This document shows, one piece after another, positions 1 to 64,000 of a stretch of DNA of 64,000 nucleotides. The position numbers and the translations under genes are program-made. Location: contig JBDRJD010000008.1 in the NCBI GenBank assembly GCA_043815245.1, forward strand, positions 163 through 64,162, written 5' to 3'. The stretch is from an archaeon. GTDB lineage: Archaea; Nanobdellota; Nanobdellia; Pacearchaeales; GW2011-AR1. The notes beneath the pieces were generated by a model. The model had not been told where the DNA came from and searched no databases. It saw nothing but the letters and a program-made list of their open reading frames with translations. How positions within the stretch are numbered: position 1 is the first letter of the stretch; every line of letters starts with the position of its first letter.

Positions 1-1234
1 CAGGGTAAAACGCCTCTAAAAATAAATCAGCCAGCTTATCAGGGCCAGGAGCATCAAAGACAAATTCATAGCCTGAAGGATCTGAAACACAACCCTCATC
101 AGCAAGACTCCGTACCCTAACTCCTGGGGTCATTAAACTATAAACATCTCCGCTAACCCTCTCCCCAACACAATATTTATCAAAGTCTTCTGTTCCTAAT
201 TCACCTGCCGCAATTCCACAAGCACCTACATCAGACTCTAAACAATTCGTAGCTCCTAAAACAGGACTATCACAACAAACATCTCTTATATTATACTCAT
301 TAGTCTCTCCAGGATGTCCCAACCCATACAAATGTCCAAGTTCATGTGCCATTACCTCTTCATCTAAAACAGATAATCCATACACATACCTCCCCCTATC
401 CATTGCAGCCCCTTCAACAAACTCTCCATCTAAGTTTAAAGCTTCAGGGATAACTCCAATTACCTTGTCAACTTTTTTTAAAGTGCTTACATCATCACTC
501 ACTGGAAGTTTAATACCAGTCTGCCTAAAATAATACTCAAGGTTATCAAGCATGCAGTTAATCTCATCAGTCGGATTATTACAAACACCAGAATCAGTAA
601 ACAAAGTTTTATTAAACACCACCACCCCCATTAACCTTCCTGAATCAGTATATCCACTCTCTCCTAAAAATAAATCCAATCTAGAAGCTACATCATCATA
701 ATTAAAGTCACTGCCATAATCTAAGTAATAAGGAACAAAATAATACACATCTGTTGCAGTTTTCAAAGAGTTTGAAGAGTTCATAAGACTACTCCCAATT
801 CTTTTTTTAGTAGCTCCAACAGTAAGAAACAAAGACCCCCCACACTTAACCTCCCTCGCATCAGTAGTATTAGATCTAGGCAGTGCAAGATCCTTAAAAG
901 TGTAGTTACAAAGAATATTATCCAATCCCCCTGAAACATCACAATCAACCATCTTTCCAAATCCATATACTCTCCCTTCATTTTTATCAAGAAGCTGAAA
1001 ACTCGCCCTCAACTTATCTCCCCTTGAAGCATTATAACTCGCCTGATATTCCTCCTTAATTCTAAACTCACCTCCGCACTCTAAATCAACTGGGGTGGGA
1101 ATTATTCCATCATTAGGAAACCTAGCTATTCTTTTATTTTCAAAATAAGAATCAGCAACACTTATCTTAAAATCAGCACTAACTAAAGGTAAAACTAACA
1201 TTACTATTAAAACACAAATTAATAATTTTCTCAT
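1..1234 (-). CDS. Secreted zinc metalloprotease (HExxHxxGxxH, metzincin-like); C-terminus lies outside the window
   Basis: ATG at 1234-1232, one nt after the TAA (1238-1236) of the giant upstream gene. My hand translation stays open to position 1; the ORF track omits it because it runs off the edge. Signal peptide MRKLLICVLIVMLVLPLVSA. Motif VMAHELGHLYGLGHPGE is encoded near 300-350, in frame with the ATG. Confidence 0.75.
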   Translation of the reverse strand, partial: MRKLLICVLIVMLVLPLVSADFKISVADSYFENKRIARFPNDGIIPTPVDLECGGEFRIKEEYQASYNASRGDKLRASFQLLDKNEGRVYGFGKMVDCDVSGGLDNILCNYTFKDLALPRSNTTDAREVKCGGSLFLTVGATKKRIGSSLMNSSNSLKTATDVYYFVPYYLDYGSDFNYDDVASRLDLFLGESGYTDSGRLMGVVVFNKTLFTDSGVCNNPTDEINCMLDNLEYYFRQTGIKLPVSDDVSTLKKVDKVIGVIPEALNLDGEFVEGAAMDRGRYVYGLSVLDEEVMAHELGHLYGLGHPGETNEYNIRDVCCDSPVLGATNCLESDVGACGIAAGELGTEDFDKYCVGERVSGDVYSLMTPGVRVRSLADEGCVSDPSGYEFVFDAPGPDKLADLFLEAFYP

Positions 1235-1235
1235 T

Positions 1236-4200
1236 TTATGTTGACTCAAAAATATCTGGAGGGCGGATTACAGTCATACAATCAGACACCGCATCAACAA
1301 GCACCTTACTATTACCATCATCAACAAGCACTCCCTGATAACCATAATTATAATTCCCCTTACCCAAAGATGCAATTCTGCTTCCAGAATCATCATACTT
1401 CATTGCAGTTTCAGAAACTAAGTCTCCCGGCCCGCCCACAGGATCTCCATATTTCTCAATTTTCGATAATCGATTAGCACTGTCATAATTGCTATTATAA
1501 ACATCTAAAGAATCATCTAAAAGCATAGAGTGAACTCTATTAAAATCATCATATCCAAAACTCATATGATTCATCCAAGACACAGAAAGATCCTCATTAT
1601 ATCCCATATCTACTCTCTGACTTGGAGCTATCTCGCCTGCATCCCAATCCTGAACCCCTCTTAAATTATCAAGCATTCCTAAACTGTTAGTTTCCACTTC
1701 AAGGCGGTTCCAAGTATTATCTCCAAGTATATTGTCATACTCTATTTCACTTAATTCATTATTCCTATCATAGAAATAAGAAACTTTCCCATTCCAGGGT
1801 CCAGATAAGTCTACACTAGATGGTATACTCCCTGGGAGATACTGGTAACCCATTTTTAAATCCGCGCTAGAAGGATCACTACTCATAATTGTAAGTTCAT
1901 TTAATCTGCTTAAATCATCATACTTATAAGTCTCCCTTAAATTTCCGCCAACATAATGCTCATCTAATCTCCCTTCATGGTCATACCAAAACCCTTCATC
2001 CCCACACGGAGTTAAAACAGCTACCAAAAACCCATAATCATCATAAATCCAACTAGTTTCATAAGAAACACCCTCAAGAACATTCTGCCCAGCTAAATCT
2101 CTAACATCATAAGTAGCTACTGCATCAGTAAGCCTGCCATAATTATCATAATTTGTAAATGTTATAGATTTAACAACCCCATTAGAAGAAATCTCTTTAA
2201 GCAAACTTCCATCATAAGTAAAAGAAGTTCTTAAAGCACCTCCACCTGCAGGTCTCTGATAAACATCAGGATAACTAAGCATTCCAAACTCTTCATCAAA
2301 TAAAGTATCGCCTAAATCAAAGGGGATATTTGTAATGGAAGCAGTAATCCTTCCTAATGGATCATTATATTCTGCCTGACTAGTAATAAGAGGTGGTTCT
2401 AAGCAGACCACTGGAGGTTCAGCAGAAGGATTTTCTTGACATCCGAATTCGGTCAAATAACTTGTAAGAAGATTATCATGATTATCATAACTATAAACTT
2501 CTGTATTAAGGAAGTTTCCATATATACTATTATCTACTTGTCTCAACCTACCAAACGAATCAAATCTAAGTTTGCTGCTTGTCTGAGTTGAATCTATAAT
2601 TTCAATATTTCCTTCATTATCAAAAACAGTTTGTGTCCAATACTTAATTCCGTCACTGCCCTCCGCATATTCAATCTTGGTATTGCCGTCAATGAAAGTG
2701 GAGTAATCTGTTGATTTGTCTCCACCAGGAATATTATCAACTACTAAACTCCACAAAGCTCCATCCTCATTCAATCCATAAGAGTAGTCTAAATTAACTA
2801 AATAAGGGGAGGTAGATACAAGCTGGTGCACCTGACTACCATCAGAAACCGCATCATAAGCCGGAATTCCAGGAGTTACATTATAATTTTTAAGAGAAAA
2901 ATCACCATAATACGCATAATGCTCAGTAGTACCATCAGGATATTTAATTCCAAGTGGATGTCCTAAAGCAGAACTAAATTTTCTAGTAATTCTTCCATTA
3001 TCATTTATCTTGTATAGGTTTCCAAAAGAATCATACGAATAAGTAACAGTGTAATCCACTCCATCTTTAATCGGAGTCTTAACTATTTTAGTATAAAAAA
3101 GATCTGGATAAATATACTCCCTTTTAGTTTTTCCATCTGGTCCAATAATCTTTGTCGCCCTCCCCCACCCATCCCTTTCTACAGTCCATTTATTACCGCG
3201 ATCATCAGTATACGCTTTTAAAGTCCCGTCAGGATGATACTCCTGATAAGTACCATACACCATATTCTCCGCACCAGTAACATAAACTCCATCTGCATCA
3301 TAAGTATAAGTAAGTCCAACTCCCCCAGGAGAAATTGTACCTTCTAAATTTCCCACAGCATCAAAATCAATATCAGTCAACTTATCAGGACTAGCATAAA
3401 GAGTTCTATCTTTTTCAATTATAGAATCAATGTAACCTCTTGCAGTATCCCAACCATACATACTTTCAGATAAAGCCAAACCCTCACTATTTCTCACTTG
3501 TTCTGAAAGTACCATTCCATAAATATTACTACCTAGATTATTTGTATAAGTTCTGACTATCTCTCTATCGTCTTCAGATATAGAAGTATCTCCATGCATC
3601 ATTGTATTAGTAGGATACCCATAATCATCTCTCCCAGTAACTTCTGAAAAATAGGTGATAGTGCCTGCATCTCTAATTGTAGTTTTTACTTCATCAAGCG
3701 CAATCATATTTACCTCATCAGGCCAACTATCTTTATGAATAATTTCATATGTATATTCAACATCAACATCAACTTCACCATACTCAGAGGGAATTGTTTT
3801 AAATTTTATCAAACCTTCAAGCTCACCTGCATATTCATTATATATCTCATACTCTGACTCTGGAGTTTCATGCATATACCAGCCGCCTTCAAACTCTGAG
3901 GAATAATAAGACCTCGCATCATAACTAGTTCTCACACTAACATAATTTTCACCATCAAGTATTTCTTTATAATGGATACTCCCAAGCTGTGCAGTTTGGT
4001 CAGTACGTGGAGAATAACCACTCTTTGAAAGTTGTAATGAGAAATATCCACTACCATTTCTGTACAGAAGCCCACCAATACGCTCAGCTAAAGAAAAATC
4101 ATTGTAACTAAACGAACCCGCACATATACCAAATCTTTTTGCTCCTCCATAATACCACACATCACTACATGCCGGCCTCCAAGTATGCAATAGCTTATAA

Positions 4201-6695
4201 GAATCTCCTTCAGAATTAGTTATAGTTATATTTTGTAAAAAATTAAACTGGTAAGCCAATGCACCCCACTCATTACCTGAGGCCGGTACATACTGGAAAC
4301 CATATGTCCTATACAAAGAACCATCAGGGTTATAAGCAGTAATGTTTATAACCTTTTTTAATCTATTAGTTCCATTATAACCTACAGTCAAATTCTTTGT
4401 ATCATATTCAAAATCAAATACTCTTCCAGCTGAATCAACTATATTATGAATATAAGATATCTCAATATCATTTCTACTAGCTCCTAAATTATACTCATCA
4501 ACGTCATATCCAAACAGAATATCATTTCCATTAACATCTTCGATTCTAGTCAAATCCCACTTATACTTAACATCTCTACAAAAAGTTAGCTCATTTTCAT
4601 AATAATACTTAGTTCCATCTGCATAAGTTATCACCCATCCATTATCATTTTTTTCAATTTTTTCATTATTATGATTTTTTAAATAATACCTTCCCCCGCT
4701 TTCATATAATCTTTCACTATCTCCATTAAATACAAGCGAATAATTAAGCTTATTTTCATCATAACCGTCTAAAAAGTCTTCCCAATACACTCTTTCAGAA
4801 AGAGAATCTTGGTTTAAAGCAATATAACTATGGGATATATCAAACATATTATCTCCAAGATGGGAATGGTATTTATCATCAAGCCCACTCCTAAAATAAA
4901 CAGATAAATCAAAATCTAATCCTCCCTTCCCCTCAAATGAACCTAAAAGAAAGTTTTTTCTTATCTCATTAGTATAAACATTAAACCCATCTCTGACAGG
5001 CCCCTTACTTTCATTAAAATTAGGCCCATATAAATTATAAAAAAGTGCGCACTGCACAGGATAACCTTCCTCGCTACAATCTAATACCCAAAATGCTGGT
5101 TTTCTACTATAATCGATATCATCTGAATTTGGCCAAAAAACCTTGTCAGAATTATAATAGATTCTATTCAGATCACTACTCCAGAATATTGGTGTCTGGT
5201 AAGAACTTCCATTTGTAACCTGCTGCCTATTACCTCCTCCTGAGTCCATAGTCCATATATGATATTGATAATCAGCAAGAACCGTCCTATCATTAGTTTC
5301 AGGAGCATCTTCTTTTGACGCATACGCAATCATTCCCCCCCCAGGACTGTGTTTAAAAGACTGAAAATCAATACGGTGTCTGTTAGGAAAAACATTTTCA
5401 ACAATAAATTCATAACCGATATCATTTATCAAAGCATATCCTGCAAGATCTTCTTCATTAACTCCCGCACTACTATCAAATACATACCCATAAATCGCTC
5501 CCCCTGCATCTACAACAGAACTATGATGAATGTGCTCCCTATAATCATCAAAAGTATACTGGCCCGCATTTCCTCCTGAATCAAGAGTCCATACTACATC
5601 ACCATATGTTGGCCACAAAAATCTTTCTCCACACACAATATAATCTTCTCCTTCTACAGCTCCAGGTGGAAGAAGATGCTGTGGGGGAATAGTCCTATAT
5701 AACTGGGAGGAAGTTACTAAAGTAAAAGCACCACCAGGACCATAATTAACACTCATCCACATAGAAGGCCCTATACACGGAGGAACCCATCCTTCAACCT
5801 CAGGTCTAGGCCGTCTTATAACATCATTATTAAGAAACTCATAACTAGTATCATTTGCATCACACTCATCAGGATTGCTACCGCCCCCACAATCTAAAAC
5901 CATATAATAATGACTTGCCTCATCATAATATAACACATCTGTACCTATAAATCCCCTAGCATAAGTCTCACATGAATGCATTGAACTCTCACAATATTTA
6001 AGTCTTCTTAAATTAGTTCCATCTGCATTCATTATCCACAGATCAGTTGCAGGATGTCTCCCCTCACCACGCACCCTTCCAGAAAAGGCAATCTGCCTTC
6101 CATCAGAACTCAATTGCCTGTGATGAGTCCACACATTTATAAAAAAGTCTTCGAAAAACGGACCATATCTTTCAGTTATTGTCTCATTTACTTCAACAGG
6201 TCTGTAATAAATTCCTCTACGAATAGGAGTCTTATCAATTCCATTAACTGCTAAACAAGACCCCTCCATGTCACTAGAACCCGACACCACCCCCACATCA
6301 TCTGCCCCTACAGAAACTTCATCTTCCCACCCTGGATAAATATCACTTTCATTATACATCTCCTCAAGAAGCTCCCCACCCCAGCCCACCACACCTTCAT
6401 AATTCTCTTCAACAACCTCCTCCTCCTCCGCCTCCTCTTGATAAATATCATCATCATACTCTCCAAACCCATTCAACCAATCAGCATAATCTTGTGAATC
6501 GTCCACCCCCACCACCCCCTCTCCTGAATCATCAGCTATCTGCCTTCCAGTAATCTTGGCAACATTTTCCTTTACTAAACTTAAACTTAAATTAAAAATC
6601 TGATATTTATAAAATACAAAAGAAAACAAAATAATTGCTAATAAGAGTACAATAGCCACTACTAATCGTGCATTAGTCCCCTTCCTCTTTTTCAT
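1236..6695 (-). CDS. Giant membrane-anchored surface protein with PD40/TolB-like propeller repeats and a long YD (RHS-type) repeat region
   Basis: 1819-aa ORF. Signal anchor ARLVVAIVLLLAIILFSFVFY, then an acidic E/D linker. PD40-like units (SSDGRQIAFSGR..DLWIMNADGTNLRRL; HIWTMDSGGGNRQQVTNG). More than 12 YD units (YTYDADG, YSYDSFGNLYKINDNGRITRKF, FDSFGRLRQVDN, NYDNYGRLTDAV, YKYDDLSRLNELT, NYDSANRLSKIEKYG). Confidence 0.8.
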   Translation of the reverse strand: MKKRKGTNARLVVAIVLLLAIILFSFVFYKYQIFNLSLSLVKENVAKITGRQIADDSGEGVVGVDDSQDYADWLNGFGEYDDDIYQEEAEEEEVVEENYEGVVGWGGELLEEMYNESDIYPGWEDEVSVGADDVGVVSGSSDMEGSCLAVNGIDKTPIRRGIYYRPVEVNETITERYGPFFEDFFINVWTHHRQLSSDGRQIAFSGRVRGEGRHPATDLWIMNADGTNLRRLKYCESSMHSCETYARGFIGTDVLYYDEASHYYMVLDCGGGSNPDECDANDTSYEFLNNDVIRRPRPEVEGWVPPCIGPSMWMSVNYGPGGAFTLVTSSQLYRTIPPQHLLPPGAVEGEDYIVCGERFLWPTYGDVVWTLDSGGNAGQYTFDDYREHIHHSSVVDAGGAIYGYVFDSSAGVNEEDLAGYALINDIGYEFIVENVFPNRHRIDFQSFKHSPGGGMIAYASKEDAPETNDRTVLADYQYHIWTMDSGGGNRQQVTNGSSYQTPIFWSSDLNRIYYNSDKVFWPNSDDIDYSRKPAFWVLDCSEEGYPVQCALFYNLYGPNFNESKGPVRDGFNVYTNEIRKNFLLGSFEGKGGLDFDLSVYFRSGLDDKYHSHLGDNMFDISHSYIALNQDSLSERVYWEDFLDGYDENKLNYSLVFNGDSERLYESGGRYYLKNHNNEKIEKNDNGWVITYADGTKYYYENELTFCRDVKYKWDLTRIEDVNGNDILFGYDVDEYNLGASRNDIEISYIHNIVDSAGRVFDFEYDTKNLTVGYNGTNRLKKVINITAYNPDGSLYRTYGFQYVPASGNEWGALAYQFNFLQNITITNSEGDSYKLLHTWRPACSDVWYYGGAKRFGICAGSFSYNDFSLAERIGGLLYRNGSGYFSLQLSKSGYSPRTDQTAQLGSIHYKEILDGENYVSVRTSYDARSYYSSEFEGGWYMHETPESEYEIYNEYAGELEGLIKFKTIPSEYGEVDVDVEYTYEIIHKDSWPDEVNMIALDEVKTTIRDAGTITYFSEVTGRDDYGYPTNTMMHGDTSISEDDREIVRTYTNNLGSNIYGMVLSEQVRNSEGLALSESMYGWDTARGYIDSIIEKDRTLYASPDKLTDIDFDAVGNLEGTISPGGVGLTYTYDADGVYVTGAENMVYGTYQEYHPDGTLKAYTDDRGNKWTVERDGWGRATKIIGPDGKTKREYIYPDLFYTKIVKTPIKDGVDYTVTYSYDSFGNLYKINDNGRITRKFSSALGHPLGIKYPDGTTEHYAYYGDFSLKNYNVTPGIPAYDAVSDGSQVHQLVSTSPYLVNLDYSYGLNEDGALWSLVVDNIPGGDKSTDYSTFIDGNTKIEYAEGSDGIKYWTQTVFDNEGNIEIIDSTQTSSKLRFDSFGRLRQVDNSIYGNFLNTEVYSYDNHDNLLTSYLTEFGCQENPSAEPPVVCLEPPLITSQAEYNDPLGRITASITNIPFDLGDTLFDEEFGMLSYPDVYQRPAGGGALRTSFTYDGSLLKEISSNGVVKSITFTNYDNYGRLTDAVATYDVRDLAGQNVLEGVSYETSWIYDDYGFLVAVLTPCGDEGFWYDHEGRLDEHYVGGNLRETYKYDDLSRLNELTIMSSDPSSADLKMGYQYLPGSIPSSVDLSGPWNGKVSYFYDRNNELSEIEYDNILGDNTWNRLEVETNSLGMLDNLRGVQDWDAGEIAPSQRVDMGYNEDLSVSWMNHMSFGYDDFNRVHSMLLDDSLDVYNSNYDSANRLSKIEKYGDPVGGPGDLVSETAMKYDDSGSRIASLGKGNYNYGYQGVLVDDGNSKVLVDAVSDCMTVIRPPDIFEST

Positions 6696-6792
6696 TAAAG
6701 AAACACTGTTTTTACAACTTAAATAGTTTTCTCAGACATAGAAAGCTTTAAAAAGGAAAGACACTACTTAATAGTAACAAAACTAAAGGGAA

Positions 6793-7188
6793 ATGAAAAT
6801 GGATGGGATAGGATTTTATAAAGTATTAATAAACCCAAAAGCAGAATTTGATCAGCAAGAGCTATGGAAAGAAGGGATTTATACAAGCTTAAGAGAAGAA
6901 TATGATCTACCTGTAGGAGCTATATTTTACTTTAGGGGTTTATTTGGAAAACTAGCAGATACTACACAAAGAGAAACAGATCCAGAAAAAATAGAAAAAA
7001 GATACATAGAAGCAATACTTGAACCTCTAAGAGAAGGAGAAAAAGAAAAAAGACTTGGACCGACAGATTTTCAAAGATGCTTAGAAAGACTGGATATTAG
7101 AGGTTTAACAAAACTTTTAAAATCTGAAGAAAGCGCTTTCTTTAAGCCGGAAATAAAAACAGATTTAGAAAACCTAGCCTCACTTTAA
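6793..7188 (+). CDS. Hypothetical cytosolic protein (131 aa)
   Basis: ORF with ATG start and no recognisable motif. Its 3' end overlaps the 3' end of the convergent 7180-8598 gene by 9 nt. Confidence 0.45.
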   Translation: MKMDGIGFYKVLINPKAEFDQQELWKEGIYTSLREEYDLPVGAIFYFRGLFGKLADTTQRETDPEKIEKRYIEAILEPLREGEKEKRLGPTDFQRCLERLDIRGLTKLLKSEESAFFKPEIKTDLENLASL

Positions 7189-8598
7189 TTCACCATAACG
7201 TCTAATTTCTCCTATCCAATCAGAAAAACTAGGATGCATTTCTTTTGACCAAATAACAGCTTCTCTTGCATTTGGCAAATAACTTGTTGCTTCTAAATAC
7301 TCAGCTTCAATAAAAGCCCGATTTGCAGGAGTATCTCCCCCTAAAAATTCAAGTGCTTTAGGATAATCTGGAGACAATTGATACTGTGACCAAGCCCGAG
7401 CATAAGTATTCCCACTTCTCTGAGTACTTGCATGCATATAATCAAAGATATTTTCAATAACTATAGTCTCTCTTTGAAGAAGTGTAAAATCTTCTGCATT
7501 ATCAATAAGCCACCTAGGAAGATGGTGAGCCTCATAGTTAGAATGTACACTATGGAAGACCTTAGCAGGATAACCATTGCCTTGCAAAACCATTCTAGTC
7601 TGTGGATTTTGCTGAAACATCCATTTAGTAAATTTCTCTGCCTGATCAAATCCCTGATTTGACTTAGCAAGATCATGGCCCAAAACAAAACTAGGATCAA
7701 TACCCCCTTGATTAAATCTCATATTCAAAGCTAAATCTACCTCAATAATATGAAGCCTCATATTCTGGGGAATGTCCCCTGCATGCTGGCCAATAAACTT
7801 ATTAGGTAGTCTTCCAGTTCTAGTAGCAATCGCATCAACTACTTCACTATAATGTCTACCAGAAACTCCTGCAGGAGTAGCCAATCCTCCCACTGCAAAA
7901 AACATTGTAGCTAGATCTCCACTTGCTAAATCAACTATATCTATTTGGTTTGAGGGGTCGCTAAGAATTGCATATGAAGTCGCAGCCCAAATCTCGGGGT
8001 GATAAGCTAAATAAGCCATACCTGAAACCGACTGATAAGCCATATAACTTCCACCAAGTATCATTAAACCTCCAGCAGTTCCAACTCCAGCCCCATAAGC
8101 AGCGTTATTAACAAATCTTTGATAACCTGCAGGATCTCTTATAGCCTCTTTTTGAGCTCCAGCAAAAGTACCCCCCCAAACAGACCCATGCCCAGTGCTA
8201 CCTGCCCACGCAATTCCAATATTAGACAAATCTGTCAGAACTGTTTCTAAAGGATCCATAACATAAGTGACTTCAACCTGGTTTTCATAACCCTCAGAAT
8301 CTAAGTACTCTTTAGCAGCTTCCTGCTGCTCCCTTGGAGAAATAAGAAACTTCTTTCCCTGAACAATTCCAGAAGGCACTCCCGCATGCAGGGCATTAAG
8401 AGTTATATCTGAATCAGGTATTTCTAGAAAAATGCATTTTCCATCAAAACAAGAATGAAGTGGACCACAATCTTCCCTTTGAGTAGCTACAGTGCAAGTT
8501 TTCTCTACAATATAAACATCCTCTCTTACTTGCTCAGCGCAAACTAAACTAGTAAGAATTAAAACTAATAAAAATGCACAAATTCCTCTTTTTATCAT
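7180..8598 (-). CDS. Secreted protein of unknown function with a Gly/Ala-rich hydrophobic central region
   Basis: 472-aa ORF. Signal peptide MIKRGICAFLLVLILTSLVCA, a Cys-containing N-domain, and a G/A-rich stretch (AYGAGVGTAGGLMILGGSYMAY..FFAVGGLATPAGVSG). The roughly 230-aa C-terminal domain has no motif I recognise. Confidence 0.6.
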   Translation of the reverse strand: MIKRGICAFLLVLILTSLVCAEQVREDVYIVEKTCTVATQREDCGPLHSCFDGKCIFLEIPDSDITLNALHAGVPSGIVQGKKFLISPREQQEAAKEYLDSEGYENQVEVTYVMDPLETVLTDLSNIGIAWAGSTGHGSVWGGTFAGAQKEAIRDPAGYQRFVNNAAYGAGVGTAGGLMILGGSYMAYQSVSGMAYLAYHPEIWAATSYAILSDPSNQIDIVDLASGDLATMFFAVGGLATPAGVSGRHYSEVVDAIATRTGRLPNKFIGQHAGDIPQNMRLHIIEVDLALNMRFNQGGIDPSFVLGHDLAKSNQGFDQAEKFTKWMFQQNPQTRMVLQGNGYPAKVFHSVHSNYEAHHLPRWLIDNAEDFTLLQRETIVIENIFDYMHASTQRSGNTYARAWSQYQLSPDYPKALEFLGGDTPANRAFIEAEYLEATSYLPNAREAVIWSKEMHPSFSDWIGEIRRYGELK

Positions 8599-8638
8599 TT
8601 ATCTCACCTATACTTTATACTTTATATATATTATTAAC

Positions 8639-9064
8639 TTAATCCTTAATCCTAACAATCTCTCCCTCAAAATCTAACTCAATAAACTTCTTCACCTCTC
8701 CACTCCTGTAATCCTCACACTGATTTTCAGGAAAGTCATCAAAATCACTTCTAGGAACATGCACAATATCCACAGCATAGTCACTTACCACTCCTAAACA
8801 CTGACTAGAAAAATTCATCCCTTCTGCCTTTTTCTTATCATATAAACTAAATGCAAGCTCAATCGCCGCCTGTTGACGCACTACTTTCAAAGACTTAGAA
8901 ATAGGATATCCGTGCTTAACATAAATTCCTCTTTCATCTTTAATCCATGAATCTTCAGAAGGTATCTTAAGCAAAATAAAAATCACAAATCCTCCAATCA
9001 AAGCAATAACTAAAATAATAAAAGTAATTGTAAAAAGCCCTCTTTTAATCTTCAAGCCTCTCAT
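8639..9064 (-). CDS. Membrane-anchored hypothetical protein
   Basis: The track ORF starts at an alternative TTG (9079). I prefer the ATG at 9064-9062, which is preceded by GGAG. One TM helix (LFTITFIILVIALIGGFVIFILL). The start overlaps the gatD 3' end by 20 nt. Confidence 0.5.
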   Translation of the reverse strand: MRGLKIKRGLFTITFIILVIALIGGFVIFILLKIPSEDSWIKDERGIYVKHGYPISKSLKVVRQQAAIELAFSLYDKKKAEGMNFSSQCLGVVSDYAVDIVHVPRSDFDDFPENQCEDYRSGEVKKFIELDFEGEIVRIKD

Positions 9065-10304
9065 TAATTTCTCCTGCAAAATTTTTAAGCATCATTTCCT
9101 TAACTCGTCCTCTCCAAGAAGAATGTCCCAACACCCATCCCAATTTCACTAATGCAGTCTCTGCAAGCATATCCTCTAAAAAAATAATTCCAGTCTTCAT
9201 TAGCTTTCTTCCGGGAGAATAAACTAACGGGTCTAATCTACCATAAACAGTCTGGGCAGCTGCAACAATTATTAAGCCATTATCAATTGCCTTCTTAATA
9301 CTGGGCAATAAATTTTTCCTAGCTTCATCAATTGCTAAATGACCTAAAGCAGCTACCTCAATTACAACTGCTTCATATCTCTGTCCTAAAAAATCAAAGA
9401 TTTCAGGGTCCATCCCAGGATAAAACTTAATCAAAGCAACTTTATCATTAAAACTAGTATCTAACTTGACCTTCTTACTACCCCTTACATTATGCTTAGA
9501 AAGTATCTCAATTTTATCAGGAAAAATCTTAGCAATTGGTTTTGTATTAATTGCTTTAAAAGCATCTCTTCTTGAAGTATGCATTTTCCTCACCTTACTG
9601 CCCTTTAAAGCATAGCAAAAATCATCATTTATGCTTCCATGACCTACAAGCATTACTTCTGCAATATCAGAAATTGCAGCCCTCGCAGCACACTGCAAAT
9701 TCAGACTTGCATCTGAACTTCCTCTATCTGAACTCCTCTGAGCATATGTTAATACAACAGGTTTATTCAAATCTTGTAAAAAGAAGCTTAAAGCAGCTGA
9801 AGTGTAATGTAAAAAATCAGTGCCATGAGTAATTATGACTCCAGCAACATTTTTATCATTTAGGCTTTCTGCAGCATTTTTTGCAATCTCCTGCCAGTCC
9901 TTAAAATCCATATTCTCACTAGCTTTCATAAACGGAACTTTTATCTTTCGGATATTAACAAGCTCAAGAAGTTCAGGATAAAACTTTAATAGCTCCTCGG
10001 GAGAAGTCAGCCATTTCACTCCCCCAGTTTCAGGGTCAATCCTCGAAGAAATAGTCCCGCCAGTCATAATAATATCAATAGAAGGAAGCTTTTTATTTTC
10101 CTTTAACTTTATTTTTTTATCTTGCTTCTTTAACTCCTTAATCAATTCAGTTTCAGTTATATCTTCTTTTTTAATCCCAATATTATATCCAGAATCAAGC
10201 TTAACTAAAATTATCCCAGTTTCATGACTTTCAAGTAAAATCCCTTCAATATCCTCTTTTACAGTTGAAATTCTAACTCTATCTCCAGCTTTTGGTTCAG
10301 CCAT
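9045..10304 (-). CDS. gatD: Glutamyl-tRNA(Gln) amidotransferase subunit D
   Basis: 419 aa. GatD-type N-terminal domain (GDRVRI..GILLE..IILVKLDSGYNIGI) followed by an asparaginase-type domain with IIMTGGTISSRIDPETGGV. Confidence 0.85.
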   Translation of the reverse strand: MAEPKAGDRVRISTVKEDIEGILLESHETGIILVKLDSGYNIGIKKEDITETELIKELKKQDKKIKLKENKKLPSIDIIMTGGTISSRIDPETGGVKWLTSPEELLKFYPELLELVNIRKIKVPFMKASENMDFKDWQEIAKNAAESLNDKNVAGVIITHGTDFLHYTSAALSFFLQDLNKPVVLTYAQRSSDRGSSDASLNLQCAARAAISDIAEVMLVGHGSINDDFCYALKGSKVRKMHTSRRDAFKAINTKPIAKIFPDKIEILSKHNVRGSKKVKLDTSFNDKVALIKFYPGMDPEIFDFLGQRYEAVVIEVAALGHLAIDEARKNLLPSIKKAIDNGLIIVAAAQTVYGRLDPLVYSPGRKLMKTGIIFLEDMLAETALVKLGWVLGHSSWRGRVKEMMLKNFAGEINERLED

Positions 10305-10490
10305 AATAAAAATAAGAAAGAAGTGTATAAAAAACTATTTAATATACTTCACAGGTTCTTCATGCCGCACTCTTGAACCATCTTTTTTAGAAGAAGTCCA
10401 GTAGACAATATTTTTGCACATATCCAATCATGTAATTACAGTAATATCAGAGTTTAAAAGATTAATTAGAGCAGAGTAAGTGTTTTTAAT

Positions 10491-10967
10491 TTATTCTACA
10501 TGAAACTCTTCAGGAAGATTATCTGTATATTCTCTAGCTTCTTTTTCGCCTTTTTTAGTAACAAGATAACTTACTGTTTCACAATTTTCATCTACTTTCC
10601 AATAAGATTCTGTCCTTTGATCATTTTCATCACGAACATATTCTAGAACATCTCCAGCATCCTTATTGTAATTTTCTAATGAATGGACACCTTTATATTT
10701 ACCTTGTTTATCAAAGATAACAACATCTCCAATTCCAACATTTTTGCCTCTTACTGAACCTTTTATAATAGTTCTATAAATATGATCGCAACTCCGAGTT
10801 TCATCTTGTATTTTCCCTCTTACTTCTTCTGTTTTAATTTTTTTAGGTCTATCACAGCCATATGTTGGTCCTAGAATCATTGGAAGTGTAGTAAAACCTA
10901 TAATAGCCCACTTTCCAGCTGACACTAGTCCTTCTAGCGCACTTCTTGTTTTGCTTTTTCTTGTCAT
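10491..10967 (-). CDS. Membrane-anchored/lipoprotein-like hypothetical protein
   Basis: 158-aa ORF. The ATG lies one nt after the stop of the upstream metalloprotease gene (TAA-T-ATG). Hydrophobic N-terminus ending ..LGPTYGC. Confidence 0.5.
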   Translation of the reverse strand: MTRKSKTRSALEGLVSAGKWAIIGFTTLPMILGPTYGCDRPKKIKTEEVRGKIQDETRSCDHIYRTIIKGSVRGKNVGIGDVVIFDKQGKYKGVHSLENYNKDAGDVLEYVRDENDQRTESYWKVDENCETVSYLVTKKGEKEAREYTDNLPEEFHVE

Positions 10968-10968
10968 A

Positions 10969-12564
10969 TTATATCATTGTTGTTGCATCTAATAAACCTT
11001 GGTAATCTCTGCTTTCAATCCAGATATCTCCTTGATTAGCAATAACATCTCCACTCATAATACAAAAATATTTTTCTCTTGGAAATACACCAAGTAATTC
11101 TCTTGTATACCCTCTATCTTCATCTATATTTATACGTGCTCCATCTTCTCCTAAACGCACATTCCACCCATTATCTGCTTGCAAACCAAATGGAGGATAA
11201 AGATTATATTCCTCTACTGCCAATCTTAACCCTAATAAATGTCCTGTTTCATGTAGTACTGCTGAAGATCCACATTGTTCTGAAGGATCAACTAAGATAA
11301 CATTTCTAAATGCATGTAACTGAAATCGCCCATATCCACAAGAGATTTCTCTGTTTAAAAGCCAACCAGGTGGAACAACTCCTATGTAATAATCAGCAGG
11401 AGTTTTATCATTCTTAACTTCTTTTTCTAGCTCTATTATTAATTCAGTAGCAAGTCCCTCTTCTGTTCCAGCAAAATTATCCCTACTTTTTTCTTTTGGA
11501 AATTCTTCTGTTCCCCACATATTACCATCAGGAAGAGAATTTGAAGTTACTGGAAAAATATCCAGCATCATCTGATATGCCTCTGAAACATAACCAGAAT
11601 AAACCGCCTTTCCCTCTGGATAAAAATATCTATCCCAATCTCTTTCTGCAGGAGGATGCTCGTTTCCCCACTTGTCTTTAATTCTAATAGGAATATATTC
11701 TATTTTCAGTACATCTCTATCTTCACCATACGAAAAATGTTGCTGCCTTACCTGGAGACCTGTGCCTTGATGTAGATTATTTTCCTCGTCTCCTTCTTCA
11801 AGTAAGTTGTCTGGATCTACAATTGATTTAAATTCATAAATTCCAGCAGGAAGATTAATTCCAAAAAAATTAACAGTATCTTTACCTTGCTTAATTTCAC
11901 TATCTGTATATTCTGCTTTTATATCTGCATTTACAATATCTTCATAGATTAGATTACCAGATTCATAAATCTCAAGTTTAACATCAACATTTTCTTCCTC
12001 TTTACCAGCTAAAATAACTTTAACTCTGGCCATCCCTTCTTTATCCTCAAGCCACCCCCCGTAATTTACAACCTGAACAGGAATTGTTTCTTCAATTGAC
12101 AGATCCTTTTCAGCTGCTAATACAGCGTCAAAATAAGCCATACCCCCATCAGAATGATCAATTAACTTGCATCTAAGTCTATTTGAACCTTCTTGAGTAT
12201 ACTCCTTAGAGATAGTCCTCTTATGAGGGTTCATAGTTTCCGCACATCCTTCATGATAATAACCAAAAATATACTCTCCATTCATCCAACACTCTATATC
12301 ATTATCAATTGCAAAAATTAAAACTAAATCAGCCGGATAATCTAAATCAAAATCATTGTTAATATAAATAGTAGTGCCAGGTGTCCAAAAAGTAGCATAA
12401 GGTTTTAAATTAGTACAAAAAGAACAACACGCACTTGAAGAAGCAACTGGTAGAGCCTTATTCCAAGTCCCAATTTCTTCTTTATCAGTATTAATAGCCA
12501 TCACCCCGGGCAGTATCAGTAAAACCGCAGCTAAAAATAAAAAAACTGCTTTTTCCCCAGTCAT
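10969..12564 (-). CDS. Secreted CARDB-domain zinc metalloprotease (HExxH)
   Basis: 531 aa. Signal peptide AVFLFLAAVLLILPGVMA. CARDB-like segment ending SIVDPDNLLEEGDEENN. Zinc motif SSAVLHETGHLLGL..VEEY in the C-terminal third. Confidence 0.7.
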   Translation of the reverse strand: MTGEKAVFLFLAAVLLILPGVMAINTDKEEIGTWNKALPVASSSACCSFCTNLKPYATFWTPGTTIYINNDFDLDYPADLVLIFAIDNDIECWMNGEYIFGYYHEGCAETMNPHKRTISKEYTQEGSNRLRCKLIDHSDGGMAYFDAVLAAEKDLSIEETIPVQVVNYGGWLEDKEGMARVKVILAGKEEENVDVKLEIYESGNLIYEDIVNADIKAEYTDSEIKQGKDTVNFFGINLPAGIYEFKSIVDPDNLLEEGDEENNLHQGTGLQVRQQHFSYGEDRDVLKIEYIPIRIKDKWGNEHPPAERDWDRYFYPEGKAVYSGYVSEAYQMMLDIFPVTSNSLPDGNMWGTEEFPKEKSRDNFAGTEEGLATELIIELEKEVKNDKTPADYYIGVVPPGWLLNREISCGYGRFQLHAFRNVILVDPSEQCGSSAVLHETGHLLGLRLAVEEYNLYPPFGLQADNGWNVRLGEDGARINIDEDRGYTRELLGVFPREKYFCIMSGDVIANQGDIWIESRDYQGLLDATTMI

Positions 12565-12639
12565 CTGAAGTTAAATCGGCTGGAGGATATATACTTTACA
12601 CACTAACAATATATACTGTATAGAGAATAAGGTTATTAA

Positions 12640-12921
12640 CTAAATTCCTCTTTCCAAGGCTCTAATTGCCGTTTCTACATCTGGAAAAAACTCAACTCTC
12701 CCAGCAGCAATATCTGCATCTGCAACTCTTTCTCCAAAATCATAACCCCTAGAGTCTAAAGGCTTAATCTGAATGCCCCAAAAACCTTCAGATGCCTCTT
12801 CCCCCCTGCTTCCGATTCCACGTACAGCTCCTTCCTGACAAGCATTCCTAAGGTTACAAGTTAATCTAACAGTACAAGAATTATAATCCGGAAGCACGTA
12901 AGCGGGACATATAGCTATCAT
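12640..12921 (-). CDS. Hypothetical small protein
   Basis: The track start is an alternative TTG; the ATG is at 12921. A TTTAAA box is centred about 26 nt upstream. No recognisable motif. Confidence 0.4.
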   Translation of the reverse strand: MIAICPAYVLPDYNSCTVRLTCNLRNACQEGAVRGIGSRGEEASEGFWGIQIKPLDSRGYDFGERVADADIAAGRVEFFPDVETAIRALERGI

Positions 12922-12944
12922 CAAAATCAGATAAATTAGAAATA

Positions 12945-12960
12945 TTTAAACCTTGCGATT
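12945..12960. repeat. 16-nt direct repeat, copy 1 (tttaaaccttgcgatt)
   Basis: Exact match to 14650-14665. Both copies are preceded by agaaat a few nt upstream. This copy overlaps the stop codon of the LOG-like gene. Confidence 0.8.
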
Positions 12961-13674
12961 TTTTAAAACTGCTTTTAAAGCAATTATCATATCAGTATGC
13001 CCATCTACCGCTTTTATTAATTCCCTATCAACTTCCTCAAAATTTATCCCAAACTTTGCCAGTTTAGCTTTTTCTTTTTCTGGAAGTTTTCCTTGTTTTA
13101 TTAAAGTTAAATCCCTAGCCCCACCACCACTATACCACAATGAGATGACCGGTGTGCCTTGCTTCATAGCCTGATAAGATTCATCTAAAGTTCCAAATCC
13201 ACCATTAACTGCAACTAAAACATCTGCCACTCTTCCAACATACTCTCTTCTCTCAGTCATATCTTTCCCAGCCCTCACAACCTCAAGTTCATTTCCACAT
13301 TTCTTAGCAATATCAAAATACTCTTTTGGAGGCTGATACTCAGTCAAAACAGGACCAGTTAAAAAATCAGATACGCTTGCCTTCTGAGCAACTAATTCCG
13401 GAACTAAAACAAAAAACTTATCAGCATTAAAGGATTTTAAAAATCTTTTTTCTAAAAAAGCAGCAACTCCATCATACACATCTACCCCCACCCCTTCAAC
13501 ACCACCAGTAAAAATGACTCCAGGGTTCCATCTTAAGTATTTTCTTAAACTAGAGCCCACTAACATACCAGTTGCCTTCCTATATTCCGGACTAGGGCGA
13601 GTCGCGCCTATAACTCCAATTAAAGGCTCTCCTTGTTCTGCTCTTATTTTTTGAACTAAACCGTTTTCTACCAT
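12946..13674 (-). CDS. LOG/SLOG-type Rossmann-fold nucleotide-binding protein (TIGR00725-like)
   Basis: I prefer the ATG at 13674 (MVENG..), one nt after the TAA of the upstream gene. N-terminal IGVIGATR.. glycine-rich strand. LOG-type motif VAVNGGFGTLDE (compare PGGxGTxxE). Confidence 0.6.
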   Translation of the reverse strand: MVENGLVQKIRAEQGEPLIGVIGATRPSPEYRKATGMLVGSSLRKYLRWNPGVIFTGGVEGVGVDVYDGVAAFLEKRFLKSFNADKFFVLVPELVAQKASVSDFLTGPVLTEYQPPKEYFDIAKKCGNELEVVRAGKDMTERREYVGRVADVLVAVNGGFGTLDESYQAMKQGTPVISLWYSGGGARDLTLIKQGKLPEKEKAKLAKFGINFEEVDRELIKAVDGHTDMIIALKAVLKNRKV

Positions 13675-13675
13675 T

Positions 13676-14611
13676 TTATCCCTCCGGAAGAGTATACATC
13701 TGAAATTTTCTTGCATTTACTTTACAAGTAAGGCTACTTCTATTATTCCCCGTATTATTAATTGAAACTCCAGCAATTTCAGCCGGTCCAAACTCCTTAG
13801 CTCTCCTCATTACTTTCCCTAAAGACGTCCCAGTACAAACATAATCTTCAACACATAACAAATTTAATCCTTCCAAATCTTGCTTAAACCTGTCTACATG
13901 CGCCTCAACTATTCTTGGCGCATCATCCCCCCGCCTATAAGATCTTCTTATAAAACCAAACTCAACTCCCAAAATTCCAGCAAGAGGCATAACGATTTCA
14001 GCACTACCACAAGCACACCCCATTATAAAGTCTGGCATTTCCATTTTACCATCCAAAGCATAATCCACTACCTGCCGCATAAATAAAACAATGTGAGAAG
14101 GGTAGATATGATTATAATCCACATTTTTAAACTTAGGTCTAAACCCTACATCATGTAAATTATCCATCTCTTCTCCTAATTCTTTTGCGCCCTCTCTTAA
14201 AATCTCCACATTAGGCTCTCCTAAATAACACCCAGTAAGAAACTCTCTACCAATTTCACAAACCTTATCTAAAGCTCTAACAGCAACGTCTGCCTGCCCA
14301 TCATGAAAATCTCTCCTAATTAAAGCATCATACAATGGCTGAAATCCAAAATACAAAATGTTCCTAGCTTTATCTGGGTCCCTCACAGAACTAGCAGCTG
14401 TGGCCCATTGAGAAAAAGTACCAAAGTGAACATCCCCCACAGTATAACTATCCGCCTCACTTAAGTCCACCTCATCTAATCTTTTCCTAACTTCTTCAAT
14501 CCCCCCTAATGGAATTACCCTACTTGGAGAAGTTCCACTATTTTCCAATACTTCAGTACCTTTTAATGAGCCACTCTCTCCCAGATAGCTTCTTAGTCTA
14601 TCAAGAACCAT
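13676..14611 (-). CDS. Phosphoribosyltransferase-domain protein with an unknown ~170-aa N-terminal domain
   Basis: 311 aa. C-terminal type-I PRT PRPP-binding signature LLCVEDYVCTGTSLGKV. The N-terminal domain is unrecognised. Confidence 0.6.
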   Translation of the reverse strand: MVLDRLRSYLGESGSLKGTEVLENSGTSPSRVIPLGGIEEVRKRLDEVDLSEADSYTVGDVHFGTFSQWATAASSVRDPDKARNILYFGFQPLYDALIRRDFHDGQADVAVRALDKVCEIGREFLTGCYLGEPNVEILREGAKELGEEMDNLHDVGFRPKFKNVDYNHIYPSHIVLFMRQVVDYALDGKMEMPDFIMGCACGSAEIVMPLAGILGVEFGFIRRSYRRGDDAPRIVEAHVDRFKQDLEGLNLLCVEDYVCTGTSLGKVMRRAKEFGPAEIAGVSINNTGNNRSSLTCKVNARKFQMYTLPEG

Positions 14612-14649
14612 TTTGCTGGACCTGTTTAAAAAGGTAAAAAGAAATGGTT

Positions 14650-14665
14650 TTTAAACCTTGCGATT
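14650..14665. repeat. 16-nt direct repeat, copy 2 (tttaaaccttgcgatt)
   Basis: Exact match to 12945-12960. It lies in the 52-nt spacer between the propeller gene stop (14664) and the PRTase start (14611). Confidence 0.8.
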
Positions 14666-16919
14666 AGTAGTATCTAGGGAAAACATTTGTTCCAGCAGGA
14701 AGCTCTACACTTGAAATCTCATCTAAATCATCTAAGTCATTAGCCATAATCATTGCATTTGAAAAAGTATATAACACATCATCCATATACAAACTTCTCT
14801 GTACATTTTTATCTCCGTAAAAGTAATATCCACTTTTCTCAAATATCTCCTGATCAGTATAATGCGTTACTCTTCCTTTTAATTCAAATCCATCTTCTAA
14901 ATTAAGATTGTACACATAAGCTCCTTGATATACATACCCTCCATATTGGTTGTCAGCGGTTTTTTCTCCTTTAATTTCAGCTAGTAAAATAGGGAGCACT
15001 AAGAGCTCCTTTTCCCTGTCAAATAAAAATGCCTTATGATCATATAACGCATCTGAATCAGTTCCTCTATCTCCAATTACAACCTTATGCAACTCTGCCG
15101 GATTTTCTACATCTGAAACATCAAATAGGGCCATCTTCACACCTTGATACCACGCAAAATCCAACTGCCTCCTATCCTTTAAATCCTCCCCAGCATCAAC
15201 CGCTTCCTTACCAATTCCTATAATATGGTTCTCATCATACGGGTGCAAATAATCTGAATATCCTGGAATTTTTAGCTTTCCTAACACTCTTGGATCTTCA
15301 GGATCTCCCAAGTCAATCACAAAAAGCGGATCAACTTTCTTAAAAGTCACAACATACCCTCTCTCGCCCATAAATCTCACTGAGAAAATTTTTTCTCCAG
15401 GAGCAAGATCTTCTAACTCTCCAATTAATTCCAAATCTTCATCTAACACATAGACATTATTTTTTGAAATACCCTCCTCACGCCCCCATAAACTACCAGA
15501 AGTGGTGGCAATCCTAAAATTCTCATCGTACTCATCCATTGAAAACTGATTAAGAATATGTCCTTTTACTTCTCCAGAAGCAACATAATTTATCTCATCT
15601 TTATCAATAGATATCTTATGAATTATAGTAGACTCTTCATCCATATTCAGAGCATCTTCATACCAGCTAGCATACTGCGTATAAGTAGTGTATATATTAT
15701 CTTTAGAAACATAAATATTCTGAGTCATTCCATTTAACACTGCTTTTTCATTAGTATTCCCATTATTTACATTTACACTGAGAATAATAGTATACTGGAA
15801 GTTGTAATCCTTAATATCAGTATAATAAATCTCAGTTGGTTCAATTATGTCTACTTCTCCGTTCTTTTCAACTGAAGGCAGAACCGGTTCTTCTGAAACA
15901 TACTGATTAGCAATAACATAAACATAATTTCCAATCATTCTAGAATCAAAGTAATCTCCTGTAACCGACACCTGGTCTTCTAACTCCGGATCTTCTCTAT
16001 CTGAAATATCATATATGCTAACTAAAGTCCTGGACTCCCGATAGTAAGGGGGGACCACACAACCTATAGCCATACACCTTTCTGCAGGGTAAGGTACAGC
16101 AGTATAATCAATTGAAAACACGATTAATTTATCATCATTTATAAATATCTCTCTAACAGCACTGTCATTAAATTCAATTTCTGACAATATCTCCATGTCA
16201 TCAGCAGGATAAGCATTAATTATTATCACCTTACTTCCAGACACAACATAAATATACTTTCCATCATTCTTGATAATATCCGGTTCATCTACTCCTTCCA
16301 CTTGGATATTTGTAGTTGAATACTCTGAGGCTGAACTTGAATCTACAGCCTTAGCAGCCCCTGCACCAGCAGCAGCTGAAAAAGTTTCCTCCATAATTCC
16401 ATAGCCTCTTGAACTTAAAGTATTATCTTCTATATATTTTTTCATTTCAGCTAAAGAAGTGAACACATTAAGGTTATCAATTTCCTCTATTGGCTCGGTT
16501 GGACCCACAATGGGTAATTGGTCTTGAGGAACCCATAAAGCTAATAAAATGATTATAACAGCGGCCATTGCAGCTATTAAAGGAAGAATTGCTTTTAGAG
16601 AGGTCATACTTGGCCTAGTAGACCTAGGAGAGATAACTATATGCTTTTTAGCCAGCTTGTATAAATCAATTTTCTTCCCTTTTCTACTCCAGAAAAAGTT
16701 CTTTGCTTTTTCTACCAAACCAGAATCAAGCAATTTTTTAAGATTATATTCAACAGTATTAATTGGGATTCCTAATGCTTCAGAAATTTCCTTTTCACTC
16801 TTTTCCGTATTGTCTGCAAGGTAATCTAAAATCTTCTTGCAAGTCTTATTGCCGATGACTTCCGCTATCTTCTTACTTCTTTCATCATCCATCCCCATAA
16901 GGATAAATTTGTCGTCCAT
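14664..16919 (-). CDS. ArsR-type wHTH, TM helix and extracytoplasmic beta-propeller fusion protein (COG4880/Beta_propel-like)
   Basis: 751 aa. wHTH KKILDYLADNTEKSEKEISEALGIPINTVEYNLKKLLDSGLV. TM helix ILPLIAAMAAVIIILLALWV. Propeller-family signature STTNIQVEGVDEPDIIKNDGKYIYVVSG. Confidence 0.7.
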   Translation of the reverse strand: MDDKFILMGMDDERSKKIAEVIGNKTCKKILDYLADNTEKSEKEISEALGIPINTVEYNLKKLLDSGLVEKAKNFFWSRKGKKIDLYKLAKKHIVISPRSTRPSMTSLKAILPLIAAMAAVIIILLALWVPQDQLPIVGPTEPIEEIDNLNVFTSLAEMKKYIEDNTLSSRGYGIMEETFSAAAGAGAAKAVDSSSASEYSTTNIQVEGVDEPDIIKNDGKYIYVVSGSKVIIINAYPADDMEILSEIEFNDSAVREIFINDDKLIVFSIDYTAVPYPAERCMAIGCVVPPYYRESRTLVSIYDISDREDPELEDQVSVTGDYFDSRMIGNYVYVIANQYVSEEPVLPSVEKNGEVDIIEPTEIYYTDIKDYNFQYTIILSVNVNNGNTNEKAVLNGMTQNIYVSKDNIYTTYTQYASWYEDALNMDEESTIIHKISIDKDEINYVASGEVKGHILNQFSMDEYDENFRIATTSGSLWGREEGISKNNVYVLDEDLELIGELEDLAPGEKIFSVRFMGERGYVVTFKKVDPLFVIDLGDPEDPRVLGKLKIPGYSDYLHPYDENHIIGIGKEAVDAGEDLKDRRQLDFAWYQGVKMALFDVSDVENPAELHKVVIGDRGTDSDALYDHKAFLFDREKELLVLPILLAEIKGEKTADNQYGGYVYQGAYVYNLNLEDGFELKGRVTHYTDQEIFEKSGYYFYGDKNVQRSLYMDDVLYTFSNAMIMANDLDDLDEISSVELPAGTNVFPRYY

Positions 16920-16977
16920 ATTTTGTCTAAGAAAACCCCCTTTATAAACAACTCGAAGAGTTCAAGGCTGTTTGAAG

Positions 16978-17529
16978 TCAACCTCCACAAAGAGTTCTAC
17001 AATTAGTACAATCACCAGTATTAAAATTACTCCACGCACCATTACTCTGGCACCTTGCGTTTACAGTCGTAGCAGCACAATGACATACTGTTCCCACTTG
17101 ACATTCTGCTCCAGTAGTATAAGTAAGACTCCCCCAAGTACAAACTGCAGCAGAAGGTATACTCACACAAACAGGGTTTCCACCTGAACTTAAATCAAAA
17201 GACCTAATTGCCTGTCCACTTGCACAATCTTTAGTAGCGTCAGTTAAACTTAACGTCACATCTCCACTAGTCCCTCCTCCCGCCAAACCATTTCCGGCAG
17301 CTACTCCAGTAATATCTCCAGTAGCTCCACTTCCTCCACTAAGCTCACCTGCATCAATTGCATCTTGCAATGATTTAAGATTCCCCCCTATATTCACCTC
17401 CACCTGATCGCTCGCATGAAAAGGTTCATTATAATTAAGAGCGTAAACAGCCATTGAAATAGAAACTAGAAAAAGCAGACTAAGCAGGGTATACAAAACT
17501 TTGTTTGAAAGTTTTATTTGAATCACCAT
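16978..17529 (-). CDS. Small secreted Cys-rich protein, paralog 1 of a 3-member family with a conserved pilin-like leader
   Basis: 183 aa. Leader MVIQIKLSNKVLYTLLSLLFLVSISMAVYA is shared with 39579-40073 and 46220-46612. Contains GDITGVAAGNGLAGGGTSGDVTLSL and 10 Cys in the C-terminal part. Confidence 0.65.
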   Translation of the reverse strand: MVIQIKLSNKVLYTLLSLLFLVSISMAVYALNYNEPFHASDQVEVNIGGNLKSLQDAIDAGELSGGSGATGDITGVAAGNGLAGGGTSGDVTLSLTDATKDCASGQAIRSFDLSSGGNPVCVSIPSAAVCTWGSLTYTTGAECQVGTVCHCAATTVNARCQSNGAWSNFNTGDCTNCRTLCGG

Positions 17530-17608
17530 CTTTAATAGTTTATAATAACCCCTACTATTCTTAAAGCTTTCTAATAAAGCTTAAAAACAAAGCATTACTA
17601 ACTAGATT

Positions 17609-18988
17609 ATGGAAGACATAAAAATAGGTTTAGAAGTTCACGGTTACTTGCAAACAAAAGAAAAGCTATTTTGTAGATGCAAGGCTTCTCGCCATTTAAA
17701 AAAAGCGGCAGTAAAGCACAATACTTATGTCTGCCCCATCTGCACCGGACAACCAGGAAGCAAACCCCTGGCTCCAAATACAGAAGCAATAAAAAAAATA
17801 ATTCAAATTGCCTTGATGCTGAATTGTAAAATTAATTCACAAGTTAAATGGCAGCGTAAACACTATGACTGGCCAGACCTTCCAAAAGGTTACCAGGACA
17901 CAATTTCGGGTAGCTACTCAGTTCCTGTTGGAGAAAGAGGAAACTTTGGAAAAGTAGGGATTATTCAGACACATTTAGAAGAAGATCCGGCAGCATGGAA
18001 TCCTGAAACAGGCTGTATTGATTACAATAGGAGCGGTCTTCCATTAGTAGAGATAGTCACCTCTCCAGATTTTAAATCGGCGGAACAAGTTGAAGCCTGG
18101 CTAAAAAAATTAGTCCTCACTCTTTCATATATAAAAGCCTTGGATAAAAACGCGGGAATAAAAGTAGATGTAAATATTTCAATAGGAGAAAAAGCGGGGG
18201 GGAAACGCGTAGAAGTAAAAAACATGTCCAGTACAGTTAATATAAAAAAGGCCATTGAATACGAGATTTCCAGACAAAGAAAAGAAAAAACATCAAGAGA
18301 AACGCGCAGATTTGACGATCGCTCAGGAAAAACATCTAAGATGCGTGAAAAGGAAGAGGCAGCAGACTATCGATTCATCCCAGACCCTGACCTCCCAATT
18401 TTAAAGATATCCTCAAAAAGAGTATCTGGAATAAAATCAAAGCTCCCAGAAACACCAGTTGAAAAACTGCAAAAGCTAATAAAAAAACATAAAATAGATA
18501 AAAAATCAGCTGAGATACTATATGCTAATTTTGAATTAGTAGAGTTTTTTGAAAAAGTTGTAGAAAAAGTCCAGCCCAGATTCGCTCTTGATTGGGTAAC
18601 AATCGAACTCCTAAGAGTACTAAATTATAATAAAGCTTTTTTAGAAGATACAGAAATAAAAGCAGAGCATTTTATTGAGTTATTAGAAGCGGTTAAGCAA
18701 GGGAAACTAACAGAACTAAAAGCAAAAAGAATACTGAATGAATTTTTTCCAAAAAGTTTTTCTATTAAAAATAAACTAAAATCAGAATCTAGAATAACTT
18801 CAGAAAAGGAAATTGAGAGAATCTGCTTATCAGTTATAAATAAAAATAAGGATGTAGTTCAAGATTTCAGAGAAGGTAAAAAGGAAGCTTTTAATTTTTT
18901 AATTGGAGAAATAATGAAAGCTTCCAATAGAAGAGCAGATTTTCAGATTGCAAGGAAAGTTTTAGAAAGACTTTTAAAAACTAACTAG
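17609..18988 (+). CDS. gatB: GatB/GatE-family aminoacyl-tRNA amidotransferase subunit, GatB-like in length and motifs
   Basis: 459 aa. IGLEVHGYLQTKEKLFCRC, CPICTGQPGSKP, RKHYDWPDLPKGYQDT (GatB-style rather than the GatE DGSNTSGFQRT), HLEEDPA, DYRFIPDPDLP, and a YqeY-like tail. Confidence 0.75.
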   Translation: MEDIKIGLEVHGYLQTKEKLFCRCKASRHLKKAAVKHNTYVCPICTGQPGSKPLAPNTEAIKKIIQIALMLNCKINSQVKWQRKHYDWPDLPKGYQDTISGSYSVPVGERGNFGKVGIIQTHLEEDPAAWNPETGCIDYNRSGLPLVEIVTSPDFKSAEQVEAWLKKLVLTLSYIKALDKNAGIKVDVNISIGEKAGGKRVEVKNMSSTVNIKKAIEYEISRQRKEKTSRETRRFDDRSGKTSKMREKEEAADYRFIPDPDLPILKISSKRVSGIKSKLPETPVEKLQKLIKKHKIDKKSAEILYANFELVEFFEKVVEKVQPRFALDWVTIELLRVLNYNKAFLEDTEIKAEHFIELLEAVKQGKLTELKAKRILNEFFPKSFSIKNKLKSESRITSEKEIERICLSVINKNKDVVQDFREGKKEAFNFLIGEIMKASNRRADFQIARKVLERLLKTN

Positions 18989-20381
18989 CTAAATGTCCTG
19001 GCCTTGGTTTAGTAATTTTCATTTCAAAAAACCTTAACACATGGGAAGGAGATAACAGAGTTATTCCCCTCTTTATATCCCCCATATCAAACCCTAAAGT
19101 ATCTTTCCTAACTTCTTTAATTTTAGAAACCATGATTAAATAAACTAATAATCTTAAAATTCCTGAGAGGATTATTATCAAAACAAGCGGACTAAAATTA
19201 AAGCTCAAATCAAAACTGGAAATCAATCCACCAATATTGGCCCCAACAAAAATGCCGATAGCATTAAGGATGTTGAAATAAGCAACACACAAAGCCATTC
19301 TTTGCCTTGAAACGGCGTTATAAATAAAATTACTCATTGAAAGATTAAAGCCGGCCCAAGCAAAACCAGAAAATGCTTCAATTAAAACTATATAAACTAC
19401 AAGAAAAACAAAGTTTTTAAAAAAAACTGATCCAGCCCATAAAAAAGGCACTAAAGAAATCAAAACTCCTGTGATTTTTATTGATTTGATATTTCCATAA
19501 ATATCTGCAAATTTACCCCAAGCAGGCATGAATAATAATGAGAAAAGAGCATGGCAAACAATAGTCAGTGTAAAAATAAAATAACTGAATTTTAGCTCAT
19601 TCAGCATATAAACTGCAAAAAAAGGCGATGCAACTGAAACGGCAAAGGTCATTAAGGCAACAAAAAGGGCAAATTTTCCAAAGTTGTTCTTAGGCATTTT
19701 TCTTAAAAACTGAAAAAAGCTGAAATAATATCCCTTCTCTGGTTTTAACTCTGGCTCATATTTCCTTGTAAACAAATAAGCAGATATACTCCTTCCAACA
19801 AAAGCCAGTCCAAATAAGATAACAAATCCAATAAACAGATTTGTTTTTTCAAAATACTCTAAAATTAATCCTGCAACCAACATAGAAACTAAAGCCACAG
19901 CCCCTAAAATTTTATTTCTCCTGCCAAAGTATTCAGCTGATTTGGCATTAACCAAGTCTCTCATCCAAGAAGACCATGCAGGTCCGGAAAAAGCCCCAAA
20001 TAAAACAAGAAGGGTGTAAAAAACGACTAGTAAAGGAACAACAATTGCTGAGCTTACATCCCAAACAAAATACAATCCTCCTAAAAAAATTAAAAAAAGC
20101 CACATTATCGCCTGTAATAGAACTCCATAAAAAACTATTTTTTTTCTTGGAAGTTTTTCCAGTGCCCTAGCTGAATAAAATTGCGATAAATTCCCAAACA
20201 ACGAAGGGATAGAAGCTAAGAGTCCGATATGAAAATTGCTTGCCTTTAAGGCAAGCGCAAAGGGGGTGATATACCTCAATCCAAATCCATCACTAACACT
20301 ATATGCACATCCTTCCTTAATACTTAATTTTCTAGATCTCTCCTTAAGTAAGTCCTCTTTTTCTTTAGCCGTCTCATTCAT
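18981..20381 (-). CDS. MFS transporter
   Basis: 466 aa, about 12 predicted TM helices with a typical MFS layout. No substrate call is possible. Confidence 0.65.
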   Translation of the reverse strand: MNETAKEKEDLLKERSRKLSIKEGCAYSVSDGFGLRYITPFALALKASNFHIGLLASIPSLFGNLSQFYSARALEKLPRKKIVFYGVLLQAIMWLFLIFLGGLYFVWDVSSAIVVPLLVVFYTLLVLFGAFSGPAWSSWMRDLVNAKSAEYFGRRNKILGAVALVSMLVAGLILEYFEKTNLFIGFVILFGLAFVGRSISAYLFTRKYEPELKPEKGYYFSFFQFLRKMPKNNFGKFALFVALMTFAVSVASPFFAVYMLNELKFSYFIFTLTIVCHALFSLLFMPAWGKFADIYGNIKSIKITGVLISLVPFLWAGSVFFKNFVFLVVYIVLIEAFSGFAWAGFNLSMSNFIYNAVSRQRMALCVAYFNILNAIGIFVGANIGGLISSFDLSFNFSPLVLIIILSGILRLLVYLIMVSKIKEVRKDTLGFDMGDIKRGITLLSPSHVLRFFEMKITKPRPGHLAS

Positions 20382-20449
20382 TTTTAACCTTAATCATAAA
20401 ACCTCTTTAGAAATTCCTAGTTTTTAAGCTTAACGAATGTTAAAAAACT

Positions 20450-21571
20450 CTAAAAAAACCTTAATAGTTCATAAAAGATTCCCAAAGTAAATACTAATGT
20501 AATTAAAACTATGACGACCCAGCTCATATGAACCGTAAATTCCGGCTCCCTATTACCCTTTTCCCTTGCCTTCTTAAGCATAAACATTACAGCAATGACT
20601 TCTATTCCCCCACCCACAGCCCCAGCCAATCCAAGAATCCTTGTAAAAGTAAGCAACTTAAACACAGTTAATAAAACAAACAGCACCATGGGGGTAAGCG
20701 AGGCCAACAACCATGACTTAAATTTGCTAAGATTCAGGTCATACCAAAACATATCTCTTATAGCAAAAGATAAAACAAGAAAAGCAGTAAACATTGTTAA
20801 AATTCCTAAAAATACAAATACCTTTCCCAAAGCTAGAGTAGCAACTTCAGGTACTTGCGCAAAGCTTCCAGTAACAACCAGAGCAAATAAAAGATAGATA
20901 ATAATGGGTAACAGACTACTAATGGTAATAACTTTTTTCATATACTTCTCTTTGCCCCTTAATAACATCCCTACTTCAGGAAGTGCAGCAGTTCCTAAAA
21001 AAGAAAATAAGATAACTCCAAAGGGAACAAACCAATCAAGTTTATCTCCCGAGATAGTAGCAAGTTTTGCAATATCCACACTAGGCGCATAATAAAGAAA
21101 TATCACTGAAAAGGTAATCAAAACGACAATCAATGCAATTGGCTCAAATCTCTTCATAGCCTTGATACCAGAATGAGTGAGGCCCGAAAGCACAAACCAA
21201 AAGATTATTCCAAACAACAATGTATGCTCTGTACTCCCAAAAAACAAAAAACTCAAACTTCTTCCCTCTCCAATCATATAAGCAAGCAAGGAAGAGTATA
21301 TTCCAAAAATCATTGCGAACATAATCACATATTTTCCTTTTTTTCCAAGATACTTCTCAGCATAACCCACTAATTCATGATTCCCCTTGGTCCTTAATAT
21401 TACCTCCCCCCAATAAAGCCTAGAAAGATACATTAGCAGTCCAAGAACTACAATATAAACAAAGGCAATTGGAAACCCCGCTTTCCAGCTAACATAAGGA
21501 ATCCCTAAAAATCCAGCACCTATAATTGTACCAGTTAAAGTTGCAATTGCAGCAAATACTTTTTTATTCAT
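20450..21571 (-). CDS. Amino acid permease (Aa_trans/Trp-Tyr permease-like)
   Basis: 373 aa, polytopic. N-terminal LTGTIIGAGFLGIPY motif typical of this transporter family. Confidence 0.6.
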   Translation of the reverse strand: MNKKVFAAIATLTGTIIGAGFLGIPYVSWKAGFPIAFVYIVVLGLLMYLSRLYWGEVILRTKGNHELVGYAEKYLGKKGKYVIMFAMIFGIYSSLLAYMIGEGRSLSFLFFGSTEHTLLFGIIFWFVLSGLTHSGIKAMKRFEPIALIVVLITFSVIFLYYAPSVDIAKLATISGDKLDWFVPFGVILFSFLGTAALPEVGMLLRGKEKYMKKVITISSLLPIIIYLLFALVVTGSFAQVPEVATLALGKVFVFLGILTMFTAFLVLSFAIRDMFWYDLNLSKFKSWLLASLTPMVLFVLLTVFKLLTFTRILGLAGAVGGGIEVIAVMFMLKKAREKGNREPEFTVHMSWVVIVLITLVFTLGIFYELLRFF

Positions 21572-21604
21572 ATTCTCCTCTTTTTTTACTTTGTGAAAAG
21601 TTTA

Positions 21605-21676
21605 CGGGCCTACTAGGAATCGAACCTAGAGCTACAGGGCCGAAACCTGTTATTTTATCCGTTAAACTATAGGCCC
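21605..21676 (-). tRNA. tRNA-Arg (anticodon UCG)
   Basis: The reverse complement folds as a cloverleaf: acceptor GGGCCTA/TAGGCCC, anticodon stem ACAGG/CCTGT with loop TTTCGGC, T-arm CTAGG-TTCGATT-CCTAG. No encoded CCA. Confidence 0.85.
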
Positions 21677-21737
21677 AATATTAAGAAAAAACAAACATAT
21701 TTAAAATATGCGTATTATATAATCTTGAGGTGAAAAA

Positions 21738-22571
21738 ATGAAACGTCATGTTTTATCGCTCTATACGCTTATAATAATCCTTATGGCTAGCCAGGTCTTT
21801 ATTATGACCACTTTTATAATTAGGACGGAACAGCTAGAAAACAGGATAAATGACTCTTACCACCAGATAGAAATACAAATCGATTCAAATCAAAAAGAAA
21901 CTCAAGGAAAATTTAATGAGCTCACTTCAAGTTTAATTGACACGCAAGACCTGCTGACAGAAGAATTAAGTGTTTTAAAAGCAAAAACATCAGCCGACTT
22001 TTCAGGAATTGCTGAAATAGCAGTCCATTCAGTAGTCACAGTTCGTACAGACGTTTCTCAAGGCACAGGATTCCTCCTAACAGATGATGGATATATTGTA
22101 ACAAACGCGCATGTTCTATCCGGTGCTTCATTTGCAAACATACTAACCTACAGCAAAGAATCAATAAACGCAGATTTAATTGGATATGACCTAACAATGG
22201 ATGTAGCCGTATTAAAAATATCCGGCAGCTATGATCCTCTTGAAATTGCAGACTCAGATAAAGTAAAAATAGGCGAAAAAGTAATTGCAATCGGGAATCC
22301 CCTAGGTCTTTCTTTTTCAGTTTCAGAAGGCATTGTCTCAGGAGTAGACAGAGAAGGTATTAACGATCTTCCTTACTATATCCAAACTGATGTTGCACTA
22401 AACCCTGGAAACTCTGGAGGTCCATTAATTAACACTCGGGGAGAGGTCATAGGCATAAACAATTTCAAAATATCTGGCGGAGAGAATCTAGGATTTGCCT
22501 TAGAGTCAAACCAAATGGTAAATGCAATAAATGAAATCGGATTCGAAGAAATAGGCCACGCCATAATATAA
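21738..22571 (+). CDS. HtrA-like trypsin-fold serine protease, membrane-anchored, no PDZ domain
   Basis: 277 aa. N-terminal TM helix. GTGFLLTDDGYIVTNAHV (catalytic His region) and GNSGGPLIN (catalytic Ser). GAGGTGA lies upstream of the ATG. Confidence 0.75.
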   Translation: MKRHVLSLYTLIIILMASQVFIMTTFIIRTEQLENRINDSYHQIEIQIDSNQKETQGKFNELTSSLIDTQDLLTEELSVLKAKTSADFSGIAEIAVHSVVTVRTDVSQGTGFLLTDDGYIVTNAHVLSGASFANILTYSKESINADLIGYDLTMDVAVLKISGSYDPLEIADSDKVKIGEKVIAIGNPLGLSFSVSEGIVSGVDREGINDLPYYIQTDVALNPGNSGGPLINTRGEVIGINNFKISGGENLGFALESNQMVNAINEIGFEEIGHAII

Positions 22572-22618
22572 CTTACACAACATAAATGCTTTTATACATC
22601 TAGGGCTTTTTATGAAAA

Positions 22619-23533
22619 ATGAGGTTATTCCATGTTGTTGAATCTCAGCAATTTGATAAAGAAACTATTCAAACACTGTTTAGTATTGCAGATTCCTTTC
22701 TTTCTAAAAAACCTTCGCCGATTTTAGCAGGAAAAATTATGTGTTCACTATTCTACGAACCGTCAACGAGAACAAGGTTTAGCTTTGAATCAGCAATGAA
22801 ACTATTAGGTGGCCAAGTAATCTCTACAGAAGCTGCCGGAATGTTTTCTTCAGTAGTAAAGGGGGAAAGTTTAAACGATACAATAAGAGTTATAGATGAT
22901 TACTGCGATGTAATTGTACTAAGGCACAAAGAAGAAGACGCATCTGAAATAGCTTCAAAGATATCAAAAGTTCCCGTGATAAATGCAGGTAGCGGAACAG
23001 GGCAACATCCAACACAATCTCTTCTTGACTTGTATACAATAAAAAAAGAGCTAGGAAGAGTTGATAATCTAAAGGTAGCGGTAGTGGGAGACTTGGCCTA
23101 CGGAAGAACTGTCCGTTCACTAGCGTACATGCTTGGAAAATTTGAAAACAACGAGATATTCTTTATATCTCCTGAAAATCTGAGAATGAAAGAAGATTTA
23201 AAAGAATACTTAAAAAGAAACGATACAAAATTCCACGAGTTGTCAAGTTTCGAGCATATTCTACCCGAAATAGATGTTATCTACATGACAAGGATCCAAA
23301 AAGAAAGAATGTCTGTAGAAGATTATGAACAAGCAAAAGGAAAGCTCATAGTCACTCAAAAAGAACTTGACAAAATGAAATCCTCGGCTAGACTAATGCA
23401 TCCACTGCCGAAAATAAATGAAGTCCAGCTCTCAATTGAAACAGAAGAAAATAATCCTAAAGTAGCTTACTTCAGACAAGCCCAAAACGGCTTACTCATA
23501 AGAATGGCTTTGTTGAAAATGATTCTTGAATAA
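22619..23533 (+). CDS. pyrB: Aspartate carbamoyltransferase catalytic chain
   Basis: 304 aa. EPSTRTRFSFE, GQHPTQSLLD and HPLP motifs. No pyrI is adjacent. Confidence 0.9.
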   Translation: MRLFHVVESQQFDKETIQTLFSIADSFLSKKPSPILAGKIMCSLFYEPSTRTRFSFESAMKLLGGQVISTEAAGMFSSVVKGESLNDTIRVIDDYCDVIVLRHKEEDASEIASKISKVPVINAGSGTGQHPTQSLLDLYTIKKELGRVDNLKVAVVGDLAYGRTVRSLAYMLGKFENNEIFFISPENLRMKEDLKEYLKRNDTKFHELSSFEHILPEIDVIYMTRIQKERMSVEDYEQAKGKLIVTQKELDKMKSSARLMHPLPKINEVQLSIETEENNPKVAYFRQAQNGLLIRMALLKMILE

Positions 23534-23564
23534 ACTTTAAATAACACCAAATACTAGTCATTAC

Positions 23565-25001
23565 ATGAGTGAAAAAGAAGGACTTACTGTAAAAAAAGAA
23601 AATGACTTTTCAGAGTGGTACCAGCAGCTCATTCTTAAATCCGAACTAGCGGACTATACGGGAGTATCAGGAGCAATTGTCTTTCGTCCAAGATCCTATG
23701 CAATCTGGGAAAAAACACAAAAAACAATTGATGAAGAATTTAAAAAAATAGGTATTCAGAACGTATATTTTCCCCTTTTTATTCCAGAATCTCTCCTCGC
23801 AAGAGAGAAAACCCATGTAGCAGGCTTCACCCCAGAAGTAGCATGGGTTACAGAGGCTGGCAAGACTCCACTAAAAGAAAGGCTTGCTGTCCGTCCAACT
23901 TCAGAAGCAATAATGTATGACTCATATTCAAGATGGATCCGATCTTGGCGGGACCTTCCGCTAAGGTTAAACCAGTGGAACAATGTAGTGAGATGGGAAT
24001 TTAAGCATCCAGTCCCATTTTTTAGAACCAGAGAATTTTTATGGAACGAAGGCCATCATGCATACTCCAATCCAAAAGATTTAGAAAAAGACAAAAACGC
24101 AATACTCAAAATCTATTCTGATTTCCTTAAGAATTATATGGCTCTCCCAGGATTAATAGGTAAGAAAACTCAAAAAGAAAAATTTGCTGGAGCCCTAGAT
24201 ACTTATACAATTGAACTAATGCTACCAAATGGAAAAGCAATACAGGGCCCAGATTACCATGATGATGGGCAGAATTTTGCAAAAGCCTACGGAATAAAGT
24301 TCTTAGATGAAAAAGGAAAAGAATCATTTGTTTGGCAATCCACTTATGCAATTACAACAAGAATGCTTGGGGTAATGTTTGCAATACATTCTGATAATAA
24401 AGGATTGGTAATCCCTCCTAAATTGGCTGAAAATAAAATAGTAGTAATCCCGATTTACAAATCAGATTCTAAGAAAAAAGTTTTAAGTGAAGCCAAAAAA
24501 CTAATTAAACAGCTAGAAGAATTTTTCCCATTACTAGATGAAAGAGAAGATTATAGTGTGGGTTGGAAATTTAACGAATGGGAGTTAAAAGGAATCCCTT
24601 TAAGAATTGAACTCGGCCCAAGGGATCTTAAGACAAAATCAGTTTCTATTGTGAAAAGAACCGGCCAAAAATCAGCGGTAAAAATATCAGAACTTAAAAA
24701 GAAAGTTCCAAAGCTACTGCAAGAAATCCACAACGAGCTTTACAAAAATGCGGAAAAATTATTAAAAACAAGTATTACGAAGGCAGATTCAATGGATGAA
24801 CTAAAAAAAGCAATTAAAGATAAAAAAATTGCACTAGCTCCCCTTTGCAGTAATCCAGAATGCGAAGACTGGATTAAAGCAAAAACAGTTGGAGCAAAAA
24901 CACTAAACATCCCTCTCACTCAACCTAGCTTAAATGGAAAAAAGTGCATTTACTGTAAAAAACAAGCCGCATATTTAATCCACATTGGTAAGAGCTACTA
25001 A
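23565..25001 (+). CDS. proS: Prolyl-tRNA synthetase (archaeal/eukaryal type)
   Basis: 478 aa. Class II core (FRPRSYAIWE, RPTSEAIMY, RWEFKHPVPFFRTREFLWNEGH) and a C-terminal Cys-containing domain (CSNPECEDW..CIYCKK). Confidence 0.9.
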   Translation: MSEKEGLTVKKENDFSEWYQQLILKSELADYTGVSGAIVFRPRSYAIWEKTQKTIDEEFKKIGIQNVYFPLFIPESLLAREKTHVAGFTPEVAWVTEAGKTPLKERLAVRPTSEAIMYDSYSRWIRSWRDLPLRLNQWNNVVRWEFKHPVPFFRTREFLWNEGHHAYSNPKDLEKDKNAILKIYSDFLKNYMALPGLIGKKTQKEKFAGALDTYTIELMLPNGKAIQGPDYHDDGQNFAKAYGIKFLDEKGKESFVWQSTYAITTRMLGVMFAIHSDNKGLVIPPKLAENKIVVIPIYKSDSKKKVLSEAKKLIKQLEEFFPLLDEREDYSVGWKFNEWELKGIPLRIELGPRDLKTKSVSIVKRTGQKSAVKISELKKKVPKLLQEIHNELYKNAEKLLKTSITKADSMDELKKAIKDKKIALAPLCSNPECEDWIKAKTVGAKTLNIPLTQPSLNGKKCIYCKKQAAYLIHIGKSY

Positions 25002-25561
25002 ACCCTGCCAATTTTGTTAATTCTTTTTAGCCTAAGAGAAATCAAAAGCCCTAAAATAGAAAAAACAAGCATAACTGTAAATAGTGCCTTAAATCCAAAG
25101 TAAAAAGCAAGAGCTCCTCCTGCAAGAGCTGCAAAAGCGGTCACAAAGCTCCTCATGCTTGCATAAAGCCCCCACTCAGATACAAACTTACCTTTATCTA
25201 AGAATTTACTATATAATCCATCATATACCGGACTGTTAAATGCCTCAGCGGCCCCTACAATGGCTTGAACTAAAAATAAATGGTACTTACTTGTAACAAA
25301 AAAATAACCTATTGCTCCGAAACAAAAGAGTACATAACTGAAAATCAATAATTTCTCCTTGTGTTTCTGATGGTTTTCCCACCTACTTACAAAATAAATA
25401 AATACCCCCATGAAAAATAAGTAAACAGCATAAGTTATTCCCGCATCAAGTACATCTCCTCCAATTTCTTCAACAAAAATAGCATAAATAGGTATTAACA
25501 ACCCAAATGCAAATAGGACGAAACCGTCTGCAGCTAGCAATACTCTCAACCCTTTTTTCAT
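24998..25561 (-). CDS. Stand-alone 6-TM MFS-like half transporter
   Basis: 187 aa with six hydrophobic segments that resemble one MFS half. No partner half is adjacent. Confidence 0.45.
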   Translation of the reverse strand: MKKGLRVLLAADGFVLFAFGLLIPIYAIFVEEIGGDVLDAGITYAVYLFFMGVFIYFVSRWENHQKHKEKLLIFSYVLFCFGAIGYFFVTSKYHLFLVQAIVGAAEAFNSPVYDGLYSKFLDKGKFVSEWGLYASMRSFVTAFAALAGGALAFYFGFKALFTVMLVFSILGLLISLRLKRINKIGRV

Positions 25562-25581
25562 AATCTAACGAGATAAAGAAA

Positions 25582-26481
25582 TTATTTAAAACTTCCTGCA
25601 ACTATCAGTGGGAGAGCAATAGTAGCATCACAGTAAACATTCACAAATCTCGCTTTTTCTTTCATCTTCCCCCAAGAAACTCCTTCCTTTAAAGGAGCCC
25701 CACCACTCCCCCCGCTTTCTACCCTATCCAATCCCAATTGAATCCCATATGAAGCAGGAGAAGAAAACTGCATTGCTTGTTGAATAAAATTTTTAGGAAC
25801 TCCCCCATTAATATAAAAAACTCCTTTTTTCTTACTAGTCCAAGCAAAATCAATAATCTCCTTCATATCTTCAAATGCATCAATCTCTATTTTCTTACCC
25901 TGAGCTTTCCTGCCCCAAATCATTAATCCAATTCCGCAATCAGCCAATGCTGGGCAAAATATTGGGATTTTATTTTCATAGCACTTTCTCAAAATAGAAT
26001 CTTTAGTTTTAATCAAGCTTCCTAGCTTCCATAAAAATTCTTTAATAGTCTTGTTATCTTTAAGACCATCCCAATTTTTATCAAAAAATTTCTCTAAATC
26101 CTGATAAACTTCATCTTTCATATAAACATTATAAATTCTGTTGATTCCTTCCTTATTTAACTTAAAGTCCTCTTCATTTTCATTTCCAATATAATGTTTA
26201 TTTCCTAAAGCCTCAATTAAATCATGCGTTAAATTAGCACCATTGGTTACAAACACAGAAGTGTAATCTAAAATATCTAAGATCACCTCCTTCATTCCTC
26301 CAGGCACCATCGCCCCAGATAAACCTAAAAAAATCTTACACTCTTTATCTTTAATCATCTCCCTTAAAATTTCAGCAGCTTCACTTAGCTTTTTCGCCTG
26401 AAATCCAATTTCTCCCATTTCTTTAACTAATTCAGAAACTTTCATTTCTTTTTTAACTTTTAAATGCTTTATAGGTTTCAT
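25582..26481 (-). CDS. dys: Deoxyhypusine synthase
   Basis: 299 aa. LGLSGAMVPGGMKEVILDIL..VFVTNGANLTHDLIEALG and GGVPKNFIQQ match the DHS family pattern. Confidence 0.8.
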   Translation of the reverse strand: MKPIKHLKVKKEMKVSELVKEMGEIGFQAKKLSEAAEILREMIKDKECKIFLGLSGAMVPGGMKEVILDILDYTSVFVTNGANLTHDLIEALGNKHYIGNENEEDFKLNKEGINRIYNVYMKDEVYQDLEKFFDKNWDGLKDNKTIKEFLWKLGSLIKTKDSILRKCYENKIPIFCPALADCGIGLMIWGRKAQGKKIEIDAFEDMKEIIDFAWTSKKKGVFYINGGVPKNFIQQAMQFSSPASYGIQLGLDRVESGGSGGAPLKEGVSWGKMKEKARFVNVYCDATIALPLIVAGSFK

Positions 26482-27509
26482 TTTGCTAACCTCTCCAAAT
26501 TTTCCTTAAATTTTGGAAGATCCTCAACTTGCATCTGCGCACCAGTAGCATGCAAGTGCCCACCCCCAGTAGCGCCTTCTATCCCCTTAATAGCTTCATC
26601 AGTAAGAGTTCTCACATCCATACTACCTCTTAAAGAGATATTAGCCTTAACCCCCTTAATATAAACAACTACTACTACCTTATCCGGATGCCTGTAAATT
26701 AATTCATTTGAAACATCTGCAGATAAACTCAGCTCTCCACCATACTGAAAATATAAAAGATTACCCTTTTTAACAAACGACTCAGCCTTCTGAATCAGCT
26801 TCTGATACTTGCTATCTACTTGATTAAATCTAAAAAGCATTTGGTGGGCTTTTTTCTCATCTAAAATGTCATATGGAGACTTAATAGAAGAAAGATATTT
26901 AATCATAGTTACAACATGACTAGTCCTATCTTTAAGAGCAAAACTAAATATCCTGGTCAGCTTACCAAGCTCAGTTGTATAAACCCCTTGAAAAGCAGTC
27001 TGCACACTTCTCCAGAGCTCAGGATACTCCATCCTTATATCTTCAGAAAAATCCGGCAAGAACCCGTCAGCAATACACCCACATAAAGCTATCCATTTAT
27101 CTTCTTTTTTTTGGCTTACTTGATAGCAGAGGAAAGTTGTTGGTACATTATTACCTCGGGCCCTAGTGGGGTTATAATAATAGATATCCTTGGATACCTC
27201 TCCAATATCATGATGATCAATCCAAACTAAGGGGATATTCAATTTTTTAGCTTCTTCAACAAAGCTATCTGCAATTATTGGCTTGTCTAGCACAAAGATA
27301 TAATCTGGCTTCAACTCCTGAACTTTTCTAAAGTAGCTTACATTCAAATCAGGAAAAGATCTTATTGCAACTCCCTTACCTCTTTGAATGAATCTCCTAA
27401 GTAGTAAAAAGCTACATAACCCATCTGCATCATTATCAAAAAAGAAAAGTGGATTCTGAGCCTTATTTAAGTGCTCTCTTATCTCTTCAATTTCTCCCTT
27501 AGTTAACAT
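26478..27509 (-). CDS. DHH/DHHA1 phosphoesterase (RecJ-like)
   Basis: 343 aa. FFDNDADGLCS (motif I), VWIDHHD (DHH), GGGHLHATGAQM (DHHA1 GGGH). 4-nt overlap with dys. Confidence 0.75.
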   Translation of the reverse strand: MLTKGEIEEIREHLNKAQNPLFFFDNDADGLCSFLLLRRFIQRGKGVAIRSFPDLNVSYFRKVQELKPDYIFVLDKPIIADSFVEEAKKLNIPLVWIDHHDIGEVSKDIYYYNPTRARGNNVPTTFLCYQVSQKKEDKWIALCGCIADGFLPDFSEDIRMEYPELWRSVQTAFQGVYTTELGKLTRIFSFALKDRTSHVVTMIKYLSSIKSPYDILDEKKAHQMLFRFNQVDSKYQKLIQKAESFVKKGNLLYFQYGGELSLSADVSNELIYRHPDKVVVVVYIKGVKANISLRGSMDVRTLTDEAIKGIEGATGGGHLHATGAQMQVEDLPKFKENLERLAK

Positions 27510-27540
27510 TTTAAATACAAGAAAAAAGCGTTTTTAAACC

Positions 27541-27771
27541 TCACGTAACACTTCTTTTCTGATTTTTTGCCTGCTTTTTATAAACTATCCCAACACCTAT
27601 AGCCACTGCTACAATTAACATCCCCGCACCAATTACCCAACCACTATAGCCCCCACCCCCTTCTTGAAATAATTCCCCAATTACCTGCCCAGTATAAGGA
27701 TCTGACGTAATAAAAACCAGCCCAGCTAGTGCAATTCCTAAAAAAATCAGAGCTACTGCAATTCTATGCAT
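27541..27771 (-). CDS. Small membrane protein
   Basis: 76 aa with two hydrophobic helices and a basic C-terminal tail. Confidence 0.4.
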   Translation of the reverse strand: MHRIAVALIFLGIALAGLVFITSDPYTGQVIGELFQEGGGGYSGWVIGAGMLIVAVAIGVGIVYKKQAKNQKRSVT

Positions 27772-27877
27772 TTTTCACCTTTTCTGTTATACCTCTAAAC
27801 AAACTCAAGAGTATATATTCCTTATCATTATATTGCACTAGCATAAAATATATAAATCAAAATCCTCTGTTTCCGGT

Positions 27878-28093
27878 ATGAACAAGTGGTTAGAACTTTT
27901 AATCGGACTGATACTTGTAATAGGAATGATCCTAATAGGATACTACGCTAGGCTACAAAGCTGGGCAGTCTGGGGAATATCGCTTGACTTCTTAGGACCA
28001 GCCTGGATAACCCTTAAAGGGGGGATATTCTGGTTTATAATAGGAATAGGCGCACTTTTTATCTTACTAGGGATTTCTGACTTACGGGAGTAA
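27878..28093 (+). CDS. Small membrane protein
   Basis: 71 aa with two or three hydrophobic helices. Confidence 0.4.
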   Translation: MNKWLELLIGLILVIGMILIGYYARLQSWAVWGISLDFLGPAWITLKGGIFWFIIGIGALFILLGISDLRE

Positions 28094-28164
28094 ATTTTTA
28101 TTTTTATTATCTTTTATTATTTAGTATTTTTATAAAATGGGGGGTACTCAATTTGATTTCTGAC

Positions 28165-29370
28165 ATGTGTGGCAAGTGCAAAGGCAGAGGCTACTGTGGG
28201 AAAGCCTGCCCAATTCTAAAGAAATTCAAGGGATTTCTTCCAAAACCCAAGCTCCACTTTTCTGGAAGTTCACCTCCAGAAATCTTTGTAGGAAGGTTTG
28301 GATATCCTCAAATTAACACGGGAATCTTGTCCCCCCAATTCCACGGACAAACAGAGATGTATAGCATGCCAGAAATCTGGGTAGAAAAAAACCTTCAAAT
28401 AAAAGAAATACTAGAGAACAGAGGAAGCTTAGTATACGGAAGATTCAAGAGTAATATCAAAGATTCAAGAAGTCCAAGTAAGCATCTTTCAGTAATGCAA
28501 GAAGTATCTCTTACAAGCAAGGCAGTCTCCACAGAGTTTTTCCTCAAAAAAAAGCCAACCTATAATATTGATTTTGACAAACACGTGCCAATAATTGGAA
28601 ATCCAGCACCAATTGACAAAGTAAGGCTTGAAGAAAATCCTAAAGTCGAGAGAAAAGTAGATTACCTCACTTCTGACCTGCATGTGAAATCTACAATAGC
28701 TATTTCTGAATTATACAAAAGCCAAATACCTGTTAGCAATATAATCAAAATCCTCTCAGCTGGAATGCTAGGAACTGCCTCAAGAAGGAAACTGGTGCCT
28801 ACACGCTGGAGCATTACAGCCACAGACGACACAATTTCAAAACTATTGCTTGACAGAATCCGCTACTACCAAGAAATATCTGAAATTCTCCTGTTTCATG
28901 CAGAATACGTTGGAAACCACTATGAATTCTTACTTCTTCCAGATAAGTTCGCATTTGAAGTTATAGAAGCAAAAATTCCAGGAAGCGTCTGGAATCCAGT
29001 AGGCCAACTTTATCTAGCCCAAGATCATGAAGGTTTTTCTGAAAGAAAAACCTATGCAGATAATGTAACAGGAGCTTATTACTCAAATAGGTTAGCTCTG
29101 TGTGAATATCTTGAAAGCATAAAAAGGCAAGCTTCATGTTTAGTAATGAGAGAATGTCGCCCAGAATATTACGCTCCGCTAGGCACAGGAATTTTAAGAG
29201 AAGCTTCAAGAAAAGCGTTTTCCACTAAACCAGAAAAGTTTTCAAGTATACAATCTGCGCTTGAAGCATCTCAAAAAAGAATGCGCCTACCTATTAAAGT
29301 TTTCAAAAATAAGTCTTGGCTATTAGAAGAATACGGAAAGCAAACTCGCTTAACTCATTTTTTTAACTAG
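28165..29370 (+). CDS. Nre-family (NreA-like) DNA repair protein
   Basis: The track start at 28153 is TTG; I prefer the ATG at 28165. N-terminal Cys cluster CGKCKGRGYCGKACP followed by PPEIFVGRFGYPQINTGILSP, typical of the archaeal Nre N-terminal domain. Confidence 0.65.
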   Translation: MCGKCKGRGYCGKACPILKKFKGFLPKPKLHFSGSSPPEIFVGRFGYPQINTGILSPQFHGQTEMYSMPEIWVEKNLQIKEILENRGSLVYGRFKSNIKDSRSPSKHLSVMQEVSLTSKAVSTEFFLKKKPTYNIDFDKHVPIIGNPAPIDKVRLEENPKVERKVDYLTSDLHVKSTIAISELYKSQIPVSNIIKILSAGMLGTASRRKLVPTRWSITATDDTISKLLLDRIRYYQEISEILLFHAEYVGNHYEFLLLPDKFAFEVIEAKIPGSVWNPVGQLYLAQDHEGFSERKTYADNVTGAYYSNRLALCEYLESIKRQASCLVMRECRPEYYAPLGTGILREASRKAFSTKPEKFSSIQSALEASQKRMRLPIKVFKNKSWLLEEYGKQTRLTHFFN

Positions 29371-29758
29371 CTTTTATTTTACCTTGTAAAGTTCCTTCTC
29401 CAGTAAAAATCTGAATATCATAATCTAACTCACTTTTTAATACACAGGTAAAAACTAATCCTTCAGAAACATTTCCCGGGAGGATTTCCAAAGGAGCAAC
29501 TTCATAAACCTTAGCTCCACATCCATCCACATCTATTTTGTTAATCTCAATTGACTGCTCACCAGTATTCTCTAATTTAAAACCCAGCCCCGAAGATGAA
29601 AAACTATAACTCTGACAAAATAAAGGTTCTTCTACTCTACAACCTTCATCAAAATTAAACACAACATAAGAAGTTAATCTATCTCTAAAAAAAATAGAGA
29701 ATACAACTAGTATCACCAAAATAATTATAATTATTAGAGCAATCTTCCACTTTTTCAT
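29363..29758 (-). CDS. Membrane-anchored hypothetical protein
   Basis: 131 aa. N-terminal TM helix (IALIIIIILVILVVFSIFF) and a beta-rich ectodomain without a known motif. Confidence 0.45.
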   Translation of the reverse strand: MKKWKIALIIIIILVILVVFSIFFRDRLTSYVVFNFDEGCRVEEPLFCQSYSFSSSGLGFKLENTGEQSIEINKIDVDGCGAKVYEVAPLEILPGNVSEGLVFTCVLKSELDYDIQIFTGEGTLQGKIKAS

Positions 29759-29788
29759 TTTTAAGATAAGAAAAACAAATTTATAAAT

Positions 29789-31522
29789 TTATTGAACTTT
29801 CTCCCAAGGATGCCTACAAGTAAACTCCCCAGCTTCACTTATACAACTACCACAAACAGAAGCCGCACACCTAATCATCCTTTCCCTAGAGGAATAAATA
29901 TGTGATCCTGAAACACGCTTTTCAATTGCTTCAACAGCATCAAGCATCCCCCTAGGTCCACAGTTAAAAAAATAACTTCCCGGCATTAACTTTCCACTTT
30001 TATAAGCATCTTCCAATAAGTGTCCAACATTTCCTGCAGTACCAACATCACCCGCTTCACTAATAACCTTCAGACTCTCTGGTGAGGGTGTATAATCAGT
30101 AAACATGCTAATAAATGGTCTAATATTTGAAAAATTCTTTGCTCCAAGATACACTTGTAAAGCATAGTTAGCATCTTCACCCCCTGTATCCTTTGCAATT
30201 AAAGGCAAGCTCGCCACCCCGCAACCACCCCCTACTAAAACAACAGAAGAATGATTAGGAATCCTAATCCCCCCTCTAGCCAAAGAATCATGAAAAACAA
30301 TCGGATCTCCATAAGGTCCTCTAAAATAAAAACTATCTCCTTCTTCAAGCTTATTAAACTCTCCAGTAAAATGTCCTCTGCTCATTACAGCAATAGTCAA
30401 TGGCCTACCAACAACAGAAAACGGCTTCTCACTCAATCCAGGTATCATGGCCATGATATACTGACCCGCATGTGCAGTAGGATGAAGAACTCTAGTTTCA
30501 AAAATATTAAAATCATCCCCTGCAGGAGTTTTCTTTGTAATTTCAGCTGTCCTATACTTCATATTATGGTTTCTCGCTATTTCTTCTAAAAAAATCTCAG
30601 CATTCTGGTAATTATCCGGATCTAAATCATTTTCAATAGTTTCGAGAAATCCTGAAACCGCTCTACTATCCATTCCCCTAAACACACTTCCCATAAATTG
30701 CAGATTAGCTCCAGCTTCTTTTATTTCTCTAATATCTTGCGCTGAAGAAATACCTCCCCCTCCAATAATAAATGCTTCAGGAACTCTTTGCTTTATCTGT
30801 CTCACAGAATTCAAAGCTAGTGGAAAAATACCTCTTCCACTTAATCCTCCAACCTTATTATATAAAACTGGCTTTCCATCAACACTAAAATACCCTGGCC
30901 CCGCTGTATTTATTGCAGTGATTCCGTAAGCTCCTGCATTTATAGCAGCTTCAGCAACATCAGCAATATTCGGAATCGGCCCTAACTTTGCAAAAACCAG
31001 CTTATCAGTTTCTTCAACAACAGCTTTAGTAATAGCCCCCACTAACTCAGGATCTTGCCCAATAGCAAGCCCCACTTTTTTAGAGTGCGGACAAGAATAA
31101 TTTAACTCAATACCATCTCCTATTTCTTTTAACTCCCTAACAACCTTAACAAACTCTTCAATATCTCGACCAAAAACAGAAATCATTAAAAATTTATCAT
31201 CTGGAATAACAATGCCTTCTAAAGTCTGCCTCATCCCTGAAGCTCCAGGGTTACTCAATCCTACAGCATTCATATAACTTCCTGGTGCATATTGAAGAAA
31301 AATAGATTCTCTATTTGCATGTCTCATTGAATCGAAATTAAGAACTTCCGCCCCTTCAGGAATGTATTTTCCATCCCAGTTCGTGCTCTTTATAACTACC
31401 ATTCCTAATTGAGAAAGTCCTAAAGCAAATCTTATTCCAGCTTCTGTAGTTGCTATGACACCAGAAGGAAGAGCTAACTGATTTACTTCCTTCCCACCTA
31501 CTAAAACTTTCTCAAGCGTCAT
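29789..31522 (-). CDS. pyrD: Dihydroorotate dehydrogenase (class 1B-like catalytic domain) fused to a PyrK-like FAD/NAD/2Fe-2S electron-transfer domain
   Basis: 577 aa. N-terminal domain with GLSNPG, ELNYSCPH (active-site Cys) and IGGGGISS. C-terminal domain with KPFSV (FAD), VVLVGGGCGVASL (NAD) and a terminal Cys cluster CAASVCGSCISEAGEFTC. Confidence 0.8.
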   Translation of the reverse strand: MTLEKVLVGGKEVNQLALPSGVIATTEAGIRFALGLSQLGMVVIKSTNWDGKYIPEGAEVLNFDSMRHANRESIFLQYAPGSYMNAVGLSNPGASGMRQTLEGIVIPDDKFLMISVFGRDIEEFVKVVRELKEIGDGIELNYSCPHSKKVGLAIGQDPELVGAITKAVVEETDKLVFAKLGPIPNIADVAEAAINAGAYGITAINTAGPGYFSVDGKPVLYNKVGGLSGRGIFPLALNSVRQIKQRVPEAFIIGGGGISSAQDIREIKEAGANLQFMGSVFRGMDSRAVSGFLETIENDLDPDNYQNAEIFLEEIARNHNMKYRTAEITKKTPAGDDFNIFETRVLHPTAHAGQYIMAMIPGLSEKPFSVVGRPLTIAVMSRGHFTGEFNKLEEGDSFYFRGPYGDPIVFHDSLARGGIRIPNHSSVVLVGGGCGVASLPLIAKDTGGEDANYALQVYLGAKNFSNIRPFISMFTDYTPSPESLKVISEAGDVGTAGNVGHLLEDAYKSGKLMPGSYFFNCGPRGMLDAVEAIEKRVSGSHIYSSRERMIRCAASVCGSCISEAGEFTCRHPWEKVQ

Positions 31523-32591
31523 CTTTTTTTAAAAATTTATACGGATTAAATGTATACCTTTCAACATGCTTTCCAATCTTTCCTCTTAATCCTAGTTTAG
31601 CTTCAATCTGGGTTCCATAAATTTTATTAACATTATAAAAAGTCATCTTATCCAGATCTGCTTGCAAAGCTCCTCTACCTCTTAGCATCATAATAATCTC
31701 TGGCCACGCTGCAAATTGAGGCAATCCAGACATGTGGCTAAATACTTTCTCATCCAAAGTATGCGGTGCATGATCAGATTCAAGTGTATCTATCATTCCC
31801 CGCAAAAAACATCCTAATAATTCATCTCTTGTTGTTGGAGGTCTAATCGGAGGATTCACCTTCAAGTATACTCCTCCCAAAGTATACATTTGCTCTGTAC
31901 TTAAAATTAAATGTGCAGGATTCACTCCACAGCTTATTTTTAAGTTTCCTCTTTCACCATCTACTAACTCCGCCCCAGTCGGCGTAGTAACATGCGCAAT
32001 ATGCAACCTTCCTTCATATCCTGCTCGTTTAGCAAAATCAATTTGATCATAAATTGACTCAGTCTCAGCTTGTTCTGGCTGAGCATCATTATGGGTCCAC
32101 GGCATAACTGCAGTAAACTTTCTTCTTTCAATAAATGCTTCTTTTTCACAATGCACTACTAATGGCCCCTTGTATCCCGCATCAGTTAAAACTTCATAAA
32201 CTCGTTTCTGATCATCTTCATCAACTATAGCTAGATCGCCAGTAGACCTTCCTGCAAACATTTTCAAACCTACCACCCCCCTTTCACCTTCAAAAGTTCC
32301 AGGATTAAACTCATCATACATCTGCACAGCCCCTACTATCTGTCCAGGATCAGAAGTCACTCCAACAAACAGCCCATAAAAAGTCCCATTCTGATGTTTT
32401 TCTTGAGCCTGCCTTGCTAGCTCCAGTCTATGCTTAACTCTCTCTCTTGTAGTAGTTTCAGGTTTGTTATTTGGCATATCAAAAAGTCCTATCACTCCGC
32501 AATCAGGAGCAATTCCAATCATATGCTCAATTGTTTCCCCTTTTCCGGCCCACCCTTCATCCCTACAATGTACATGACTGTCAATAATCAT
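31512..32591 (-). CDS. pyrC: Dihydroorotase-like amidohydrolase
   Basis: 359 aa. IIDSHVHC (HxH), GLKMFAG (candidate carboxylated Lys), VVHCE, HIAHVTT, SDHAPH. 11-nt overlap with the pyrD fusion. Confidence 0.75.
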   Translation of the reverse strand: MIIDSHVHCRDEGWAGKGETIEHMIGIAPDCGVIGLFDMPNNKPETTTRERVKHRLELARQAQEKHQNGTFYGLFVGVTSDPGQIVGAVQMYDEFNPGTFEGERGVVGLKMFAGRSTGDLAIVDEDDQKRVYEVLTDAGYKGPLVVHCEKEAFIERRKFTAVMPWTHNDAQPEQAETESIYDQIDFAKRAGYEGRLHIAHVTTPTGAELVDGERGNLKISCGVNPAHLILSTEQMYTLGGVYLKVNPPIRPPTTRDELLGCFLRGMIDTLESDHAPHTLDEKVFSHMSGLPQFAAWPEIIMMLRGRGALQADLDKMTFYNVNKIYGTQIEAKLGLRGKIGKHVERYTFNPYKFLKKDDA

Positions 32592-32699
32592 AAATCTTCA
32601 TAAAACCAAAAATATATAAATCTACTGCAGAATTCTTTACCACTTCATTTAGATGAACAATATTTATATATAAACTGATTATAAGTATACTCAAGAAAA

Positions 32700-33692
32700 A
32701 TGGGGTATGATGAACAGGTTGCTGGAGCAGCATTAAGAATTAAGGCGATAGACGTGCGCCCAGACAATCCGTTTACATGGGCTTCAGGGTTTAGGATGCC
32801 CATTTATAATGATAATAGAATGCATCTTCGCTACCCAGATAACAGAACACTCATAACTTCAGCTTTTATGGGCGCTGTTGAAGCAAATAGCATCCCAATA
32901 GATTTTATTACAGGGACTTCAACAGCAGGAATTGCACCTGCAGCAGGACTAGCTCAAAGACTAAACCTCCCCATGGGTATAATAGAGGGGGACGGAGATA
33001 GCGCCTTGCTCCATCAGTTTTCTCCGGCAAGAATCGAAAAAATGATGTACAAAGTGGGGGGGATTGATGGGGAAAAATATGATTTAGTTGTTTCAACATG
33101 CCCTGCATCAATCATTCCAGGAGTCTGGTATGCCAACCATCACAATCTTCCTCTTGCATACGTAAGAGAAAAAGTGAAAGGTCATGGAAAAGAACAACAG
33201 ATTGAGGGCATTGTTGAAAAAGGCGATCACGTCCTATTACTTGATTTCCATAATAAATATACTTATATTGAGGAAGCTATAAAAGCAATAAGAAATGCTG
33301 GAGCAGTAGATAAAAAAGTGTTATCAGAAGATATTCTTGACACTTATGAAACACCACAAATTAAAGGTAAAAGAATATTACATGTTGAAGACCTTGTAAG
33401 TACAGGAGGTAGCTGTATAGACGAGATTAAAGCATGGAGGAGAAATGGTGCACTGGTCAGTGATTGTGTGGCCATATTCTCTTATGATTTTCCAGAAACT
33501 CTTAATCATTTTGCAGAGATGGGGATTAATCTACACCCCACACTAACTTACGCAGTACTGCTAGAAACAGCCGTAAAGACGGAATATATAACCCAAGAAC
33601 AGCAGGCAATGTTGGCAAGTTGGAGTGAAGATCCATTTAATTGGGGAGCTCTTCATGGTTTTCCAAAAGTAGAAAAGCAAAAGAAAAAATAA
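32700..33692 (+). CDS. pyrE: Orotate phosphoribosyltransferase with a large internal insertion/partial duplication
   Basis: 330 aa. FTWASGFRMPIYND hood region and an intact PRPP loop ILHVEDLVSTGGS. A second degenerate copy (LPLAYVREKVKGHGKEQQIEG..GDHVLLLDFHNKYT) lies between them. Confidence 0.75.
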   Translation: MGYDEQVAGAALRIKAIDVRPDNPFTWASGFRMPIYNDNRMHLRYPDNRTLITSAFMGAVEANSIPIDFITGTSTAGIAPAAGLAQRLNLPMGIIEGDGDSALLHQFSPARIEKMMYKVGGIDGEKYDLVVSTCPASIIPGVWYANHHNLPLAYVREKVKGHGKEQQIEGIVEKGDHVLLLDFHNKYTYIEEAIKAIRNAGAVDKKVLSEDILDTYETPQIKGKRILHVEDLVSTGGSCIDEIKAWRRNGALVSDCVAIFSYDFPETLNHFAEMGINLHPTLTYAVLLETAVKTEYITQEQQAMLASWSEDPFNWGALHGFPKVEKQKKK

Positions 33693-33698
33693 TTTATA

Positions 33699-34574
33699 AT
33701 GACCGAAACTAAATTTCAAACACAGTGGCAAGAAGCAGTTAGCAAGAAGAACAGTGTTCTCTGTGCAGGGCTTGATCCTGCAGAATTTGCAATGGGCCGG
33801 GGAGACAAAGGCTTGCCCGAAGGAGTTGACAAAGGTAAATGGGCAATTAGCTACATTGAAGCAGTTGCCCCATACTGTGCAGCAGTAAAACCTAATTTCA
33901 GATATTGGGAAGCAGATGGTGACGTAACAGTGCTTAAGGATATTTACACCATGGCTCATGAACTTGGAATGGTGTTAATAGATGACGCAAAACTAGCTGA
34001 CATTGGCTCTACAAATGAAGCAGGAGTTTTTTACTCAGCTCAAAGAGCAGATGCAGTAACATTTGTGCCTTTTCCGGGAAATATGCAAGAAGCTGCAGAA
34101 CAAGGAAAAAAATGGGGGATTGGTGTAATTCCAATGTGCTTAATGAGTAATCCAGAATACGCAGCAGAAAAAAACAAGCTAGTAGAAGGAGGAGAGGACA
34201 GTTTTCAGAGACCAGACTTAATCCGATTAGGAGACAGATCATACGTAAGACAATATGTACAACTCGCACAAAGTGCAGGATTCCATGGATTAGACGCATT
34301 AGTAATCGGAGCACCAAGTGCAAAAAACCACATACAGGAACGCGAAATCGAAACAGTGAGGAGATATGTTGGGGATAGCATGCTAGTTTTACTTCCCGGA
34401 GTAGGTGCACAAGGAGGAGAAGCAGATGCAATCTGGAAATATTTTGACAAAGATAATGTAATTGTGAACAACGGTAGAGCAATGATGTTTCCAAATGGCG
34501 CAGAATCTACACCAAAACAGCAAGCTGCTGCAGCTCAACAATATAAGGGCATGCTTAACACTCTCAGAGCATAA
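33699..34574 (+). CDS. pyrF: Orotidine-5'-phosphate decarboxylase (long/type 2)
   Basis: 291 aa. LCAGLDP and DDAKLADIGSTN (DxKxxDIxxT) motifs. Confidence 0.8.
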   Translation: MTETKFQTQWQEAVSKKNSVLCAGLDPAEFAMGRGDKGLPEGVDKGKWAISYIEAVAPYCAAVKPNFRYWEADGDVTVLKDIYTMAHELGMVLIDDAKLADIGSTNEAGVFYSAQRADAVTFVPFPGNMQEAAEQGKKWGIGVIPMCLMSNPEYAAEKNKLVEGGEDSFQRPDLIRLGDRSYVRQYVQLAQSAGFHGLDALVIGAPSAKNHIQEREIETVRRYVGDSMLVLLPGVGAQGGEADAIWKYFDKDNVIVNNGRAMMFPNGAESTPKQQAAAAQQYKGMLNTLRA

Positions 34575-34576
34575 GA

Positions 34577-35155
34577 CTAACTAGCAAGCACAATCAGCAG
34601 CGCTTCAATAACCCCTGCAAGAATTAAAAACGGAATTATGACAAGTAAAAATACCTTCAAACAGTTTTCAAAAATATACTTGAAACCTTTATTTTTCTTT
34701 ATCTTATCTTTTATAAAAATATAAACTCCCATCCTCAGCCCAAGCGCCAAAGCTAAAAACAAAGCTGGAATCTCAAAAATGCCATGAGGAACAAGCTGCA
34801 ATAACGGCAAAAATCCAGCCTCACTAACAACAGAATTACTCACAAAACCTAAAACATATCCATTAAAAAAACTCAAAATTAAAGGAAAAATTCCAAGAAC
34901 AATTCCAAAAAGCATCCCAAAAAAGCTCACAGTAATATTATTCTGGATAATAAAAACAGCTAACTGCAAAAAGTTCATTCCTTCTGTCTGAGAGACTACT
35001 TGCTGAATAAACTGCTGTATTGTCTCTACAAAAAAAATAGGAAAAAGAAACCCGAACAAAGCCGATAAAAAAAACAAACCAACAACTAAATAAATATAAT
35101 TCCTAGACTCTTTAATAAATTCCCAGCTTTCTTTATATAAATCCAATAAACCCAT
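34577..35155 (-). CDS. SpoIIM/DUF95-like integral membrane protein
   Basis: 192 aa, 5-6 TM helices. VPHGIFEIPALFLALALG motif characteristic of the family. Confidence 0.6.
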   Translation of the reverse strand: MGLLDLYKESWEFIKESRNYIYLVVGLFFLSALFGFLFPIFFVETIQQFIQQVVSQTEGMNFLQLAVFIIQNNITVSFFGMLFGIVLGIFPLILSFFNGYVLGFVSNSVVSEAGFLPLLQLVPHGIFEIPALFLALALGLRMGVYIFIKDKIKKNKGFKYIFENCLKVFLLVIIPFLILAGVIEALLIVLAS

Positions 35156-35185
35156 TTTATTATAAGCAAAGGTATTCTTTTAAAC

Positions 35186-35881
35186 CTAGCGAAACATTTT
35201 ACTCAACATTAAAACCTTTTTCCTGTACCTCTTCCTTAAATAAGCCCCATAAACTAACCCCGCTAAGAAACCTCCCAAGTGAGCCGTGTTCCCAATAGGA
35301 AAACCAGAAGCAGCAGAAGCCACCCAAGTAACAATCAACACAAGAGGAACCATTACATAACCTGGAAGTGAGAAAAAAGGTAAGAAAATTATCATAAATC
35401 TAATCTTAGGTAACAAAACAACAAAAAGTCCTGCAATTGCGAATATCGCTCCAGAAGCTCCGACTGCAGAACTATCAATACTCCCGAAAATTCTAGCTCC
35501 CAGATCAACCCCGCCAAAAGCTCCTGCCAGAACAACAAATAACAATCCTGCAACAATTCCTGAAATCAAATAAAAAGCTAAAAATCTTCTCCTACCAATT
35601 ATTTTCTCGCAAAGCCCACCTAAAGAAAATAGGACAAACATATTAATAAGCAAATGGGCAATGCCCCCATGCATAAACATGCTAGTAACCAAGGTCCAAA
35701 GGTACTTTCCTTGTAAAGTCAGTTCCGGACTTAAAGCAATATACTTAATCTTATCAGGAGTAAAAAAACCAGTTAAAACTACAACTAAAAAAAATAGAAC
35801 ATTTATGATAATTAACCATAAAGTTACACTCAAATTATTAAAAAAAGCAGGAGACACCCTCCTCTTATGCCTTCGATTCAT
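35186..35881 (-). CDS. Rhomboid-family intramembrane serine protease
   Basis: 231 aa. MHGGIAHLLINM, catalytic GASGAIFAIAG (GxSG) and HLGGFLAGLVYG (His). Confidence 0.85.
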   Translation of the reverse strand: MNRRHKRRVSPAFFNNLSVTLWLIIINVLFFLVVVLTGFFTPDKIKYIALSPELTLQGKYLWTLVTSMFMHGGIAHLLINMFVLFSLGGLCEKIIGRRRFLAFYLISGIVAGLLFVVLAGAFGGVDLGARIFGSIDSSAVGASGAIFAIAGLFVVLLPKIRFMIIFLPFFSLPGYVMVPLVLIVTWVASAASGFPIGNTAHLGGFLAGLVYGAYLRKRYRKKVLMLSKMFR

Positions 35882-35897
35882 TGTATCTCTTTAATTT

Positions 35898-36605
35898 TCA
35901 TTGTTTCTTTTTCTTCTTAGCTTTTTTCTTAGCCTTTACAACCTTCTTCTTAACCTTCTTCACCTTTTTTGCAACCTTCTTTACAGTTTTAGCTCTTAAA
36001 GCTTTCCTAGCTTTCTGTTTAGCCTTCTTAATCTTCAGCGCCTCTCTAGCAAGCCTCTTGTCTTCCTTTTCTCTAATCTTATCAATCTCTACATCAATCT
36101 TGCCTACTTCAGAATCAATCTTAGAAATCCTGGCCTTTAACTCACTTATAACTTTCGGGGCTTCGCTAAGCTCATAAATATTACCACACTCTCTACAAGT
36201 AAAACTATTATTAAGAGCAGTTTCCTCACTTATCTCCACAGTGCAAGTCTTACATAAATAAAAGTTTTTAGTCTGCCTACTCTTTAGCACATTAAGTAAG
36301 TGCCCTTTTTCATCTTCAAGATTCTTCTTAGCTAATTCAAGTGATTTAAGAGTACTAAGAGTCCAAAAATAAGTGTACCAACCTTTCCTTTTATCCTTCT
36401 TCCTAATAAAAGAGACTAAACCATAGTCAGAGAGCCTATAAAGTATATTCCTAGTCTGATTTATAGTCAACCCTAGCCTCTTAGCAATTAAAAACTCATT
36501 AACATTAGACCTTCCAAAAAGCAAATCCACCACTTCCTCAGACTGCTTAGTTATGATCTTACTCAACAATTTTTTGATAATATCCTTAAGAACCTTGTCT
36601 TTCAT
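35898..36605 (-). CDS. tfe: Transcription factor E (TFIIE-alpha homolog) with a coiled-coil and Lys-rich C-terminal tail
   Basis: 235 aa. wHTH (NEFLIAKRLGLTINQTRNILYRLSDYGLVSF..KGWYTYFW), zinc ribbon CKTC..x16..CREC, then a K-rich tail (..KKVKKVKKKVVKAKKKAKKKKKQ). Confidence 0.8.
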   Translation of the reverse strand: MKDKVLKDIIKKLLSKIITKQSEEVVDLLFGRSNVNEFLIAKRLGLTINQTRNILYRLSDYGLVSFIRKKDKRKGWYTYFWTLSTLKSLELAKKNLEDEKGHLLNVLKSRQTKNFYLCKTCTVEISEETALNNSFTCRECGNIYELSEAPKVISELKARISKIDSEVGKIDVEIDKIREKEDKRLAREALKIKKAKQKARKALRAKTVKKVAKKVKKVKKKVVKAKKKAKKKKKQ

Positions 36606-36710
36606 TATATTCTACAAATCCACTAGCATAAATACTTTTCGTTTTTTTCAGTAACTACTATATAATTTATACAAAGCTATTTATAGTAATTTTAAAATTA
36701 TAATTTTATT

Positions 36711-37286
36711 ATGGCGCTATTTAAAAAGAATAAAAAGGAGGCCTTCCCTGAAAGATCTGATATCCCTTCTCTTCCAGAATTGCCTCCATTGCCAGAGTCT
36801 TCTGAGCTTTCTCCAAGGTTTGCTGGAAATGATCTAAGTTCTCTACCTAGTTTCCCTGGATCTTCGTCTGGTGATAGGATGAGCCAGGAAGTTGTAAAAG
36901 AAGCTGTTAAAGAACCATTTAAAATTCCTGAAAGGAAGATGTTGCCTCCTTCTGGGTTAAAAGAGGGTAAGTTAACTTTTGAGATGGCACCAATAGAGGC
37001 ACCTTCCTTACCTGCTCCTCCTGTTATGCCTATAAGATCTTATTCCCCACCCATTACCCCTAGAAGAGATGAGCCTATTTTTATAAGAATTGATAAATTT
37101 GAAGAAGCCGTAGAAACATTTGAGATAGTAAAAAATAAACTTTCAGAAATTGAGTCTTCTCTAAAAGAATTAAAAAACATAAAAGACAAAGAAGAAAAAG
37201 AACTTGATAACTGGGAAGCAGAAATAGAAAAGATAAAACTAAAGATAGATAACGTAGATAAGAGGGTCTTTAACAAGTTAGATTAA
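36711..37286 (+). CDS. Pro/Ser-rich plus coiled-coil hypothetical protein
   Basis: 191 aa. Low-complexity P/S-rich N-half. The C-half PIFIRIDKFEEAVETFEIVKNKL.. is a heptad-like coiled coil. Confidence 0.5.
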   Translation: MALFKKNKKEAFPERSDIPSLPELPPLPESSELSPRFAGNDLSSLPSFPGSSSGDRMSQEVVKEAVKEPFKIPERKMLPPSGLKEGKLTFEMAPIEAPSLPAPPVMPIRSYSPPITPRRDEPIFIRIDKFEEAVETFEIVKNKLSEIESSLKELKNIKDKEEKELDNWEAEIEKIKLKIDNVDKRVFNKLD

Positions 37287-37287
37287 A

Positions 37288-37626
37288 ATGGTTGATTCTC
37301 CAGTACATGTAAAACTTGATCATTCAGAAGCGGTAGCTGCAAAGCGAGAGTTATTGGGGGCTGAAATGGACCTTCTCCAACTTGTTCAAAGAATATCAAA
37401 CTACAGAGAAATGCGCCTCTACGAGTTAAAAAGAAAAGAAAAACTAAGACTCGCTGTAAAAAAAGCTCATTTTGAATTAAGCGCCCTTCTTAGAAAAATG
37501 CCACACGTATCAGGTAAAAAGGAATTTGTAAGAAAAGAAAAAGAAATAATCGAAGAGGGTGTAAAAAGAAGAGATATACAAGACAAACTAGCTGAAATAA
37601 GAAGAGAGCTTGAAAAATTAGGTTAA
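37288..37626 (+). CDS. Coiled-coil hypothetical protein, distant paralog of the C-half of the upstream gene
   Basis: 112 aa. PVHVKLDHSEAVAAKRELL.. parallels PIFIRIDKFEEAVETFEIV.. The start lies 1 nt after the upstream stop. Confidence 0.5.
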   Translation: MVDSPVHVKLDHSEAVAAKRELLGAEMDLLQLVQRISNYREMRLYELKRKEKLRLAVKKAHFELSALLRKMPHVSGKKEFVRKEKEIIEEGVKRRDIQDKLAEIRRELEKLG

Positions 37627-37656
37627 ATTTAAAAACATTAATCTTTTTCTGTATCA

Positions 37657-39558
37657 ATGGGAAAGTGGACTAGAAAAAAACTAATTAAAGAGTACCTTGA
37701 ATTCTTTAAAAGCAAGAACCATAAAGAGATTCCTAACTCAAGTTTAATTCCAAAAGATGATCCTACAACACTGTTCATAGGTTCAGGGGTAGAAACAATT
37801 ATCCCAAACGTTTTAGGAACACCACATCCCCTAGGGAAAAGGTTAACAAATGTTCAAAAAAGCATTAGGACGGGGGACATAGACGAAGTAGGAGACACCT
37901 CCCACCACACCTTCTTTGAAATGTTGGGAAATTGGTCTTTAGGAGATTATTGGAAAGAAGAAGCCATCAAAATGACTTTTGAATTTGTTACAAAGATCTT
38001 AAAAGTTCCTAAAGAAAGACTAGCTGCAACGTGCTTTGCAGGAGATAAAGATGCTCCAAAAGATACTGAATCAGAGGCAGTTTACTTAGAGTTAAAATTT
38101 CCTAAAGAAAGAATTGCTTTCTTACCAAAAAAAGATAACTTCTGGGGACCAGCAGGGACTACAGGTCCTTGCGGACCAAATACTGAAATGTTTTATTGGC
38201 TGCCAAATAATATTCCTGCACCAAAAAAGTTTGATCCAAAAGATAGCAAATGGCTTGAAATTGGTAACAACGTGCTAATGCAATATTACAAAGATGAAAA
38301 GGGGCATTATAAAGAACAAACTCAAAAAACCATTGATTTTGGGGGAGGAGTTGAAAGAATAATTGCGACATTAAACGGACTTGACGATAACTTCGAAGCA
38401 GATATGTGGCAACCAATTATAAGGCAAATTGAAAAGCTGTCTAAGAAAAGTTATAAAGGTAATGAAAGGTCAATGAGGATAATTGCAGACCACATAAAGG
38501 CATCTGTAATGATTCTTGCTGATGGAATGACTCCGGGCAACGCAGAGCAAGGCTATGTCTTAAGAAGGTTGATTAGAAGGGCAATTAGATATGGAAAAGA
38601 GCTTGGAATGTCAGGGAATTTTACTTCAAAAGTTGCCGGGCCTGTATTCACCATTTATGATGATTACACCCACCTAGCTAAAAACAAAAAGAAAGTTTTA
38701 GATGAGTTAGAAAAAGAAGAGAAGAAATTTGGGGAAGCTTTAGAAAAAGGATTAAATGTGACAAAAAAATTGTTTCAACAAAAAACACCTGTTGAGAAAA
38801 ATAAGTTTTTAAAATTAATGCAAAGAAAAGATAAAAATGAAATATTTAACCAAACATTTAGAAATAAGAGGAAAAAAGTCGATTACTCTATTAAAGAGAT
38901 TGACCTAATTGAAAAAGAAATAAACTCTGCAACCATAACTGGAAATGAAGCGTTCCTTTTATACCAATCATTTGGTTTTCCAATAGAAATGATCACAGAG
39001 CTTGCAAGAGAAAAAAGATTATTTGTAGATATAGAAGACTTTGAAAATGAGCTTGAAAAGCATCAAGAACTTTCGAGAACCTCTTCAGTTGGAAGATTCA
39101 AATCAGGACTAGCAGATAACTCAGAAGCTACAACTAAACTTCACACAGCAGCCCACTTGCTACTAGCAGCTTTAATTAAAGTACTCAAAGACCCAAAGAT
39201 ATTTCAAAAAGGTTCAAATATAACTCCAGAAAGATTACGTTTAGATTTTGCATTCGATAGAAAACTAACTGAAGCTGAACTTAAAGATGTAGAAGAACTT
39301 GTAAACAAGCAAATTAAGAAAAATATTTCTGTAAAAAGAGAAGAGATGACAGTAGAACAAGCAAAAAAAGCAGGCGCTCAAGGAGTATTTGAGCATAAAT
39401 ACGGAGAAAAAGTTTCTGTTTATTCAGTAGGAGATTTCAGTAAGGAGATTTGTGCAGGTCCACACGTTAAAAATACATCTGAACTCGGTAAGTTTAAAAT
39501 TAGAAAACAAGAGTCAGTTGCAGCCGGCATAAGAAGAATAAAGGCCGTATTAGAATGA
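37657..39558 (+). CDS. alaS: Alanyl-tRNA synthetase, bacterial-like and short (no C-Ala domain)
   Basis: 633 aa. FFKSKNHKEIPNSSLIPKDDPTTLF, HHTFFEMLGNWSLGDYWK, GPCGPNTEMFY, and editing-site HTAAHLL and CAGPH motifs. Confidence 0.85.
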   Translation: MGKWTRKKLIKEYLEFFKSKNHKEIPNSSLIPKDDPTTLFIGSGVETIIPNVLGTPHPLGKRLTNVQKSIRTGDIDEVGDTSHHTFFEMLGNWSLGDYWKEEAIKMTFEFVTKILKVPKERLAATCFAGDKDAPKDTESEAVYLELKFPKERIAFLPKKDNFWGPAGTTGPCGPNTEMFYWLPNNIPAPKKFDPKDSKWLEIGNNVLMQYYKDEKGHYKEQTQKTIDFGGGVERIIATLNGLDDNFEADMWQPIIRQIEKLSKKSYKGNERSMRIIADHIKASVMILADGMTPGNAEQGYVLRRLIRRAIRYGKELGMSGNFTSKVAGPVFTIYDDYTHLAKNKKKVLDELEKEEKKFGEALEKGLNVTKKLFQQKTPVEKNKFLKLMQRKDKNEIFNQTFRNKRKKVDYSIKEIDLIEKEINSATITGNEAFLLYQSFGFPIEMITELAREKRLFVDIEDFENELEKHQELSRTSSVGRFKSGLADNSEATTKLHTAAHLLLAALIKVLKDPKIFQKGSNITPERLRLDFAFDRKLTEAELKDVEELVNKQIKKNISVKREEMTVEQAKKAGAQGVFEHKYGEKVSVYSVGDFSKEICAGPHVKNTSELGKFKIRKQESVAAGIRRIKAVLE

Positions 39559-39578
39559 GATTGTTCTCTAAATTTAAT

Positions 39579-40073
39579 TTAAGCCCACTCATCACACCTT
39601 AAGCATACATGTCTACAACCTTCGGCCCCAATTTCTGCTACAATAACCATGCAAGCAAGTCTATTAATATCTTGGTCCATAAATCTATGATTTGGCCTGC
39701 CACAGTTAGACATCCCCCAACTTCCACCTTCAGCGGTGGATGTTAAAAGTTCAAATGAAATTTTATTACACTCTCTATCTTCATATCCTGAAGGATTATT
39801 CCAAGCAGAATAGTTGGTATAACTTCTACCCATTATCTTGGTATCCCCAAAATCACCATCATTAATTGCAGATTGTAGTGATTTTTCCGTGGTGCCAACC
39901 ATAACATTAAGTTCGTCTGCACTATGTCCCATCACAGAGGCATCTCCACCACTAAATCCCGCATTATAAGCATAAACATTTGTAAAACCAATTAAAAGAA
40001 CAGCCAAAGTTAAAAGAGTATAAACCCCTTTATTTGAAATACTAAATTGAATTACCACTTTTCTTAATACCAA
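39579..40073 (-). CDS. Small secreted Cys-rich protein, paralog 2 of the conserved-leader family
   Basis: The track start is TTG at 40073. A GTG at 40058 gives MVIQFSISNKGVYTLLTLAVLLIGFTNVYA, colinear with paralog 1. It shares MGHSADELNV and KSLQSAINDGDF motifs with the family. Confidence 0.6.
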   Translation of the reverse strand: MVLRKVVIQFSISNKGVYTLLTLAVLLIGFTNVYAYNAGFSGGDASVMGHSADELNVMVGTTEKSLQSAINDGDFGDTKIMGRSYTNYSAWNNPSGYEDRECNKISFELLTSTAEGGSWGMSNCGRPNHRFMDQDINRLACMVIVAEIGAEGCRHVCLRCDEWA

Positions 40074-40157
40074 TTAGAACTTACAGCTTTTATATCTTAC
40101 TATAACTTTTTAAACAAAGAATTGTAACTAGTAGTAATTAATTAGGTGGAGGTTAAA

Positions 40158-40295
40158 ATGGCAGAAGATTGTTGTATTTTTCCAAGATGCATAAAGTGTG
40201 ACAAAGGTTATTTAGTACCTTTTTCATTTAAAGAAGATGTCTTTGAAAAATGGAAATGCACAGAATGTGGATTCACAGTAGATAAGAGGAGTTAA
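40158..40295 (+). CDS. 45-aa zinc-ribbon miniprotein (not in the ORF track)
   Basis: MAEDCCIFPRCIKCDKGYLVPFSFKEDVFEKWKCTECGFTVDKRS. CxxC..x19..CxxC. GGTGGAGG Shine-Dalgarno-like sequence 6-13 nt upstream of the ATG. Confidence 0.55.
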   Translation: MAEDCCIFPRCIKCDKGYLVPFSFKEDVFEKWKCTECGFTVDKRS

Positions 40296-40314
40296 TCTTC
40301 CTCTTTTCTTTTCC

Positions 40315-42762
40315 CTACTCAATGAAGATAGCAGGCTTCCCAGGCTTAGCCTTTTTTGCTTTATTCTCAGGGTCATATTTATTCTTATCAGATACAGAAT
40401 AAACAGTGATTCCTTCAAGATCCTTATAAAATTCAATTTCTTTTGGAAGAACATACACATAAGTCTTACTTTCTTGTTTGTTCAGTATCCTCTTAATATT
40501 ATTAATGTCCTGTCTTAGTTTATCTACAGCTTCTTCTTGTTTGTCAAATTTTTCTTCAATCTTCTTCTCATCAAATTTAGGCCAGCACTCACTTGAAAGT
40601 AACTTTTTATTTCCCAACTTGTTCCATAGCTCTTCAGTAATATGCGGGCAAAAGAGATGAAGCAATTTCAAGAATCCTGCCAAAATGTCTTTACTCTCCT
40701 TTTCACTTAAGGAATCAAACAACTCTCTTATCTTAATTATTGCAAAATTATATCTAAAAATTTCAATATCCTCAGTCACTTCTTTAACAGTTTTATTAAA
40801 CTTACTCTCAATCCTCTCACTAGATTTCCCAATTTTAACTGTGTCAAAATAACTTATAACCTTATTAATAAATCTCATGCTTCCCTGAATCCCCTTATCG
40901 CTCCACCCAATGTCTTTATCGGGAGATGCAATCGACATTAAAAACAGCCTAGCAGTATCAATGCCATACTTTTTACTAATCTCTTCAGGTAACACCACAT
41001 TACCTCTGCTCTTAGACATAACATAACCATCGCTTCCATGTAACATCCCCTGATTAAACAACCTAGTAAAAGGTTCATTAAATTTCACATATCCCAAGTC
41101 TCTCAAAGCCTTTGTAAAAAACCTTGCATAAAGCAAATGCATACACGCATGTTCCGCCCCGCCAATATACTGATCAACAGGCAGCCAATAACCAATTTTC
41201 TTTTTGTCAAGAGGCTCCTTAGTATTTTTATTGTCAGCGTATCTCATGTAATACCAACTTGAGTCAAAGAAGGTATCCATTGTATCTGTCTCTCTCCTCG
41301 CCCCACCCTTACAATTAGGACATTTCACATTAACAAATTCCTCATTAGTAGCAAGCGGATTTCCTTTGCCAAACTTAACTTTTTCTGGCAGTTTTACAGG
41401 GAGATCTTTCTCAGGAACAGGCACAACTCCACATTTAGCACAATAAATAATGGGTATGGGAGTTCCCCAGTATCTCTGCCTTGAAACCAACCAGTCTTTC
41501 AACTTGTAGTTAACCGTTTTTTTACCATGTCCAATTTCCACAGTATAATCTGCTACTGCCTCTTTAGCCTTAGCCGCATCCATCCCACTAAACTTCCCCG
41601 CATTTACCATTGTTCCAACAGATAGGTCTGTATAAGCCTGGTTCATCTTCTTAGGATCCAACTTTTTCCCGGGGGGATTAATTACCGGATAAAATCCCAA
41701 ATCATACTTTTTAGCAAATTCAAAATCTCTCTGATCATGTGTAGGCGTGCACTTTACAATTCCAGTACCATAATCCATAATTGCAAAGTTAGCAATAAAC
41801 AAAGGCATCTTCCTATCATTTAAATGATTTTTTACATACCTTCCTATAAAAAATCCTTCTTTCTGTTTATCTGTATTTGTAGGGTCCTCAATCCTAAATC
41901 TTTTGCACTTTTCAATAAATTTCTTTGCGTCTTTTTCATATTTTGTCCCCTTAACTAGCTCTAAAACAATAGGATGCTCAGGTGCAATAACCATAAAAGA
42001 CGCACCATAGGTAGTATGGGGCATAGTAGTAAATGAAGAAAGTTTCATATTCATTCCTTCCACTTCCCACTCTTCAATAACTCCTTCACTTTTACCTATC
42101 CAGTTTTTCTGCATAATCTTAATTCTATCCGGCCACTCTAGCTTATCTGTATACTCCAAAAGCTCATCAGCATACTCTGTAGTTTTTATAAACCACTGTT
42201 CTAAATCTTTAATTTCAACTTCAGTGTCGGCATGTCTCCAACACCTTCCATTGTGTACCTGCTCATTTGCAAGCACAGTATCACATTTCTTACAAAAGTT
42301 TACTGGCGCCTTTTTCCTATACACTAGACCCTTTTCTAAAAATTTTAAAAAGAACATCTGATTCCATTTATAATAATTAAGGTCGTGGCTCATTAGCATC
42401 TTATCCCAATCATAACTCAATCCTAGCCTCTTCTGCTGTTGTATAAAACTTTTTATAGCTTTCTCAGTATAAGTCTTAGGATTTTCCTTAGCCTGAATAG
42501 CAGCATTTTCAGCAGGCAATCCAAAAGAATCATACCCCATAGGGTACAATACGGAAAACCCATTCATTCTCTTAAACCTAGCATAAATATCTCCCACAGT
42601 ATAATTAAAAGCATGACCCATATGCAAACCACTCCCTGAAGGATAAGGGTACATCTCAAGAACATAAAACTTCTTACCCCCCTCTTTAGACTTGAAAACC
42701 TTGCTGGTTTCCCATTTATCCTGCCATTTTTTCTCTATCCTAGCAAAATCCACTTTTTCCAT
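40315..42762 (-). CDS. leuS: Leucyl-tRNA synthetase, bacterial type
   Basis: 815 aa. YPYPSGSGLHMGH (HIGH), GYDSFGLPAENAA, VLANEQV..GRCWRH, VMSKSRGNVV (KMSKS). Colinear with bacterial LeuRS from the N-terminus. Confidence 0.9.
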   Translation of the reverse strand: MEKVDFARIEKKWQDKWETSKVFKSKEGGKKFYVLEMYPYPSGSGLHMGHAFNYTVGDIYARFKRMNGFSVLYPMGYDSFGLPAENAAIQAKENPKTYTEKAIKSFIQQQKRLGLSYDWDKMLMSHDLNYYKWNQMFFLKFLEKGLVYRKKAPVNFCKKCDTVLANEQVHNGRCWRHADTEVEIKDLEQWFIKTTEYADELLEYTDKLEWPDRIKIMQKNWIGKSEGVIEEWEVEGMNMKLSSFTTMPHTTYGASFMVIAPEHPIVLELVKGTKYEKDAKKFIEKCKRFRIEDPTNTDKQKEGFFIGRYVKNHLNDRKMPLFIANFAIMDYGTGIVKCTPTHDQRDFEFAKKYDLGFYPVINPPGKKLDPKKMNQAYTDLSVGTMVNAGKFSGMDAAKAKEAVADYTVEIGHGKKTVNYKLKDWLVSRQRYWGTPIPIIYCAKCGVVPVPEKDLPVKLPEKVKFGKGNPLATNEEFVNVKCPNCKGGARRETDTMDTFFDSSWYYMRYADNKNTKEPLDKKKIGYWLPVDQYIGGAEHACMHLLYARFFTKALRDLGYVKFNEPFTRLFNQGMLHGSDGYVMSKSRGNVVLPEEISKKYGIDTARLFLMSIASPDKDIGWSDKGIQGSMRFINKVISYFDTVKIGKSSERIESKFNKTVKEVTEDIEIFRYNFAIIKIRELFDSLSEKESKDILAGFLKLLHLFCPHITEELWNKLGNKKLLSSECWPKFDEKKIEEKFDKQEEAVDKLRQDINNIKRILNKQESKTYVYVLPKEIEFYKDLEGITVYSVSDKNKYDPENKAKKAKPGKPAIFIE

Positions 42763-42789
42763 TTTATTAAGTACAAATTTCAGTTTAAA

Positions 42790-43068
42790 TTACTTACTAT
42801 CATTACTAGGCAAATAATTCTCTAGTCCCTGACTCTTTCTAGCCCTATATGCCTCTAAGTCCTCCCCAACTACTGCGTCCATTTCAATTGTGTACTCCCC
42901 ATTAATACTCTCCAAAAAGTAAGCAAGGCCCTTAATACTTTTTCTTTTTCCTTCTTCAAAGAAAAAGCCAGATTTTTCAGGCACTTCCTTACGCACCTCA
43001 TACCAGATAGTAGCTACTCCCCTTTCCTTTCTTCTCCCCCTTAACTTTACAATTTGTATTCTTTCCAT
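42790..43068 (-). CDS. Hypothetical protein (92 aa)
   Basis: ATG preceded by AAGGGGAG. No recognisable motif. Confidence 0.45.
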   Translation of the reverse strand: MERIQIVKLRGRRKERGVATIWYEVRKEVPEKSGFFFEEGKRKSIKGLAYFLESINGEYTIEMDAVVGEDLEAYRARKSQGLENYLPSNDSK

Positions 43069-43262
43069 TCTTCTCCCCTTGTAGCGCTAACTTAATGATA
43101 AGAAACACATATCAATTGAATAGATAAAAATTGAAATGTGTTAGTTTATAACACAGGAAGAACTACAGGTAAAACCACTAAAGTCAGGTTCAAATTGCTT
43201 TTAGCCTTAGCAGTTAACATATCAACAAGACTTACTCGGACTTTAAAAATCTTTCCCCGAGA

Positions 43263-44105
43263 TTACTTTCCAAAAAAGTATTTTTTAACAAACTCAAAGT
43301 AAAATATTCTCAAATAAGCAACAAAGAACAACCAAAAAACATAGGCCACCACTATCAACGTGTAGGAAGAATAAGATTTAGTTACAATGGTATAATAAAG
43401 ATTTGTCAATAAATCAGACAGAGATTGGCTAGAAAAAATCTTAAACATAGCAAAAACTAGTAGCACATAAGCTAGAACAATCACTCCAAAATAAATCAAA
43501 ATAATCAAAAACCTGTGTACTTTCACAGCATTCAATATACCTTTTTTCAAACTATCCCTCAACTTGTTCGTAATAATCAAACTGACAACAGAAAAGTAAT
43601 ATATATTTAACATAAAAATAAAGATAACTAAGTAGATGCCCCCCCTAAGATCGATACCATTGTATACTAAAGAAGTAATAACCGGTAAGGAGATAATTAA
43701 AAATGCTAAGAACAATATCCTTAGCACAAGGAACCTAGTTCTAAAAAAAGATTTAAATTTTTTCTGGGAAATCACTTGCCACATCACTCCCTTAAAAAAA
43801 CCTCTGAATAAAAATAACAATAATCCCGTTAGGCTAGCAGTTAAAGCTGCAGCTAACAACAACTTATTAACAAAATCTGAAGCATCTTCAAACTGAAAAA
43901 GGCCAGCTAAACCCCCAGCCCCCCCAATAAAGTTTAGTAGCTTAGAAAGAATAATAATAAAAACTGTAACCATCAATAAGGCTGTAAAAGCGGAGCTTAA
44001 AGCATTTAAAAAAAGAGATTTCCAATATCTCTTATCCAGCTTTGTCTTTGAAAAAGCTACCTTAAAAGACTTTAGCTGGTTACTCCTTTTCACCTTCTTT
44101 TTCAT
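43263..44105 (-). CDS. Polytopic membrane protein, unknown function
   Basis: 280 aa, about 6 hydrophobic helices, basic N-terminus. Confidence 0.5.
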   Translation of the reverse strand: MKKKVKRSNQLKSFKVAFSKTKLDKRYWKSLFLNALSSAFTALLMVTVFIIILSKLLNFIGGAGGLAGLFQFEDASDFVNKLLLAAALTASLTGLLLFLFRGFFKGVMWQVISQKKFKSFFRTRFLVLRILFLAFLIISLPVITSLVYNGIDLRGGIYLVIFIFMLNIYYFSVVSLIITNKLRDSLKKGILNAVKVHRFLIILIYFGVIVLAYVLLVFAMFKIFSSQSLSDLLTNLYYTIVTKSYSSYTLIVVAYVFWLFFVAYLRIFYFEFVKKYFFGK

Positions 44106-44155
44106 ACTCTTATATAAACCCTCATATTTAAAAATATGCTCCTCTTCAAATATGC

Positions 44156-44674
44156 ATGGAAAAAATTAAAGCTACACTCAAGGGAAGTACAATTTCCAGT
44201 AATAAAAAAGAAGCTCAACAACTCTGCAGCAAATCCTGTTTTGGAGAGCCTAAAAGTGGAAAGGTATACTATTCCTTAGTCGAAGCCTTATTTTTACTTG
44301 AAAATAAAAAACTCGAGCTTACAGAAAAAAGCAAAAAAGTCACATTTGAAAAACTGATGCAAATAAGTGAAAAAAGTGATAAAAAAATTAGGATTAAGTA
44401 CTCGGTGTTTAGAGACATGCGTAAAAAAGGCTACATTGTAAAAACAGCTTTAAAGTTCGGAGCCGAATACAGAGTATACGGCAAAGGTTGTAGACCGGGA
44501 AAGGGCCACGCTAAGTGGATTCTCTATCCAGTATCAGAATCAATTAGACTCACTTGGCACGATTTTTCAGCTAAAAGTCGAGTAGCTCACTCTACACGAA
44601 AAAACCTACTAATCGCGGTAGTAGACGAAGAACTTGATATTACATACTATGAAATATCCTGGATGAAGCCATAA
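44156..44674 (+). CDS. endA: tRNA-splicing endonuclease (short, homotetramer-type)
   Basis: 172 aa. C-terminal catalytic domain FGAEYRVYGKG..GHAKWILYPV with conserved Tyr/His/Lys positions. Confidence 0.75.
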   Translation: MEKIKATLKGSTISSNKKEAQQLCSKSCFGEPKSGKVYYSLVEALFLLENKKLELTEKSKKVTFEKLMQISEKSDKKIRIKYSVFRDMRKKGYIVKTALKFGAEYRVYGKGCRPGKGHAKWILYPVSESIRLTWHDFSAKSRVAHSTRKNLLIAVVDEELDITYYEISWMKP

Positions 44675-44705
44675 AATTTATAATGTCCTTATTCTTGGTC
44701 TTAAA

Positions 44706-45599
44706 ATGTCAGAAGAACTACAAGGTAAAAAAATTCCTGAGATCAAAAATCAGATAAAAAGTATAATACGGTTAAGGGGGCCTTCTCTACCAGTGCATAT
44801 TTCACGTGAAGTTGGAGTAAGCATGTTATTTTCCGGGGCTTTTCTTTCTGAATTACTCTCTGAAAAAGCTCTTAAAATAAGCTGTATGAGGGTCGGTGGA
44901 TCGCCCCTTTACTTCCAACCAGGTCAAGAACCAATGTTAGAAGGGTTCCATACCTACCTTCCAAAAAAAGAAAAAGAAGCATTCCTCCTGCTTAAAGAGA
45001 AAAGCATATTGAAAGACACTAAATTAGAACCAGCCATAAGAGTGGCCCTAAGAAGCATTAAAGATTTTGCAGTACCAACTAAAAAAGACAATGAGATATT
45101 CTGGAGATACTTCTTACTAAGCGAAAACGAAGCTAGAGAAAAAATAATCTCCACATTTCAAAAAAAGCAGTTAGAAATAGTTCCGAAGCAAGAGATTGAG
45201 GAAGTTAAGCCTTTGAAGATACAAGATGCAGGCAAAGAACTGAATATTTTCGACAAACCAAAGAAAAAAACCAGGAGAAAAAAGCAGGTTCAAAAACAAG
45301 ATAATAAATTCTTTGACAAAGTTAAGTCACACCTAGCCAAAAACTCAATTCAGATGATAGATTTAGAAGATTTCAGTAATAATAAGATAATCCTACGCGT
45401 AAGCAATAAAGGAAAAGAAGAACTTTTAATAGCCTACAATAAAAAGAGAATAAACGACTTTGATCTTATAAACGCGCACAAAAAGGCAAAAAATCTACAT
45501 CTTCCTTACTCAGTTGTCTCTCTAGGCGAACCCTTAAAAAAGTTAGATAGCTTAATCGAGGCAATAAAAGCGCTTTCAGACATAAACAAAATAGAATAA
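44706..45599 (+). CDS. Hypothetical protein with a possible N-terminal winged-helix and a basic middle region
   Basis: 297 aa. The N-terminal ~120 aa look wHTH-like (LPVHISREVGVSMLFSGAFLSELL). KKKTRRKKQVQK basic patch. No confident family assignment. Confidence 0.45.
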   Translation: MSEELQGKKIPEIKNQIKSIIRLRGPSLPVHISREVGVSMLFSGAFLSELLSEKALKISCMRVGGSPLYFQPGQEPMLEGFHTYLPKKEKEAFLLLKEKSILKDTKLEPAIRVALRSIKDFAVPTKKDNEIFWRYFLLSENEAREKIISTFQKKQLEIVPKQEIEEVKPLKIQDAGKELNIFDKPKKKTRRKKQVQKQDNKFFDKVKSHLAKNSIQMIDLEDFSNNKIILRVSNKGKEELLIAYNKKRINDFDLINAHKKAKNLHLPYSVVSLGEPLKKLDSLIEAIKALSDINKIE

Positions 45600-45633
45600 A
45601 AAACTTTAAATAGGCCGATATCCAGCTAACAAA

Positions 45634-45840
45634 ATGGGACGCATCAAATCAACCCTTATAAAAAGAACATCTAACCAACTGTTAGATGATGATAAAGAAG
45701 AGTTCAGTACAAGTTTTGAAGATAATAAGAAAATGCTAGGCGACACTATGCCAAGTAAAAGCATTAGAAACAAAATAGCTGGGTACATTGGAAGGTTGAA
45801 AAAAATGCAAGCTAAAGAAGCAGTTAATGCTAAGCAGTAG
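45634..45840 (+). CDS. rps17e: Ribosomal protein eS17 (S17e)
   Basis: 68 aa. N-terminus MGRIKSTLIKRTSNQLL is typical of S17e. Confidence 0.8.
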   Translation: MGRIKSTLIKRTSNQLLDDDKEEFSTSFEDNKKMLGDTMPSKSIRNKIAGYIGRLKKMQAKEAVNAKQ

Positions 45841-45870
45841 CTTAAATTACTTAAATAACGTGGAGGAAAA

Positions 45871-46182
45871 ATGGCAGAAGAAAAGCAAAAACAAGTAAAG
45901 TCAGATGACAACGTTGTCTTCATAGGGAACAAGCCTTTTATGAACTATGTCACAGGTGTAGTGATGCAATTTACAACAAAAGGCAGCAAAGAAGTGGTTG
46001 TAAAAGCTAGGGGCAAGTTTATCTCAAGAGCAGTTGATGTCGCAGAAGTTGCAAGTAAGAGATTTCTAAAAGAACACAACATAGGAGTAAAGGATATAAA
46101 AATTGATTCCGAAGAGTTTGAAAACAAAGAAGGCAGAAAAGTCAACGTTTCAACATTAGAAATTACTCTTGCAAAGAAGTAA
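45871..46182 (+). CDS. albA: Alba DNA/RNA-binding protein
   Basis: 103 aa. NVVFIGNKPFMNYVTGVVMQF..VVVKARGKFISRAVDVAEV matches the Alba fold pattern. Confidence 0.85.
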   Translation: MAEEKQKQVKSDDNVVFIGNKPFMNYVTGVVMQFTTKGSKEVVVKARGKFISRAVDVAEVASKRFLKEHNIGVKDIKIDSEEFENKEGRKVNVSTLEITLAKK

Positions 46183-46187
46183 GGTCT

Positions 46188-46212
46188 CTTTTTATTTTTC
46201 TTTTTTCTTTTT
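46188..46212 (+). terminator. Oligo-T tract downstream of albA (archaeal-type terminator candidate)
   Basis: ctctttttatttttcttttttcttttt lies immediately after the albA stop, between convergent genes. Confidence 0.4.
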
Positions 46213-46219
46213 AATTACC

Positions 46220-46612
46220 TTAGTATGAACAGGTTATTAGGACCATCTGTCTTTGCCCCCCACAACTATCCTCTGAAACCATAAAACTAGCAGTCCTATA
46301 AACTTCATTTGGATGGCTACCGGGACAACTGGTTAGGCCATATATGCCTGCTCCACCACAATGAGTATATCCCACTACAATAGTCTCTCCACTACTTTCA
46401 GCTACTGTTAAAATATTACCCAAAGTTGTATCCAAATCAGCATCATTAGAAGTAGTCGGGTCAGTTACAGTAATCTCACCCCCTGTATGGCCCATTACAT
46501 TAGGCTGACTCCCTCCAAAAGCATAAACTACAAGCGCTCCTGAGATTAAAAAAAGCAAAGCTAGTAAAGTATATAGGGCTTTATTTGAAAAAACTATCTT
46601 CACCTCTTTCAT
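46220..46612 (-). CDS. Small secreted Cys-rich protein, paralog 3 of the conserved-leader family
   Basis: 130 aa. Leader MKEVKIVFSNKALYTLLALLFLISGALVVYA, then NVMGHTGGEITV. 5 Cys. Confidence 0.6.
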   Translation of the reverse strand: MKEVKIVFSNKALYTLLALLFLISGALVVYAFGGSQPNVMGHTGGEITVTDPTTSNDADLDTTLGNILTVAESSGETIVVGYTHCGGAGIYGLTSCPGSHPNEVYRTASFMVSEDSCGGQRQMVLITCSY

Positions 46613-46658
46613 ATTAAAAATTGGATTCTTATCCTTTTATATCTTTTGATTAATAAAC

Positions 46659-46666
46659 TTTTAAAA
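46659..46666 (+). promoter_or_regulatory. TATA box for tRNA-Met/Ile2
   Basis: ttttaaaa centred about 26 nt upstream of the tRNA 5' end (46688). Confidence 0.5.
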
Positions 46667-46687
46667 GGCTTATTTCCTGCTATTCTT

Positions 46688-46760
46688 GGCTCTGTAGCTC
46701 AGCGGTTAGAGCGCTGCTCTCATAAGGCAGAAGTCGAGAGTTCAACTCTCTCCAGAGCCA
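46688..46760 (+). tRNA. tRNA with CAU anticodon (elongator Met or Ile2)
   Basis: GGCTCTG-TA-GCTC-AGCGGTTA-GAGC-G-CTGCT-CTCATAA-GGCAG-AAGTC-GAGAG-TTCAACT-CTCTC-CAGAGCC-A. No initiator-type GGG/CCC anticodon stem. No encoded CCA. Confidence 0.85.
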
Positions 46761-46794
46761 TAAAACTTAAAAACTAATTTCATAAATAAGAAAT

Positions 46795-47043
46795 ATGGGA
46801 TTTTGGGAGTTTACAGGAAAAAATGATAATTACATGGCAGTTAGGGAGATGAGTAGATTAGAACCTAGAGACAAATATTATTATGGAGTTAGGATTACAA
46901 ATAATATAAGAACTACTTATTATGTTATTGATTTAGATTCTTTAAAAATAAATGGTGCCCATCCTGATGGATTAACTGGAGAATTAGAGTTTAAGATTAG
47001 GGCTGAGAAAGCCCCCCCCTACACAAAAAGCAAAAATAATTAG
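46795..47043 (+). CDS. Hypothetical protein (82 aa)
   Basis: ATG ORF with no recognisable motif. Confidence 0.35.
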   Translation: MGFWEFTGKNDNYMAVREMSRLEPRDKYYYGVRITNNIRTTYYVIDLDSLKINGAHPDGLTGELEFKIRAEKAPPYTKSKNN

Positions 47044-47106
47044 AAAAGAAGCTAAGAGGTTAGTTTTAATAAAATTAAGGGATAGAAAAGCAGAAAGATC
47101 AGCTAA

Positions 47107-47916
47107 TTAACGTTTAATATCTCTCCAGCTTTTCTTAGTCTTCTTTAATTTTGCAAGTGAAGGCTGCAAATCCTCAAAAGTAGGCCTTTCCTTTTGATAG
47201 AAAATTCCTAAAGGAATTTTTTCCACCTTATTGTAATCAAATTCTTCCGCTTTCTTCATAGCTTCTTGCAAGTCAGTCTTATCGTGGTCCTTCATCATAT
47301 AAGTTTTCTCCTTATAACCAGGATCAGGATGAAAAATCAGACAAGGCTGAATAACTTCAATGAATGCAAACCCTTTATGTTTTAATGCCTCTTCTACTAC
47401 CTCTTGAACTTGTTTTACATCTGCAAATACTCTTGCTACAAATGAAGCTCCTACAGAAAGCATTAACTTAACGGGATTTAAAGACTCAAGCTTCACTCCT
47501 AAAGGGGTAGTTTTATCTATAAATCCTTTTTCAGTAACCGGCGTAGGCTGTCCAACTGTAAGGGCAAATACCTGATTATTATGAACTATATACTTAAAAT
47601 CAGAGTTATACCTAGCAGCATGAACTAAATGCGCAATTCCTTCTGCATACGCATCTCCATCACCACTAAAGCCCACTACATTCAGATTAGGATTTCCCAC
47701 TTTTAATCCAAGGCAAACCGGCAAGACTCTTCCATGCAAGCTATTCAATCCGGGAAGATTAAGGTAGTCATAGATTTTAGCATGGCATCCAATTCCAGAT
47801 ACAATTGCAGTATCTCCTTTTTGCTTTTGAAGCACGTTCTTAACTCCAGCTAAAATCTGAAAATTCCAGCAGCCAGGACACCAAGTCGGCTTTACATTTG
47901 TATTTAAATTTTTCAT
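47107..47916 (-). CDS. 2-oxoacid:ferredoxin oxidoreductase beta subunit (TPP-binding)
   Basis: 269 aa. WCPGCWNFQIL and GFSGDGDAYAEGIAH motifs. Confidence 0.85.
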   Translation of the reverse strand: MKNLNTNVKPTWCPGCWNFQILAGVKNVLQKQKGDTAIVSGIGCHAKIYDYLNLPGLNSLHGRVLPVCLGLKVGNPNLNVVGFSGDGDAYAEGIAHLVHAARYNSDFKYIVHNNQVFALTVGQPTPVTEKGFIDKTTPLGVKLESLNPVKLMLSVGASFVARVFADVKQVQEVVEEALKHKGFAFIEVIQPCLIFHPDPGYKEKTYMMKDHDKTDLQEAMKKAEEFDYNKVEKIPLGIFYQKERPTFEDLQPSLAKLKKTKKSWRDIKR

Positions 47917-48326
47917 ATTTTAGCTCCTCTTTTTACAAACCAGGTGTTTGTATCCTTTCTGAAACCTGCTCTTTTGTAAAGTTTATCTGCTCGTTTATTT
48001 AAAGACCCAATATACCACTTCACCTCAGGATACTCCCTTACACATCTCCTCACTAACTCCTTACCAATTCCTTTGCTTTGAAAATCTTTTTTTACAGCAA
48101 GACTAAATATTGCACCATTTCTTATTTTATCAGTTAGTCCAAGAACAGCACCCACTAATTCTTTCCCACTCCACGCAGATATAACTACTGTTGAATTCTG
48201 GTGTTTCTTTGAAAGCGACTTCCCTTTATCTTTTATATCTTTTTTCTCAATCCATCCAACTGATTTATACAACTCGAAAAGTTGACCTGGATTAATCCTA
48301 CTCGTATTCTTATACGTTATTTTCAT
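47913..48326 (-). CDS. GNAT-family N-acetyltransferase
   Basis: 137 aa. Acetyl-CoA motif FQSKGIGKELV. 4-nt overlaps with both flanking oxidoreductase genes. Confidence 0.7.
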   Translation of the reverse strand: MKITYKNTSRINPGQLFELYKSVGWIEKKDIKDKGKSLSKKHQNSTVVISAWSGKELVGAVLGLTDKIRNGAIFSLAVKKDFQSKGIGKELVRRCVREYPEVKWYIGSLNKRADKLYKRAGFRKDTNTWFVKRGAKI

Positions 48327-49807
48327 ATTAACTTCTTAATCTCCTCCTTTAATTCGTCAGCTAAGAATGGTCTTGAATCATATCTTAGTATTTTCTGATC
48401 AATACTAATTCCAGTTTTTTCAGCTATTACTTCTCCTAACTGGCCCGTCGCATTATTCTCAATTAAAATCACATTCTTACCTTTCAACAATCTTGAAATG
48501 TCTGGAAAAGGTTCAATATAAAGAATCTGTAAAAAACCTGCATTCACCCCATTAAGAGCATCCAAAATAGCCCCCTTTGTACTCCCCCACCCCACTACAA
48601 GATTCTTACTAGTTTTTCTTCCATGCAACTTATACATTTGAAACTTCTTAGCTTCTTTAATTATTTCTTTTCGAGTTTTTAGTCTCCTCTCTACACTCTT
48701 TTTAATTCCTTCAGCATCGTCTGTAGCAATTCCTTGTACATTATGCTCATAACTATTATACTTTTGGAGCCTAGTCAGTTTTACAGATTTAGTGATTTTT
48801 GGTTTTTCTAAAAAAGTAAAGGAACTTTCAGCAAGATGCTTATCACTTATCACGATTGTAGGAATTTTAAATTTCTGGGAAAAATAAAATGCTTCACTTA
48901 CTTTTTCCTGACACTCAACAGGATCTCCAGGCGCGAGTAAGACTCTATTAAACTCTCCGTGCCCTGAATGTCTAGCCATTTGCAAATCCCCTTGCATAGT
49001 ATAAGTTGGCACCCCTGAACCAGGACCTGGCCTTTGAGCAAGATATAAAACTAAAGGTACTTCAGCCATTCCAGCCATACTAACAGCTTCAGTCATTAAA
49101 TCAAAACCCCCTCCTGAACTCCCAGCCATAGCCTTGGCCCCTGTAATTGCACTCCCTATTGTAGCATTTACAACTGAAATCTCGTTTTCAAGCTCAATAG
49201 TAAGAAAATTATCTTTTTCCTGACAAGAAGCAAGTTCATTTAACAAAGGAGTTGCAGGAGTCATAGGATAAGCATAATAAACATCTAATCCAGATTTTAC
49301 CGCCCCTTCAGCAATCCCCTTACTTCCAGACATAAAACTCTTTGATTTTTTACTAGCGGCCATAGCCCCACACAACTTACATTCCTTGCCTTCTGAATAC
49401 CCTTTCTTCGCCAGAATTATATTCTCCTTATACCTTTTCTTTAACTTTTTAAGTTCAGAATCAAGAACATCAAAACTTAACCCGATAGCTTTAAACAATC
49501 TACCAGCAAAATACATATTCTCCCCACCATTCCTAATAATCATCCCGCCTTTTTTTAACTCATTTTTATGAATTTTCTCAGTTTGCTCATCTAAAGCCAC
49601 TATTAAATCAATCTTACTGTCATTACTAAAAACCACTTCATCTGAAAAAGTCACAACATTAAAGTTATGCCCACCTCTAATCAAACTCTGATAATCTCTA
49701 GAATAAAATACATTATACCCCTCACTAACTAACGCTCTGCTTAAAACCTCTGCCAGTATATTCGGCCCCTGCCCCGCCTTCCCACCAACTAAAATATTTA
49801 ACCTCAT
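48323..49807 (-). CDS. 2-oxoacid:ferredoxin oxidoreductase gamma-alpha fusion subunit
   Basis: 494 aa. Gamma-type N-terminus MRLNILVGGKAGQGPNILAEVL, then an alpha domain GIAEGAVKSGLDVYYAYPMTPATPLL. Confidence 0.8.
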   Translation of the reverse strand: MRLNILVGGKAGQGPNILAEVLSRALVSEGYNVFYSRDYQSLIRGGHNFNVVTFSDEVVFSNDSKIDLIVALDEQTEKIHKNELKKGGMIIRNGGENMYFAGRLFKAIGLSFDVLDSELKKLKKRYKENIILAKKGYSEGKECKLCGAMAASKKSKSFMSGSKGIAEGAVKSGLDVYYAYPMTPATPLLNELASCQEKDNFLTIELENEISVVNATIGSAITGAKAMAGSSGGGFDLMTEAVSMAGMAEVPLVLYLAQRPGPGSGVPTYTMQGDLQMARHSGHGEFNRVLLAPGDPVECQEKVSEAFYFSQKFKIPTIVISDKHLAESSFTFLEKPKITKSVKLTRLQKYNSYEHNVQGIATDDAEGIKKSVERRLKTRKEIIKEAKKFQMYKLHGRKTSKNLVVGWGSTKGAILDALNGVNAGFLQILYIEPFPDISRLLKGKNVILIENNATGQLGEVIAEKTGISIDQKILRYDSRPFLADELKEEIKKLI

Positions 49808-49855
49808 TTTCTAAGTTATAATCAAAGAAACAAAAAGGGATATATAAATATTTGT

Positions 49856-50713
49856 CTAAATTCTTAATAAGATAACCCCAATAACAGACAATAAAACCAA
49901 ACTAAATTGCTTTAAACTAAGCTCCTCCTTATACACAATTCTCGCCAAAATTACAGTAACTACAACAAAATTTGGATGAATTGCAGCCACTAAAGACAGG
50001 GGTCCTTTTTCTAAGGCAGATAAAAATGAAAAAAATCCGGCAAAATTAACAACTCCAATCAAAAGACCCATTTTAATAGAATCCCTTTTAGGAGCTTTTT
50101 TAGCATTTCTCCTCTCAACCACTTCATAAGAAACAAAAGAGATTAATATTAAAAGAATATACGAAACAAGAATAAAAAAACCTGTTTCTGAGTTTAAAGA
50201 CGCAAACTTATTCGAAATTACAACAGTTGCGCCAAACGGTATAGAAAGAAAAGCAAACAAAAAGCCTTTTTTGCTTTTCGAATAGTCTTTTTGCTTTTTA
50301 GATTGGCCGTGTATTAAAGTCACTGCAATAATAATCAAAGCAACACCAAGAATCTGATAAAACTCTAAAACTTCTTTAAAAAATACTAATGCAAAAAAAA
50401 TCACAAGAATCACTTCACTTGAAGTGATTGGAAAAACTTTGTTTGTAGGAAGATACTGCAGGGCTTTCATCTGGATTATCGTTTTAGAGTAAAACGCAAT
50501 TGCAAAAATAAGCCCGATAATAAAAGTTATCAAAAGATTTGTAAAAGTTATGCCTTCAAATAAAAATAAGATAAGAGCAAAAAATGCTACAGTGATCATG
50601 AAACTTAAAGTCACAACAAACTTATCACAACCTTTTTTCATAGCTCCCTTATACAAGAAGCTCTGGATTCCAAACATTACTGTTGCAAATATAGAAAAAA
50701 TAAACCACTCCAT
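49856..50713 (-). CDS. EamA/DMT-family transporter
   Basis: 285 aa, 10 TM helices in a two-repeat layout. Confidence 0.6.
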   Translation of the reverse strand: MEWFIFSIFATVMFGIQSFLYKGAMKKGCDKFVVTLSFMITVAFFALILFLFEGITFTNLLITFIIGLIFAIAFYSKTIIQMKALQYLPTNKVFPITSSEVILVIFFALVFFKEVLEFYQILGVALIIIAVTLIHGQSKKQKDYSKSKKGFLFAFLSIPFGATVVISNKFASLNSETGFFILVSYILLILISFVSYEVVERRNAKKAPKRDSIKMGLLIGVVNFAGFFSFLSALEKGPLSLVAAIHPNFVVVTVILARIVYKEELSLKQFSLVLLSVIGVILLRI

Positions 50714-50714
50714 T

Positions 50715-52640
50715 TCAGCCAGCCTTTATGATCCTCTTGATTTTATCAACACTTTCAGGATTAACTAAAGTAGTCACATTTCCTGCATCTTCTCCCTTAA
50801 GTAAAGCCTTCAAAATTCTTCTCATTGTTTTTCCAGATCTAGTCTTAGGCAAATCATCCACGTAGTAAATTTTATGGGGACGAGCTATCGGCCCTATTTC
50901 CTTCATAATCAGGCCAGTTATTCCCTTATCATCTACTTTTCCCTTAGCTTTAACAAACACTACCGGGACCTCTCCCTTCAACTTATCAGGCATTCCAACA
51001 ACAGCAGCTTCTGAGACATTCTTATGCCGAATAACAGCATCTTCCATCTCCCCTGTAGAAATCCTATGTCCGGCAACTTTCATTACATCATCAGTCCTCC
51101 CTAAAATCCTAAAATACTTTCCATCAAAAACAGCAGCATCTCCTGTAACATAATACTTCCTCATACCTTTTACCCCTTCTAAAGTCCAATATTTTTCCTT
51201 ATACTTTTTCTTATCTCCCCAAACCCCCCTTAACATCCCTGGTGCAAATGGAGGTAATTGAACTAAATAACCTTCCCCTTTTTTCTTAATCTTTCCAGTA
51301 TTCTCATCAATAACAGCATGCCTTGTCCCTGGAAAACTCTTACAAGCATAAGCCGGAATAAAAGGACCTATTCCAGGAAGAGAATTAATTAAAGTAGCTC
51401 CTGTTTCAGTCTGCCACCAAGTATCTATCACAGGACAGTTTTTACTTCCAATTTTATCAAAATACCAACTCCATGTAGAATTATCAATTGGCTCCCCTAC
51501 GCTGCCTAAAATTCTTAAGCTTGAAAGATTATACTTTTTAGGCCACCCATTCCCCCATAGCTTAAACATCCTGATTGCAGTTGGTGCAGTGTAAAACACA
51601 CTAACTTTTTCCTTCTCAACAGTTTCCCAACAAATGCCTTCATGCGGAAAATTAATCATCCCCTCAAATATCAGAGTTGTAGCACCATTTAACAAAGGCC
51701 CATAAACAATATAAGTATGTCCTGTGACCCACCCAACATCCGCAGTGCACCACATTACATCATCGTCATGTAAATTAAAATTGTACTTACAAGTAAGATA
51801 AGCCTGAGTCGCATAGCCCCCTGTTTCATGTATAATTCCTTTTGGCTTTCCAGTAGTTCCGCTTGTATAAAGAAGGAATAAAGGCTGCTCCGAAGAAAAA
51901 GCCTCTGCCTTGTTCTCAGAATTAACTTTTTTTATTTCTTCATGATACCAAGATTCTCCTTTCTGTAACTTATCTCCACTATCTACTCTCCTAACTACAA
52001 TTATTTCTTTCACAGAAGTATCTTTTCTTGCTATTCTTGCTTTTTCAAGTAAATTTTCTTTCTTTCCTTTTCTAAAATAACCGTCACTAGTAACTAACAG
52101 CTTAGCCTTGCCATCTTGCAATCTCGCTTTTAGTGCTTCTGCACTAAAAGCTGAAAAAACAACAGAATGAATTGCACCAATCCTTGCACAAGCCAGCATA
52201 AAATATGCCGCTTCTGGAATCATAGGCAAGTAAATCCCAACTACATCTCCTTTTTGTACACCTTTTTTTTGCAGTAAATTAGCAGTTTTGCAAACATGCT
52301 TATGTAACTCCTTATAGCTTATTCTCAGTGTTTTATTGCCTATAGGCTCTGGCTTCCAGATAATAGCAGTTTTATCCCCCTTCCCTTCGTTTACATGTCT
52401 ATCAACAGCATTATAACATAAATTAATTTTTCCATTTAAAAACCACTTGAAAAACGGGAGCCTTTCTTCATAAGCTTTTGTCCACTTTTTCTCCCAAACA
52501 AGATTTTCAGCTGCTTTTTCCCAAAACTTAATTGGATTTTTTTCAGCTTCCTTGTATATTTCTTCATCAGAAACCCAGGCTTCTTTTTTCAGTTCTTCTG
52601 AAGGCCAGTAAAATTTATCCTTTTTAATTATTTTTTTCAT
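50715..52640 (-). CDS. acs: Acetyl-CoA synthetase (AMP-forming)
   Basis: 641 aa. LLYTSGTTGKPKG AMP-binding motif, WWQTETG, and C-terminal PKTRSGKTMRR. Confidence 0.9.
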   Translation of the reverse strand: MKKIIKKDKFYWPSEELKKEAWVSDEEIYKEAEKNPIKFWEKAAENLVWEKKWTKAYEERLPFFKWFLNGKINLCYNAVDRHVNEGKGDKTAIIWKPEPIGNKTLRISYKELHKHVCKTANLLQKKGVQKGDVVGIYLPMIPEAAYFMLACARIGAIHSVVFSAFSAEALKARLQDGKAKLLVTSDGYFRKGKKENLLEKARIARKDTSVKEIIVVRRVDSGDKLQKGESWYHEEIKKVNSENKAEAFSSEQPLFLLYTSGTTGKPKGIIHETGGYATQAYLTCKYNFNLHDDDVMWCTADVGWVTGHTYIVYGPLLNGATTLIFEGMINFPHEGICWETVEKEKVSVFYTAPTAIRMFKLWGNGWPKKYNLSSLRILGSVGEPIDNSTWSWYFDKIGSKNCPVIDTWWQTETGATLINSLPGIGPFIPAYACKSFPGTRHAVIDENTGKIKKKGEGYLVQLPPFAPGMLRGVWGDKKKYKEKYWTLEGVKGMRKYYVTGDAAVFDGKYFRILGRTDDVMKVAGHRISTGEMEDAVIRHKNVSEAAVVGMPDKLKGEVPVVFVKAKGKVDDKGITGLIMKEIGPIARPHKIYYVDDLPKTRSGKTMRRILKALLKGEDAGNVTTLVNPESVDKIKRIIKAG

Positions 52641-53479
52641 TGTTTTAATCTCTCCAGTTCCTTCACAACTTTTTCATCACAATTGTACTCTCCGAGCTTG
52701 TGCGTTCCAGTGAGCTTGGTTAAAATGCTCCCATGAAAATCACTACCCGAAGTCAATATTAAATTATATTTTTTAGCCATTTTCCTTATTTCCTTAACAA
52801 ACTCTTTTGTCCTTCCCACATTATTCTCCTCACCATTCTCAACTTCAACTCCTTTCAAGCCCGCTTTTATCCATCTCCTAATATTTTTTTCAGTAAACCC
52901 TCGCTTAAACAACCACGGATGCGCCAATACAGGCACCCCCCCACACTCTTTTACCAACCTTATACCGTCAATCACCTTTAAATGCTTTTTCCCTCCAACC
53001 TTGACTTTCATGTTTGCAATTATCTCCTTTGATTCTTCTAAAGAAATCTTTTCCTTCCTAATTAAAAACATGAACAAATGAGCAGTATTATAATTCCCTT
53101 TTGAATGTGGAAAGTCTTTTTCTAGCTTGGAATAAGAAATATTAAAACCCATTTTTTTAAGCAGATATACCCTTTTCTTCAACTTTTTATTTTCACAAAA
53201 AGCACATTTTCTCAACTCTGCTTTTAACTTCTTATTTTTATAGTCAATAAAATATCCCAACACTTCTGTTCCTTTCACAATAACTTCAACAGCGGGAATT
53301 ACTCTCACCCCTATTTTCTTACCCTCTTTAACAGCTTCCTCAACACCATTTACAGAAGCATGATCTGTCAGAGCTAAATTTTTTATGCCTTTCTTCTTAG
53401 CCAGCCTAACTAACTCAGCTGGAGAATAATCTCCATCAGAATAATAACTGTGAGTGTGTAAGTCAGCATTTTTGGCCAT
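52637..53479 (-). CDS. PHP-domain phosphoesterase
   Basis: 280 aa. ADLHTHSYYSDG and LALTDHASVNG metal-binding motifs. 4-nt overlap with acs. Confidence 0.75.
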   Translation of the reverse strand: MAKNADLHTHSYYSDGDYSPAELVRLAKKKGIKNLALTDHASVNGVEEAVKEGKKIGVRVIPAVEVIVKGTEVLGYFIDYKNKKLKAELRKCAFCENKKLKKRVYLLKKMGFNISYSKLEKDFPHSKGNYNTAHLFMFLIRKEKISLEESKEIIANMKVKVGGKKHLKVIDGIRLVKECGGVPVLAHPWLFKRGFTEKNIRRWIKAGLKGVEVENGEENNVGRTKEFVKEIRKMAKKYNLILTSGSDFHGSILTKLTGTHKLGEYNCDEKVVKELERLKQ

Positions 53480-53494
53480 CTTTTTTTAAAAACC

Positions 53495-55450
53495 TTATTG
53501 CAACAATAAAGCTAATAATAAAGCTACTACACTAATCAGCTTTATAAGTATATTCAAAGCAGGTCCAGAAGTATCTTTTAAAGGATCACCAACAGTATCT
53601 CCTACAACAGCTGCCTTATGCGCTTCACTCCCCTTCCCACCTAAATTTCCTGCTTCAATGTATTTCTTTGCATTATCTAAAGCCCCTCCAGCATTAGCCA
53701 TAAATAAAGCTAATAAGAAACCAGAAGCAATAGTTCCAGCAAGCAATCCGCCAACAGCCTCTGCTCCAAGTAAGTAATAAATCACAATCGGAGCTAAAAT
53801 TGCAATTGCAACAGGAAGAATCATCTCTCTCAGCGAAGCATGAGTAGTAATTGCAATAACTCTATCATAATTTGGCTTTTTCTTTCCTGATCTAATAGCC
53901 TTATCTTTAAACTGGCTTCTTACCTCATCTATAATTCCAGAAGCAGCTTTTCTAACTGCTTTCATAGTAAACGCAGAAAATACAAATGGCAGTAAAGCTC
54001 CAATAAACAAAGCCACCATCACACTTGTATTCAGCAAATTAATTGATTCAATTTCTGCAACTTGAGAATAACTTGCAAATAATGCTAATGCTGTTAGTGC
54101 TGCTGAACCTATAGCAAAACCCTTTCCAATTGCAGCAGTAGTATTGCCTACTTCATCTAGTGCCTCAGCTCTTTCCCTTACCTTCTTACCTAAACCAGCC
54201 ATCTCAGCAATACCTGCAGCATTATCAGCTACAGGCCCATAAGTATCTGCTGCCAGTGTAACTCCTAAAAGGGATAACATCCCAACAGCAGCTATGCTAA
54301 CTCCATATAACCCTGCAAAAAAATACGCAAAATATATTGCTAGACAAACTATCACTACAGGGATGATACTAGAAAGCATCCCAATTGCTAATCCTTGAGT
54401 AACATTAGAAGCTGCTCCTGTCTGGCTTGCAAGAGCAATTGATCTGGTAGGTTTTAATTTTGCAGAAGTATAATACTCAGTGCTCCACCCAATTACAATT
54501 CCTGCAACCATCCCGATTACAACAACATAAAAATACTCTAAGTGCCCTATATAGTAACTAATTGCAAAGACCGCTATTGCCATTAAAATAGCAGCAGCAT
54601 AAATCGGCTTATTTAAGGCAGAGTATACATTTTTAACCCCTCCTAAAAAGAATGTTCCAATAATGCTTGCAAGTATTCCGACAGCAGCAATTATTAAAGG
54701 AAAAGTCAGGCTTATACCTCCAACTTCTGGCACTATTATTGCTCCTAAAACCATTGCAGCAATAATACTCTCAACATAACTTTCAAATAAATCAGCACCC
54801 ATTCCTGCAACATCTCCAACATTATCCCCAACATTATCTGCAATTGTAGCAGGATTCCTCGGATCATCCTCTGGGATTCCAGCCTCTACCTTTCCCACAA
54901 TATCAGCGCCAGTATCAGCAGCCTTAGTGTAAATCCCCCCTCCAACTCTAGCAAATAAAGCAATTGCGCTTGCCCCAAAACCAAAACCATAAATTATTTC
55001 CGGATCTTGAAAAATTATATATAACACAGAAACTCCAAACAACCCAAAACCCACCACAGACATTGCCATGACTATTCCTGATGAATAAGCTACTTTTAAT
55101 CCTGATTTCAGATCTCTTTTAACAGCATTAGCAGTCCTAGCATTTGCAGAAGTAGCTACCCTCATACCAAGGTTTCCAGCTAAAGCTGAAAAAATACTTC
55201 CTATAATAAAAGAAACAGCTATCCTCCAGTTTATAAAAGCTAACAAGACTGTAACTATCACCACAAAAACAGAAATAACCTGATACTCTTTTCTTAAAAA
55301 TGTTCTAGCTCCTTTTGCAATTAAATCAGAAATTTCCTGTGTCTTTTTATCTCCTTTTTTCTCTTTTTTGATTTTACCATAAGTATATAGTGCAAAAAGT
55401 ACAGCTATTAAAGAAACTGCAACTACTCCATATAAAAGTGGCTCTACCAT
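53495..55450 (-). CDS. hppA: Membrane-bound ion-translocating pyrophosphatase
   Basis: 651 aa, polytopic. [39 protein letters not shown] and [17 protein letters not shown] motifs. Confidence 0.9.
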
Positions 55451-55451
55451 T

Positions 55452-55808
55452 TTAAATTGTCTTGAACTTTACTTTGTCTCCTTTTTTCCTCGGAACTAAA
55501 TGAATATGGCTGTGAAAAACTAGCTGCCCTGCAGCTTCCCCATTATTAACTACAATATTAAACCCCTCAAACCCCTCCTTTAATTTCATCTCAGCTACTT
55601 TTTTAATATCAGCTAGTAGTTCCCCTCCCAAAGCAGAAGGCAAGTCCATCATATTAGTAAAATGCTTTTTTGGAACAATTAAAGTGTGCCCGGGCCCAGT
55701 AGGATTAATATCTAAAAAACACATAAAATTCTCGCTTTCATACTCCAACTCTTTTTCAATATCTTTGTTTGCAATCTTGCAGAATATACATTCCTTTCCC
55801 TCTGTCAT
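55452..55808 (-). CDS. HIT-family nucleotide hydrolase/transferase
   Basis: 118 aa. Histidine triad FHSHIHLVP. The stop lies 1 nt from the hppA start. Confidence 0.8.
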   Translation of the reverse strand: MTEGKECIFCKIANKDIEKELEYESENFMCFLDINPTGPGHTLIVPKKHFTNMMDLPSALGGELLADIKKVAEMKLKEGFEGFNIVVNNGEAAGQLVFHSHIHLVPRKKGDKVKFKTI

Positions 55809-55830
55809 GAAAAATAGTAATATTAGCGAT

Positions 55831-55838
55831 ATTTAAAC
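55831..55838 (-). promoter_or_regulatory. TATA box (GTTTAAAT on the minus strand) for the HIT/hppA transcription unit
   Basis: Centred about 26 nt upstream of the HIT ATG (55808). Same spacing as at least six other genes in the window. Confidence 0.45.
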
Positions 55839-55842
55839 TTTT

Positions 55843-56310
55843 TTATACACAAACTAGGGGCTCTACAGTAAATATAGGTAAGATTTCCTCAGAATCTTCT
55901 CCACCTTCTATTTCATAAATGTCAAAAACAATCAATTTTTTATAACCAATCAAGTCCCGGGAAATAGCAAATGCATGCAAATCATACTGCTTGCCAGGAA
56001 TAATTTCAGGAATATGCTTGCTAGAATCCCTTGAAAGCTCTCCTTTTATCGCCTCACCAAATAAGTCAGTAATATCAAACTCTCTTTTAGGATGGAAATT
56101 CTCAAAATAAATATTATCAAGAGAGATTGCACTAAAAGGAGTTTCTGATAAAAAAGAGTAATTTCTCTTTAAATCTGCAATACCCTCTACCTCCCACCAC
56201 CTTATTGCATTAGCAACTTCCCAATCTTCGCACCCAAGAACTTTGGCCATATAAACATCGTCTACTCTTCTCCCCGCTTCATAATCAAACTCCCCAGTTA
56301 TATCTCTCAT
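55843..56310 (-). CDS. Hypothetical protein, last gene of a four-gene operon
   Basis: 155 aa. ATGA overlap with the upstream AsnB-like gene. No recognisable motif. Confidence 0.5.
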   Translation of the reverse strand: MRDITGEFDYEAGRRVDDVYMAKVLGCEDWEVANAIRWWEVEGIADLKRNYSFLSETPFSAISLDNIYFENFHPKREFDITDLFGEAIKGELSRDSSKHIPEIIPGKQYDLHAFAISRDLIGYKKLIVFDIYEIEGGEDSEEILPIFTVEPLVCV

Positions 56311-57125
56311 TTTATATCATCAAACGCAGAAACCAGTCCATATTTTCTTCGTTCTATTATTTCCTTAATAACTCCATTTCTTTCTGCTATTTCATAAATT
56401 GGCTTTTTTCTATTTTCTTCATCAACTAATTCATCAATTCTAAACGCACTTGCAGCTTCCATAACTCTTTGAGAACCATAAGGTAAGTAAACTTTTATGC
56501 CAAAATGCGAGCTCATCTTATCTGATATTCCAAGATGATTTTCAATTAATCTTCCCATATCTTGTTTTAATTTTTCTCTACTTACTTCAGGATCCGAAGA
56601 TCTATGGCTATAATATCCCCCCATTAACTCATCAATAACATCGCAACATATCACCTTATCTGTACCTTCAGACAAAATTTTCATTAACATATAATAATTA
56701 TCAGGCCTATCCATATTAGCTCTTAGTATTTCATTTGAAGATCTTATATCTTCTTTAATGACTTCAGTAAAATGTAAAGTATGCCCTAAATTAATATGTC
56801 TTTCTTTTAGTTCTCCAAAAAATCTCTTAGCATAAACCATATCTGGATGTTCTTCATTTATTGCAAGTGTATGGGCTACCACTAAATCGGAAGTTCTAAT
56901 TTCTCCTAATAATCTAACTAAAATCAAAGAAGAATCAACTCCTCCTGAAAAAGCTAAATGAACTTCTCTTTCTTCTTTTAAAATTTCTCTGCAAATCTCA
57001 TTTACAGAACTATTAATTGCTCTTTCTAATGAATCAATTTTACTCTTATAACTTTTTTCAGAAACATTTGCTTCAAACTGATAATTCCTTATTCTCTCAA
57101 ATAATTCATCCTTTCCTACTATCAT
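56307..57125 (-). CDS. Asparagine-synthetase-like PP-loop ATP pyrophosphatase without a glutaminase domain
   Basis: 272 aa. PP-loop VHLAFSGGVDSSLI. AsnB C-domain-like CCDVIDELMGGYYSH and KVYLPYGSQRVMEAA. Confidence 0.65.
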   Translation of the reverse strand: MIVGKDELFERIRNYQFEANVSEKSYKSKIDSLERAINSSVNEICREILKEEREVHLAFSGGVDSSLILVRLLGEIRTSDLVVAHTLAINEEHPDMVYAKRFFGELKERHINLGHTLHFTEVIKEDIRSSNEILRANMDRPDNYYMLMKILSEGTDKVICCDVIDELMGGYYSHRSSDPEVSREKLKQDMGRLIENHLGISDKMSSHFGIKVYLPYGSQRVMEAASAFRIDELVDEENRKKPIYEIAERNGVIKEIIERRKYGLVSAFDDIK

Positions 57126-57372
57126 TCCTAGCTCCTATCACCCCACTTTCAACATGCCATCCTCCTTCCAGACACTCCTCGCTAAATTCTACTTTAACTT
57201 CCTTCTTCTCAAAGTCGTGTCCAATAGCTTCCTTCTTATCAATTTTATGCTTCCCACACTTACAGTGTTCAATCGAATACTGTGCATCTTCATGATCTCC
57301 ACCACAGTGATGAACTTTATGTCCTTCATTTTCATGATGCACATGATGAAACAATTCTAGTATCTCTCCCAT
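57106..57372 (-). CDS. His/Cys-rich miniprotein (putative metal-binding)
   Basis: I prefer the ATG at 57372 (88 aa), 1 nt after the upstream TGA. It has 12 His and 4 Cys (FHHVHHENEGHKVHHCGGDHED..EHCKCGKH). Confidence 0.5.
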   Translation of the reverse strand: MGEILELFHHVHHENEGHKVHHCGGDHEDAQYSIEHCKCGKHKIDKKEAIGHDFEKKEVKVEFSEECLEGGWHVESGVIGARNDSRKG

Positions 57373-57373
57373 T

Positions 57374-57994
57374 TCAATTTCCTTTTGAAATATAATGCTC
57401 AAACGCTTTTATAACTGCTGCATGAATATTATCTGCCAGCGCTTCATACTCTTCGTAAGTTGGGAAAAAATCATACTCTATCTTACTCCCATTTACTGAA
57501 AAATCAGATAAATTTGCTATCTCTGGTTCAAACCTCGACCCTTTGTAAATTTCCTGAACAGCTTCAACATTCCTATCATTCATTGCAAGAATCAAACCAG
57601 AGTCTGGCCTCACAACCATTTGCTTCATAGGCTCACTCAGCGCCTTTAAACTCTTAGCACCTAAAACCCTCTTTACACACCCCCATTCATACTCAAAAGC
57701 CTGCTCAATGGCTAATAAAGAAGCTTTATCATTTTCAGCTTTTACAGCTTCAATTAGCTTACTATCTAAAGCCTGAGTACTTACTCCTCTATCAAGGTAA
57801 GGTAATAAAAATTCTCTAGCTGCTTGGGGATCTTTCATTGACTTCTGCGCATCTAAAGCTCTAGAACCACTTGAACTTAGCCTTACTCCTACAAGCTGCT
57901 TATATCTTACTTTTACATCCCCTCCAATAGCTTCAGCTATAATGCTCCTGCAAACATTAGCTGAACAAGCAAACTCAACATCTGTGATAACCAT
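57374..57994 (-). CDS. Low-molecular-weight phosphotyrosine phosphatase/ArsC-fold protein
   Basis: 206 aa. N-terminal C-X5-R-S P-loop FACSANVCRSIIAEAI. Confidence 0.6.
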   Translation of the reverse strand: MVITDVEFACSANVCRSIIAEAIGGDVKVRYKQLVGVRLSSSGSRALDAQKSMKDPQAAREFLLPYLDRGVSTQALDSKLIEAVKAENDKASLLAIEQAFEYEWGCVKRVLGAKSLKALSEPMKQMVVRPDSGLILAMNDRNVEAVQEIYKGSRFEPEIANLSDFSVNGSKIEYDFFPTYEEYEALADNIHAAVIKAFEHYISKGN

Positions 57995-58028
57995 ACTCGT
58001 GACATAAATTATACGTATTTAAAGCTTA

Positions 58029-58700
58029 TTATGGAGTAAAAGAATTCAAAATAAACCTCATTATCTGGCCGTTAAAACCTGCAAAAATAGGTATTACTAA
58101 ATTATCATCTAATTTTCTGACTGAAGATTCTACAAGAGTTGAAGTTATTGCCATTACTCCTCCTACCGCAAATCCCACTACTAAAAGTCCAATAATCAAG
58201 TCAACTACAAATTGTGCCAGTACACCTTCTAAAGCCACATGGTTTGTAATCCACGTTCTGCCAAATCTCCTTCCAATTAAAGCAGCAGCTAAATCTCCAA
58301 AAGTAGTCATTAAGATGGCAGCAATTGCAACATCCAAATCAAACACTGCAAGAACAATAATTGTAGAAATTAAGAAAAATACATTACCCGCAATTGTCTC
58401 TTTTTCTTTTTCTCTATAAGCTAAATGTAGCAGGGGTATTTTCTTTCCAAGCTCAATCCTAATAAACTCTACTTCTAAAAATATAATCAATAAAAAGACT
58501 AAACTCGTCAACGCCCAAGTCTTGCCATAAGCAGATGAAAGATACCAAAATAAAAGTATGAAAAACAGCGAAAGCAAATGAATCATCTTTCTCCCTGCTT
58601 CTCTAGCTAAACTCCATTCTTTTTTGTTTTTTGGAGCCCTGCTAGGCTTCACCCTATTATAATGCGGTACTTTAACCTTCTCTACCCTCTTTTTTGACAT
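58029..58700 (-). CDS. Dolichol/polyprenol kinase-like (CdsA-superfamily) membrane protein
   Basis: 223 aa, polytopic. REAGRKMIHLL and TTFGDLAAALIGRRFGR motifs. Confidence 0.55.
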   Translation of the reverse strand: MSKKRVEKVKVPHYNRVKPSRAPKNKKEWSLAREAGRKMIHLLSLFFILLFWYLSSAYGKTWALTSLVFLLIIFLEVEFIRIELGKKIPLLHLAYREKEKETIAGNVFFLISTIIVLAVFDLDVAIAAILMTTFGDLAAALIGRRFGRTWITNHVALEGVLAQFVVDLIIGLLVVGFAVGGVMAITSTLVESSVRKLDDNLVIPIFAGFNGQIMRFILNSFTP

Positions 58701-58746
58701 ATTATAAATACGCTTTCCTCTTTTTTAAAGCTTAGTTTTGTATTAG

Positions 58747-58817
58747 TGGACCCATCGGGAATCGAACCCGAGTCTCATCGCTGCCAGCGATGTATCATAC
58801 CACTGGACCATGGGCCC
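58747..58817 (-). tRNA. tRNA-Ala (anticodon GGC)
   Basis: Reverse complement GGGCCCA..CATCG-CTGGCAG-CGATG..TCGGG-TTCGATT-CCCGA-TGGGTCC-A. The G3:U70 identity pair is present. No encoded CCA. Confidence 0.85.
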
Positions 58818-58841
58818 TAACTAAACCCTAGAATTAAAAGA

Positions 58842-58850
58842 ATTTAAACC
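58842..58850 (-). promoter_or_regulatory. TATA box (GGTTTAAAT on the minus strand) for tRNA-Ala
   Basis: Centred about 28 nt upstream of the tRNA 5' end (58817). Confidence 0.45.
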
Positions 58851-59081
58851 TTACTTCTTGTCCTTGTTTTTAACAACAAAATAATAGATTAAAGCCCCTA
58901 ATAAGTGTAAAAACACCACTATTATAACCCAGGCAATCTTCTCTCCATCTGTCTTAAACTTCCTAGTGGCCGCATCAACAATCATCCAAATCCAAAAGGC
59001 AGTCACTAGCACAACTAAACCTAAAATAAGCATAACTAACAAGATTATTGCAGGAAGGATAAGAAAAGCCCCACTTACCAT
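58851..59081 (-). CDS. PLD_nuc_N-like small membrane protein
   Basis: 76 aa, two TM helices. WIWMIVDAATRKF..KIAWVIIVVFLHLLGALIYYF pattern. Confidence 0.55.
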   Translation of the reverse strand: MVSGAFLILPAIILLVMLILGLVVLVTAFWIWMIVDAATRKFKTDGEKIAWVIIVVFLHLLGALIYYFVVKNKDKK

Positions 59082-59123
59082 GCCTACCCAAAGACTTATT
59101 TATTTAAAAAACTTCCTAGACCC

Positions 59124-59837
59124 ATGGAAATTCTAGATCTATTCAAGAAAAAGGTGGAAAAGCAAATTGATTTTTCAGTAGCAAAGCATATTGATGGAAA
59201 CTATGATGATTTTAAAAATCGCTTAAAAAAAGATAGCTTAATAGTTTTAATTACAGGGAAGAGAGGTTCAGGAAAAACAGCTCTTGGCTTTAAATTTTTA
59301 GAACTAGTTTCAGGAAAAAGAAAAGCTTATTACCTTGGAAAAGCAAAACTTCCAAGGTTCATTAAAAAAGTTGACGATATAAAAGAAGTAAGAAATGACT
59401 CGGTAGTTTTAGTAGACGAAGCAGCAATAACTTACTCTGCGAGAAGCTCAATGAAAAAGTCAAATAAAATTCTATCAGAATTAATGACAATTGCGAGGCA
59501 TAAGGGCCTTTCCTTAATTATAATCACTCAAAGTTGTATGCCTCTAAAAACAAAAATAATAACTGAAAAAGGAGTTCAATCGCTAGGAAAATTAAAAATG
59601 GGCGATAAGGTTCTTTCATATAATATCAAGAAAAGAAGACTAGAATTTAAAAAAGTTTTTGCCATATCTCCAATAAAAAAGCAAAGGGTGATAGAAATTC
59701 AAACGCAAGATGGAAAAATAATTAAATGCTCTCCTGAACATAAATTAATTGTTAAAAAAGAAGAGAAGTTAATTAAGAAAAAAGCCAAAGACCTCACAGA
59801 AAAAGATATATTATTCAAACCATTAAATACTGAATAA
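59124..59837 (+). CDS. N-terminal half of a fractured P-loop NTPase (Zot-like) fused to a split-intein N-fragment
   Basis: 237 aa. Extein residues 1-137 carry Walker A GKRGSGKT, Walker B VVLVDEA and ARHKGLSLIIITQS. From Cys138 (59535) the sequence reads CMPLKTKIITEKG..GDKVLSYN..IKCSPEHKLIV (intein blocks A/B), then TAA. Confidence 0.8.
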   Translation: MEILDLFKKKVEKQIDFSVAKHIDGNYDDFKNRLKKDSLIVLITGKRGSGKTALGFKFLELVSGKRKAYYLGKAKLPRFIKKVDDIKEVRNDSVVLVDEAAITYSARSSMKKSNKILSELMTIARHKGLSLIIITQSCMPLKTKIITEKGVQSLGKLKMGDKVLSYNIKKRRLEFKKVFAISPIKKQRVIEIQTQDGKIIKCSPEHKLIVKKEEKLIKKKAKDLTEKDILFKPLNTE

Positions 59838-61343
59838 ATTTAATCTTTACCATTTTTATATTCTAAAACACAGTTTCTAGAGCAAAATTTAGCCCTGCCC
59901 CTCTTTACATCAGCAGGATTTGGATAAAAAACCTCTTTACAATTTAAACATAATTTTTTATTTTTTTCATTAGTGAAGTCCGTCTGACATTTGTTAGAAC
60001 AAAATTTTCTGATTCTATATCTAGGTACAATAAATTTATTATTACAATTTTTACAATTTAAAGTGACTCTATGATAATTATTTTTGCAATTCAGATCACA
60101 AAATTGTTGAGTTAGGGCTCTTGAAGATATTGTTAGAAATTTTTGCCCACAGGATTTACATATTTTAGTTATAATTATTCTTCTTTTAGATTTTTTTATT
60201 GGAACTTTTTCTTTAGATATATTAACTAATTCAGGATTTTTATTGATAATATTTTTTATTAAACCTTCAGAATTATTATTTATTTGAGTTTCATTAAAAA
60301 CAAAAACATTATATCCTTTCTTTTTTAAATACTTAATTTTTATTTTGTCTTTATTACAAGATCTGGGAAACAATTTAGGATTATGCCAAAAATCTCCATT
60401 GCATTCAATAATAATATTAGGGGGAATAAAAAAATCAACAAAATAATTTCTTTTTCCAGATGCATTTTTAATAGGTTTTTCTTGCTCAAAATAAATGTTA
60501 TATTTTTCCAATAAATCTCTTATCTTAGATTCAATTAATGTTTCATTTTTAGATTTTTTAGAACATTCTTGACTGCAATACTGTTGAATTTCTTTAAAAT
60601 ATCTTGCTCTAATAAATTCTTTGTTACACCAGGCGCATTTGAGTTTGACCAATCCTCCTCCTTTAATTCTTTCTTCAACAGTTTTATTAGGAAAATTATC
60701 TCTACAAATTCTTGAGCAAAATATGCCTTCTCCTCTAACAAGTTTAGCTTGTTCAACATAAAAATCATTTTCACAAGTAGGGCAAATTTTATAAGAACCT
60801 CTCAAATTTTTTCCAATATAAGATTTATTTCTACATTCAATTGAACAATATTTGGCGGGATTTTTTTTAGAAGTCCAAAACCACTTTTGACATTTTGGAC
60901 ATTTAACTTTCTTATTATATTTATTTCTTATATAAATTCTAGTGCATTCACTTGAGCAAGTTGGTGCTTTGATTTTTTCTTGATAAGGCCATATATTATA
61001 ATTCTTACTGCAAATAGTACACTGCTTCTTCAGCACATTATTCTTTCGATTCATATGACATTTTCTACTGCAAAAAGTTCCCCCCCATTTTAATCTACTT
61101 TCTAAAATAAAGAATTCTTTTTTACAAGTAGGACATATTTGTTTAACTCTCTTTTTCATTTTGATACACAAACAGAAAGTCAGAAACATATATAAACTTT
61201 TCTTTTTTATTATAATTATGAAAAAACAAAATTTTGTTAGAATTAAGAATATAAAGAGATTGATTAAAAAAGAGTCTATGATAGACATCACTATAGAAGA
61301 TAATGAAAACTTTATCTTATCAAATGGCATATGCGTTAGTAAT
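59535..61343 (+). mobile_element. Split intein plus antisense endonuclease gene (selfish insertion inside the NTPase gene)
   Basis: Bounded by intein residue Cys+1 (59535) and the terminal Asn codon (61341-61343). It contains the endonuclease ORF on the opposite strand. Confidence 0.7.
59840..61159 (-). CDS. Free-standing homing-endonuclease candidate: Vsr/DUF559-like nuclease core flanked by 5+3 zinc-ribbon repeats
   Basis: I prefer the ATG at 61159 (MKKRVKQICPTCKKEF..), giving 439 aa. Eight CxxC..x10-16..CSxxC units. Core YFVDFFIPPNIIIECNGDFWHN..KKKGYNVFVFNETQI resembles the Vsr pattern (..FVdGCFWHgH..GW.V..vWEce). Confidence 0.7.
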   Translation of the reverse strand: MKKRVKQICPTCKKEFFILESRLKWGGTFCSRKCHMNRKNNVLKKQCTICSKNYNIWPYQEKIKAPTCSSECTRIYIRNKYNKKVKCPKCQKWFWTSKKNPAKYCSIECRNKSYIGKNLRGSYKICPTCENDFYVEQAKLVRGEGIFCSRICRDNFPNKTVEERIKGGGLVKLKCAWCNKEFIRARYFKEIQQYCSQECSKKSKNETLIESKIRDLLEKYNIYFEQEKPIKNASGKRNYFVDFFIPPNIIIECNGDFWHNPKLFPRSCNKDKIKIKYLKKKGYNVFVFNETQINNNSEGLIKNIINKNPELVNISKEKVPIKKSKRRIIITKICKSCGQKFLTISSRALTQQFCDLNCKNNYHRVTLNCKNCNNKFIVPRYRIRKFCSNKCQTDFTNEKNKKLCLNCKEVFYPNPADVKRGRAKFCSRNCVLEYKNGKD

Positions 61344-61604
61344 TCTGCAATGATAGATCTTAATGTAATGCGTCTAGCAGACACAATTATCTTTAAAGAG
61401 CCTTCTTTACTTCAAAGCAGGTTTGAAAGAAAAGCCTTAGTTGACTTATTTAAAAAAGCAGATGAAAATTTTAATAAAATTCCAAAAAAAGACAATAAGA
61501 AAAAATACTTCTATGTCTTAGATGACGAATTTGAAGGCCTACTTTCTTCAACGCTTCCTAGCTTTTGGAGTGATAAGATTTCCAAGAGTTTTGCTAAGTA
61601 TTAG
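61218..61604 (+). CDS. Split-intein C-fragment fused to the C-terminal half of the fractured P-loop NTPase
   Basis: ATG at 61218. 42 aa MKKQNFVRIKNIKRLIKKESMIDITIEDNENFILSNGICVSN, then +1 Ser (61344) and an 86-aa extein SAMIDLNVMRLADTIIFKEP... The track start at 61161 is an alternative-codon extension. Confidence 0.75.
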   Translation: MKKQNFVRIKNIKRLIKKESMIDITIEDNENFILSNGICVSNSAMIDLNVMRLADTIIFKEPSLLQSRFERKALVDLFKKADENFNKIPKKDNKKKYFYVLDDEFEGLLSSTLPSFWSDKISKSFAKY

Positions 61605-62246
61605 TTAAATCTCTTTTTCTTCACCAATTTTGAAAATCTCAACTTTAACAGGGCATTTTTTGCTAAATTCTTCGGGATTAGAGTTTATTACCGGAAAAGT
61701 GCCATAGTGTATGGGAACCACTTTTTTTGGAGAAATAAATTCTACAGCCCTTATAGCATCTTTAATGCCCAGAGTATATCGGTCTCCAATGGGTAGAATT
61801 GCAACATCAATATTTTCTTCTCCAATTAATTTCATATCTGAAAATAACCCTGTATCTCCTGCATGATAAATTGTTTTTTCTTTTTTCAAAATAAATCCTG
61901 CTGCAACCCCTAAGTTTGCTGAATGGAATGATGGAACCATTTTAATTTTCCAGGCTCCAACTACTATTTCGCCTCCAAGATTCATTCCTTCAGAATCTAG
62001 TCCTTTTGAAGCTGCTAGTTCTGCAATTTCGTGAATAGCTACAATTATTGCGCCATTTTTTCTCGCAATCTCAAAAGCATCTCCTAAATGGTCTTGATGG
62101 TCATGAGTAATACAAACAATCTTGCAATTTATATCTTCGAGTTCAATATTGCTTGTTGGATTCCCAGAAATAAAAGGATGAATTACTAGATCGTCGATAA
62201 TAAACCCTGAATGTCCTAAATATTTTGCTTTCATTAAAAGACTCAA
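61605..62246 (-). CDS. Metallo-beta-lactamase-fold hydrolase (UPF0173-like)
   Basis: 213 aa. CITHDHQDHLGD (HxHxDH) motif. Confidence 0.75.
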   Translation of the reverse strand: MSLLMKAKYLGHSGFIIDDLVIHPFISGNPTSNIELEDINCKIVCITHDHQDHLGDAFEIARKNGAIIVAIHEIAELAASKGLDSEGMNLGGEIVVGAWKIKMVPSFHSANLGVAAGFILKKEKTIYHAGDTGLFSDMKLIGEENIDVAILPIGDRYTLGIKDAIRAVEFISPKKVVPIHYGTFPVINSNPEEFSKKCPVKVEIFKIGEEKEI

Positions 62247-62288
62247 ACATAGTAACTTTTAAATATTATTATTAATTCTAAATTATTA

Positions 62289-63035
62289 ATGGAAAGCTTG
62301 CTTAAAAAATTAGGGTTAAACGCCTATGAAAGCCAGGCGTACCTAACTTTAATAAAATATAAAACTCTCGCAGCTAAAGATATTGCAAAACTCTCTAAAG
62401 TTCCCCCTACCGCAATCTATCCTAATTTAAAATCCTTAGAAAATAAAAATCTTATTTCACTTGTAACCAAAGATCCATTAACTTACAAGATAATAGATCC
62501 TAAAATAGGCCTTAAAAGTTTTAAAGAGTCAATAAAAAAATATTTAGATAGCACAGAAGAAGAAATTCTTAAGGAATTTAAGGACATTAAGTCTCCAAGT
62601 TTAGAAGAAGAGGAAGATTTTCTTAATATCCTAAAAGGATGGAAACAATCAGCTGAACTAGTAAAAAATCTTATTAGTCATTCAAGCAAAGAATTTCTTT
62701 TAATAAGTGGGATGACTGAAAAAACAGCTTATGTAATCCTCAATTCTGTAAAAAAAGCTCTAAAAAGAAAAGTGGATGTTAAGTTCATTATCAATCAAAA
62801 ACCAGATAAAAATAAAGGAATTTTAAAGGAGTTTACAGATTTAGGTGCGCATATTAAGTATTATCCTATGAAAAACTTTGCTTTAGAAGTCAGAGATTCA
62901 AAAGAATCAGTAATTGTTCTTAGAAATCCTAAACTTAAAGATAGAGTAGTAGTTCATATGATTAATCCTGACTTGGCAAAAGCCCATAGAGATTATTTTT
63001 ATACTATATGGAAAAAATCTAAACCCTTAACCTAA
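62289..63035 (+). CDS. TrmB-family transcriptional regulator
   Basis: 248 aa. N-terminal LGLNAYESQAYLTLIKYKTLAAKDIAKLSKVPPTAIYPNLKSLENKNLI wHTH. Confidence 0.75.
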   Translation: MESLLKKLGLNAYESQAYLTLIKYKTLAAKDIAKLSKVPPTAIYPNLKSLENKNLISLVTKDPLTYKIIDPKIGLKSFKESIKKYLDSTEEEILKEFKDIKSPSLEEEEDFLNILKGWKQSAELVKNLISHSSKEFLLISGMTEKTAYVILNSVKKALKRKVDVKFIINQKPDKNKGILKEFTDLGAHIKYYPMKNFALEVRDSKESVIVLRNPKLKDRVVVHMINPDLAKAHRDYFYTIWKKSKPLT

Positions 63036-63593
63036 AACCTCTTCTAATAACTCTGGGAATTCAATTTTTTCATTTGGTTTCTTTTGAATAAAATGTCCTC
63101 TTTCCTTCAGCTCAATTAGCTTGCCTCTCAAAACCTTATGATATAATTTAGCTGCCCTCTGAATTGCGGCCCAATCATTAGTTGAATTAAAAATAGTGAT
63201 TTTGTTTTTCGCAATGTCCTTGTCGATTTCAAAGTTATAAAAATTTTTGTAATATTCATTATCGTCATCGTCAAACTTTGCAGGAGCAACTAATATCAAT
63301 TTCTTAACTTTCTTCTTAGTTTCTCCCAACCATCTAACTAAAAAAGTTGCTCCAAGTGAATGCCCAATTAAAATTGTGTTTTTATTAACTTCTAACTTTT
63401 CAAATTCTTTTCTCCAATCTTCGTAAACAGGAAGCCAATTTTTGGGCATTAAAGGATTATCTGTTTTTATACCACTTTCTTCTAATTCTCGTTTTAACCA
63501 AGGAATCCAACTTCTTTCATTTTGCTGGGGGAAACCTTTAGAAATCTTTTTTTTATCATACAAGCTCGCGCCATGCACAATAATACAATTCAT
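63027..63593 (-). CDS. Alpha/beta serine hydrolase (YdeN/RBBP9-like)
   Basis: 188 aa. Nucleophile elbow LIGHSLGA. Small single-domain hydrolase layout. Confidence 0.65.
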   Translation of the reverse strand: MNCIIVHGASLYDKKKISKGFPQQNERSWIPWLKRELEESGIKTDNPLMPKNWLPVYEDWRKEFEKLEVNKNTILIGHSLGATFLVRWLGETKKKVKKLILVAPAKFDDDDNEYYKNFYNFEIDKDIAKNKITIFNSTNDWAAIQRAAKLYHKVLRGKLIELKERGHFIQKKPNEKIEFPELLEEVLG

Positions 63594-64000
63594 CCCACTT
63601 TCCTCCCCGCCACCCCAAACTCAACCTCCTTATTCAACAGCTTACTCAAAGTGTCTCTTAAATCCTTAATCTTAACTCTAATCTGCTTTTCGCTATCTCT
63701 ATCTCTAATAGTAACATCTTTCTTTTCAATAGAATCATAATCAACTGTAACTGCATACGGAGTTCCTGCAGTTGCACTTCTCAAATATCTCCTACCATAC
63801 TTCCAGTTAAGTCATAGTCAATAACAAAGTATTTCTCAAGCTCACCTTTCACTTCCTTGGCAACTTTCAAAAGTTCTGGCTTTTTCATTAGCGGAAAGAT
63901 AGAAACATCAACAGGAGCCATATGATAAGGCACCTTAAACATAGTTTTTCCTTCTCCTTCTTCTTTTTTATCATAAAAAATATCAATCAGGGCATAAGTG
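63590..64000 (-). CDS. glyS: Glycyl-tRNA synthetase, C-terminal part (5' end outside the window), with an apparent 1-nt frameshift near 63796-63798
   Basis: Upstream frame: YALIDIFY..MAPVDVSIFPLMKK..YFVIDYDLTGS then MVGDI-stop. The other frame continues GRRYLRSATAGTPYAVTVDYDS..VTIRDRDSEKQIRVKI, the GlyRS anticodon-binding domain. Confidence 0.75.

Follow-up and report, generated by a model that had tools for sequence, protein, structure and literature searches.

How DPANN archaea recognize and hold their hosts is still poorly understood, and giant orphan surface proteins abound in their genomes. Near one end of an archaeal contig (JBDRJD010000008.1), two minus-strand genes encode a giant protein and, directly downstream, a protease-like protein with a predicted signal peptide. 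To which family does the giant protein belong, and does the gene pair resemble a toxin system or a surface scaffold? We analysed a window of 64,000 nucleotides (contig positions 163-64162); its features at this locus are listed in Table 1.

Gene layout and domains of the giant protein

A single nucleotide separates the two genes (TAA-A-ATG), as originally claimed, which suggests co-transcription or translational coupling. Because neither gene has homologues in relatives, the proposed functional link between them comes from the 1-nt spacing only. No detectable homologue of either gene was found in 60 relatives, and none in the five genomes with the closest ProRS; among billions of proteins neither had a close homologue. 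Upstream of the giant gene, TATTTAAG is a putative promoter, with which the leader would be short or absent. The protease ORF leaves the window yet is whole on the contig, with its last two codons and stop at contig positions 155-162 (TGA at 155-157).

Table 1. Positions of genes and features in the window, in the order of transcription
Feature	Residues	Position	Strand	Remarks
TATTTAAG, archaeal TATA-like element		6718..6725	-	~25-30 nt 5' of giant-gene ATG; sequence reading
Giant gene		1236..6695	-	1819 aa, 205 kDa, pI 4.4; end coordinate includes TAA stop
Hydrophobic segment	~10-33 (hydropathy: about 10-36)	6597..6668	-	Hydropathy; sole one in protein; after MKKRKGTNAR
Acidic low-complexity linker	55-130	6306..6533	-	37% D+E
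PD40-type (TolB-like) beta-propeller region	~150-560	5016..6248	-	Pfam, phmmer
SpvB-like cocoon start (plug + first hairpins)	~571-835	4191..4985	-	Profile, phmmer, alignment, AF2, Foldseek
Unassigned low-confidence segment	~837-960	3816..4187	-	Position where relatives have ~330-aa FG-GAP propeller
TcdB_midN-start remnant (FKTIPSEYG...), then YD/RHS hairpins	~963-1780	1356..3809	-
C-terminal tail	1781-1819	1239..1355	-	After last YD hairpins
TAA-A junction		1235..1238	-	1 nt between giant stop and protease ATG
Zincin (protease) gene		1..1234	-	413 aa; residues 1-411 inside window
Sec-type signal peptide, MRKLLICVLIVMLVLPLVSA	1-20	1175..1234	-	Predicted; cleavage before D; sequence, hydropathy
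HELGHLYGLGH (HExxHxxGxxH), metzincin-type zinc site	297-307	314..346	-
SLMTP, candidate Met-turn	366-370	125..139	-	By sequence inspection

The giant ORF is unbroken and its product ends in ..VLVDAVSDCMTVIRPPDIFEST. We read its hydrophobic segment as a probable type II signal anchor, with the N-terminus inside and most of the protein outside, because there is no obvious signal-peptidase site. For the region behind the acidic linker, the N-terminal piece of the protein scored 23.4 bits against the Pfam PD40 model (cut-off 20.9), and phmmer against the full library matched it to bona fide PD40 proteins (E 6e-12 to 3e-7). Only two PD40 sites were clear (residues 192-237 and 446-518), and a complete PD40 propeller may be present.

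The YD/RHS repeats span about 800-1100 aa, with the strongest at residues 1111-1257. RHS_repeat (PF05593, cut-off 22) scored 27 bits with the full-length protein as the query; with residues 691-1250 it reached 36.5 bits in three stretches. TIGR01643 scored 20.7 bits (cut-off 15.8). These scores place the predicted protein in the RHS/YD-repeat superfamily. An HMM of the YD unit found units at residues 715 to 1746, that is about 1458-4553 on the DNA, close to the region of roughly 1300-4600 in the original prediction. The layout given there, a membrane anchor followed by PD40 and YD/RHS repeats, agrees with the hydropathy and with the Pfam and TIGR cut-offs.

Nearly all of the 726 library matches of the giant protein were RHS proteins, and its only PDB sequence match was Tse5. 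Two AF2 models were obtained, with pLDDT of 52.8 and 58.2 and pTM of 0.35 and 0.42. For each model, the top 46-48 Foldseek matches were RHS, teneurin or TcB-TcC shells only. The E values went down to 9e-25, but the TM-scores were just 0.10-0.19, and the matches were local. Together, the sequence matches and the predicted structures support the identification of the giant protein as an RHS shell, with a cocoon that may be closed.

Kinship with the TcB-like shells of the phylum

YD/RHS proteins had been described as uncommon in archaea. This does not apply to the DPANN phylum of this archaeon, where 55 of 400 high-quality genomes have giant RHS ORFs. The shells of the phylum are TcB-like, with SpvB, an FG-GAP propeller, TcdB_midN and RHS repeats. 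A separate small lid (RHS-core) gene was nearby in 18 of the 20 shell loci compared (L098-L117), mostly directly after the shell and often in repeated cassettes.

The giant protein was similar to these shells at E values of 1e-9 to 1e-5 and aligned colinearly with them, including at the C-terminal breakpoint. A profile of DPANN shell N-termini matched residues 651-805 (33 bits, E 1e-12), and phmmer matched the giant protein to the shells at E 5e-9 to 1e-5, with L109 at 5e-9; the Pfam SpvB model found no match in it. In the AF2 model, the SpvB-like segment had a pLDDT of 70-92, and Foldseek aligned it with the N-domain of SpvB (6p0x; TM 0.49, E 6e-5). Judged from the sequence matches, this start and the N-terminal domain of the phylum's TcB-like shells are homologous. 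The colinear alignment and its E values show the predicted protein to be a remote, intact homologue of the phylum's TcB-like RHS cocoon shells.

The alignments to relatives stopped before the RHS core. The giant protein ends ~40 residues past the last YD hairpins, in a tail that was disordered in the AF2 model. Its C-terminus lies ~30-40 residues beyond the position at which lid-less DPANN shells stop or continue into decoration domains. Pfam searches of the last 569 and the last 200 aa gave no match, and TIGR03696 found nothing real in the genome; no RHS core or toxin was found, which bears out the reported absence of both. In the aligned family, the shell gene normally breaks off from the lid gene at just this place, before the core. 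The real oddities of the protein are its lack of a lid gene and of an FG-GAP gate, its N-terminal PD40 region and its membrane anchor. The label non-canonical, as originally proposed, is right.

Like the giant protein, the DPANN shells are exported YD/RHS proteins that have an SpvB-like start and end before the RHS core, and, as here, the next gene is tightly coupled and encodes a signal-peptide protein of ~400 aa. This neighbour is the lid (RHS-core) gene in the DPANN loci but a zincin gene here. The DPANN shells have a cleavable signal peptide, whereas the giant protein has a membrane anchor; they have an internal FG-GAP propeller and TcdB_midN, whereas it has an N-terminal PD40 region and no FG-GAP. 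When aligned with its relatives, the giant protein had no counterpart to their ~330-aa FG-GAP propeller or to most of their TcdB_midN, and neither Pfam model matched it.

With its SpvB-like N-terminal region followed by a predicted YD cocoon, the giant protein also resembles the TcB-TcC cocoon of bacterial Tc/ABC toxins (4o9x, 4igl; Foldseek E 1e-14 to 1e-8) and the polymorphic toxins of the TcdB/TcaC class (Zhang et al. 2012, PMC3482391). Compared with TcB-TcC, the giant protein lacks the integrin-like gate propeller and the TcC/RHS core with its aspartyl autoprotease, and neither toxin nor TcA was found in its genome (for TcA, the VRP1 search was empty and had no positive control). In structure and in PDB sequence, the YD region was matched best by Rhs effectors of Type VI secretion systems (RhsA 7q97, Tse5 8cp6, Tse15, RhsP). 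In contrast to these, the giant protein has no PAAR/VgrG-binding N-terminus, DUF6531 plug match, core or toxin, it comes from an archaeon, and its predicted export is by Sec.

Teneurins and bacterial teneurin-like proteins (6fb3, 9ifo; PMC5851990, PMC13018210) have a similar layout, from a type II anchor through a beta-propeller to a YD shell, and teneurins use this shell on the cell surface. Foldseek matched them to the giant protein at E values down to 8e-22. The propeller of the giant protein is PD40, not NHL, it has no TTR, and the Pfam models for TEN_YD-shell, NHL propeller, FN-plug and ABD/Tox-GHH found no match in it. The resemblance to teneurins is architectural and does not establish membership.

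The predicted secreted protease

The signal-peptide protein with HELGHLYGLGH that had been predicted next to the giant gene was confirmed, and it is complete on the contig. As in the metzincins (M10, M12, M54 and related families), its HExxHxxGxxH is followed by an SxMxP candidate Met-turn, located 59 residues past the third His of the zinc site. The predicted protein thus has a metzincin-type zinc site with a candidate Met-turn. It is also, like metzincins, Cys-rich (12 Cys in the mature form) and probably secreted. It differs from metzincins in its N-terminal ~145 aa, which have no family assignment. All eight of its weak Pfam matches were to zincin or metzincin families and were centred on the HExxH site. 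None reached the family cut-off (the best, Reprolysin_5, had 18.4 bits against 27), and the protease is not a member of a curated metzincin family such as M10, M12, M54, M57 or M66. It had no homologues in the PDB or in a library of 5.8 billion clusters.

Candidate functions

The gene pair may serve in host attachment or as an effector. We tentatively favour, at a little under an even chance, a surface cocoon or adhesin accompanied by a secreted zincin, on the basis of a remote shell homologue without a lid. The N-terminal anchor would hold the giant protein at the outer face of the archaeal membrane, and the propeller and an empty or open YD cocoon would be displayed as a scaffold for binding or adhesion toward a host or neighbour cell. 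Teneurins, in which a toxin cocoon serves adhesion, would be a parallel. The zincin, expressed along with the giant protein, would be secreted separately and might trim it or free it from its anchor, perhaps by a cut in the acidic linker; alternatively, it might digest surface proteins of the partner cell.

The locus shows that the RHS cocoon, a common weapon scaffold of the phylum, also exists in a stripped-down form that is anchored, gate-less and apparently lid-less, here with an added propeller and a protease of its own. Provided that this form is functional, it would be an example from nature of a toxin container reused as a surface receptor, by the evolutionary route that has been proposed for animal teneurins, and a concrete candidate for studies of host contact.

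Somewhat unlikely, in our judgement, is that the giant protein forms the shell in a functioning split RHS toxin system of the TcB/TcC type, like those of its phylum, whose lid-toxin cassettes and immunity genes lie past the contig end and in which the zincin is an accessory, either as a peptidase for release or processing or as a second effector. The giant protein ends exactly at the breakpoint of the split systems, which suggests a shell built to take a lid, and the relatives' loci usually have one. Lid and toxin cassettes could adjoin the locus, because only 154 bp of contig follow the protease and repeated cassettes often break assemblies; in these 154 bp, a signal-peptide-like ORF starts at contig position 94. 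RHS systems are known to include metallopeptidases that act in release as well as metallopeptidases that act as toxins (Zhang et al. 2012, PMC3482391). Against a split toxin system, a lid profile that picks up the lids of other genomes at E<1e-20 found no real match in this 85.7%-complete assembly, and neither did TIGR03696 for the RHS core. No toxin gene was visible anywhere in the assembly, the usual slot of the lid after the shell is filled by a non-homologous gene, the FG-GAP gate is absent, and the giant protein is anchored and not secreted. If lid genes do lie beyond the contig end, the locus would be one more split RHS toxin locus, a very divergent one.

A bolder form of the surface-scaffold reading is an independent archaeal domestication, in which a Tc/RHS-type shell became a toxin-less, permanently anchored receptor (type II anchor, propeller, YD shell), convergent with teneurins and used with a dedicated secreted metzincin for attachment to, or remodelling of, the host surface. 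We regard this specific scenario as unlikely.

It is improbable that the giant gene is a decaying, functionless TcB-like remnant that has lost gate and lid, with the protease adjacent by chance. The divergence is extreme, several modules of the family are gone, and there is no evidence of purifying selection because there are no homologues. This explanation is opposed by the frame of 1819 codons (5.4 kb), which has stayed open in an AT-rich genome (36% GC), and by the gain of ordered N-terminal modules. The composition is native, as GC and GC3 deviate from the genome means by no more than about 1.3 sd. Small DPANN genomes seldom retain 5.4 kb of dead DNA.

The least probable explanation, which we consider very doubtful, has the zincin in the place of the lid gene product as a cargo or toxin that the cocoon would package or deliver in trans: its position, size (~400 aa), signal peptide and tight coupling are all like those of the relatives' lid genes, and RHS proteins can bear metallopeptidase toxin domains (PMC3482391), but it resembles lids in nothing beyond the signal peptide, has no YD/RHS-core segment to join the shell, and matched none of the Pfam Tox-MPTase1-5 and Tox-HopH1 models at E<=10. 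Its mature form has 43 kDa and is acidic, which also speaks against this role. In all solved systems that we know of, cargo and shell form a single polypeptide until autoproteolysis, which counts against the zincin as cargo.

Architecture of the giant protein

The giant gene is intact and encodes a membrane-anchored, PD40-bearing, TcB-like YD shell that has neither a gate nor a lid (the RHS-core part of the cocoon, which most relatives encode in a separate gene). The gene directly downstream is tightly coupled to it and encodes a secreted, putative zincin. The features of the two genes and their products are listed in the table.

Features of the giant gene, the protease gene and their products
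Feature	Position	Strand	Description
Giant gene	window 1236-6695	minus	single unbroken ORF, 1819 aa
Giant gene/protease gene junction	window 1238-1232	minus	TAA-A-ATG: stop, one A, next ATG
TATTTAAG element	~25-30 nt upstream of the giant gene's ATG		putative promoter
Candidate ORF starting MKFQNLLGWILLITMGLL.. / MKFQNLLGWILLITMGLLRLLKSRLSMTMIR..	contig JBDRJD010000008.1, 94-2 (outside the window)	minus	hydrophobic N-terminus; runs off contig end
Acidic linker	giant protein residues 55-130		37% D+E
Clear PD40 sites	giant protein residues 192-237 and 446-518
HELGHLYGLGH	protease residues 297-307
SLMTP	protease residues 366-370

The sole hydrophobic segment of the giant protein (residues ~10-36) follows MKKRKGTNAR; the topology is presumably type II. 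Profile searches placed RHS_repeat, TIGR01643 and PD40 all above their cut-offs, PD40 on the N-terminal piece with 23.4 bits (Pfam cut-off, 20.9). When 1.84 billion representatives were searched exhaustively, this N-terminal region matched multi-PD40 propellers, as confirmed by Pfam. Apart from the clear PD40 sites, residues 150-560 were too divergent for the blades to be counted. A YD-unit HMM made from canonical RHS proteins found units at residues 715 to 1746, the extent originally predicted for the YD region. The C-terminus resembled neither an RHS core nor a toxin, in line with the original prediction, which had found neither. Tse5 was the only sequence match in PDB. A DUF6531 profile built from bacterial RHS matches gave no significant match; the plug of the giant protein is SpvB-like instead. 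The protein bears the precomputed Pfam label PF26549.1 in the protein database.

Two AlphaFold2 models were made. The first (residues 620-1819, 20 sequences; pLDDT 52.8, pTM 0.35) had confident, regular beta-hairpins at residues ~1109-1774 and a disordered stretch over the final 45 residues. In the second (residues 566-1765, 33 sequences including SpvB-bearing proteins; pLDDT 58.2, pTM 0.42), residues 580-835 became confident (pLDDT 70-92) and residues 837-1015 stayed below 50. For both models, the top 46-48 Foldseek matches in PDB were only RHS effectors, teneurins or a teneurin-like protein, TcB-TcC complexes and SGS1. Their E-values went down to 9e-25, yet their TM-scores were only 0.10-0.19. 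Therefore, the local hairpin architecture matches that of cocoons, but the models fall short of showing a closed shell. The confident N-terminal segment matched the SpvB N-terminal domain 6p0x (TM 0.49, RMSD 6.5 A).

Split RHS systems in the phylum

YD shells had been described in the original prediction as uncommon in archaea. In this phylum, however, 55 of 400 high-quality genomes had RHS_repeat above cut-off, and nearly all of the open frames concerned were 1400-3400 aa long. We fetched 20 RHS loci from 19 of the phylum's genomes. Their giant proteins were TcB-like, with SpvB, an FG-GAP propeller, TcdB_toxin_midN and RHS repeats; they had cleavable signal peptides and lacked the terminal DPxGL core. 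A separate ORF with a signal peptide lay near the shell in 18 of these 20 loci; of the exceptions, one had the core fused to the shell and the other was cut by the contig end. These small ORFs (most measure ~250-480 aa, though a few reach ~1000 aa) start with ..YDANGNL..YNSLNQL and sometimes form arrays, with four copies in the largest (locus L112). They matched PF03527 (RHS) and the C-terminal end of TEN_YD-shell weakly, and are therefore the lid or core part of the cocoon in the form of separate genes. Split TcB-like RHS systems are common in this phylum. Several of the loci also had a conserved ORF of ~570 aa upstream of the shell. Zhang et al. 2012 (PMC3482391) describe the TcdB/TcaC class as well as toxin tips of the metallopeptidase kind. 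Among the papers searched, none connected DPANN with RHS repeats.

The giant protein is a remote, re-modelled member of this split-shell family, as judged by phmmer, profile and alignment evidence. Its residues ~646-805 and ~993-1230 matched several DPANN shells in phmmer (E 5e-9 to 1e-5), and a profile of the first 420 aa of the shells matched residues 651-805 (33 bits, E 1e-12). In a multiple alignment, residues ~571-835 were colinear with the SpvB-like domain of the shells. For example, GKGGLDFDLSVYFRS aligned with GVNGLxPxxxxxYNS of the shells, and WVITYADGTKYYY...KWDLTRIEDVNGNDILFGY with WxVTxxDGTKYRF...KWxLDxVxDxxxNxIxYxY. The alignment continued through the last YD repeats, and the giant protein ended ~30-40 residues past the end of lid-less shells such as L098 and L107. 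When it is aligned with canonical RHS proteins of bacteria, its sequence ends directly ahead of the ..DxLGS..YxYxPFG..RARYYDPxxGRF..DPxGL core. The giant protein lacks counterparts to the FG-GAP propeller (~330 aa) of the DPANN shells and to most of their TcdB_midN; ~125 unassigned residues stand at this place. Instead of the family's internal gate propeller, it carries a membrane anchor together with a PD40 module at the N-terminus.

The putative downstream zincin and conservation of the pair

The protease gene runs off the window but is complete on the contig, where it encodes 413 aa and ends with a TGA stop at positions 155-157, 154 bp from the contig end. The protein has a predicted signal peptide (MRKLLICVLIVMLVLPLVSA|D); its mature form (43 kDa, pI 4.5) contains 12 Cys. 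Its C-terminal 248 aa gave eight weak Pfam matches, all to zincins or metzincins (Reprolysin_2 to _5, M10, M54, M57 and M66), every one below cut-off and centred on the HExxH-type motif. The N-terminal ~145 aa had no Pfam match. No homologue was found in PDB, 5.8 billion clusters, 60 relatives, the five genomes with the closest ProRS or its own genome, and other contigs held no exact copy. The protein is best described as an orphan, secreted, putative zincin with a metzincin-type site. It is unrelated to the lid genes: in comparisons with them, the lid profile and hhalign aligned signal peptides only.

The giant protein is likewise an orphan. Below an E-value of 1e-30 it matched nothing but itself, whether 5.8 billion clusters were searched by word index or 1.84 billion representatives exhaustively. 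No close homologue appeared in the genome-contig scan, and there was no match in 60 relatives, five RHS-bearing relatives or the five genomes with the closest ProRS. Under the original prediction, a pair not conserved in relatives would count as a refutation; neither gene was found in the related genomes searched. This absence is weak evidence because the relatives are distant. The same-genus genome (G001) had no match to GatD, ProRS or LeuRS of the window, LeuRS giving only paralogue-level matches (about 30% identity), and is thus uninformative for this locus. The ProRS of the two same-family genomes (G002 and G003) was just 38% identical to that of the window, while other MAGs reached 65%; therefore, either the relatives are distant or ProRS types vary within the family.

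Possible functions and genomic setting

We tentatively lean towards a reading in which the giant protein would be displayed on the surface as a cocoon/propeller scaffold for binding, and the zincin would act in processing or surface remodelling. Such a scaffold would represent architectural convergence with teneurins. Of the original prediction, the observation of a membrane-anchored PD40 and YD/RHS protein whose gene lies directly ahead of one for a metzincin-like protease is confirmed, and the interpretation is supported in part. RHS/TcB-like cocoon proteins are known already; what is notable here is the re-arranged architecture and the orphan status.

The main rival, which we consider less likely, takes the locus for an ordinary split RHS toxin system with its lids past the contig end. 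In keeping with it, the giant protein ends at the conserved shell breakpoint and the assembly breaks directly after the operon. A further ORF, MKFQNLLGWILLITMGLLRLLKSRLSMTMIR.., starts 60 nt past the protease stop; the operon may continue past the contig end. No lid, core or toxin was found in the visible assembly (921 kb, 45 contigs, 85.7% complete). That the giant gene is a decaying remnant is improbable in view of its 5.4-kb open frame, and delivery of the zincin in trans as cargo is more improbable still.

The window encodes an archaeal GatD and an archaeal-type ProRS, and the nearest ProRS sequences (59-65% identity) are from MAGs that carry the label Woesearchaeota, Pacearchaeota or Nanoarchaeota; the organism is therefore a DPANN archaeon. 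A scan for sigma-70 promoters and terminators was uninformative, as the organism is archaeal. GC and GC3 of both genes were within ~1.3 sd of the genome means and thus gave no sign of recent foreign origin.

A 97-bp spacer separates the 5′ end of the giant gene from a divergent 131-aa ORF. Positions 6793-9079 of the window hold this ORF (plus strand) and two more, for a secreted protein of 472 aa and a TM protein of 146 aa. None of the three has a Pfam match, and no homologue of the first two was found in relatives. Together with the giant and protease genes they form an apparently species-specific block adjoining the conserved GatD (54-60% identical in family members). Elsewhere in the window, a 751-aa protein (14664-16919, minus strand) combines N-terminal ArsR/HTH domains with a strong Beta_propel match (PF09826, 556 bits), and the LeuRS (40315-42762, minus strand) has a bacterial-type editing domain (tRNA-synt_1_2, 183 bits).

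Follow-up and report, generated by a model that had tools for sequence, protein, structure and literature searches.

Introduction

The AsnB family is a recurring source of amide and lactam chemistry, its products including asparagine, beta-lactams, lasso peptides, hydroxamates and sugar amidines. The best-described members are AsnB itself and human ASNS, whose C-terminal domain (PF00733; PDB 1ct9, 6gq3, 8sue) carries the PP-loop SGGxDS, a D/E-x-x-DE-x-x-GGY strand and a C-terminal R-x-K. Lasso-peptide cyclases (McjC-type) are AsnB homologues that act on peptides, a precedent for activity on polypeptides, and beta-lactam synthetase, CarA and the hydroxyamidotransferase TsnB9 (PDB 1jgt, 1q15, 7ylz), also homologues of AsnB, have been recruited to form amides intramolecularly or in unusual ways. 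Here we describe a stripped-down family member, g3, together with an apparently obligatory partner, g2, whose domain family has no description in any database; the two have stayed neighbours through several rearrangements in archaea, bacteria and viruses alike. A full-text search found no literature on the pair. Knowing its substrate would give a function to a module of CPR and DPANN, the microbes about which least is understood, and of phage head-assembly modules, and would define a new metal-binding domain that is also found on DNA enzymes.

The g3 protein shares the three signatures listed above with the AsnB/ASNS domain, together with the predicted fold (TMq ~0.70) and, presumably, the carboxylate-adenylation chemistry. 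However, it lacks any Ntn glutaminase domain, spans ~270 aa rather than the ~330 aa of the AsnB C-domain, has Asp in place of E348, does not keep T322/T323/R325 and D384/R387, and is always accompanied by a His/Cys-rich partner gene. Lasso systems likewise place an AsnB-family adenylating enzyme beside a small-protein gene, with interdependent components, yet their cyclases keep a degenerate N-terminal domain (~500-600 aa), the transglutaminase-like B protein and PqqD-like RRE are missing from g2/g3 loci, and g2, predicted to be folded, metal-ligand-rich and conserved end to end, does not resemble a precursor made of a leader and a variable core. Beta-lactam synthetase, CarA and TsnB9 are the next-best structural matches of g3 (TMq 0.57-0.68), but they retain the N-terminal domain, act on small molecules and belong to secondary-metabolite clusters, of which there is none here. 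NH3-dependent NadE and LarE are, like g3, single-domain PP-loop ATP pyrophosphatases of ~250-280 aa without a glutaminase, with weak sequence and fold matches to it; the similarity nevertheless lies far below that to AsnB (TMq 0.3-0.4), their NCBIfam cut-offs are far from reached, and neither enzyme needs a small His/Cys-rich partner.

Organization of the locus

The window, a 64,000-nt stretch of archaeal DNA, contains four tightly packed open reading frames on the minus strand, g1 to g4, flanked by two TATA-box-like elements:

58016-58023, minus strand: TTTAAATA, archaeal TATA-box-like element, 22-29 nt upstream of the g1 ATG (pattern search)
57374-57994, minus strand: g1, 206 aa
57106-57372, minus strand: g2, 88 aa, counted from ATG
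56307-57125, minus strand: g3, 272 aa
55843-56310, minus strand: g4, 155 aa
55830-55837, minus strand: TTTAAATA element, 22-29 nt upstream of the ATG of the downstream HIT gene (pattern search)

The ORF list and the sequence bear out the arrangement given in a preliminary description made from the sequence alone, in which g1 and g2 are joined by TGA-A-ATG, g2 and g3 by a 20-nt overlap, and g3 and g4 by an ATGA overlap. An alternative, longer g2 ORF begins with TTG at 57402 and overlaps g1. Codon-usage log-odds are positive in the annotated frame only for all four genes (g1 +0.45, g2 +0.31, g3 +0.46, g4 +0.41).

The pattern search found no TTTAAATA box inside the g1-g4 block; the block is thus bracketed by TATA boxes with none internal, consistent with one leaderless transcript. 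Across the window as a whole the motif shows no enrichment (31 found versus 25 expected), so the promoter argument is one of position. On that argument, the element at 58016-58023 is probably the promoter of a leaderless g1-g4 transcript, and that at 55830-55837 would mark where the next transcription unit begins, and hence the downstream boundary of the block. The flanking genes, encoding a membrane PPase and a 223-aa protein, were not found in a genome of the same genus, and searches with PADLOC and PHROGs returned nothing meaningful for assignment to a defence system or phage family.

g3 is a glutaminase-less AsnB-type synthetase domain

By sequence and predicted structure, g3 is a stand-alone AsnB/ASNS-type PP-loop synthetase domain, as had been proposed, and it is modelled with confidence (AF2 pLDDT 95.2). 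It matches Pfam Asn_synthase (PF00733) with an E-value of 1.4e-12, and neither Pfam nor NCBIfam detects a glutaminase domain; the match to TIGR01536 covers profile positions 219-377 only, at 50 bits against a cut-off of 267. Profile matches in the PDB are to ASNS and AsnB, which also head the Foldseek results (E 1.8e-8, TMq 0.70), followed by CarA, BLS and TsnB9. The protein carries the PP-loop SGGVDSS (residues 60-66) and the DELMGGY motif noted before, as well as CCDVIDELMGGY, RKKP and RRKYGLVSA. Homology searches retrieved 41 relatives; S60, G61, G62, D64 and S65 are invariant in 31 homologues, and RKKP and RRKYG are invariant among g3 homologues. M1 is likewise invariant and I2 nearly so in the 31, indicating that the annotated start is correct. 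The N-terminus, MIVGK, lies 50 residues ahead of the PP-loop, and the N-terminal Ntn glutaminase with Cys at position 2 is missing.

In the profile alignment to E. coli AsnB (1ct9), D162 of g3 takes the position of the catalytic E348, and D165-E166...G170-Y171 correspond to D351-E352...G356-Y357; judged from motifs and model, g3 looks catalytically competent. Against the g3 profile, T322/T323 and D384 of AsnB lie in inserted stretches, and R325 and R387 are paired with g3 columns that vary. We take T322, T323, R325, D384 and R387 to be the residues that recognize aspartate and beta-aspartyl-AMP; as these positions are not kept, g3 is presumably not aspartate-specific.

By scores and active-site positions, g3 is not a canonical asparagine synthetase, NadE or QueC, and the curated cut-offs for LarE, TilS and argininosuccinate synthase are not reached. 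The NCBIfam scores are 22.5 versus 150 for LarE, 13-14 versus 255-313 for NadE, 12.8 versus 606 for TilS and 15 versus 512 for ArgG, with no QueC match in NCBIfam; the PDB profile and Foldseek searches likewise place g3 with AsnB, apart from QueC and the tRNA-thiolation enzymes. Bacterial-clade g3 members show weak NAD_synthase matches (Pfam 6e-8; PDB 3fiu 4e-5).

g2 defines a His/Cys-rich domain family

Within its 88 residues g2 has the 12 His and 4 Cys counted earlier, and its domain of ~72 residues offers ~16 putative metal ligands (~12 His, 4 Cys). A profile search yielded 77 relatives, some fused to other domains. In an alignment of 43 homologues, conservation extends over the whole protein, and 17 columns are invariant: H9, H10, H12, H21, H22, C23, G24, G25, H36, C37, C39, H42, H52, F63, C67, W72 and E75. 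It matches no Pfam, NCBIfam, PHROG or PADLOC family, and a Pfam scan of all 43 members gave transmembrane-helix artefacts only. The PDB profile search produced no match (best E 1.4), nor did Foldseek with the predicted fold (best E 1.3 in PDB, 0.4 in BFVD); the AF2 model is of moderate confidence, with a pLDDT of 71 overall and ~50 over residues 11-30. As judged by these searches, g2 is a new, undescribed domain family.

Comparison of cellular with phage partners defines a universal ligand set of His5Cys type, in which HHC stands out as the best-conserved element in every partner type. The two types have no conserved Asp, Glu or Lys in common, and the phage type has lost E75. The C-terminal tails of cellular g2 proteins are variable and 1-11 residues long, whereas the extreme C-termini of phage partners are strongly conserved (..IPC..RQL or ..GMT.K.K.K.W). 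The core is not basic (mean K+R-D-E = -2), and some g2 proteins have an N-terminal transmembrane helix. HNH-like, zf-CHC2-like, cytidine-deaminase-like and class-I GATase-like readings of the motifs, weighed by eye, were discarded for want of profile support, because the domain is too small and because E75 is lost in phage partners.

The domain is also modular: conserved over its full length, it occurs without g3 in 22 of the 73 metagenomic loci with enough flank (30%), is fused to zf-MYND, topoisomerase IB (in one case also with SET) and Methyltransf_23 domains, and is encoded next to other enzymes, one g2-type gene overlapping a downstream gene for a DnaG-core primase without the zinc-binding domain (a single contig) and another overlapping a P-loop kinase gene. 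Its occurrence without g3, its fusions and its conservation over the whole length argue against g2 being a RiPP precursor.

g2 and g3 are linked across archaea, bacteria and viruses

The linkage of g3 to g2 is strict in archaea, bacteria and viruses. Among genomes and assemblies, each of the 14 g3 loci with complete flanks has a g2-type gene as its immediate neighbour. Phage g3 loci have an adjoining partner with a degenerate core motif in 14 of 14 cases, lying directly upstream of g3 in 12 and downstream in one, and apparently fused to the upstream protein in the remaining one. Conversely, g3 lies within 3 kb of g2 in 51 of the 73 metagenomic loci, arranged as g2>g3 (32), g3>g2 (13), divergent (5) or convergent (1). 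The g3 tree implies at least five changes of arrangement with adjacency to g2 kept, and the distances of the two families are correlated (Mantel r 0.61, reached by none of 2000 permutations). Archaeal-clade pairs overlap at their stop and start codons (-8 to -31 nt), which suggests coupled translation.

The pair occurs in the ultra-small CPR bacteria and DPANN archaea, in tailed phages and on a very large (335-kb) viral contig, and in phages it is placed between the portal and the prohead protease. It is very rare: in a sample of 400 further genomes of the phylum, a g3 orthologue turned up in one and g2 in two, and searches of the 40 closest genomes detected none of g1 to g4. The only gene family to recur beside g3 across loci is g2. 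Gene neighbourhoods thus indicate that the conserved functional unit is g2+g3 and not the quartet. The preliminary description had treated all four genes as coupled; this stands for g3 and the His-rich g2, adjacent in every g3 locus examined, and falls for g1 and g4, which are not tied to them.

Two minor features of the neighbourhoods were noted. A ~103-aa protein, a candidate third gene, is encoded only in a set of 8 bacterial contigs that are close relatives of one another. In two bacterial loci the pair is followed by MurB, a number too small to carry weight.

Possible roles of the pair

Taken as a whole, the data are in our tentative view best explained, though not with even odds, by a model in which g3 is an adenylating amide synthetase and g2 its obligate partner or adaptor, binding metal. 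The catalytic component would be g3, as an N-type ATP pyrophosphatase of minimal AsnB type: it would adenylate a carboxylate (R-COOH + ATP -> R-CO-AMP + PPi), and attack on the adenylate by an amine or ammonia would give an amide; the substrate would not be free aspartate. We infer that g2 forms a complex with g3, binds metal, probably zinc, and serves as a specificity or adaptor subunit, docking on g3 via its N-terminal core, which is conserved universally (L-x-HH ... HHC ... Y-x-I-x-H ... H-x-x-x-G). It may recruit or present the substrate, most likely a macromolecule, and so replace the AsnB N-terminal domain that is missing from g3. Several observations sit uneasily with this adaptor reading. 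No g2-g3 fusion was seen among ~120 family members, which is slightly unexpected for obligate subunits; the non-basic core does not favour nucleic-acid binding, and the N-terminal transmembrane helix of some members would be a strange feature in an adaptor that targets DNA or RNA. Ligand sets dominated by His, such as that of g2, are commoner in catalytic and transport metal sites than in structural zinc. The primase association is a single contig, and the g2 model is only moderately confident.

The lack of fusions would be easier to understand if g2 were the protein substrate or covalent carrier of g3, a reading that we consider rather unlikely. As a substrate, a g2 residue would be amidated or cyclized by g3 to give a lasso-cyclase-like lactam or an Asp/Glu amide; as a carrier, its His-Cys dyad H22-C23 would take the acyl group from the adenylated carboxylate as a thioester. 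The asymmetry of the linkage, with g3 never found without a g2-type gene and g2 able to lack g3, is what one would expect of an enzyme with a dedicated protein substrate; the activity of lasso cyclases on peptides, the prominence of HHC across partner types and the conserved C-termini of phage partners, reminiscent of a modified tail, also speak for it. Yet cellular and phage partners share no conserved Asp, Glu or Lys, the cellular tails are short and variable, and g2 domains are fused to unrelated enzymes or stand alone. To our knowledge, AsnB-family enzymes do not load thiols, and the Pfam lists of neighbours contain no transglutaminase-like B protein, PqqD-like RRE or lasso-type protease in any g3 locus. 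The original suggestion of small-protein or peptide modification is weakened by a g2 that appears folded, is fully conserved and modular, and occurs without g3 and fused to other enzymes.

A broader version of the adaptor reading, which we hold to be doubtful, would make g2 a new metal-binding targeting domain carried by enzymes with macromolecular substrates: the primase, topoisomerase IB, the SET and class-I methyltransferases, a kinase and g3. The g2-g3 pair would then be a hitherto unknown ATP-dependent amide-forming modification system for protein or nucleic acid, and in phages part of the head-morphogenesis module.

It seems improbable that g3 is instead an ammonia-dependent small-molecule amide synthetase, working on a NadE-like or Asn-like metabolite with g2 as a metal cofactor or an ammonia- or nucleophile-activating subunit, so that the pair would make good a deficiency in the metabolism of host-dependent cells and their viruses. 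Size and architecture do resemble NH3-dependent NadE, weak NAD_synthase matches exist in the bacterial clade, the CPR and DPANN organisms that host the pair have a reduced metabolism, and a His5Cys-type ligand set resembles a catalytic metal site. However, a core metabolic patch would hardly be so rare among the 400 sampled genomes and absent from the 40 nearest; the Asp-binding positions of AsnB are lost, the phage pair lies between portal and prohead protease and not among metabolic genes, and such a role does not readily account for the g2 fusions to topoisomerase IB, MYND and SET.

g1 and g4 lie outside the conserved unit

A single pathway in which all four genes act on one small protein or one metal is very improbable and, on our reading of the gene neighbourhoods, already contradicted by comparative genomics: tight coupling, bracketing TATA boxes and native codon usage in all four genes favour it in the source genome, but g4 has no homologue anywhere, no g1 homologue occurs in ~150 g2/g3 loci, and g1 relatives have a conserved neighbour of their own. 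The quartet had been put forward as a system, and the co-conservation check, which also drew a blank in the 40 closest genomes, went against it. Adaptor function of g2 for g3 would accordingly leave g1 and g4 sharing a transcript with the pair in the source genome only, with no part in the mechanism, and in annotating this genome they should not be read as part of the g2+g3 system.

The sequence of g4 predicts an acidic protein of 155 aa, unrecognizable when first described and still without a family or PDB match. It has no relatives among 5.8 billion proteins and clusters, being the sole member of its own family, and was found neither in the 40 closest genomes nor by tblastn in 159 g2/g3 loci. 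It is probably a real, lineage-specific gene; native codon usage in the annotated frame only was observed for it.

From its N-terminal P-loop CSANVCRS, recognized before (C10-SANVC-R16-S17; C-X5-R-S/T), and its profile matches, g1 is predicted to be a divergent LMW phosphatase-fold protein. Its Pfam LMWPc match (PF01451; E 3.1e-5) just exceeds the gathering threshold (24.6 bits versus 23.2) and covers the N-terminal part only, profile positions 1-47 of 144. It shares the C-x-x-N-x-C-R-S P-loop with the LMW protein tyrosine/arginine phosphatases PtpA and YwlE, to which there are weak PDB matches, and a weak second stretch aligns YDFFP with DPYY of PtpA. Unlike these phosphatases, g1 reaches 206 aa with an insertion of ~60 aa; its three Cys (10, 15 and 106) are spaced unlike those of ArsC, and the three-Cys ArsC pattern seems to be missing. 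Although apparently co-transcribed with g2 and g3 here, g1 does not belong to the conserved module, as no homologue was detected by tblastn in the 159 g2/g3 loci. Distant full-length homologues occur in 7 of 400 genomes of the phylum and, in 6 of 6 loci, adjoin a PEP-utilizer (mobile) domain protein, a pairing not shared by LMW phosphatases. A homologue of this PEP-utilizer-domain neighbour is present on another contig of the source genome.

A compact four-gene block and its predicted transcript

Four minus-strand genes are tightly packed in the window at the following positions (ORF list).

57374-57994, minus strand: g1, 206 aa, LMW-phosphatase fold
57106-57372, minus strand: g2, 88 aa counted from the ATG, His/Cys-rich miniprotein
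56307-57125, minus strand: g3, 272 aa, AsnB-like synthetase domain
55843-56310, minus strand: g4, 155 aa, ORFan

These positions match those of the preliminary description, whose junctions (TGA-A-ATG between g1 and g2, a 20-nt g2/g3 overlap and an ATGA overlap of g3 with g4) and motifs (CSANVCRS in g1, 12 His and 4 Cys in g2, SGGVDSS and DELMGGY in g3) are all borne out by the sequence. In Pfam, g1 matches LMWPc (3.1e-5), barely over the cut-off and along its N-terminal third only, g3 matches Asn_synthase (1.4e-12), and no family is found for g2 or g4. In all four genes the annotated reading frame is the only one with codon-usage log-odds above zero, and by this measure g4 appears to be a genuine gene. 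Both g1 and HIT, the gene downstream of g4, are preceded by a TTTAAATA box 22-29 nt ahead of their starts, and the block itself contains none. This placement fits a predicted single leaderless archaeal transcript of g1-g4; the motif is not enriched across the window overall, and its position alone carries weight.

The g2+g3 module is rare and patchy. Among 5.8 billion proteins, g3 has about 40 homologue clusters, g2 about 43, and g4 no homologue except itself. Even sampling of 400 high-quality genomes from the phylum turned up one further genome with a true g3 orthologue and two with g2. Searches of the 40 closest genomes, one of them from the same genus, found neither g1 nor g3 nor g4; with completeness of 61-98%, this is to be read as "not found", not as "absent". 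The genome carrying the window is itself a 0.92-Mb assembly of DPANN type, 86% complete. Our literature search found no paper on the g2+g3 pair.

g3 is accompanied by g2 at all loci with enough flank

Wherever flanks are long enough, a g2 homologue adjoins g3 (14 of 14 loci, from assemblies, species genomes and one 335-kb viral contig). All-against-all comparison of the flanking ORFs reveals no further family common to the g3 loci, and the genes in the flanks differ between loci, examples being ribosomal proteins, AlaRS, OFOR and Mre11/Rad50. When metagenomes were scanned with the g2 profile, 79 loci had a called g2 ORF; g3 lies within 3 kb of g2 in 51 of them (g2>g3 in 32, g3>g2 in 13, divergent in 5 and convergent in 1), 22 have no g3 although room is present, and 6 are too short for a g3 call. 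Several of these loci are bacterial, as judged from their neighbours SmpB, MurB, bacterial EF-Tu and LeuRS. The g3 tree comprises two clades (support 100/100), an archaeal clade with overlapping g2>g3 in every case, into which the window and the large viral contig fall, and a second clade with mixed arrangements that includes bacterial contexts. At least five arrangement changes are required on this tree, with adjacency to g2 retained throughout, and g2 and g3 distances are correlated (Mantel r 0.61, reached by 0 of 2000 permutations). A g3-type enzyme without a g2-type gene was never seen. This asymmetric dependence, the coupled translation expected from the gene overlap, and co-evolution argue that g2 and g3 would act together physically.

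In two bacterial loci, L155:2112-4296 (L numbers denote fetched loci) and that of P0037 (P numbers denote profile-search proteins), murB directly follows the pair, a faint hint of a cell-wall precursor link from two loci, too few to weigh. One group of closely related bacterial contigs (L114, L117, L121, L122, L127, L128, L143, L144) encodes, immediately 3' of g2 or g3, a conserved product of about 103 aa (..LDKIKDS..N.LRRLGYSF..DYPRFH.Y...LH.DQKK.SY.G..AHSGEY..) with no Pfam match. In the g3 orthologue at L018:5272-6072 (ENA assembly), codon 99, which is Glu in the otherwise matching Logan-derived P0005, is a stop, the only one in frame; pseudogenisation, strain variation or faulty assembly could explain it. 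On the 335-kb viral contig, a nucleotide-sugar dehydratase-like gene (L065:1628-3772) is seemingly interrupted by an intein-like insert.

g3 resembles the synthetase half of AsnB

g3 is modelled with confidence (pLDDT 95.2), and its best structural matches are the synthetase domains of human ASNS and E. coli AsnB (TMq 0.70), followed by CarA, beta-lactam synthetase and TsnB9; LarE and NadE are just distant structural matches behind all of these. Among NCBIfam models g3 is closest to asparagine synthases, yet far under every cut-off, and the match is restricted to the synthetase half; g3 has no glutaminase half. In a profile alignment with AsnB (PDB 1ct9, E. coli numbering), D162 of g3 stands opposite E348 and DE..GGY opposite D351-Y357, T322/T323 and D384 fall in insertions, and R325 and R387 face variable columns. 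From this alignment, and with the roles of these AsnB residues as given in the literature, we conclude that g3 is probably an adenylating amide synthetase with a substrate other than free aspartate.

Related pairs lie in phage head modules

Tailed-phage contigs encode g3 relatives of greater divergence (24-35% identity, 230-260 aa), likewise without a glutaminase half, and in 14 of 14 phage loci a gene of about 100-240 aa with a degenerate g2 core lies beside them. The partner motif reads YLIHHI[HE], 6 to 10 residues, [LIV]HHC, DHLGN.Y.I.H and H.[IL].GL. By Pfam, the pair has a portal or MuF-like gene on one side and prohead protease and capsid genes on the other (contigs L069, L070, L076-L081, L066, L067). 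In an alignment of cellular and phage partners, only L-x-HH, HHC, Y32, H36, H73 and G77 are universal, and the extra Cys/His ligands and E75 are confined to the cellular type.

Some phage partners have an N-terminal domain, KKF.DRCMS...YPD..QR.AVC...W (L070; similar in L078/L079), also N-terminal in the S78 prohead protease of L069. At L073:175-2514, a large gene upstream of the pair carries a CFHPDTDIMT... block and is seemingly interrupted by an intein-like insert.

g2 occurs in other contexts

The g2 alignment has 17 invariant columns, mainly His and Cys, in a core of about 72 residues. Its model is beta-rich and of moderate confidence (pLDDT 71). Fold searches of PDB and BFVD and a sequence search of PDB gave no match, and none of the 43 members scanned hits a Pfam family. 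In one archaeal subgroup (L012, L014, L015, L019 and many metagenomic g2 proteins, about 125-137 aa), a transmembrane helix at the N-terminus leads into a Lys/Arg-rich stretch, a predicted arrangement by which the His/Cys domain would be anchored on the cytoplasmic side of the membrane.

Profile search of 1.84 billion representatives returned 77 g2 relatives, some of them fusions: to zf-MYND (P0111, P0115, P0122, P0137, P0156), to topoisomerase IB (P0139; P0114 with SET in addition), to the class-I methyltransferase Methyltransf_23 (P0135, P0143) and, as judged by eye only, to a segment whose HxH...S..D motif is JAB-like (P0121). GC content is high in the MYND fusions, which lie on contigs of up to 264 kb and perhaps derive from a eukaryote or giant virus. 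On a 435-kb IMG/VR viral contig (L063:4992-6063; L153 is the same contig), the g2 gene shares 23 nt with that of a DnaG-type primase core (DNAG_N and Toprim) without the usual N-terminal zinc-binding domain, for which the His/Cys-rich g2 protein may stand in. In L017 and L119, g2 overlaps a P-loop kinase gene. These fusions and contexts show g2 to be a promiscuous module, one that can work without g3.

Readings of the g2-g3 pair

Because several points speak against a RiPP-like substrate, we tentatively favour g2 as a putative metal-binding adaptor or specificity subunit of g3, which as an ATP-dependent amide synthetase would target a macromolecule. Its main rival, g2 as substrate or Cys-carrier of g3, is rather unlikely: g2-g3 fusions are lacking and HHC is the most conserved element, as such a role would have it, but g2 is conserved end to end, also occurs alone and as a fusion domain, and has no carboxylate or amine residue common to cellular and phage partners. 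Small-molecule amidation, suggested by the NadE-like size of g3, is improbable, as the pair is too rare and neither the phage head-module placement nor the g2 fusions fit.

g1 and g4 are probable passengers

The preliminary description had raised a candidate four-gene system; what is conserved elsewhere is the g2+g3 adjacency, and g1 and g4 are not co-conserved with it. No g1 or g4 homologue was found in any g2/g3 locus examined, which suggests that both are local passengers of the transcript. With g4 devoid of relatives and g1 relatives adjoining a PEP-utilizer protein, a four-gene pathway is contradicted and very improbable.

In a set of 400 genomes from the phylum, 7 encode g1 relatives (26-31% identity, about 210-250 aa, same P-loop, here CTGNxGRS), which belong with g1 to a divergent LMW-phosphatase family. 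At all six inspected loci (L055-L060, DPANN, e.g. L059:143-2148) their immediate neighbour is a protein of about 360-470 aa with a PEP-utilizer mobile domain (phosphohistidine swivel) at its C-terminal end, encoded on the same strand in five and on the opposite strand in L056. The two may form an undescribed phosphotransfer/phosphatase pair. In the window's genome, a homologue of the PEP-utilizer protein lies on another contig (G000:C44:34909-35553).

Follow-up and report, generated by a model that had tools for sequence, protein, structure and literature searches.

Within the 64-kb stretch of archaeal DNA that was analysed (the window), we find three adjacent open reading frames which together define an ATPase gene broken within an intein. 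The first of them (N-ORF, 59124-59837, forward strand) encodes 237 residues, consisting of residues 1-137 of the ATPase ending in ..IIITQS (N-extein, 59124-59534), as defined by Pfam matches and an ungapped orthologue alignment, and of the N-terminal fragment of a split intein, which starts with Cys138 at position 59535 and extends over 100 residues to a TAA stop codon (59535-59837; TIGR01445, PF14890). The second part of the ATPase is encoded further downstream on the same strand (C-ORF, 61218-61604, ATG at 61218) in a frame of 128 residues, where a C-terminal split-intein fragment of 42 residues ending in ..DNENFILSNGICVSN (61218-61343; TIGR01443) precedes 86 residues of ATPase, comprising the +1 Ser (at 61344) and 85 further residues (C-extein, SAMIDLNVMRL.., 61344-61604 including the stop codon). 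The 1.4 kb between the intein halves harbour a free-standing endonuclease gene of 439 residues (59840-61159; DUF559, I-Bth0305I), which is located on the reverse strand, antisense to the ATPase, with its ATG at 61159 and its 3' end 2 bp from the N-ORF stop codon. The start codons of the endonuclease and the C-ORF are separated by a divergent spacer of 58 bp (61160-61217). The coordinates given in the original prediction, including that of Cys138, are confirmed, as are the length and strand of the endonuclease gene. The GC content amounts to 21-25% in the endonuclease gene compared to 30-38% in its flanks, and in the NCBI annotation the ORFs are named as if unrelated ('Hint domain-containing', 'DUF559' and 'hypothetical').

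The locus is part of a cellular archaeal chromosome. The contig contains genes encoding GatB, AlaRS, LeuRS, H+-PPase, acetyl-CoA synthetase and POR and three tRNAs, the latter being the sole matches in an Rfam scan of the window, and the cellular context that had been proposed is thus supported by aminoacyl-tRNA synthetases, GatB, H+-PPase and tRNAs. A phage or provirus origin was considered and is ruled out by the core cellular genes in the window; IMG/VR containing no relatives of the endonuclease and an intact orthologue of the ATPase adjoining proteasome/exosome genes also argue against it.

The host protein

The joined exteins comprise 223 residues, for which a homologue search identified 383 matching proteins, most of them intein-free orthologues. 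The best matches are uninterrupted proteins of 221-224 residues, which share 75% identity at 100% query coverage. In intact orthologues, the junction ITQ[N/S]|SAMIDLN is ungapped and uninterrupted homologues do not contain any residues aligned to the intein, which confirms the expectation that the concatenated exteins would find uninterrupted relatives joined at ..TQ[N/S]|SAMID... In the orthologue alignment, the +1 Ser, which is S138 in the numbering of the joined extein, is invariant together with A139 and M140. The insertion point of the intein directly follows a conserved strand, ..ITQ[N/S], at a position that we take as sensor-1-like.

The N-extein contains a Walker A motif (GKRGSGKT) and a Walker B motif (VVLVDEA), both read in the sequence, and the joined extein passes the thresholds of the Pfam family Zot (PF05707, 31.1 bits, cut-off 20.3) and of nSTAND3 (29.6 bits, cut-off 27.2). 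By its sequence, the host protein is classified as a Zot-like/FtsK-HerA-type P-loop ATPase. A model of the spliced protein, which is of moderate confidence (pLDDT 67.7), shows its best fold matches to 4kfs and 4r2h (E ~1e-6, TM ~0.5) and also matches 2r2a. The family is chromosomally encoded and widespread in Nano-, Pace- and Woesearchaeota, with no viral context seen; one of the orthologues adjoins proteasome/exosome genes. We have found neither a second copy of the ATPase within the 64-kb window nor a syntenic relative with an 'empty site', the closest intact orthologue (P0001) residing in a different neighbourhood.

Features of the split intein

Both intein halves were judged by curated HMM cut-offs. 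The N-ORF scores 46.0 bits with Intein_splicing (PF14890, cut-off 35.8) and 32.1 bits with intein_Nterm (TIGR01445, cut-off 24.5), the C-ORF 26.7 bits with intein_Cterm (TIGR01443, cut-off 15.6) and the joined halves reach 65.4 bits with PF14890, covering positions 9-155 of the 155 positions of the profile. The similarity of both fragments to Hint/intein families, initially recognized by eye, is thus found at the level of profiles. There are no other inteins in the window, as an HMM built from our intein alignment (A3) matches just the two halves.

The N-intein starts with Cys1 (CMPLKT..) and carries the block B sequence CSPEH, in which a Ser is found in place of the usual Thr (TxxH). C1, S66 and H69 are invariant among seven aligned inteins, as are D123, N131, F132, G137 and N142 of the C-intein. 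The features of a class-1 intein are therefore present in C1, the S-P-E-H of block B, the terminal N142 and S+1, which are invariant in all aligned inteins, whereas the penultimate residue, a His in the class-1 definition of block G, is Ser or Cys in fractured alleles. This His is kept in the contiguous intein relatives P0182 and P0147, and the penultimate Ser is common to Npu DnaE. The alignment to PDB chain 4lx3_B (Npu DnaE C-intein), which places ..DHNFALKNGFIASN against ..DNENFILSNGICVSN, agrees with the proposed likeness to the ending of DnaE C-inteins. The best PDB sequence match of the fused intein is the gp41-1 split intein (6qaz) and the break aligns with the boundary of the gp41-1 fragments (..VKE|MMLKK..). 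As judged from the alignment, the split falls between blocks B and F, where endonucleases are canonically inserted. Both fragments are net basic, and at the level of whole fragments we thus see no obvious sign of the complementary charges that split inteins typically show. We infer that the halves undergo trans-splicing and that the ATPase would exist solely after this reaction.

The antisense endonuclease

The endonuclease ORF matches DUF559 (PF04480) with 24.3 bits for the whole protein and 27.3 bits for the isolated core (cut-off 20.6) and its sequence profile matches the homing endonuclease I-Bth0305I (3r3p, E 7e-7). In a Foldseek search with an AF2 model (pLDDT 80), the top match was 3r3p_B (probability 1.0, target-normalised TM-score 0.76), with Vsr (1cw0) ranking next. 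By sequence profile and predicted fold, the core of the protein (residues ~205-310, 60230-60547, reverse strand), whose borders are based on residue conservation, is a Vsr-like/EDxHD nuclease, in line with the Vsr-related enzyme anticipated in the original prediction. Conservation was scored on an alignment of 12 sequences (A2), with eleven full-length homologues being 54-64% identical. In this alignment, no variation is seen at the nuclease residues E210, D242, E252 and H259, and 10/12 sequences contain D271, with an Asn in the remaining two (D271N). The composite motif E..D..H..D is present, with E210, D242, H259 and D271 aligning to E170, D196, H213 and D222 of I-Bth0305I.

The core is flanked by eight FCS-type zinc modules on the same strand, five of which precede it (residues 9-199, 60563-61135, identified in a regular-expression scan), with the pattern C-x2-C-x14-18-C-x3-C, and three of which follow (residues 334-430, 59870-60160, identified by pattern scan and conservation). 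Their 32 cysteines are invariant or nearly so (>=90% of the rows of A2). Among curated families, the modules show sub-threshold matches only, with best scores of 17-19 bits for zf-FCS (PF06467, cut-off 22.4), 15.4 bits for YacG (cut-off 25.5) and a likewise sub-threshold match to Zn_ribbon_4. The resemblance to FCS fingers is limited to the pattern C-x2-C...FCS-x2-C and a weak profile similarity to the FCS finger of PHC1 (2l8e, E 0.03). Profile searches of the endonuclease did not reveal any NUMOD or HTH match. A nuclease architecture in which arrayed FCS-type zinc modules accompany a Vsr-like core was found nowhere else in this analysis. We found no relatives of the endonuclease in IMG/VR and a single full-length relative in GTDB species representatives, and relatives occur in other fractured genes, such as that of a dUTPase. 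Based on its sequence, the protein is predicted to bind DNA via its zinc modules, to cleave it and to act in homing.

The divergent spacer

The spacer contains the sequence AACATATATAA (61185-61195), a candidate bidirectional archaeal TATA/BRE element recognized by its conservation among spacers. In six of the seven loci compared, the spacer spans 50-58 bp, and in the remaining one (L034) 36-42 bp, depending on the start codon chosen. A TATATAA box is found in 7/7 spacers, though synonymous sites between the loci are saturated. In the window, it occupies positions 61189-61195 and is located 22 nt before the ATG of the C-ORF and 29 nt from the start codon of the endonuclease. The distance to the endonuclease start is 19-29 nt in 7/7 loci and to the ATG of the C-ORF 22-29 nt in 6/7, with L034 placing the box 8-14 nt from possible start codons of the C-ORF. 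The extended motif occurs once in the 64-kb window, where the density of TATATAA is 0.42 per kb. Given the spacing that is canonical in archaea between TATA box and transcription start, these observations suggest that the element is a bidirectional archaeal promoter.

Recurrence and selection

Alleles of the locus were drawn from ENA, JGI, NCBI and Logan assemblies. The antisense arrangement, which had been proposed for the window, is found in 10/10 divergent alleles, comprising the window and nine others (L001, L004, L006, L007, L034, L035, L036, L037 and L038), whose flanking genes vary and include TsaD, SAM synthetase, a ribosomal operon and a DEAD helicase. A misassembly or chimera is ruled out by this recurrence in ten independent alleles with different neighbours. 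Across the ten alleles, both halves are intact and in frame and splicing residues are conserved. The 3' end of the endonuclease gene either converges on the N-ORF or shares an overlap of 0-23 bp with it.

Synonymous sites are saturated (pS 0.6-1.1) at a pN of 0.18-0.35, and dN/dS, where computable, is ~0.09-0.2 for exteins, intein and endonuclease, all of which are under purifying selection. The extein of the window is 75% identical to intein-free orthologues, with the other fractured alleles ranking 119-123 of ~124. Across alleles, identities of 49-64% for the intein and 56-67% for the endonuclease are equal to those of exteins or higher, and in most cross-clade pairs the endonuclease has the lowest dN and the extein the highest. 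These values, together with the reduced GC content of the endonuclease gene, speak for mobility of the element. The fractured alleles are scattered among intein-free orthologues, a distribution for which repeated precise loss could be an alternative source. Elsewhere, the same intein site is broken by a different, unrelated endonuclease encoded on the same strand, and contiguous mini-intein relatives also exist. The divergence is ancient, with a saturation of synonymous sites that lies beyond the range in which dN/dS would reveal recent homing. A word-indexed intein profile search of GTDB species representatives, which is of low recall, yielded 21 matches.

Interpretation of the locus

The reading that we consider likely is that of a 'fractured gene' which functions in a DPANN-type archaeon and in which a class-1 intein was broken by a free-standing homing-endonuclease gene. 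In the proposed mechanism, this gene would have entered the ATPase intein at its canonical endonuclease-insertion loop. The N-half, consisting of the N-extein and the 100-residue N-intein, would be driven by the host promoter, while the TATATAA box in the 58-bp spacer would probably act bidirectionally, giving rise to a leaderless mRNA for the C-half in one direction and to the endonuclease mRNA in the other. With both halves being expressed, the intein fragments would associate and trans-splice, employing Cys1 and Ser+1 as nucleophiles and cyclising the terminal Asn, to yield a 223-residue ATPase with the native sequence ..ITQS-SAMIDL... The endonuclease would cleave DNA with its Vsr-like/EDxHD core and bind it with its eight FCS-type zinc modules, and it would probably cut element-less alleles, allowing the intein-plus-endonuclease unit to spread by recombinational repair.

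More speculatively, and in our view with a rather low probability when taken as a whole, the endonuclease might be a natural modular zinc-finger nuclease rather than a passenger, its gene having become locked into a stable partnership with the host. In this case, a dimerising Vsr-like core and the eight FCS-type modules would jointly read a long target. Via the palindromic TATA box that both genes share, expression of the C-half of the ATPase would come to depend on the element, and the amount of ATPase assembled would be adjusted by convergent transcription opposing the N-half. Such a partnership would account for the purifying selection that is seen on endonuclease, intein and exteins across deeply diverged DPANN lineages.

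It appears improbable that homing has been lost and that the 439-residue protein persists because of a function for the host or in regulation, in which case the gene might be retained as the source of the C-half promoter, or the protein might serve as DNA-binding regulator or exert antisense control on the N-half. The strong and very long purifying selection, unlike the decay predicted by the classic homing cycle, would be in accordance with this role, as would the 3' end of the gene, which meets or overlaps the N-ORF by 0-23 bp, the spacer box common to endonuclease and C-half, the D271N exchange in two homologues and the lack of copies in IMG/VR. However, the catalytic residues E210, D242, E252 and H259 have remained invariant, relatives are found in other fractured genes (dUTPase) as expected of mobile endonucleases, and the scattering of fractured alleles among intein-free orthologues together with a conservation of the element at least like that of the host gene fits continued horizontal spread.

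A similarly slight chance is given to an assembly without splicing, where the intein fragments would serve as a non-covalent dimerisation module of a two-chain ATPase, by analogy to NrdA of phage Aeh1, a case of intein-less genes-in-pieces. Split proteins that reassemble unspliced are documented in work that two studies discuss (PMC2677866; PMC3045599), and the replacement of the penultimate His by Ser or Cys and of the block B Thr by Ser would be compatible with such behaviour. In contrast, none of the alleles varies at Cys1, the block-B His, the block-F Asp, the terminal Asn or the +1 Ser, which points to more than binding alone, a function that would not require such conservation. With the intein located in the core of the ATPase, adjacent to a conserved strand, its ~140 extra residues would probably also hinder function. 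Moreover, Npu DnaE, which is an efficient trans-splicer, equally ends in ..ASN.

Finally, it is highly improbable that a selfish endonuclease has destroyed an intein-bearing ATPase gene and left two ORFs as non-functional remnants, as might be concluded from the NCBI labels of three unrelated items and from intein-free orthologues being far commoner (most of the 383 homologues), since ten divergent alleles contain both halves intact and in frame with all splicing residues conserved, dN/dS is ~0.1-0.2 on exteins and intein at saturated synonymous sites, the spacer box is conserved and there is no second ATPase copy within the 64-kb window.

The favoured reading of a functional fractured gene would extend an arrangement for which ocean metagenome fragments of phage-like character have been the main source to cellular DPANN-type archaeal chromosomes and add a new host protein and a new insertion site. 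It would imply that the arrangement can last under selection over deep divergence and that it can adopt the opposite orientation, equipped with a promoter of its own that is probably bidirectional. With one intein site harbouring two unrelated endonucleases as well as contiguous mini-inteins, these loci form a natural series that could test the Dassa/Pietrokovski model of endonuclease entry into inteins and the origin of split inteins. Protein engineers may also take an interest in the zinc-module nuclease and in the natural pairs of split inteins (Cys1/Ser+1, ~100 + 40 residues), which are related to gp41-1 and number at least ten divergent members.

Comparison with known systems

For DPANN or Woesearchaeota, a literature search returned no relevant reports of split inteins or fractured genes, though such work may have been published. 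The ATPase model resembles the genome-packaging NTPase B204 of STIV/STIV2 and the N-terminal domain of Zot, which are its best fold matches, whereas sequence identity is just 17-25% and the pLDDT of the model 67.7. For the endonuclease, the closest solved structure by both sequence profile and fold is I-Bth0305I, the prototype of EDxHD (Vsr-like) homing endonucleases (Taylor et al., 2011; PMC3239194; PDB 3r3p), which is intron-encoded in phage recA and combines an N-terminal NUMOD/HTH region with a C-terminal nuclease. Catalytic residues are shared between both proteins, but the nuclease of the window is central, between five and three FCS-type zinc modules, and its gene is free-standing inside a split intein.

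As naturally split class-1 inteins in cellular genomes, cyanobacterial DnaE (Npu/Ssp) and PolB of Nanoarchaeum equitans are similar to the system described here, the latter constituting a precedent in a nanoarchaeon that is cited by Dassa et al. (PMC2677866). The C-intein ending ..NF.L.NG...SN, including the penultimate Ser, is shared with Npu DnaE. In both DnaE and N. equitans PolB, the halves are found at distant loci without an intervening endonuclease gene, whereas those of the window are 1.4 kb apart with the endonuclease retained.

The closest parallel is provided by the fractured genes of Dassa, London, Stoddard, Schueler-Furman and Pietrokovski (2009; NAR 37:2560; PMC2677866), which include gp41-1, gp41-8, IMPDH-1, NrdA-2 as well as NrdJ-1 and to which the original prediction had correctly referred. 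As in these cases, uninterrupted orthologues match the joined exteins, the halves are fused in frame to split inteins, a free-standing endonuclease gene of the Vsr-like class lies between them and control elements, putative ones in the window, are tied to this gene. The fragments of 100 and 42 residues lie inside the published ranges of 88-105 and 33-54 residues, as had been expected for natural split inteins, and gp41-1 is the best PDB sequence match of the fused intein. Unlike the published loci, which are mainly phage-like and affect enzymes of DNA synthesis or repair, the gene described here lies in cellular DPANN-type archaeal chromosomes and encodes a small ATPase. Previously described Vsr-like endonucleases rely on NUMOD motifs and, by prediction, contain no zinc, while that of the window carries eight zinc modules. 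Finally, the published loci consist of three ORFs on one strand with a gap of 27-51 nt, where the 3' end of the endonuclease gene overlaps with the C-intein ORF, while the loci described here have an antisense endonuclease (10/10 alleles), 3' ends that converge and a divergent spacer of 50-58 bp. Since a one-strand layout is explicitly stated by Dassa et al. (2009), the antisense orientation is a real departure from the known arrangement.

Organization of the fractured gene

The fractured gene consists of three open reading frames, and the positions named for them in the original prediction were all recovered from the sequence of the window. On the forward strand, the N-ORF (59124-59837) encodes 237 amino acids, beginning with a P-loop ATPase (with the motifs GKRGSGKT, VVLVDEA and ..IIITQS), which from Cys138 (59535) onwards is followed by 100 residues with N-intein motifs up to a TAA stop codon. 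The C-ORF on the same strand (61218-61604, with its ATG at 61218) encodes 128 amino acids, whose first 42 end in ..NFILSNGICVSN and precede a serine and 85 ATPase residues. Between both, an ORF on the reverse strand running from 61159 down to 59840 encodes an endonuclease of 439 amino acids, with 2 bp separating its stop codon from that of the N-ORF and 58 bp separating its start from that of the C-ORF.

The proposed intein halves are manifested in HMM searches, where both ORFs exceed the curated cut-offs, the N-ORF those of TIGR01445 (32.1 bits, cut-off 24.5) and PF14890 (46.0 bits, cut-off 35.8) and the C-ORF that of TIGR01443 (26.7 bits, cut-off 15.6), and where the joined halves score 65.4 bits against PF14890, spanning profile positions 9-155 of 155. 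The best PDB match of the intein is the split intein gp41-1, and the suspected likeness to DnaE C-inteins is evident when the C-half is aligned to chain 4lx3_B, the C-intein of Npu DnaE, with which it shares the penultimate serine. Cys1, the S-x-x-H of block B, the aspartate of block F, the terminal asparagine and the +1 serine are invariant across alleles in the intein alignment, and a second intein is absent from the 64-kb window. Since NCBI lists the three proteins (MFH1500509.1 to MFH1500511.1, 'MAG: archaeon') under the separate names 'Hint domain-containing protein', 'DUF559 domain-containing protein' and 'hypothetical protein', the split-intein arrangement is unannotated there.

The genomic context of the fractured gene is cellular; the window encodes GatB, AlaRS, LeuRS, an H+-pyrophosphatase, acetyl-CoA synthetase, POR and three tRNAs. 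The fractured gene is immediately preceded by a tRNA-Ala(GGC) gene (58746-58817, reverse strand) and a 76-residue membrane-protein ORF (58851-59081, reverse strand), and a small His/Cys-rich ORF at 57106-57402 (reverse strand; ..HHVHHENEGHKVHHCGGDHED..CKCGKHK..) resembles a metal-binding peptide.

The host ATPase

Using the joined exteins (223 amino acids) as query, we retrieved 383 homologues, the best of which contain 221-224 residues, are about 75% identical at 100% query coverage and originate from MAGs labelled Nanoarchaeota, Pacearchaeota and Woesearchaeota. The search for uninterrupted homologues suggested in the original prediction has thus provided intact proteins that are continuous across the TQ|S junction and to which the joined exteins align without gap at ITQ[N/S]|SAMIDLN, with an invariant +1 serine. 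Because these homologues contain no residues aligned to the intein segments in the extein alignment, the intein assignment withstands this comparison. The intein-free allele of the locus L031 reads ..ATAACCCAGAAT|TCCGCGATGATT.. across the insertion site. At positions 5001-5675 of this locus, the closest intact orthologue (P0001) is encoded immediately upstream of an archaeal proteasome-alpha/SBDS/Rrp4-Rrp41-Rrp42 exosome cluster, a neighbourhood that hints at a housekeeping role of the ATPase. No further copy of the ATPase is found within the 64-kb window.

The joined extein exceeds the Pfam threshold for Zot (31.1 bits, cut-off 20.3) and likewise that for nSTAND3. An AF2 model of the spliced ATPase, which is of moderate confidence (pLDDT 67.7), has its closest folds in the packaging NTPase B204 of STIV/STIV2 and the Zot N-domain and places the host protein among small FtsK/HerA-type ATPases. 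The intein is inserted directly behind the β-strand ..LIIITQ. In ASCE ATPases, the polar sensor-1 residue is normally found directly after this strand, and by analogy we infer that the insertion point would be a sensor-1-like position.

The endonuclease

The predicted endonuclease with a zinc-ribbon array is reflected in matches to DUF559 and I-Bth0305I and in eight zinc modules. The DUF559 cut-off of 20.6 bits is exceeded by the whole protein (24.3 bits) as well as by its core alone (residues ~205-310; 27.3 bits). The closest solved structure is I-Bth0305I (3r3p; E 1.3e-4 for the single sequence, E 7e-7 for the family profile), the prototype of Vsr-like 'EDxHD' homing endonucleases (PMC3239194), a class that was first predicted in the study on fractured genes (Dassa et al., 2009; PMC2677866). 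With an AF2 model of the endonuclease (pLDDT 80) as query, the top match in Foldseek is 3r3p_B (target-normalised TM-score 0.76, probability 1.0); E. coli Vsr and the DUF559-like 3hrl rank next. The crystallized 3r3p protein is the double mutant D196A/H213A. In the alignment, its two alanines correspond to D242 and H259 in the window's endonuclease, and E170 and D222 of I-Bth0305I to E210 and D271, respectively. Among 12 aligned homologues, E210, D242, E252 and H259 are invariant; D271, whose column corresponds to I-Bth0305I D222 and Vsr D97, is replaced by asparagine in two (P0127 and P0129), whose nucleases may be attenuated.

Five C-x2-C-x14-18-C-x3-C modules on the N-terminal side of the core and three on its C-terminal side contain 32 cysteines, all of which are conserved in the same alignment. 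Their likeness to FCS/MYM and YacG fingers is below threshold in Pfam, and a weak profile match relates them to the FCS finger of PHC1 (E 0.03). Whereas I-Bth0305I and its relatives carry an N-terminal NUMOD/HTH region without zinc, the window's protein instead contains the eight zinc modules, an architecture that has not been described among EDxHD endonucleases. The GC content of 21-25% in the endonuclease gene (59800-60700), compared to 30-38% in flanking genes, fits a gene of foreign or mobile origin. An array of the same modules without a recognisable nuclease core is found in a metagenome contig (L039, 2516-2965), and a relative of the nuclease domain (29-33% identity over ~120 residues) is kept across many species in Lysinibacillus chromosomes (L016-L026, ~4001-4381).

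Recurrence, spread and selection

Among 5.8 billion proteins, we identified 17 homologues of the endonuclease, 11 of them full length, with 54-64% identity. Every homologue with readable context is encoded antisense between an ATPase-plus-N-intein ORF (248-253 residues) and a C-intein-plus-ATPase ORF (124-132 residues). With the loci L001/2/3, L004/5/13, L006, L007, L034, L035, L036, L037 and L038 besides the window, the antisense orientation is found in ten of ten distinct alleles.

The fractured alleles belong to at least three clades of exteins, and every one of these clades has intein-free relatives that are closer. The extein of the window is 75% identical to the intact P0001-P0006, and those of the other fractured alleles take ranks 119-123 of about 124; the nearest intact relatives of L004 and L006 are P0118 (77%) and P0101 (76%), respectively. 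In most cross-clade pairs, dN is lowest in the endonuclease and highest in the extein, as in the comparison of the window with L001 (0.238, 0.269 and 0.374, from endonuclease as lowest to extein as highest value). These sequence relationships fit a horizontal spread in which intein and endonuclease passed as one unit between DPANN lineages; an ancient acquisition followed by repeated precise loss might also have led to the observed distribution.

Pairwise identities range from 49-72% in the exteins, 49-64% in the intein and 56-67% in the endonuclease. Synonymous sites are saturated (pS 0.6-1.1, pN 0.18-0.35), and in pairs with computable dS, a dN/dS of ~0.09-0.2 is found for exteins, intein and endonuclease alike. 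Together with the invariant splicing residues, these figures therefore indicate that all three parts are kept by selection, which argues against an endonuclease in decay and equally against a dead gene. A misassembly is ruled out by the ten alleles, which come from separate assemblies (ENA, JGI, NCBI and Logan) and have differing neighbours (TsaD; SAM synthetase/RadC; a ribosomal protein operon with an ABC transporter; a DEAD helicase).

A conserved element in the divergent spacer

The spacer between the divergent endonuclease and C-ORF starts measures 50-58 bp in six of seven loci and 36-42 bp in L034, varying with the start codon chosen. Around its centre, all seven loci contain the motif (A/G)AAC(T/A)TATATAA. 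The distance from the box to the start codon of the endonuclease is 19-29 nt in all seven, and that to the ATG of the C-ORF 22-29 nt in six; the exception is L034 (873-1301), where TATATAA is just 8-14 nt from candidate start codons and the start is ambiguous. Since the extended motif occurs only once in the 64 kb of the window (at 61185) and TATATAA at 0.42 per kb, its presence in seven of seven spacers by chance is very unlikely. The canonical archaeal TATA box is centred ~26-27 nt upstream of the transcription start, and the spacing of the box matches this position for leaderless mRNAs in both directions. The box is probably a bidirectional promoter that the endonuclease gene brought along and from which the C-half would now be transcribed. 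At their 3' ends, endonuclease and N-ORF are convergent, with an overlap of 0-23 bp.

We consider it likely that each half is expressed on its own, the C-half from the conserved spacer box, that they would trans-splice to the 223-residue ATPase, and that a still-functional Vsr-like endonuclease with its zinc-module array would maintain or spread the element. The functions predicted from sequence thereby comprise splicing, promoter activity, cleavage and the binding of DNA through the zinc modules.

Variants and relationship to known fractured genes

In an exhaustive search of 1.84 billion representatives for variants, we identified more distant N-halves that share the insertion site (P0148, P0163). 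The 780-residue protein P0182 carries a contiguous mini-intein which, to within one residue, occupies the TQ|S position as well. Three additional sites in the family harbour inteins, namely the P-loop (P0167, P0240), a position behind Walker B (P0147) and one behind NLVRF (P0196). P0147 and P0240 each combine one contiguous intein with a terminal N-intein, and this family of ATPases is a hot spot for inteins. In L030 (4001-6225) and L029 (184-1348), more distant ATPase homologues are broken at the same TQN|S site by an unrelated gene on the same strand, which encodes a 335-residue endonuclease with a zinc ribbon, a GerE-type HTH and a PD-(D/E)xK-like C-terminus and overlaps the ORF of a C-intein ending in ..THN. 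Fractured dUTPase genes (L008, 3286-5141; L010, 748-2606) contain a split intein and a same-strand endonuclease of 285 residues (P0133, P0134) with four FCS-type zinc modules and a Vsr-like core; this endonuclease is a distant relative of that of the window (26-33% identity).

Other Vsr-like nucleases of DPANN archaea with HTH or NUMOD3 modules are free-standing, beside XerC-like integrase genes. Such nucleases (IIIECDGDFWH) in Pacearchaeota/Woesearchaeota MAGs (L014, 3383-4390; L015, 1410-2570; L028, 281-1129) carry HTH or NUMOD3-like repeats and not zinc modules, and in L014 and L015 their gene is immediately downstream of a XerC/D-like integrase gene.

Our limited literature search on DPANN, Woesearchaeota and archaea yielded no equivalent split intein or fractured gene, and published cases are possible. 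The element is no surprise in kind, yet unusually well replicated in a cellular archaeal lineage, with its orientation and endonuclease architecture being new, and it offers several natural split inteins as well as a natural series that is informative on the origin of split inteins. The gene-breaking model predicts that one intein site is fractured independently by unrelated endonuclease genes and has contiguous mini-intein relatives (Dassa et al., 2009; PMC2677866), and this is what we find. As stated in the original prediction, the arrangement works like the loci described in that study, with which it has intein type and endonuclease class in common. Their classical layout, with the endonuclease gene on the same strand and overlapping the C-intein ORF, is found in L030/L029 and also in the dUTPase loci. 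Conversely, the same-strand arrangement explicitly stated for the described set differs from the antisense endonuclease of the window, and its phage-like contexts and DNA-metabolism hosts are replaced by a cellular context and a Zot-like ATPase.
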